Shown one piece after another: positions 1-19,900 of a stretch of DNA of 19,900 nucleotides. Source of the stretch: Promethearchaeota archaeon (lineage in GTDB: Archaea > Asgardarchaeota > Lokiarchaeia > Sigyniarchaeales > SOKP01); NCBI GenBank assembly GCA_019058295.1, contig JAHPZI010000027.1, forward strand, positions 15,934-35,833. Reading direction: 5' to 3'. Position 1 is the first letter of the stretch; each line of letters opens with the position of its first letter. A program made the translations under genes and the position numbers. The notes beneath the pieces were generated by a model. The model searched no databases and was not told the origin of the DNA. It was given only the letters and a program-made list of their open reading frames with translations.

Positions 1-2
1 AT

Positions 3-1289
3 ACAGTTGCTATTGGAAGAGATGCAAACTCTGGAACAAGGGAAGCTTTTGAAAAGCTCACTAACATAGGGGATAATAGTGCACCTTATTACTCCACTGG
101 CGCTGCTTATGATCAAGAGACTGCTTCTAATGGAGCCTTAAAAACGGCATTAGCGGGTAATGATTTTGCTGTTGGTTATTTAGTATGGTCTTCCAAAGAT
201 AGCTCTGTTGAATATGCTGATGTTGCTACTGAAGGTTATGGAGTAGGTTACACTGTTGAACCAACCTATGGAAGTATAAAATCGCTTGTATATCCAATGA
301 GTATTGGTCTTTATTTAGACTATAGTAACGAAACACTTCCAAATCATATAGAGACTTTTATAAATTTTACATTAAGCGATGATGGACAAAATATCGTTGA
401 AGAAAGTGGATATATACGCGCATATGATTTTTCTCCTTATACTTATACTTTTCCAATCTGTTATGATGATAATTATGAAGAAAATGATGAATTTACATCT
501 GCTTATAATTTCTCTCAATATGAAGAAACTTGGCTGCATAATATTGATGGATATGGTGTTCAGGTTGATTATGATTGGTATAAGATCTTGGTAAGCTCAG
601 GAGAAGAACAATTAATTGTTAAACTTATTTTTAATAATAGCGAAGGAAATTTAGATATTGGTATATATGATAATTCATTGGAACTTATTGATTATGGAAT
701 ATCTTCGACAGATAACGAAACTATTAATCATCTACTTCCATCAGATGGAATATATTATATTTATATTACAGGAAAAAACAATAAAACGAGATATGATTTA
801 TGGTGGCAATGTATAGATGTGAAAGTTCAAATACCTCCAAAAGCTTTTAATATGTTTACTGATGCCGACGATCCAGATACTGATGGAACATTCAACTTAA
901 CTTGGTCTAAATCTATCGGCGCGGATAATTACTCGGTATATCGATCTAATAATCAAATTTCAAATCTAAATGATTGTACCGAAATTAAGAGTAATATTAC
1001 TGATCTCAATTATACAGTCGTTGGGATGAATACTGGCACCCACTATTTTATAATTGTGGCTTATAATGCAACAGGATTTACTTTGTCAGATTATGTTCAG
1101 GTCAATGTTAGTATACCCGTAAGCCCATTGCCTCCTGTTCAAGGTGGAAGTGATGATGATGATGGAGGAAGTAGTGATACAAAGGAAATATCAGGATATA
1201 ATGTTTCTTTAATATCAATTACTATTATCTTAGTTTTGTTTAGTATAATTTATCTTGCAGTTAAAAAAAGAAGCTATAAAAAACATTAA
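3..1289 (+). CDS. 5'-truncated surface protein: PstS-like phosphate-binding domain + PPC-like domain + FN3-like domain + C-terminal membrane anchor (Loki-CTERM-like)
   Basis: The frame is open from base 3, not only from the ATG at 297. It reads TVAIGRDANSGTREAFEK...SNGALKTALAGNDFAVGY...YPMSIGLYL...FINFTLSDDGQNIVEESGYI (PstS-type motifs). Then come DYDWYKI...NLDIGIYD...GIYYIYITG (PPC-like), FNLTWS...YSVY...YFIIVAYN (FN3-like), an acidic linker, ISGY + TM helix and a basic tail. Confidence 0.8.
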   Translation, partial: TVAIGRDANSGTREAFEKLTNIGDNSAPYYSTGAAYDQETASNGALKTALAGNDFAVGYLVWSSKDSSVEYADVATEGYGVGYTVEPTYGSIKSLVYPMSIGLYLDYSNETLPNHIETFINFTLSDDGQNIVEESGYIRAYDFSPYTYTFPICYDDNYEENDEFTSAYNFSQYEETWLHNIDGYGVQVDYDWYKILVSSGEEQLIVKLIFNNSEGNLDIGIYDNSLELIDYGISSTDNETINHLLPSDGIYYIYITGKNNKTRYDLWWQCIDVKVQIPPKAFNMFTDADDPDTDGTFNLTWSKSIGADNYSVYRSNNQISNLNDCTEIKSNITDLNYTVVGMNTGTHYFIIVAYNATGFTLSDYVQVNVSIPVSPLPPVQGGSDDDDGGSSDTKEISGYNVSLISITIILVLFSIIYLAVKKRSYKKH

Positions 1290-1290
1290 G

Positions 1291-1315
1291 TTTTAATTCT
1301 TTTTTTTTTATTTTA
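1291..1315 (+). terminator. Oligo-T archaeal-type terminator
   Basis: A T-rich tract (ttttaattctttttttttta ttttt) starts immediately after the stop codon at 1289. Confidence 0.55.
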
Positions 1316-1320
1316 CTAAT

Positions 1321-1407
1321 TTAATTATCTATCGTTAACTCAAACAACGGTACTCTATCAGGTTCTTCCTGATTTAAAACCAAAAAAAGTCTCTCTCGAG
1401 CATCCAT
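1321..1407 (-). pseudogene. N-terminal remnant of a uroporphyrinogen decarboxylase/MtaA-CmuA family gene
   Basis: Reads MDARERLFLVLNQEEPDRVPLFELTIDN*, matching the M..RER....LN.EEPDRVP N-terminal signature of URO-D-family proteins. The ATG is 44 nt downstream of panE on the same strand. Confidence 0.7.
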
Positions 1408-1451
1408 AATACGATTAAAAATTTGTCTTTTTATTAAAAAATTTTAATTTT

Positions 1452-2483
1452 TTAGAGATTTTCATTGATTTTATTCCATACTTCTTCAATATCTAATGGT
1501 TGAAATGGTTTTTTATTAAATTGTATTTTGCACAGCTGATAAATCGTTTTTATAAAAGGGGCTTCAATTCCTAAAGAATCTGCTAACTTAATAAAATATC
1601 CATTTAAGGATTCTAATTCTGACTGATTTTTTTGCCGTAAAATCATATCTTGCATCATACTGTTAACACCGACCCGTTTCATGGTTTGTTTAAATAGCTC
1701 ATCAGCTTGATCATCCGGAGCCTTGATCAATATATCCAACATTTTCCAAGAAGGTAGACCTTTTAATTTATGTTCTTTATATCCTGCAGCTTGAATAATC
1801 TCTATACCTTCACCAAATAGACCTATTAGAACTTTCCTAAGCTTTGATATCGAAGTTATTTTGTCGTAATTGAAATTAATTAGCGTTAAAATAGAGTTCC
1901 CTAAGTTCATAATCATTTTTGAATGGGCGGCATCTTGTAATCTATTTGTTATTTTAACTGAAATACCAAGATTAAAAATTTGGCTTACTTTTTCCATGGT
2001 TAATTGTAAAGAATTATCGATAGTTCCAAGAATAATTTGTCCTATATCACGATATCCGAAGACCCCAGGCTCATCCCGCCAAGCAGAAAAAGCAATCACA
2101 CCATAAATTACTTTAGAAAAATATTTTGGGAGTATTTTTTGATTTTCAACACCATTCTGTAAAGCAATAATTATTGGTTTATCTCCTAATTTTAAAAAAA
2201 TATCCTTGGCCACTTCCTCGAGATCATAATTTTTCACTACAATTACTACAACATTCGCATTTGGCCTTTCGCTCATATCTTCAATGACATTTACACGAAT
2301 TGGTTCAGGATTATCGTTCACTTTATGATAAAGAGTCATACCTTTTGACTTCAAGACTTTTGCGTTTTCTCCCCGTGCCAATAAGTAAAGCTTATCATAG
2401 TGAGGAGTTAATAAACCGCCAATTGAAGCTCCAATAGCTCCAACTCCATAAATCACAATTTCATATTTATCTTTATCATCCAT
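1452..2483 (-). CDS. panE: 2-dehydropantoate 2-reductase (ketopantoate reductase, PanE/ApbA family)
   Basis: Rossmann motif IYGVGAIG, plus VKNYD, LQNG, catalytic K..N (SKMIMN), SMMQD and ELESLNG. Confidence 0.85.
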   Translation of the reverse strand: MDDKDKYEIVIYGVGAIGASIGGLLTPHYDKLYLLARGENAKVLKSKGMTLYHKVNDNPEPIRVNVIEDMSERPNANVVVIVVKNYDLEEVAKDIFLKLGDKPIIIALQNGVENQKILPKYFSKVIYGVIAFSAWRDEPGVFGYRDIGQIILGTIDNSLQLTMEKVSQIFNLGISVKITNRLQDAAHSKMIMNLGNSILTLINFNYDKITSISKLRKVLIGLFGEGIEIIQAAGYKEHKLKGLPSWKMLDILIKAPDDQADELFKQTMKRVGVNSMMQDMILRQKNQSELESLNGYFIKLADSLGIEAPFIKTIYQLCKIQFNKKPFQPLDIEEVWNKINENL

Positions 2484-2582
2484 CTTTCCATTTAGAAATA
2501 TTGTTTTATGATTATAAGACTATATAATTCAAAAGTCTAATGCTTTTTATATCTTAAAATTGTAATTCATAAAGTTTATACC

Positions 2583-3275
2583 TTGAGATTAATTATCTTT
2601 TATATAGTGATTAGTAATTTTAATATTTTTGTCAAAAAATTAACAAGTTCAGTAATAAATTTATTGAAATTAAATAAATGGCTGATAAATGTAATACCAG
2701 GCATTTTAGTAATCGGATTTTTCTATACTTTTACATTTATTTCACTTGCATTCTATCCATCCCCCTTTAGTCCTGTAAATAATTGGTTAAGCGATTTGGG
2801 AAACTCAAGTCATAATCCAGATGGCGCTTTTTTATATAATCTTGGTTGTATTTTAACTGGAAGCGCATTATTTCCATTTTATCTTGGTATGTACAAATTT
2901 TATAGAGAAGAGATTTATCATAAAATCGCAGTGATTAGTATTCAAATATTAGGGTTTTTTTCTGCATTTGCCTTAATTATGCTTGGGGTGTATTCTCAAG
3001 ATTTTTCAAACTCACATATGATTTGGGCTGGTGCTTTTTTTTGGTTAAATCTATGGGTTTTAATTTCGGCAAATATTGCTTTAATTTTTCATAAAGAGTT
3101 TATAAAACCTATCGCAATTTACGGTTGGAGTGTAGCTGGCATCAATTTTTTATTCGTAATTCTCACTGTATCTATGGTTAACACCCCATTACTCGAATGG
3201 ATTTCAGTTTCATCAGCACTCGGTTATGTGGCATTGATAATTTTCAATATATATAAAAATAGATCAGAGTTTTAA
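2583..3275 (+). CDS. DUF998-like multi-pass membrane protein (true start probably downstream, near 2664)
   Basis: WLSDLG motif after TM1, YNLGCILTG, a conserved His (SHMIWA) and about 6 hydrophobic helices. Paralogous to 15988..16689. Confidence 0.7.
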   Translation: MRLIIFYIVISNFNIFVKKLTSSVINLLKLNKWLINVIPGILVIGFFYTFTFISLAFYPSPFSPVNNWLSDLGNSSHNPDGAFLYNLGCILTGSALFPFYLGMYKFYREEIYHKIAVISIQILGFFSAFALIMLGVYSQDFSNSHMIWAGAFFWLNLWVLISANIALIFHKEFIKPIAIYGWSVAGINFLFVILTVSMVNTPLLEWISVSSALGYVALIIFNIYKNRSEF

Positions 3276-3436
3276 TTAATATGGAAGATTATGCTTAAAG
3301 CATAGATTATACATATCTTTATCCATCCTTTTTCTCGATATATCTTATTTTATGATTATAACACAATATATTTCATAAGTCTATTACTTTTTATATCCTA
3401 ATTTTGATAACTTCAAGCCGTCTAAGTTTTAATTTC

Positions 3437-3457
3437 AAAAAACGAAGCATTTAAATA
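3437..3457 (+). promoter_or_regulatory. Archaeal BRE/TATA promoter candidate of hsp20
   Basis: Purine-rich AAAAAACGAAG followed by TTTAAATA (3450-3457), about 90 nt upstream of the ATG at 3548. Confidence 0.55.
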
Positions 3458-3492
3458 GGTAGTTTTGTAATATTTTATTGATAATGTTTGGT

Positions 3493-3511
3493 TGTCAACC
3501 ATCGGTTGACA
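3493..3511. promoter_or_regulatory. Palindrome TGTCAACC-ATC-GGTTGACA upstream of hsp20 (operator or 5'UTR hairpin candidate)
   Basis: Perfect 8-bp inverted repeat between the TATA box and the RBS, GC-richer than its surroundings. Confidence 0.55.
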
Positions 3512-3547
3512 CTTACACAAAAAATAAAAATTATGGAGGTAAATATT

Positions 3548-4150
3548 ATGTCAGATATAAAAGAAGAAAAAACTGTCGAAATAAAAGAAAAAGAACCCAC
3601 TGATATTAAGGAAGAGGTAAGGACAGAAGAAACTCCTAAAGAGGAAAATAAAGAAGGAAAAATTGAATTAAGACGAAAATATCGACCATTATCATTGTTC
3701 AGAGGTACTGACAGATTTTTTAACGATATAACCAGATGGTTTGGTGATATATTTTGGAGCCCTTTTAGTTGGGATTTTGAGCCTTTTAGTTTGAAACTTT
3801 TTGACGAAGAAGATAGTTTCTTTAGAACGCCATTGTCTAATGTAACCGAAGATGAAGAGGGATTTCATTTAACAGCAGAATTACCCGGTTTAGATAAAGG
3901 TGATTTAGAGATTAAAATTCACGACGGAAGTTTAGAAATTAAAGGCGAGAAAAAGGAGGAGCATGAGGATAAGACAGATGGTTATGTAAGAAAAGAATAC
4001 AGTAGTTCGAGCTATTATAGAACCTTTAAATTGCCTGAAAATATCGACGAGGAAAAAATTGACGCTACTTTAGATAAGGGAGTTTTAAAATTAGACTTAC
4101 CAAAAAAGGAACTCGAAGAAAAGGAACCTAAAAAAATAGAAGTTAAATAA
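3548..4150 (+). CDS. hsp20: Small heat shock protein, Hsp20/alpha-crystallin family
   Basis: AELPGLDKGDL, LEIKGEK, YYRTFKLP and A.LDKGVL.L.LP motifs with a C-terminal IEV (IXI/V) motif. The start is placed at ATG 3548 because GGAGGT lies at 3535-3540. Confidence 0.93.
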   Translation: MSDIKEEKTVEIKEKEPTDIKEEVRTEETPKEENKEGKIELRRKYRPLSLFRGTDRFFNDITRWFGDIFWSPFSWDFEPFSLKLFDEEDSFFRTPLSNVTEDEEGFHLTAELPGLDKGDLEIKIHDGSLEIKGEKKEEHEDKTDGYVRKEYSSSSYYRTFKLPENIDEEKIDATLDKGVLKLDLPKKELEEKEPKKIEVK

Positions 4151-4160
4151 TCCTTATTCC

Positions 4161-4246
4161 TTAGGTATTTTTTTTATCTTTTTTTTATTTTTTACTACTT
4201 TTTTAAAATTAATTTATATTTAAAATTCTAATATTGCACCTTTAGA
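4161..4246. repeat. Copy 1 of duplicated segment (hsp20 T-rich terminator + last 9 codons of ilvD)
   Basis: Matches 5471..5566 with 4 substitutions and one 10-bp indel. Bases 4220-4246 on the minus strand encode SKGAILEF*. Confidence 0.9.
4167..4204 (+). terminator. Oligo-T terminator of hsp20
   Basis: Several T6-T8 runs starting 17 nt after the stop codon. Confidence 0.6.
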
Positions 4247-4337
4247 ATCCTCTTGAAATTTTTTATTGCTTTAAAATATTTCTCCCGTCGAGAGTTATCT
4301 GGCCCTAAAAAAGGTGTTGCCTCATAATCTTCAAAAT

Positions 4338-5375
4338 TTATCCTAAGCCAAAAAACGATAGCATCAATGGTAAAACTGATGTTGCAAAAGTTATTGCAAA
4401 TTTTTTCAGAGAGGTGGGATTATATGGCCAATCATTAATTTTATCCACTTCATAATAAAAATTATGGATTTTATCAATCTCATCAAAATCTAATATTTTT
4501 TGAGGATCATTAGGATCGATTTTTATTTTAGATAGTATTACAGATTTAACTGCTGATTTGTACCGAACTATTGCTTTGTGAATATGACTCGTGTTTTTGT
4601 ATAACAACAAAGTTAATAAACAAGATATTAATATTCCAAGAAAAATAGCTATATAACCTGCTAAGTACAATTTTTGTGTAAAAATTGATAGTAATCCTAA
4701 AATACTTAAAAGGGTTGATATTGCAATCATAGGAATAGATATGGAAATGATTAATTTACCTATAGACTCGAAAGCTCCTGTTTTTAATTCTTTGTAGGAA
4801 ATATTCAGAGGGAATTTTTTTGTTCCTAGTTTATTGAGACATTGGAAGGTAAAAATTATTAATATTAAAGCAGAGAAAGAAATTAAAGAGAGAATCATCA
4901 GAATTAATCCAATTATTATAAAATAAATATTCAGAAAAATTGATGAGCTACTCCACTCAATTTGTGCATAAAACAAGGTTCCAAAAAATAATCCAAATAC
5001 AAGAGGAATTATAAGTTCATATTTAGAATAAAATTTTGTTTTAACATGGTTTTTATAATCTATATACGATTGATTAGATTTAAATAGATTTTCATTTGAA
5101 AAAATTAATTCTTGGAAATCTTGGGGCAGTTTATTCCCAATATAAATAGTAAGAGCAAAAAGAACAAGAGCAACTGAATCAGCTAGTAAATTTAAAATAG
5201 ATTTAAAATAATTTTCGATTCCAATTATATATAATATAAAAAAGCCCAATTGGTAAAAATATAGAATAAGAAAAACATACTTTAAAGGTGTATCAAATTT
5301 TATTCTTTTTATCCAAAATTTTTTATCTGTCAAAAAAGTTGAGCTAATAAGCTCACTATCCCTTGAATTGCTCAT
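4338..5375 (-). CDS. Hypothetical multi-pass membrane protein
   Basis: 345 aa with about 7 hydrophobic segments and a C-terminal WPY...LKK-helix motif. No family recognised. Confidence 0.75.
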   Translation of the reverse strand: MSNSRDSELISSTFLTDKKFWIKRIKFDTPLKYVFLILYFYQLGFFILYIIGIENYFKSILNLLADSVALVLFALTIYIGNKLPQDFQELIFSNENLFKSNQSYIDYKNHVKTKFYSKYELIIPLVFGLFFGTLFYAQIEWSSSSIFLNIYFIIIGLILMILSLISFSALILIIFTFQCLNKLGTKKFPLNISYKELKTGAFESIGKLIISISIPMIAISTLLSILGLLSIFTQKLYLAGYIAIFLGILISCLLTLLLYKNTSHIHKAIVRYKSAVKSVILSKIKIDPNDPQKILDFDEIDKIHNFYYEVDKINDWPYNPTSLKKFAITFATSVLPLMLSFFGLG

Positions 5376-5449
5376 TATAATACATTTTTTTTTATAATTT
5401 AATATTGATGTTATTTTTTCAACTTTATTGTATATAAAGATTATTATCT

Positions 5450-5566
5450 ATTTCAAAAAACGAAGCATTTTTAGGTATTTTTTTTATCTTTTTTTTATTT
5501 TTTACTATTTTTTACTATTTTTTTAAAATTAATTTATTTTTAAAATTCTAAAATTGCGCCTTTAGA
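5450..5566. repeat. Copy 2: 21-bp hsp20 promoter piece (=3432..3452) fused to terminator/ilvD-end segment (=4161..4246)
   Basis: ATTTCAAAAAACGAAGCATTT is exact at 3432-3452 and 5450-5470. It is directly followed by TTAGGTATTT..., as at 4161. Confidence 0.9.
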
Positions 5567-7210
5567 TGAATCTGTAACCAACTTTCTATATTTTAATAAT
5601 ACTCTACTTTTAATGTCTCTTTCATATGGCTTCCAATTATTAAACCGTTCCTTAATTTCACCATCGGATACATTAAAATTAAGTGTTCTATTTGGAATGT
5701 CAATTTTTATAAGATCATCATCTTGAACAATTGCTATCGGTCCTGCCACATACGCTTCAGGGCATACATGACCTATGCAAGGACCTTGGGTAGCTCCTGA
5801 AAAGCGGCCATCCGTTATTAAGGCAACCTCATTCATATCATTTCTCAACATTAAATTCGTTGTTAAACCAACTAATTCAGGCATTCCAGGTCCTCCTTTC
5901 GGACCTTCATAGCGAACAACAATAACAGACCCATTTTTTATTTCACGTTTAGCAAAAGCATTGATTGCGTCAGTTTCAGAATTAAAACATTTAGCAGGCC
6001 CCTCAAATTGCAACATTTTCTTGTTAGTAACAGCAGATTGTTTTACAACTGCACATATAGGAGCTAAATTTCCCTTTAATATTACAGTTCCGCCCTCATG
6101 ATATACAGGGTTTTCTAATGGCCTAATAACCTTATCATCTAAAACGTTCACTCTTCGAATCAGTTTACCAATTGGTTTTTCAGAAACTGTCATACAATCT
6201 AAATTAAGATAATCCTTGATTCGGTTTAACACAGCAGGGATGCCACCAGCATTATATAGATCTACAACACCATATTCACCTGAAGGGGATACATTTACAA
6301 TCATAGGAATCTTTTTACTATACTCGTTAAATCTTTCTATATCAAAATCCAATCCCATTTCGTGTGCTATAGCAGGAATATGTAATGTAGCATTAGTTGA
6401 ACCACCTATAGCAGCATCAGCAATCATAACGTTTTCTAAAGATTTTTCAGTCATTATTTGCGAAGGTGTTATTCCTTTTTTAAGTAAATCCATAATTTTT
6501 CTTCCCGAATTCTTTGCAATTATATATTTCATGCGTGTAAATGCGGGAGTAGTAGCTGCGTTTGGGAGCGTCATTCCAAAAACTTCCATCAAGCATTGAG
6601 TTGTATTCGCAGTACCCATAAATTCGCAGGCCCCTGGAGTAGCACATGATATACATCTTGGTTTTTGTTTGAAATCATCGTAGCATTTTACATCTACTCC
6701 TTTATATTCAGGGGAAAATGCAACTTCAAATAGGTTTGGTCCTCCTGGCACGCAAATTGTAGGAATATCTAACCTTACAGCTGCCATCAGAACGGCGGGA
6801 TTAATTTTATCGCAACTCGAAAGAGTAACTATCGCATCAAGTCGATGTGCTTCAACCATGGCTTCAATAGAATCGGCAATTATTTCTCTCTGAGGAAGGA
6901 TAAAACGCATGCCTACATTTGCATTACCCCATCCATCACAAGGTGCAATAGTATTAAATTCGAGTGGAATGCCTCCTGCCTCAGCAATACCAAGTTTAAC
7001 TGCATCGGCTAAATAACGTAGATGCATATGCCCAGGGTTAATCTCGTTCCACGTATTCACAATTCCGATAAAAGGTTTATTATAAATCTCTTTTTCTTCT
7101 AAACCTAAACCACTAATAATTCCTAAAGTGGCATATACAAATGGTGTTTTTTTAATTGTTTCAAATAATTCATCGCTCCGTTTTTTCAAATTGACTTCTT
7201 CTTCGCTCAT
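5540..7210 (-). CDS. ilvD: Dihydroxy-acid dehydratase, IlvD/Edd family (Fe-S)
   Basis: PGHMHL, CDG, CDK, GAC..MGTANT, GGSTN, YEGPKGGPGMPE, LITDGRFSG and GHVCPEA motifs. Substrate (branched-chain vs sugar acid) cannot be determined from the sequence. Confidence 0.88.
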   Translation of the reverse strand: MSEEEVNLKKRSDELFETIKKTPFVYATLGIISGLGLEEKEIYNKPFIGIVNTWNEINPGHMHLRYLADAVKLGIAEAGGIPLEFNTIAPCDGWGNANVGMRFILPQREIIADSIEAMVEAHRLDAIVTLSSCDKINPAVLMAAVRLDIPTICVPGGPNLFEVAFSPEYKGVDVKCYDDFKQKPRCISCATPGACEFMGTANTTQCLMEVFGMTLPNAATTPAFTRMKYIIAKNSGRKIMDLLKKGITPSQIMTEKSLENVMIADAAIGGSTNATLHIPAIAHEMGLDFDIERFNEYSKKIPMIVNVSPSGEYGVVDLYNAGGIPAVLNRIKDYLNLDCMTVSEKPIGKLIRRVNVLDDKVIRPLENPVYHEGGTVILKGNLAPICAVVKQSAVTNKKMLQFEGPAKCFNSETDAINAFAKREIKNGSVIVVRYEGPKGGPGMPELVGLTTNLMLRNDMNEVALITDGRFSGATQGPCIGHVCPEAYVAGPIAIVQDDDLIKIDIPNRTLNFNVSDGEIKERFNNWKPYERDIKSRVLLKYRKLVTDSSKGAILEF

Positions 7211-7342
7211 ATTAATCTACATTCTAATTTTAAATTAAAATAAATTAAGCAATATTAATTTTAATATAAGATTTATATATTAAATAAGTAGATATATCAA
7301 TTATCTACTGTTAGAAAAAAATGAAAAATATAAACTAATTTT

Positions 7343-10300
7343 TTATTCTCTTCCCAATCGTTCGATCCTTCTTATTTCTTTTATTCGTTTTTTACCTGCG
7401 ATTCTTTTCTTAATAATAATTATCCCTGCTACCGCTGCCCCTCCGGAGACTCCTATTATGGTAAGACCAATAGGGCTTGTTAAAAATTCCACAAGAACAA
7501 AACCTTCCTTAGGTTTTTTCCCATCATCATCGTCATCTCCATCTGTCGGTATTATAGGAAGAAATTGAGATTTAATCACAGTTACATTAGCGAATCCAAT
7601 ATTTCCTACTGTATCATTACAGTAAAAGATAATAGTAATAACTTTTCCATAATCAATAGAATTCCACATTTCTTTCCAATCTTCTTCATCTATCGTATCG
7701 TTTGAAATGAATTGACGATTCTCAGTATAATCAGTTCCATTGAATAATCTGTACCACATTGTATCATTATTTGCCTCAAAAACAATTATGATAAATTTTG
7801 GAGGCGAACTATATACGGATTGATTCACAATAGGCTTGATTATCGTAATCTCTGGAGCTATGATATCTTTTCTTACAATAACTTCTGCCATTCCAATGTA
7901 ACCTAAAGAATCATTCGCAAAAATTCGGATGATGATAGTTCCATTACTCATTTGATTCCAAACAGTCTGATTAACTTTACCATTCCATGTATAATTATCA
8001 GTATAATCCGTGTTATCCGTTCTATTTATGAGCATATACCACTGAGCATCAATACCCCTCACATCCTTAAAAATCACATCGCAATCCGCCAAACCTGGTG
8101 CGGTTGAGTTAAATAGATCATTTGGATCAGGATCATTGATAACTATTAAAGGTCCCAGAATATCCTTCCTAATCGTTGTAGAATTCATCCTCAAATTGCC
8201 GAAGGTATCATTCGCATAGAATTCGATAATGACCGTACCATTCGGACAGTTGTTCCAAGCATTTTGATTAATTTGTCCTGTTCTTTCTAAGCCTATACCG
8301 GGAATAGTGTAATTTATTGACCACTCGGTACCATTCCAGAGCCGATACCATGTATCATCTAAATAAATATCAATAATTGTTAATTTGTATGAAGGAGCCG
8401 TCGCGCTTAATAATTTATTATTTTTAGGCTCAATAATCGTGATATATGGTGCAATAGAATCTTTAGATCTCGATAATCTCCAGAGGTCATTCAAATACCC
8501 AATAACACCTGATTCGGCATAACCATCTCCTCCGAATAACCATAAGTTTCCGTTCGTATCCGTCCAAGAAACAGAATAGGATCTAGCTCCCGGATAATTT
8601 GCTATATCAGGAACTCCCATCGTGCCATATACGCCATATGCATCTGTGGTGTTATTCCCTGACATCCATGCCCACTCCTTTGAAGTGATGTCAAATCTCC
8701 AGAGGTCATTAAAATCCCCACCAAAGAATGAATTCCCACCTCCGAATAACCATAAGTTTCCGTCAGTATCCATCCAAGAAACAGAACCGTCTCTACCTCC
8801 CGGATAATTCGCCATATCAGGAACTCCCATCGTGCCATATACACCATCCTGATTTGTGGTTTTATTCCCAGATATCCACGCCCACTCCTTTGAGGTGATA
8901 TTAAATCTCCAGAGGTCATTTAGCTGCCCACTACCTGATTCGGCACAACCAGAACCTCCGAATAACCATAAATTTCCGTCCATATCAGTCCAAGAAACAG
9001 AACCCCCTCTACCTCCCGGATAATTCGCCATATCAGGAACTCCCTTCGTGCCATATACGCCATATTCACTTGCGGTTTTATTACCTGACATCCACGCCCA
9101 CTCCCTTGAGGAGATGTCAAATCTCCAGAGGTCATTCAATATCCCAGGACCACCTGATTCGGCATAACCAAGACCTCCGAATAACCATAAGTTTCCATCC
9201 GTATCCGTCCAAGAAACAGAAACGAATCTACCTCCTGGACAATTCGTAATATCAGGAACTCCCTTCGTGCCATATACGCCATATTCTACTATGTTTTTAC
9301 CCCCTGACATCCATGCCCATTCCTTTGAGATAATGTCAAATTTCCAGAGGTCATTCAACCACCCAATATTACCTGATTCGTTATAACCCCAACCTCCGAA
9401 TAACCATAAATTTCCGTCCGTATCCGTCCAAGAAACAGAATAATTTCTAGCTCCTGGATGATTTATCACATCAGGAACTCCCTTCATGCCATAAAAACCA
9501 GTTTGATTTGGGATTTTACTCCCTGACATCCACGCCCACTCCTTTGAGGTGATGTTAAATCTCCAGAGGTCATTCAAAGACCCACTACCTATTTCAGCAT
9601 AACCACCTCCTCCGAATAACCAAAAATTTCCGTCCATATCCGTCCAAGAAACAGAACCAAATCTAGCTCCCGGATAATTCGCCATATCAGGAACTCCCCT
9701 CGTGCCATATACACCATTTTGATTTGGGATTTTATTCCCTAACATCCAACTCCAATAATATTTCGGTCCAATATCTTTTCTTACAGTAACTTCTGCCATT
9801 CCAATGTTGCCTAACGAATCATTCGCAAAAATACGGATAATAACAAATCCATTATCCATATAGTCCCAGACGAATTGATCCACCTCGTCATTCCACGTAT
9901 AATTTTCCGTATAGTGATTGCTGTCTGTTGCATTTATAAGCATATACCATTTAGCATCAATACCACTCACATCACTAAAAATTACGTCGCAATCTGCCAA
10001 ACCTGGTGCGGTTAAGGAAAATAATTTATTCGGAGTGGGAGCATTAATAGTTATTAAAGGTCCCAAATTATCTTTTCTCACTAAAACATCATCAGAACCC
10101 ATCAATCCGTTTGTTCTGTTCAAAAAGAATCGAATAATAACCGTCCCATTTTCAAATTGATTCCATAAATTGTATTGAATTTTGTCTTCAATTAATCCAG
10201 GAGTGACGGTCTTAGAATATGTGAAATTGTTGGTATAATCATTACTGTTTGTTCCATTTATGAGCATATACCATATGGTATCTAGGTTATCTCCCAATAC

Positions 10301-12460
10301 TGAAATCGTGAAATTCATAGTATTTTTCCCAAAAATATCATTTAAATCAGGTTGAGTAATAAAAATTAATGGATCTACAATATTTTTCAATACAGTAACT
10401 TCTGCCATTCCAATTTTGCCTAATGAGTCATTCGCAAAAATACGGATGATTACGGTACCATTACCCATTTGATTCCAAGCAGTTTGATTAATTTCACCAT
10501 TCCACGTATAATTCTCCGTATAGTGATTGCTGTCTGTTCCATTTATAAGCATATACCAACGAGCATCAATACCACTTACATCACTAAAAATTACATCGCA
10601 ATCTGCCAAACCTGGTGCGGTTGAGGAAAATATTTCAAATAGAACAGGATCATTAATAGTTATTATAGGACCTAAAATATCCTTCCTAATACTGGTAGAA
10701 TCCACCCTCAAATTACCGTAAGTATCATTCGCATAGAATTCGATAATGACAGTACCATTCGGACAGTTGTTCCAAGCATCTTGATTAATTTGTCCGGTTC
10801 TTTTTGAGACTATTCCCGGAATCGTATAAGTTATTGACCACTCAGTACCATTCCAGAGCCGATACCAAGTATCATTTAAATGAGCATCAATAAAGGTTAA
10901 GTTGTATGAAGGAGCCGTCGCATTAAATAATTTATTAGATCTAGGCTCAATAATCGTGATATATGGAGCAATACAATCTTGAAATCTCCAGAGGTCATTC
11001 ATATTCACCTCAAAACCTGATTCGGCATAAGGATACCCTCCGAATAACCATAAATTTCCGTCCGTATCCATCCAAGAAACAGAACCCGTTCTAGCTCCCG
11101 GATAATTCGCCGTATCAGGAACTCCCTTCGTGCCATATACGCCATATTGATTCAAGGTTTTACTCCCTGACATCCACGCCCACTCCTTTGAGGTGATATC
11201 AAATTTCCAGAGGTCATTCAAATAATCAAAACTTCCTTCGTTAAAACCATAACCTCCGAATAACCATAAATTTCCGTCCGTATCCGTCCAAGAAATAGAA
11301 GCTTCTCTACCTCCCGGATAATTCGCTATATCAGGAACTCCCTTCGTGCCATATACGCCAAAACTCCACATGGTTTTATTTCCTGACATCCACGCCCACT
11401 CCTTTGAGGTGATGCTAAATCTCCAGAGATCATTCAAATACCCACCAAAACCTGATTCGATATAACCACTTCCTCCGAATAACCATAAATTTCCATCCGT
11501 ATCCGTCCAAGAAACAGAAGCGTATCTAGCTCCTGGATAATTCGCTATATCAGGAACTCCCTTCGTGCCATATACGCCGCATTCCTCTGTGGTTTTATTC
11601 CCTGACATCCACGTCCACTCCTTTGAGCTGCTGTTAAATCTCCAGAGGTCATTCAACTCCCCAACACTCCCTGTTTCGTTATAACCATAACCTCCGAATA
11701 ACCATAGATTTCCGTCTGTATCCATCCAAGAAACAGAACTGGATCTACTTCCTGGATAATTCGCCCTATCAGGAACTCCCTTCGTGCCATATACGCCATT
11801 TTGATTTAAGGTTTTATTCCCTGACATCCACGCCCACTCCTTTGAGGTGATATCAAATCTCCAGAGGTCATTCAGCCGCCCATAACCACCTGATTCGGCA
11901 AAACCATAACCTCCGAATAACCATAGATTTTCGTCCGTATCCATCCAAGAAACAGAACCAGATCTGGCTCCCGGATAATTCGCCCTATCAGGAACTTCTT
12001 TCGTGCCATATGTGCCATTTACATTTATGGTTTTATTCCCTGACATCCACGCCCACTCCTTTGAGGTGAGGTTAAATCTCCAGAGGTCATTCAACTGCCC
12101 ATAACCACCTGATTCGGCAAAACCACCTCCTCCGAATAACCAAAAATTTCCGTCCATATCCGTCCAAGAAACAGAACCAGATCTGGCTCCCGGATAATTC
12201 GCCCTATCAGGAACTCCCTTTGTGCCATATATACCATTCTCATCACCAGTTTTGTTCCCTGACATCCATGTCCAATCATAGTTCGCTCCCGCTGCTTTTC
12301 TTGGAGGTTCTAATTTGAAATCATTCCTATCTTCTTCAGTTATTTCATTCTTTATTGCTAGACGTTCTGAATTTCCCAAATTAGGATACTCATTAGTTAT
12401 GATGCTTACTCCTATTAAAAATATCAAAAGCCCCCATAAAAGTACGATTTTTTTATTCAT
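7343..12460 (-). CDS. Large surface glycoprotein: signal peptide, two 6-bladed Kelch-like beta-propellers, seven Ig-like ~100-aa domains, C-terminal TM anchor
   Basis: N-terminal MNKKIVLLW... signal and 12 repeats of W.WMSG...YPG.R...W.D.DGNLWLFGG...LNDLW.F. Also D..(A/G)P.I.I..P...(Y/F)AND..GN domains, many N-x-S/T sequons, a DGDDDDDG linker, a TM helix and a basic tail. Confidence 0.85.
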   Translation of the reverse strand: MNKKIVLLWGLLIFLIGVSIITNEYPNLGNSERLAIKNEITEEDRNDFKLEPPRKAAGANYDWTWMSGNKTGDENGIYGTKGVPDRANYPGARSGSVSWTDMDGNFWLFGGGGFAESGGYGQLNDLWRFNLTSKEWAWMSGNKTINVNGTYGTKEVPDRANYPGARSGSVSWMDTDENLWLFGGYGFAESGGYGRLNDLWRFDITSKEWAWMSGNKTLNQNGVYGTKGVPDRANYPGSRSSSVSWMDTDGNLWLFGGYGYNETGSVGELNDLWRFNSSSKEWTWMSGNKTTEECGVYGTKGVPDIANYPGARYASVSWTDTDGNLWLFGGSGYIESGFGGYLNDLWRFSITSKEWAWMSGNKTMWSFGVYGTKGVPDIANYPGGREASISWTDTDGNLWLFGGYGFNEGSFDYLNDLWKFDITSKEWAWMSGSKTLNQYGVYGTKGVPDTANYPGARTGSVSWMDTDGNLWLFGGYPYAESGFEVNMNDLWRFQDCIAPYITIIEPRSNKLFNATAPSYNLTFIDAHLNDTWYRLWNGTEWSITYTIPGIVSKRTGQINQDAWNNCPNGTVIIEFYANDTYGNLRVDSTSIRKDILGPIITINDPVLFEIFSSTAPGLADCDVIFSDVSGIDARWYMLINGTDSNHYTENYTWNGEINQTAWNQMGNGTVIIRIFANDSLGKIGMAEVTVLKNIVDPLIFITQPDLNDIFGKNTMNFTISVLGDNLDTIWYMLINGTNSNDYTNNFTYSKTVTPGLIEDKIQYNLWNQFENGTVIIRFFLNRTNGLMGSDDVLVRKDNLGPLITINAPTPNKLFSLTAPGLADCDVIFSDVSGIDAKWYMLINATDSNHYTENYTWNDEVDQFVWDYMDNGFVIIRIFANDSLGNIGMAEVTVRKDIGPKYYWSWMLGNKIPNQNGVYGTRGVPDMANYPGARFGSVSWTDMDGNFWLFGGGGYAEIGSGSLNDLWRFNITSKEWAWMSGSKIPNQTGFYGMKGVPDVINHPGARNYSVSWTDTDGNLWLFGGWGYNESGNIGWLNDLWKFDIISKEWAWMSGGKNIVEYGVYGTKGVPDITNCPGGRFVSVSWTDTDGNLWLFGGLGYAESGGPGILNDLWRFDISSREWAWMSGNKTASEYGVYGTKGVPDMANYPGGRGGSVSWTDMDGNLWLFGGSGCAESGSGQLNDLWRFNITSKEWAWISGNKTTNQDGVYGTMGVPDMANYPGGRDGSVSWMDTDGNLWLFGGGNSFFGGDFNDLWRFDITSKEWAWMSGNNTTDAYGVYGTMGVPDIANYPGARSYSVSWTDTNGNLWLFGGDGYAESGVIGYLNDLWRLSRSKDSIAPYITIIEPKNNKLLSATAPSYKLTIIDIYLDDTWYRLWNGTEWSINYTIPGIGLERTGQINQNAWNNCPNGTVIIEFYANDTFGNLRMNSTTIRKDILGPLIVINDPDPNDLFNSTAPGLADCDVIFKDVRGIDAQWYMLINRTDNTDYTDNYTWNGKVNQTVWNQMSNGTIIIRIFANDSLGYIGMAEVIVRKDIIAPEITIIKPIVNQSVYSSPPKFIIIVFEANNDTMWYRLFNGTDYTENRQFISNDTIDEEDWKEMWNSIDYGKVITIIFYCNDTVGNIGFANVTVIKSQFLPIIPTDGDDDDDGKKPKEGFVLVEFLTSPIGLTIIGVSGGAAVAGIIIIKKRIAGKKRIKEIRRIERLGRE
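8474..9754 (-). repeat. Intragenic tandem repeat array 2 (6 units, 210-219 bp)
   Basis: The equivalent anchor recurs at 9741, 9525, 9306, 9087, 8871 and 8661. Confidence 0.95.
10982..12274 (-). repeat. Intragenic tandem repeat array 1 (6 units, 216-219 bp)
   Basis: The GACATCCA anchor recurs at 12261, 12042, 11823, 11604, 11385 and 11169. Confidence 0.95.
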
Positions 12461-12751
12461 TGCTATAGTTCAATTATAAAGGATTCAAATAAAATATCAA
12501 AATAATGAAAATGATTTTTTGTCGATATTTTCTATTATTGATTTATCTGTATAAAAACATGACGGTTTTTAATTTCCTAAAAAATTAAATTTAAGATTAT
12601 AAGGGAAATCCATATTATTCATCTCACAAATCCCACAAAAAGGATATAACTCTAATCGGAATCGATCTTTCTCTCAGATTAAGAATTCAGAAATTTGATT
12701 AGTTATTTATTTATTTACTAATTAATTCATTTATTCATTTATTAACTAATA

Positions 12752-13042
12752 GTGGTTAACTTGAAAAATAAATTTATTATTATGAACAGAGAAGATAATT
12801 GTGCTACTGCTTTAGCGACAATTTCTAAAGATGCTGAAATAGAAATAAATGGTACTCGTATTAAATTAAATGAAGATATTGAAATTGGTCATAAAATCAC
12901 CTTAAAGGATCTTAAAAAAGGAGATTTAATACTAAAATATGGAGAAATTATTGGAATTGCGATAATAGATATAAAAGCAGGGGATTGGATTCATACACAT
13001 AATATAAAAAGCCATTATTTGGAGAAGATAAAAAATGACTGA
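12752..13042 (+). CDS. UxaA-family dehydratase small subunit (SAF domain)
   Basis: DNCATAL, GHKITL.D...G..I.KYGE.IG and G.WIHTHN motifs. Overlaps the next gene by 8 nt (ATGACTGA). Confidence 0.88.
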   Translation: MVNLKNKFIIMNREDNCATALATISKDAEIEINGTRIKLNEDIEIGHKITLKDLKKGDLILKYGEIIGIAIIDIKAGDWIHTHNIKSHYLEKIKND

Positions 13043-14219
13043 GGAATTTATGGGATTTCCACGGCCAAAAGGACAAGTGGGTATTAGAAACAAAATTGTT
13101 ATCTTGCCCAGTGTTGTTTGCGTTAATCACGTTGCTCAACAAATTGCAAAAAAAGTTGAAAATTCTGTTGCAATAACTCATCCTCTTGGATGTGGGCAAT
13201 TTGGACATGATTTTAATTATACAATTAAAACTTTGGCAGGTTTAGCAACAAATCCAAATGTATTTGGAGTAATAGTTATTGGACTTGGCTGTGAGAATCT
13301 TACAAGTAAGAAGTTAGCAAGACAAATAAAGAGAGCAAAAAAACCAGTAGAATTTTATGATGTACAAGAAATTAATGGTGGAACAATAGGCGCTATTGAA
13401 AAAGGAGTGGAAATTGGAAAAAAAATGCGAGAAGAGAGTGCGGAACTAAAGAGAGAACCTTTTGATTTTTCCAACTTGATTTTAGGATTAGAATGTGGTG
13501 GATCTGATTCAATTTCAGGAATAACTGCAAATCCTGCAGTTGGAATTGTTTCAGATAAAATTGTAAGCCTTGGAGGTACATCAATTCTTCCAGAGTTTAC
13601 TGAATGGATTGGTACTGAACATTTATTAATGAAAAGAGCAGTGGATCAGAATGTTGCAGATAAAATTCATTCTGTTATGAATTCATTTCTTGACAGTACG
13701 ATGAAGATTGGCATTGATTTCCGAGGAGTTCAACCAACTCCAGGAAATATTGCGGGAGGGTTAACAACTATTGAGGAAAAATCTTTGGGTACAATAGCAA
13801 AAGCAGGAAAGGTACCAATCCAAGGAGTGTTAGAATATTCTGAAGCACCAAAGAAAAAAGGATTATGGTTAATGTTTGAACCTGGGTTAGATGTAGAATC
13901 CATGACAGGACTAGCAGCAGCAGGAGCTCAAGTAATCATTATGACAACTGGAAGAGGGAGCCCTACGGGTAATCCAGTTTCACCAGTTATTAAGATCTGC
14001 GGAAATCCAAAAACATGTGATTGGATGAAATGCAATATTGATGTGGATGCGAGCAGTATTATCACAGAAAATAAAAGTGTAGATGATATAGCCCAAATTT
14101 TAGGGAAAAAATTAATTGATGTTTGTAATGGAGAACAAACTCAAGCAGAGGTTTTAGGGTTTGAGGATATCGCGATATGGAGGGTTATGAATTTTCCCTT
14201 TTCTGCGTTTAAAATATGA
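13035..14219 (+). CDS. UxaA/GarD/SuyB-family dehydratase large subunit
   Basis: G.VGIRN, SVVC, HPLGCGQ, NPNV, GLGCE, LECGGSD..SG.TANP, PTPGN..GGLTTIEEKSLG, TTGRG and DVDAS motifs. Confidence 0.92.
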   Translation: MTEEFMGFPRPKGQVGIRNKIVILPSVVCVNHVAQQIAKKVENSVAITHPLGCGQFGHDFNYTIKTLAGLATNPNVFGVIVIGLGCENLTSKKLARQIKRAKKPVEFYDVQEINGGTIGAIEKGVEIGKKMREESAELKREPFDFSNLILGLECGGSDSISGITANPAVGIVSDKIVSLGGTSILPEFTEWIGTEHLLMKRAVDQNVADKIHSVMNSFLDSTMKIGIDFRGVQPTPGNIAGGLTTIEEKSLGTIAKAGKVPIQGVLEYSEAPKKKGLWLMFEPGLDVESMTGLAAAGAQVIIMTTGRGSPTGNPVSPVIKICGNPKTCDWMKCNIDVDASSIITENKSVDDIAQILGKKLIDVCNGEQTQAEVLGFEDIAIWRVMNFPFSAFKI

Positions 14220-14316
14220 TCCCTATGGATATGATAATTTGTAGGGGATATAATTATTTTTAAATATATTAAATACATTAAATAACTAAGTTTATTTTTA
14301 TGAGGTAAGATATAAG

Positions 14317-15969
14317 ATGGAAACTTCAAGGAATATATCCCAGACTATACTTTCATTTTTATTAGTATCTATTGGAATGATGACAACAATAACCTTTGGA
14401 TTCGTGCCACTTCTTAATTATTTTGAAAAATATATGACTGTATTGTATGCATTATTCTTTTGGGCACCTATGGGCTTATCTTGTTTAATTTTTGGTAAAT
14501 TAAAACTCATTGATAGAGTAAAAAAGAAGGAATTTTTTTGTTTTTCTTACATAATCTGGGGAATTCTAGTTTTGATTCTTAATTTTTCAAGCTCAAATAT
14601 GATTTTATCGATTATTCTTGTAATTATTTTGGGTTCACTGACGGCGATAAATGTAATCAGTGGAGCAAATTATATAAGCGCCAATGTTCCTATTAATCGA
14701 AGAGGATTTACAGCAGGAATTTTTCTTGGAATCGGGTGGGGTCTTGTTGCCTTAACAGCTTATATATCTTTCATAGATTTACATATTAACTTTATTATTT
14801 TGGCTGTTTCAAATATTATGGTTGGATTCATTAGCTTTCTACTTATTAATTCAGGAAAAGTAGAAATAATGTGGAAACAGATGTTTTCGATACCGAGAGA
14901 TTACAATGTACGTAAAAATATGATGATTTTTTGGTTAAGTTCATTAGTTTTTTCTACCTTTTTAGGAATCATTGTATTTTTACTAGGAACTACAATGAGA
15001 TTTGATGAATCTTTAGAATCATTCTATCTCGAAAATTTTATTTATTATTTTGAAACTGCAGAATCATATAATTTAGGTCTTGTAAACTTTGATTTCATCG
15101 CAGTCGGAGCTATGAATTTAATTTTGAGCCCAATTCTAGGTCGTTTAATGGATAAATTTGGACGTAAACCTATTTATTTTCTTTCAAATCTTCTTATTCC
15201 AGGATGTTTGATATTATTAGCTTTTTGGAGATCCTTTGAGGTTATTGTTATTACTTTAGTTATATATTCTATGATATGTGCGAGTTATGTTATAATAGAA
15301 TGTACTGTTTGGTCTGATTTAGCTCAAGAAGATAATATTGGACAATTTAATGGTTTAGGATGGAGTTCAATGGGATTAGGTGGAGCACTCGGATTTTTAA
15401 TGGGATATATAATTACAACGCCGGCATTCCTCGCGCAAATTGATCTGTTGGTTGTTATGACAATTATCGGATTAAGTGAAATCTCGATGATACCATTCAT
15501 CTCTATGCGTGATTCTTTACCTCCTGCAGAGGAAATGGAATGGCAAAAAGAGATTTTACACATATATGTGATTGCTGAAGGAGGAATTGTTATGTCTGAT
15601 TTTTCCTTTTTAAAATGGCGAGAGAAAAAAGATCCCTTAATACAAAGAAAAACAGAAGAATTTGATCCTAATCTGTTTAGCGGCGGGATCTCTGGTGTGA
15701 GTACAATGCTGAGAGAAATGATTGATTCTCAACAATCTAAATTGAAAGTTATAGACCATGAAGATAAAAAGTTAATATTTGAATATGGAAAAGGATTTAC
15801 CTCTGTTTTAATCTCATCTAAAGATCTTAAAATCCTCCGAAATAAACTAAAAACTTTAACTGAGGAAATTCAAAATGTTTTCTCGGAACAAATAGAACAC
15901 TGGGATGGAGACCTAGACAAATTTTTACCGGTAAAAACAATGATTAAAAACCGTTTCGAAATAAATTAA
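14317..15969 (+). CDS. MFS transporter with C-terminal longin-like domain
   Basis: About 12 TM helices, MFS motif A GRLMDKFGRKP and RRGFTAG. The last ~140 aa (from ~15541) are soluble with a beta-beta-alpha-beta-beta-beta-alpha-alpha pattern and WDGD. An RBS-like GAGGT lies at 14302-14306. Confidence 0.8.
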   Translation: METSRNISQTILSFLLVSIGMMTTITFGFVPLLNYFEKYMTVLYALFFWAPMGLSCLIFGKLKLIDRVKKKEFFCFSYIIWGILVLILNFSSSNMILSIILVIILGSLTAINVISGANYISANVPINRRGFTAGIFLGIGWGLVALTAYISFIDLHINFIILAVSNIMVGFISFLLINSGKVEIMWKQMFSIPRDYNVRKNMMIFWLSSLVFSTFLGIIVFLLGTTMRFDESLESFYLENFIYYFETAESYNLGLVNFDFIAVGAMNLILSPILGRLMDKFGRKPIYFLSNLLIPGCLILLAFWRSFEVIVITLVIYSMICASYVIIECTVWSDLAQEDNIGQFNGLGWSSMGLGGALGFLMGYIITTPAFLAQIDLLVVMTIIGLSEISMIPFISMRDSLPPAEEMEWQKEILHIYVIAEGGIVMSDFSFLKWREKKDPLIQRKTEEFDPNLFSGGISGVSTMLREMIDSQQSKLKVIDHEDKKLIFEYGKGFTSVLISSKDLKILRNKLKTLTEEIQNVFSEQIEHWDGDLDKFLPVKTMIKNRFEIN

Positions 15970-15987
15970 TAATAGGAGATTTAATTA

Positions 15988-16689
15988 GTGAGTTCGGTAA
16001 AAATAGAGAAAGTTGTAAACACTCTAAAATCGCTCCCAATTCCAAGAAAATGGCCAATCAGTGTCGTTTCTGGGATAATAGTAATTAGTGTATTTTGGAG
16101 TTTTACTATCATATCAATACTTTTTTTCCCTACGACATATAATCCTTTTGTAAACTGGGTTTCTGATCTAGGATCTCATTCAAAAAATCCAAAAGGTTCC
16201 GTCTTTTTTAATATTGGATGTATAATATCAGGAATTGCTATGTTCCCATTCTTTGCGGGGCTCTATGAGTGGTATATAGGGGGTCGAAGAAATAAAATAC
16301 TTACAATATTAACTCAAGTAGCAGGGTTCTATACTGCATTGGCAATGATGATGGTAGGAGTATTTCCAGATGATTATTTGGAAATACATATTTTTTGGTC
16401 TATGAGTTTATTTACGATAACCGTTTTAACTTTTTTTTTACCTTCCTATGCATTATATAAATTTAAATTCACAAGAAACATTGCTATATTCGGTTTTATT
16501 GCCACTATCATTAATTTAATCCTCTGGTTTTGTATAATTCCTATTATGGAATGGATAACAATCTTGGTATGCTTTCTTTTTATTGGAGCAATAATTCAGA
16601 GTATGCAGAAACGAATTGAAAGATTACGGTTTGTCCGACATCAACATATAGAATTACCAAAAAAGAGAAAAAAGAAAAAAAGAAAATAA
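15988..16689 (+). CDS. DUF998-like multi-pass membrane protein with polybasic C-terminus
   Basis: WVSDLG, FNIGCIISG and IHIFWS motifs, ending KKRKKKKRK. GTG start with AGGAG at 15974-15978. Confidence 0.75.
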   Translation: MSSVKIEKVVNTLKSLPIPRKWPISVVSGIIVISVFWSFTIISILFFPTTYNPFVNWVSDLGSHSKNPKGSVFFNIGCIISGIAMFPFFAGLYEWYIGGRRNKILTILTQVAGFYTALAMMMVGVFPDDYLEIHIFWSMSLFTITVLTFFLPSYALYKFKFTRNIAIFGFIATIINLILWFCIIPIMEWITILVCFLFIGAIIQSMQKRIERLRFVRHQHIELPKKRKKKKRK

Positions 16690-16727
16690 CTTTCGTCGAG
16701 TTTAGTAGTTTCACTTATTTTTTCCAG

Positions 16728-17117
16728 CTATTTGAGGAATTTTTGAAGTTTCTCTTTAAACTCATTAAAAAAAGTGACATCTCCATCCCAAGATATAATT
16801 GCATTGATATCGTATAATCCTTCGAAGATTTCCACTATATTTTTAGATAGTTTTTGAATCTTTTTATCTTTAATTTTAGAATCAGTTCTAAAAACAAGAA
16901 TAGCATTACCATCATGCGACTTTCCGAAACTTAGCTTATCATTTTCTAACATTAAACTTTGTAAACCCTTACTTGTAAGTTGTTGAGAAAAGGTTTTAAT
17001 GGCTGACACTATCCCCCCCATAAGTGTTTTATCTAAGGTTTGCTCGTCGCCACTAAATTCCGCTATTGGAAGCCCATCCTTTGAAAAAAGCCAAAATTGT
17101 TTAATAATTGACGGCAA
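16728..17117 (-). CDS. Stand-alone longin-like domain protein
   Basis: IKQFWLFSKDGLPIAEF...LMGGIVSAIKTFSQQL...LQSLMLE.DKLSF...AILVFRT...IVEIFE...WDGD..FF, the same pattern as the MFS C-terminal domain. TTG start. Confidence 0.75.
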   Translation of the reverse strand: MPSIIKQFWLFSKDGLPIAEFSGDEQTLDKTLMGGIVSAIKTFSQQLTSKGLQSLMLENDKLSFGKSHDGNAILVFRTDSKIKDKKIQKLSKNIVEIFEGLYDINAIISWDGDVTFFNEFKEKLQKFLK

Positions 17118-17201
17118 AATTCATTATACTCTTATTTATGATATTTTTAAAATATTACTCTTTTATTAATTTTACTTGTTTATTATATTGATAATTTTTT
17201 T

Positions 17202-19898
17202 TTAAATAGGTAACTTAATTATGAAATTGCTCCCTAATCCTCTCCCTTGAGATTCAACCCAAATTTTGCCGCCATGTAAATCTATAATTTCTTTTGAAAT
17301 AAAGAGGCCTAACCCTGAGCCTGTTATATCTATATATTCAAGTCCTTCTTCTTCATTTCTTTCAATTTTACAGAATCTTGTGAAAATTATGGCCATCTCT
17401 TCCTTAGTTAAACCTACTCCTGTATCGGCTACAGTTATTTTAGCCCAATTATTATCTTTTTGTAAACTTATAGATATTTTACCTTGAGGTGGTGTGTTTT
17501 TAATGGCATTCGACAAAAGGTTTGTAATTACTTGATTAATTCTCATAGGATCTATCTCTAAATAAACACTGTCTGGAATCTCAAGATTAAGCGTGATATC
17601 TCTATTTTTAATTAAAAAGTTCATATCAGCTGAACATTCTTTTATTATCTCGCTTAAATTGCTTTTTTGTTTTTCCAATGAGAGCATCCCATATTCTAGT
17701 CGAGATAAGTCAAGCAATTTGTTAATTAACGATTTTAATCGTCGACCCCCCCTGTCAATCATCCTTATTATCTCATTAATTCCCTTATCTAATAATTTGT
17801 CTTCATATTCATCTAAAAGAAGCTCTGTCCCTCCACATACTGGAATTAAGGGGGTTTTAAGCTCATGCGATACTCTAATAATTAGATTTTTTCTAATTTG
17901 ATCTAATTCTTTTAATTTTTTAATTTCTTCTTTAACTAGGGCCTCGGCGTTCTTACGCTCAGTAACATCATTCATAAGCAATTGCAAATATTTTTTTTCA
18001 CCGATTTTAACAAGTGATGATTGTAAATTTACCCATATCAAGTGACCCTCTTTATGGTAGATTTGTATATCTAAACGATGTAAGTCTTTTCCTTCAAAGA
18101 ATTGTTTGAAAAGATGATCTGTCATTTCTATGTATTTAGGCTCAATTGCTGAGAGATTTCTATAGTTTCTGCCGATTAATTCTTGTTTTTTATATCCAGT
18201 TATTCTTTCAGTTGCGGGATTACAATCAGCAATTATACCCTCAGGATTTATTAAAAGTATAGAACTAGGCGTATTCTCAAAAAGAAAGCGAAATTTTTGT
18301 TCAGATCGTTCTAAAGTTTGTTCAAAACTCTTACGTTCTGTTATATCTTGTACTAAGATTTGTATTAGGGTTTCTTTTTCTATTTTTATTAAAGAACAAC
18401 GTAAACTTAGCCATATAACATCTCCAATTTTCCTATACACTGGAAATTCAAACGACTCTTTGGTTTCCCCTTTCATTATTATTTTGGAAATTTTTTCGAA
18501 TATCGGAAAAAGATGTCTGTTTTTATTTGTTATTGAAAGAATTTCTCTGAAATTTTTTCCAATTATATCTTCTCTAGATTCTAAAGAGAGTATGTCATTT
18601 ACAGCATTATTTAAATCTATAATATTTCCTTTCAGATCTAATAATCCTATGATATATGGAGAACTCTCAAATAAATGCCGATATTTTTCTACTGATTCTT
18701 TTAATTTCTGTTCTAATCTGTATTTTTCGGTGATGTCCACAAATGTACCTTCAATTTCTTTGGGCTTCCCTTCATTATCATAAATCATATGAGCATTTAT
18801 TTCTATATTTATTTTTTCTCCATTTACTTTTTTTACTTGAATAATAAAATTCTTAATGAATCCTTGATTTATTAATCGTTCATAATAGATTTCTCGGTCT
18901 TCGGGATTACTGAAGAACTGAAACGCCTCTGAGCCAATTAAATTTTTGGAAGGATCAATTCCAAGGATTTCATTTAAGGCAGGATTTTGCATTAATAATT
19001 TTCCTTTAAATTCACCCTTATAGAAACCAACATCTAAATTATTAATCATATTACGATAATTCTCTTCAGATTCTCTTAATTTTTGCTCTGCATTTATTCT
19101 TTCTGTAATATCCTCTGTATGAACTAATACCAAGTCTGGAGGGATATAACTATATTTCACTAAAAGATCTTTTTCTTCTTTTAATATGTTGATATAATAT
19201 TTCATCTCACGAGTAATATTGATTTTCTTTTCAAAACACCTATGCATATCTTTTAAGATATCCGGTCGATCTTTATACATCTCAGAAGCTTTAAATCCTA
19301 AATAATTTTCCACATCTCCAAGAGTACTTTTTTCCGCAGCATTATTATAATTAATTAATTTGAAATCATTTCCTACTTGTTGCCATGTATATGTTGGAAC
19401 TGGCCCACCTTTAAAAAGTGCTTTAAATTTCTCTTCTGATTCTTTTAATTTTTGTTCTGCTTTTTTACGGTCTGTGATTTCTCTTGAAATCGTTAATATT
19501 TTCAAATTTCCTTCATTATCAAAATACATTTTACTTTTAATATCCATCCAGATCCAAGTTCCATTTTTATGTTTAAATCTTAATTCACGATTGTAAAATC
19601 CTTCTTTTCGAAGTTTAATTACGTATTTACTCATGTGTTTAGAATCATCTGGATGGATAAAATTTCCCGGGAATTTTCCAATCATATCATCTTTTGAATA
19701 TCCTAATATTCTTAAATGAGTTGATTCGTTAATATATTCGATCTGAACTTTATCATTAAGAACGCGGATTAAATCATTAGCTGTTTCCGTAATTATACGA
19801 TAATTTTCTTCTGAATCTTTTAATTTTTGTTCTGCTTTCTTACGGTCTGTGATTTCTCTTGAAATCGTTAATATTTTCCAATTTCCTTCATTATCAAC
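17202..19898 (-). CDS. Multi-PAS sensor histidine kinase (5' end outside window)
   Basis: The frame stays open past 19685 to the window edge (VDNEGNWKILTISREITDRKK...). Five complete PAS/PAC modules plus part of a sixth precede the H-box SHELKTPL, N-box NLLSNAIK, G1 DTGVG and G2 GSGLGL. No TM segment is visible within the window. Confidence 0.93.
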   Translation of the reverse strand, partial: VDNEGNWKILTISREITDRKKAEQKLKDSEENYRIITETANDLIRVLNDKVQIEYINESTHLRILGYSKDDMIGKFPGNFIHPDDSKHMSKYVIKLRKEGFYNRELRFKHKNGTWIWMDIKSKMYFDNEGNLKILTISREITDRKKAEQKLKESEEKFKALFKGGPVPTYTWQQVGNDFKLINYNNAAEKSTLGDVENYLGFKASEMYKDRPDILKDMHRCFEKKINITREMKYYINILKEEKDLLVKYSYIPPDLVLVHTEDITERINAEQKLRESEENYRNMINNLDVGFYKGEFKGKLLMQNPALNEILGIDPSKNLIGSEAFQFFSNPEDREIYYERLINQGFIKNFIIQVKKVNGEKINIEINAHMIYDNEGKPKEIEGTFVDITEKYRLEQKLKESVEKYRHLFESSPYIIGLLDLKGNIIDLNNAVNDILSLESREDIIGKNFREILSITNKNRHLFPIFEKISKIIMKGETKESFEFPVYRKIGDVIWLSLRCSLIKIEKETLIQILVQDITERKSFEQTLERSEQKFRFLFENTPSSILLINPEGIIADCNPATERITGYKKQELIGRNYRNLSAIEPKYIEMTDHLFKQFFEGKDLHRLDIQIYHKEGHLIWVNLQSSLVKIGEKKYLQLLMNDVTERKNAEALVKEEIKKLKELDQIRKNLIIRVSHELKTPLIPVCGGTELLLDEYEDKLLDKGINEIIRMIDRGGRRLKSLINKLLDLSRLEYGMLSLEKQKSNLSEIIKECSADMNFLIKNRDITLNLEIPDSVYLEIDPMRINQVITNLLSNAIKNTPPQGKISISLQKDNNWAKITVADTGVGLTKEEMAIIFTRFCKIERNEEEGLEYIDITGSGLGLFISKEIIDLHGGKIWVESQGRGLGSNFIIKLPI
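19432..19897 (-). repeat. Near-identical 91-bp direct repeats (19432-19522 and 19807-19897), 375-bp period, within the kinase PAS array
   Basis: 3 mismatches in 91 bp by manual alignment. Both copies encode DNEGN(L/W)KILTISREITDRKKAEQKLK(E/D)SE. Confidence 0.9.
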
Positions 19899-19900
19899 AT

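Follow-up and report, generated by a model that had tools for sequence, protein, structure and literature searches.

The fusion gene and its neighbours

Within the window, the 19,900-nucleotide stretch of Promethearchaeota archaeon DNA (Asgard, Lokiarchaeia type; genome 79% complete) that was analysed, a single ORF encodes an MFS carrier that runs in frame into a cytoplasmic tail with the predicted fold of a longin domain. Upstream of it lies a pair of dehydratase genes in the same orientation, and downstream lie a gene for a polytopic membrane protein and a convergent gene for a free-standing longin. The genes are, in positions of the window:

12752..13042, + strand: SAF-domain small subunit of a UxaA/GarD-type dehydratase (Pfam SAF, E 5e-8; TIGR03248, N-terminal part)
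13035..14219, + strand: GD_AH large subunit of the dehydratase (Pfam GD_AH_C, E 3e-92; GD_AH_second, E 7e-41)
14317..15969, + strand: whole ORF of the MFS-longin fusion, P0001, 550 aa plus stop, ATG start
15988..16689, + strand: polytopic membrane protein of 233 aa, 19 nt downstream of the MFS-longin gene
16728..17117, - strand: free-standing longin P0002, 129 aa, of the same family as the tail and convergent with the MFS-longin unit

The original prediction had placed an MFS transporter followed in frame by a longin domain here, and its boundaries proved exact. Approximately 30 full-length orthologs from Loki-, Hel- and Hodarchaeota, annotated merely as "MFS transporter" or "hypothetical protein", all carry the fusion at identities of 46-86%. 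Because the fusion is kept across these orthologs, and because sediment and soil metagenome contigs of other, independent studies span the junction between MFS body and tail without indels, an assembly artefact is excluded. Tandem MFS-longin pairs of other genera were considered as orthologs of the gene and the C28 paralog and were rejected at an identity of only 24-28%.

The 233-aa membrane protein has no match in Pfam or NCBIfam; a paralog lies at 2583-3275 of the window, and the gene adjoins the MFS-longin gene in the closest relative as well. A look-up of RNA evidence over 12700-17200 of the window listed none. P0002 follows a multi-PAS histidine kinase at a distance of 84 nt and is recognizably related to the tail (BLASTP E 6e-6; tail-family HMM E 2e-12), and in Pfam it matches Robl_LC7 at the cut-off (E 6e-5, 23.1 versus 23 bits) and Intu_longin_1 with E 3e-3.

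The carrier body

The fusion protein divides into the following parts, again in positions of the window:

14317..15492, + strand: MFS body, residues 1-392, twelve TM helices, N-in/C-in (Pfam MFS_1, helices, positive-inside count)
14494..14529, + strand: TM2-3 loop with the motif-A-like GKLKLIDRVKKK (ortholog alignment)
15139..15171, + strand: TM8-9 loop with the canonical MFS motif A, GRLMDKFGRKP (ortholog alignment)
15493..15552, + strand: membrane-proximal linker, residues 393-412, with the invariant SLPPAEEMEW (alignments, model)
15553..15960, + strand: longin domain, residues 413-548, b1 b2 a1 b3 b4 b5 a2 a3 (AF2, structural alignment)
15610..15666, + strand: insert between b2 and a1, residues 432-450, LKWREKKDPLIQRKTEEFD (ortholog alignment)

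The body belongs to the MFS by its match to Pfam MFS_1 (PF07690; E 8e-15, 55 bits versus a cut-off of 33.4) and by its 12 TM helices, which were placed from hydropathy and from the secondary-structure string, the only output taken from a low-confidence single-sequence AF2 model of the full protein (pLDDT 38). Predicted loops carry 12 Lys and Arg residues on the inside versus 3 on the outside, and the longin tail is therefore cytoplasmic. The motif A signature (G-x-x-x-D-[RK]-x-G-[RK]-[RK], in the TM2-3 and/or the TM8-9 loop) is textbook in the TM8-9 loop, with G275, D279, G282, R283 and K284 invariant in orthologs. In the TM2-3 loop, K replaces the second G of the motif and a 2-residue insertion is specific to the protein's own sub-clade, while G60 and D66 are invariant in orthologs. 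The original prediction had called this N-terminal motif degenerate and had taken that as compatible with a partly sensory role; the motif does deviate, but only mildly, and the canonical copy in the C-terminal half leaves the argument for a sensor weak. NCBIfam yields weak matches to DHA1/Tet-type models only, and none to an ACS-family or other sugar-acid porter model. The gene product is probably a working-type MFS secondary carrier with weak DHA1/Tet-like affinities.

The dehydratase neighbour

That the gene sits directly downstream of a UxaA-family dehydratase pair was correctly noted from the start: the SAF and GD_AH genes (12752-14219) are co-oriented with it across a gap of 97 nt. This arrangement raises the possibility that the MFS-longin protein is a sugar-acid (hexuronate/aldarate-type) transceptor serving the dehydratase, which would report flux to a small GTPase via its tail in the manner of SLC38A9-Ragulator. 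The MFS-longin gene is the only transporter gene beside the dehydratase here, many small GTPases are encoded in the host genome, and the same arrangement recurs in a relative whose ortholog is 82% identical. However, this relative is alone in that respect among 10 ortholog contexts: all examined orthologs of at most 68% identity lie in unrelated contexts and have lost the adjacency. The relative also has a separate Sugar_tr MFS gene directly upstream of its dehydratase pair; used as a single query on the 79%-complete host genome, this gene was not found, which is no evidence of absence. Additionally, the carrier matches DHA1/Tet-type models rather than the sugar-acid porters (ACS family, ExuT/GudP/GarP), and no GTPase lies within 10 kb of the gene. 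A functional tie to the dehydratase is therefore unsupported, and we consider a sugar-acid transceptor decidedly improbable.

The predicted fold of the tail

The ~140-aa C-terminal domain had been proposed to be a longin from its order of secondary structure, and structure prediction followed by structural comparison agrees with that proposal. Residues 400-550, modelled by AF2 with a 66-sequence alignment, reach a pLDDT of 90.3 and a pTM of 0.84, and the elements follow one another in longin order, b1 b2 (short insert helix) a1 b3 b4 b5 a2 a3 (in tail numbering E14-21, E26-31, H52-70, E79-82, E85-92, E95-101, H106-128 and H134-148). In the model, the linker forms short helical turns that pack against the longin domain (pLDDT 89-96), and about 10 free residues separate TM12 from the structured part of the tail. 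The insert at 432-450 is sub-clade-specific and missing from most orthologs, with the lowest conservation and a lower pLDDT.

In VIA-align, the tail model matches Fuzzy LD1 (7q3d_C, Z 12.4), VAMP7 (4afi_B, 11.9), Sec22 (3egd_C, 11.6) and 2dmw (11.4) over the whole domain, with rmsd values of 2.3-3.6 over 113-124 residues. Whole-length matches to solved longins (Z 10-12.4) comprise Fuzzy, VAMP7, Sec22, Mon1-Ccz1, TRAPP and AP sigma, while GATOR1 longins align less well (Z 9.1) than Fuzzy, VAMP7 and TRAPP. All of the best 50 VIA-align matches are longin or roadblock structures, as are the best 50 from Foldseek, which returned 41 matches at E <= 1e-3. Roadblock structures align to the tail only as far as residue ~125-129, leaving a3 to be covered by longin matches only. 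The presence of a3, and a start with nothing more than short turns ahead of b1, mark the tail as a longin rather than a roadblock/LC7 domain (PF03259).

Sequence profiles do not place the tail in any curated longin family. Its best Pfam match, to Fuz_longin_1, scores 14 bits versus a cut-off of 26.1, and none of 66 tail-family members has a Pfam match above threshold; the only families touched below threshold among the 66 are Sybindin (9 members), Fuz_longin_1 (9) and Intu_longin_1 (4). Searches of PDB sequences with tail profiles gave chance or very weak matches (de novo helical proteins), with Trs23 at E 0.03 and dynein roadblock at E 0.18. By its modelled fold, then, the tail is a longin that stands outside every curated family. 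A complex prediction with two copies of the tail, run without controls, scored 0.17 versus a mark of 0.42 and weighs neither for nor against self-pairing.

Conservation and spread of the tail family

Between orthologs, the mean pairwise identity is 60% in the tail versus 51% in the carrier, and the tail is the more conserved part in 95% of pairs; the linker is the most conserved stretch of the whole protein. Among 66 diverse tail-family members, E406, W409, G423, L453, K510, G531 and F547 are near-invariant, E406 and W409 of the linker irrespective of the membrane scaffold. No Asp, His or Ser is conserved across these 66 members, and an interaction module therefore fits the tail better than an enzyme or a phospho-acceptor.

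A survey of MFS-longin fusions across Asgard genomes, which had been suggested together with the original prediction, found the fusion conserved and the tail family in 148 of the phylum's 151 sampled genomes, usually in 5-27 copies each. The tail profile matches 2109 clusters at 50% identity, and the host genome alone has 35 ORFs with a tail-family domain. The domain is mostly C-terminal and occurs on MFS carriers of several lineages, on ~7-TM proteins of about 355 aa, in which it is the sole cytoplasmic domain, on single-pass receptors, where it is placed behind the TM helix, and on PAS histidine kinases, where it follows HATPase_c; PAS-HisKA-HATPase kinases ending in the same tail family are encoded in the host genome as well. 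Free-standing, soluble members also exist. On a tree of tails, architecture labels, which are blurred by fragments, cluster, changing 18 times versus about 57 times when shuffled, with at least 11 of the changes forced. Positions behind 7-TM, receptor and kinase bodies are the usual sites of transmitter or adaptor modules, which makes it reasonable to expect signalling or adaptor work of a family found there. On the other hand, fold-level look-alikes of the tail also occur in Thermoplasmatota and in bacterial OmpA-family proteins, so that the fold alone is no GTPase signature.

C-terminal CBS, USP and TrkA_C domains regulate other prokaryotic transporters, and the tail might likewise be an input, that is, a cis-regulatory domain which gates the carrier from its cytoplasmic face or binds a metabolite, with no dedicated partner. 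Such a role would suit the short invariant linker, which holds the domain at the cytoplasmic face of the carrier, and the absence of a conserved partner gene near the orthologs; moreover, longin and roadblock domains belong to one broad profilin-like fold group with the ligand-binding PAS and GAF domains. Yet forms unrelated to the carrier (7-TM proteins, kinases, single-pass receptors and free-standing members) preserve the E..W linker motif and the domain just as well, which disfavours a plug specific to the carrier, PAS and GAF structures are absent among the 50 best structural matches, and no polar pocket residues are conserved among the 66 family members. We regard cis-regulation as unlikely.

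The sharing of one tail family by many unrelated membrane proteins could instead reflect oligomerisation or sorting, with the tail pairing carriers among themselves or with other longin-tailed membrane proteins, or else being recognised by a machinery that positions such proteins in certain membrane regions, for example in Lokiarchaeia protrusions. The longin domains of VAMP7 and Sec22 are read by coat adaptors, and both rank near the top of the structural matches (Z 11.5-11.9); the 7TM-longin genes, which form conserved tandem pairs, and the tandem MFS-longin pairs of other genera would fit a pairing of tails. The MFS-longin gene itself, however, is solitary, the only MFS-bodied paralog in the same genome being unlinked and 24% identical, and the histidine kinases and soluble members of the family have no need of sorting. 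We also know of no coat or adaptor system on the Asgard archaeal plasma membrane, and a tag of this kind appears quite unlikely.

Gene neighbourhoods and small GTPases

Transport had further been proposed to be wired directly to longin/GTPase signalling. The cytoplasmic position of the tail and the presence of its family at output-module positions agree with that idea, but the neighbourhood of the gene does not: the nearest of about 62 small-GTPase ORFs in the host genome is 10 kb away. A GTPase closer than 8 kb was present in just one of 10 ortholog neighbourhoods (at 7.4 kb). These 10 contexts have no partner gene in common; the longin genes in them are one free longin and one further longin-tailed gene.

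The paralogous 7TM-longin pairs differ in this respect. Of 30 7TM-longin loci from 13 genera, 10 have a small-GTPase ORF at most 1.5 kb away, and in 6 of those 10 it is directly downstream on the same strand. Across the host genome, a GTPase is found within 1 kb of 5 of the 35 longin ORFs versus 5.8% of other ORFs (p about 0.05), a marginal excess among loci that are non-independent, and one tail-family member is itself a longin-GTPase fusion. The 7TM-longin pairs, often found beside a small-GTPase gene, lend indirect support to a GTPase reading of the tail.

The tail as a candidate docking module

We propose that the protein is an MFS carrier whose cytoplasmic longin tail serves as a protein-docking module coupling the carrier to soluble partners, a reading for which we judge the chances evenly balanced. 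In its favour, the tail and its linker vary less than the carrier does, the fold is predicted with high confidence and the tail is cytoplasmic, with the reservation that a shared fold is no proof of shared function. In eukaryotes, some longin domains pair up to dock small GTPases (Mon1-Ccz1, TRAPP, Fuzzy-Inturned), and others bind adaptors as sorting modules (VAMP7, Sec22). Specifically, TM12 of the carrier would continue via the short invariant linker into a longin domain near the inner face of the membrane, where the tail might dock a soluble partner. We infer this docking, and with it the candidate partners, namely another longin/roadblock protein or one of the ~60 small GTPases, and the direction of information flow: docking may allow the state of the carrier to be read out, or the carrier to be controlled or positioned.

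Comparison with known systems

GEF-type longins (LD1 of Fuzzy, Mon1 and HPS1, Fuz_longin_1; 7q3d, 9rs6, 5ldd) and the TRAPP core subunits Bet5/TRAPPC1 and Trs23/TRAPPC4 (Sybindin; 3cue, 7b6d) share the fold and element order of the tail, with Z 10.2-12.4 over 123-137 aligned residues. Tri-longin Rab GEFs (Mon1-Ccz1, Fuzzy-Inturned, HPS1-HPS4) have three longins in tandem per subunit, form obligate heterodimers and bind a Rab-type GTPase, whereas the MFS-longin protein has a single longin, covalently attached to a 12-TM carrier, and no partner or GTPase gene nearby. The longin SNAREs VAMP7, Sec22 and Ykt6 (4afi, 2vx8, 3egd, 2dmw; Z 11.4-11.9) also carry a longin on a membrane-anchored protein; theirs is N-terminal, ahead of a SNARE motif and a single TM helix, unlike the tail, which is C-terminal to a polytopic carrier without a SNARE motif.

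Transceptor-type carriers include yeast Snf3/Rgt2, which are MFS proteins with long signalling C-tails, E. coli UhpC and human SLC38A9 in the SLC38A9-Ragulator-Rag system. Like them, the MFS-longin protein combines a solute-carrier body with an extension into the cytoplasm to which signalling proteins could be recruited. SLC38A9 docks on a roadblock/longin-type platform controlling Rag GTPases; the tails of such transceptors are disordered or short motifs that bind a separate platform, whereas the MFS-longin protein has a predicted platform-type fold within the carrier itself. Roadblock/LC7-MglB proteins, which go with Ras-like GTPases (MglA/MglB, 3t1r, 6hjm; Prometheoarchaeum roadblocks, 9jue, 7yh1), share a related core fold over tail residues of about 9-129 (Z 8.4-10.6). 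Unlike the tail, roadblocks have a long helix at their N-terminus and no a3. Together with the Streptomyces conservons, in which a membrane kinase, a roadblock and a GTPase are combined, MglA/MglB are an earlier prokaryotic example of a membrane sensor that acts with a roadblock-type protein and a small GTPase, although their components are separate operon genes and not one polypeptide.

Fusions of Asgard "NPRL2-like longins" to two-component signalling domains (Liu et al., bioRxiv 10.1101/2020.10.19.343400) and Asgard longin/roadblock-GTPase fusions (Tran et al. 2024, PMC10933270) represent the same general longin domain shuffling as the kinase- and GTPase-fused tails described here. A transporter-longin or 7TM-longin architecture is absent from the text of both papers. 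A literature search, which covered Liu et al. as the bioRxiv preprint, returned no text on an MFS-longin or 7TM-longin architecture; an asCOG that includes the tail family may exist.

Implications

The tail family, with more than 2000 sequence clusters and no Pfam model, is an annotation gap in Asgard genomes. Beyond that, membrane-tethered longin tails might be receptor-side docking sites of the Asgard small-GTPase network, with carriers, ~7-TM receptors, single-pass receptors and kinases all using one built-in module, probably paired, to recruit or activate Rab/Rag/Arf-like GTPases at the membrane, a generalization that we hold to be unlikely. If it were true, nutrient signalling from transporter to GTPase, as in SLC38A9-Ragulator-Rag, would have a prokaryotic forerunner in the MFS-longin protein, and receptor-to-G-protein coupling would have one in the 7TM-longin pairs. 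Asgard genomes encode dozens of small GTPases and longin/roadblock proteins, and longins fused to transporters, receptor-like proteins and kinases offer clonable bait with which to find the partners. Such partners would help to decide whether membrane proteins were coupled to GTPases in the eukaryotic manner before endomembranes arose.

A major facilitator carrier ends in a predicted longin domain

The MFS-longin gene (14317..15969, + strand) starts with ATG and comprises 550 codons. Residues 1–392 of its product form a major-facilitator body of 12 hydrophobic helices, which matches Pfam MFS_1 above the curated cut-off (E 8e-15) and shows weak, DHA1/Tet-like subfamily affinities. Its predicted inside loops contain 12 Lys and Arg residues versus 3 in the outside loops, a bias that predicts a cytoplasmic location for both the N- and C-terminus. 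The original prediction took a degenerate motif A in the N-terminal half as compatible with a partly sensory role. In the TM2–3 loop, Lys does replace the second Gly of the motif, and two residues are inserted in the sub-clade of this protein only, but the invariant G60 and D66 are retained, and motif A of the TM8–9 loop is canonical (GRLMDKFGRKP). The degeneracy thus amounts to a slight departure confined to one half, with scant bearing on sensing.

Relatives of the C-terminal tail were gathered by exhaustive profile search, and 66 diverse members were aligned. AlphaFold2 reaches a pLDDT of 38 from the single sequence, and a pLDDT of 90.3 and a pTM of 0.84 with this alignment. The model follows the order b1 b2 a1 b3 b4 b5 a2 a3; b2 is followed by a short extra helix, an insert specific to this clade. 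Compared with 48,161 solved chains by a Foldseek-independent method, it returns only longin and roadblock structures among the best 50 matches, and Foldseek agrees. Specifically, the top match is Fuzzy LD1 (7q3d_C, Z 12.4, rmsd 2.8, 124 residues), and other top matches include VAMP7 (Z 11.9), Sec22 (Z 11.6), Mon1-Ccz1, AP sigma/mu N-terminal domains, TRAPP subunits and SRX. Roadblocks, in contrast, score Z 8.4–10.6 in alignments that stop at about residue 125–129, that is, without a3. None of the 66 members passes a Pfam threshold, and the only families they match repeatedly below threshold are Sybindin, Fuz_longin_1 and Intu_longin_1. Taken together, the modelled tail is, as first proposed, a longin by fold that lies outside every curated sequence family.

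The fusion is conserved across orthologs

About 30 full-length orthologs, encoded in MAGs of Lokiarchaeota/Promethearchaeota, Helarchaeota and Hodarchaeota, can be aligned over their entire length with identities of 46–86%. Conservation peaks in the tail and in the linker that joins it to the carrier, SLPPAEEMEW. Pairs of orthologs are on average 60% identical in the tail and 51% in the carrier, and in 95% of pairs the tail is the more identical part. Additionally, three studies of sediment and soil metagenomes provide independent contigs that span the MFS/tail junction without indels. These alignments show that the in-frame fusion is real and under selection.

One 51%-identical ortholog (L017, DATKTP010000267.1) sits on a contig of a MAG that bears a bacterial name, Candidatus Deferrimicrobium; the contig is probably a mis-binned Asgard one.

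The tail belongs to a large Asgard family

Of sequence clusters built at 50% identity, 2109 match the tail profile at E <= 1e-3, 652 of them at E <= 1e-10, and every match carrying a source name is Asgard. The domain occurs in 148 of the 151 genomes sampled across the phylum, typically in 5–27 copies, and in 35 ORFs of the window's genome. Membrane proteins are the majority among the best 150 clusters. One class there (~350–370 aa) has 5–8 predicted helices before the tail and a second (~500–630 aa) has 10–14, with Pfam MFS_1 matched by eight of ten tested proteins of the latter; only a few of the 150 share the MFS lineage of the window's protein. Further architectures comprise single-pass receptors, short soluble forms and PAS-HisKA-HATPase histidine kinases with the tail after the ATPase domain (G000:C21:134325-136160, L003; G000:C25:44371-48828, L005, both in the window's genome). 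Look-alikes at the level of fold are found on bacterial OmpA-family proteins and in Thermoplasmatota, where the domain can also follow a receiver domain.

E406, W409, G423, L453, K510, G531 and F547 are near-invariant across the family, and the 66 aligned members share no conserved catalytic-type or phospho-acceptor residue. The tail might act as a cis-regulatory or ligand-binding gate, a reading that the conserved linker would suit; with the same domain also on kinases, receptors and soluble proteins, we consider it unlikely.

Other genera of the same family encode tandem MFS-longin pairs (L055, G049:C5:74163-77681; L056, G099:C297). Being only 24–28% identical to the window's protein, they therefore form a separate MFS-longin lineage.

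The dehydratase adjacency is local

The genes around the MFS-longin are as follows.

12752-13042: SAF subunit of a split UxaA/GarD-type dehydratase, upstream
13035-14219: GD_AH subunit of a split UxaA/GarD-type dehydratase, upstream
15988-16689, + strand: 233-aa polytopic membrane protein, starting 19 nt downstream
16728-17117, - strand: free 129-aa longin of the tail family, convergent with the MFS-longin unit
17202-19898, - strand: multi-PAS histidine kinase

The full arrangement is repeated around an 82%-identical relative (L012), including the 233-aa membrane protein. This protein and its paralog at 2583-3275 (+ strand; 34% identity, E 1e-44) have no match in Pfam or NCBIfam. In L012, a Sugar_tr MFS gene lies directly upstream of the dehydratase pair; together with three small genes (L012:2690-6404) it occupies the site of a 1705-aa Kelch-like repeat surface protein in the window (7343-12460, - strand), and a single query with this Sugar_tr gene did not find it in the window's 79%-complete genome. 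Orthologs at <=68% identity have unrelated neighbours, namely beta-lactamase-fold, Ser/Thr-kinase, YdjM-like, Nre and translation genes. The dehydratase adjacency thus recurs in the close relative but in no other ortholog context examined, and with a DHA1/Tet-like carrier the sugar-acid link is local and recent at best.

The free longin lies 84 nt downstream of the multi-PAS kinase, a place where a response regulator could be expected; among the ortholog contexts examined, this arrangement recurs in L012 only.

Small GTPases accompany some paralogs of the tail

The proposed wiring of the MFS-longin to a small GTPase is not borne out. The nearest GTPase lies 10 kb away in a genome with about 60 small-GTPase ORFs. 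Across the ten ortholog loci, the tally is a single GTPase at a distance of 7.4 kb, a single free longin, which belongs to the close relative, and one additional gene with a longin tail. No partner of the MFS-longin is encoded in cis. The reading of the protein as a GTPase-linked sugar-acid transceptor, suggested by the neighbouring dehydratase pair, is accordingly highly doubtful.

Genome-wide, a GTPase lies within 1 kb of 5 of the 35 longin ORFs versus 5.8% of the remainder (p about 0.05), a marginal excess among non-independent loci. More telling is a paralogous branch of ~7-TM-longin genes: of 30 loci drawn from 13 genera, nearly all contain a conserved tandem pair. Ten of the 30 have a small-GTPase ORF no more than 1.5 kb away, which in six of the ten follows directly downstream in the same orientation. 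In one such pair locus of the window's genome (L025, G000:C21:179503-182454), tandem ~7-TM-longins of 383 and 362 aa precede a same-strand, 189-aa Ras/Arf-type GTPase ORF. Elsewhere in this genome, the gene of a single-pass receptor-like longin protein is followed after 100 nt by one for an Arf-like GTPase (G000:C1:79231-82263), and a 294-aa protein fuses an N-terminal tail-family longin to a GTPase domain (G000:C16:30135-31019). These associations are circumstantial evidence that the tail family works with GTPases, and the proximity seen for paralogs says nothing about the MFS member.

The tandem pairs might suggest that the tail is a pairing or sorting tag; the second MFS-longin of the window's genome is unlinked and 24% identical, and we regard such a tag as improbable.

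A candidate docking module on a carrier

Asgard longin fusions to two-component domains (Liu et al., bioRxiv 10.1101/2020.10.19.343400) and to GTPases (Tran et al. 2024, PMC10933270) are published, and longin shuffling in these archaea is already known. Among the texts examined, none describes transporter-longin or 7TM-longin proteins. Were the GTPase link true, the MFS-longin would be of high interest. We give about even chances to the reading that the protein is a genuine carrier whose longin tail is an integral docking module close to the membrane; the tail would dock soluble partners, whose existence we infer, and thereby couple them to the carrier. As to the direction in which information may flow through the tail, an output or adaptor role is favoured because the tail is the sole cytoplasmic domain on receptor-like proteins of the family.
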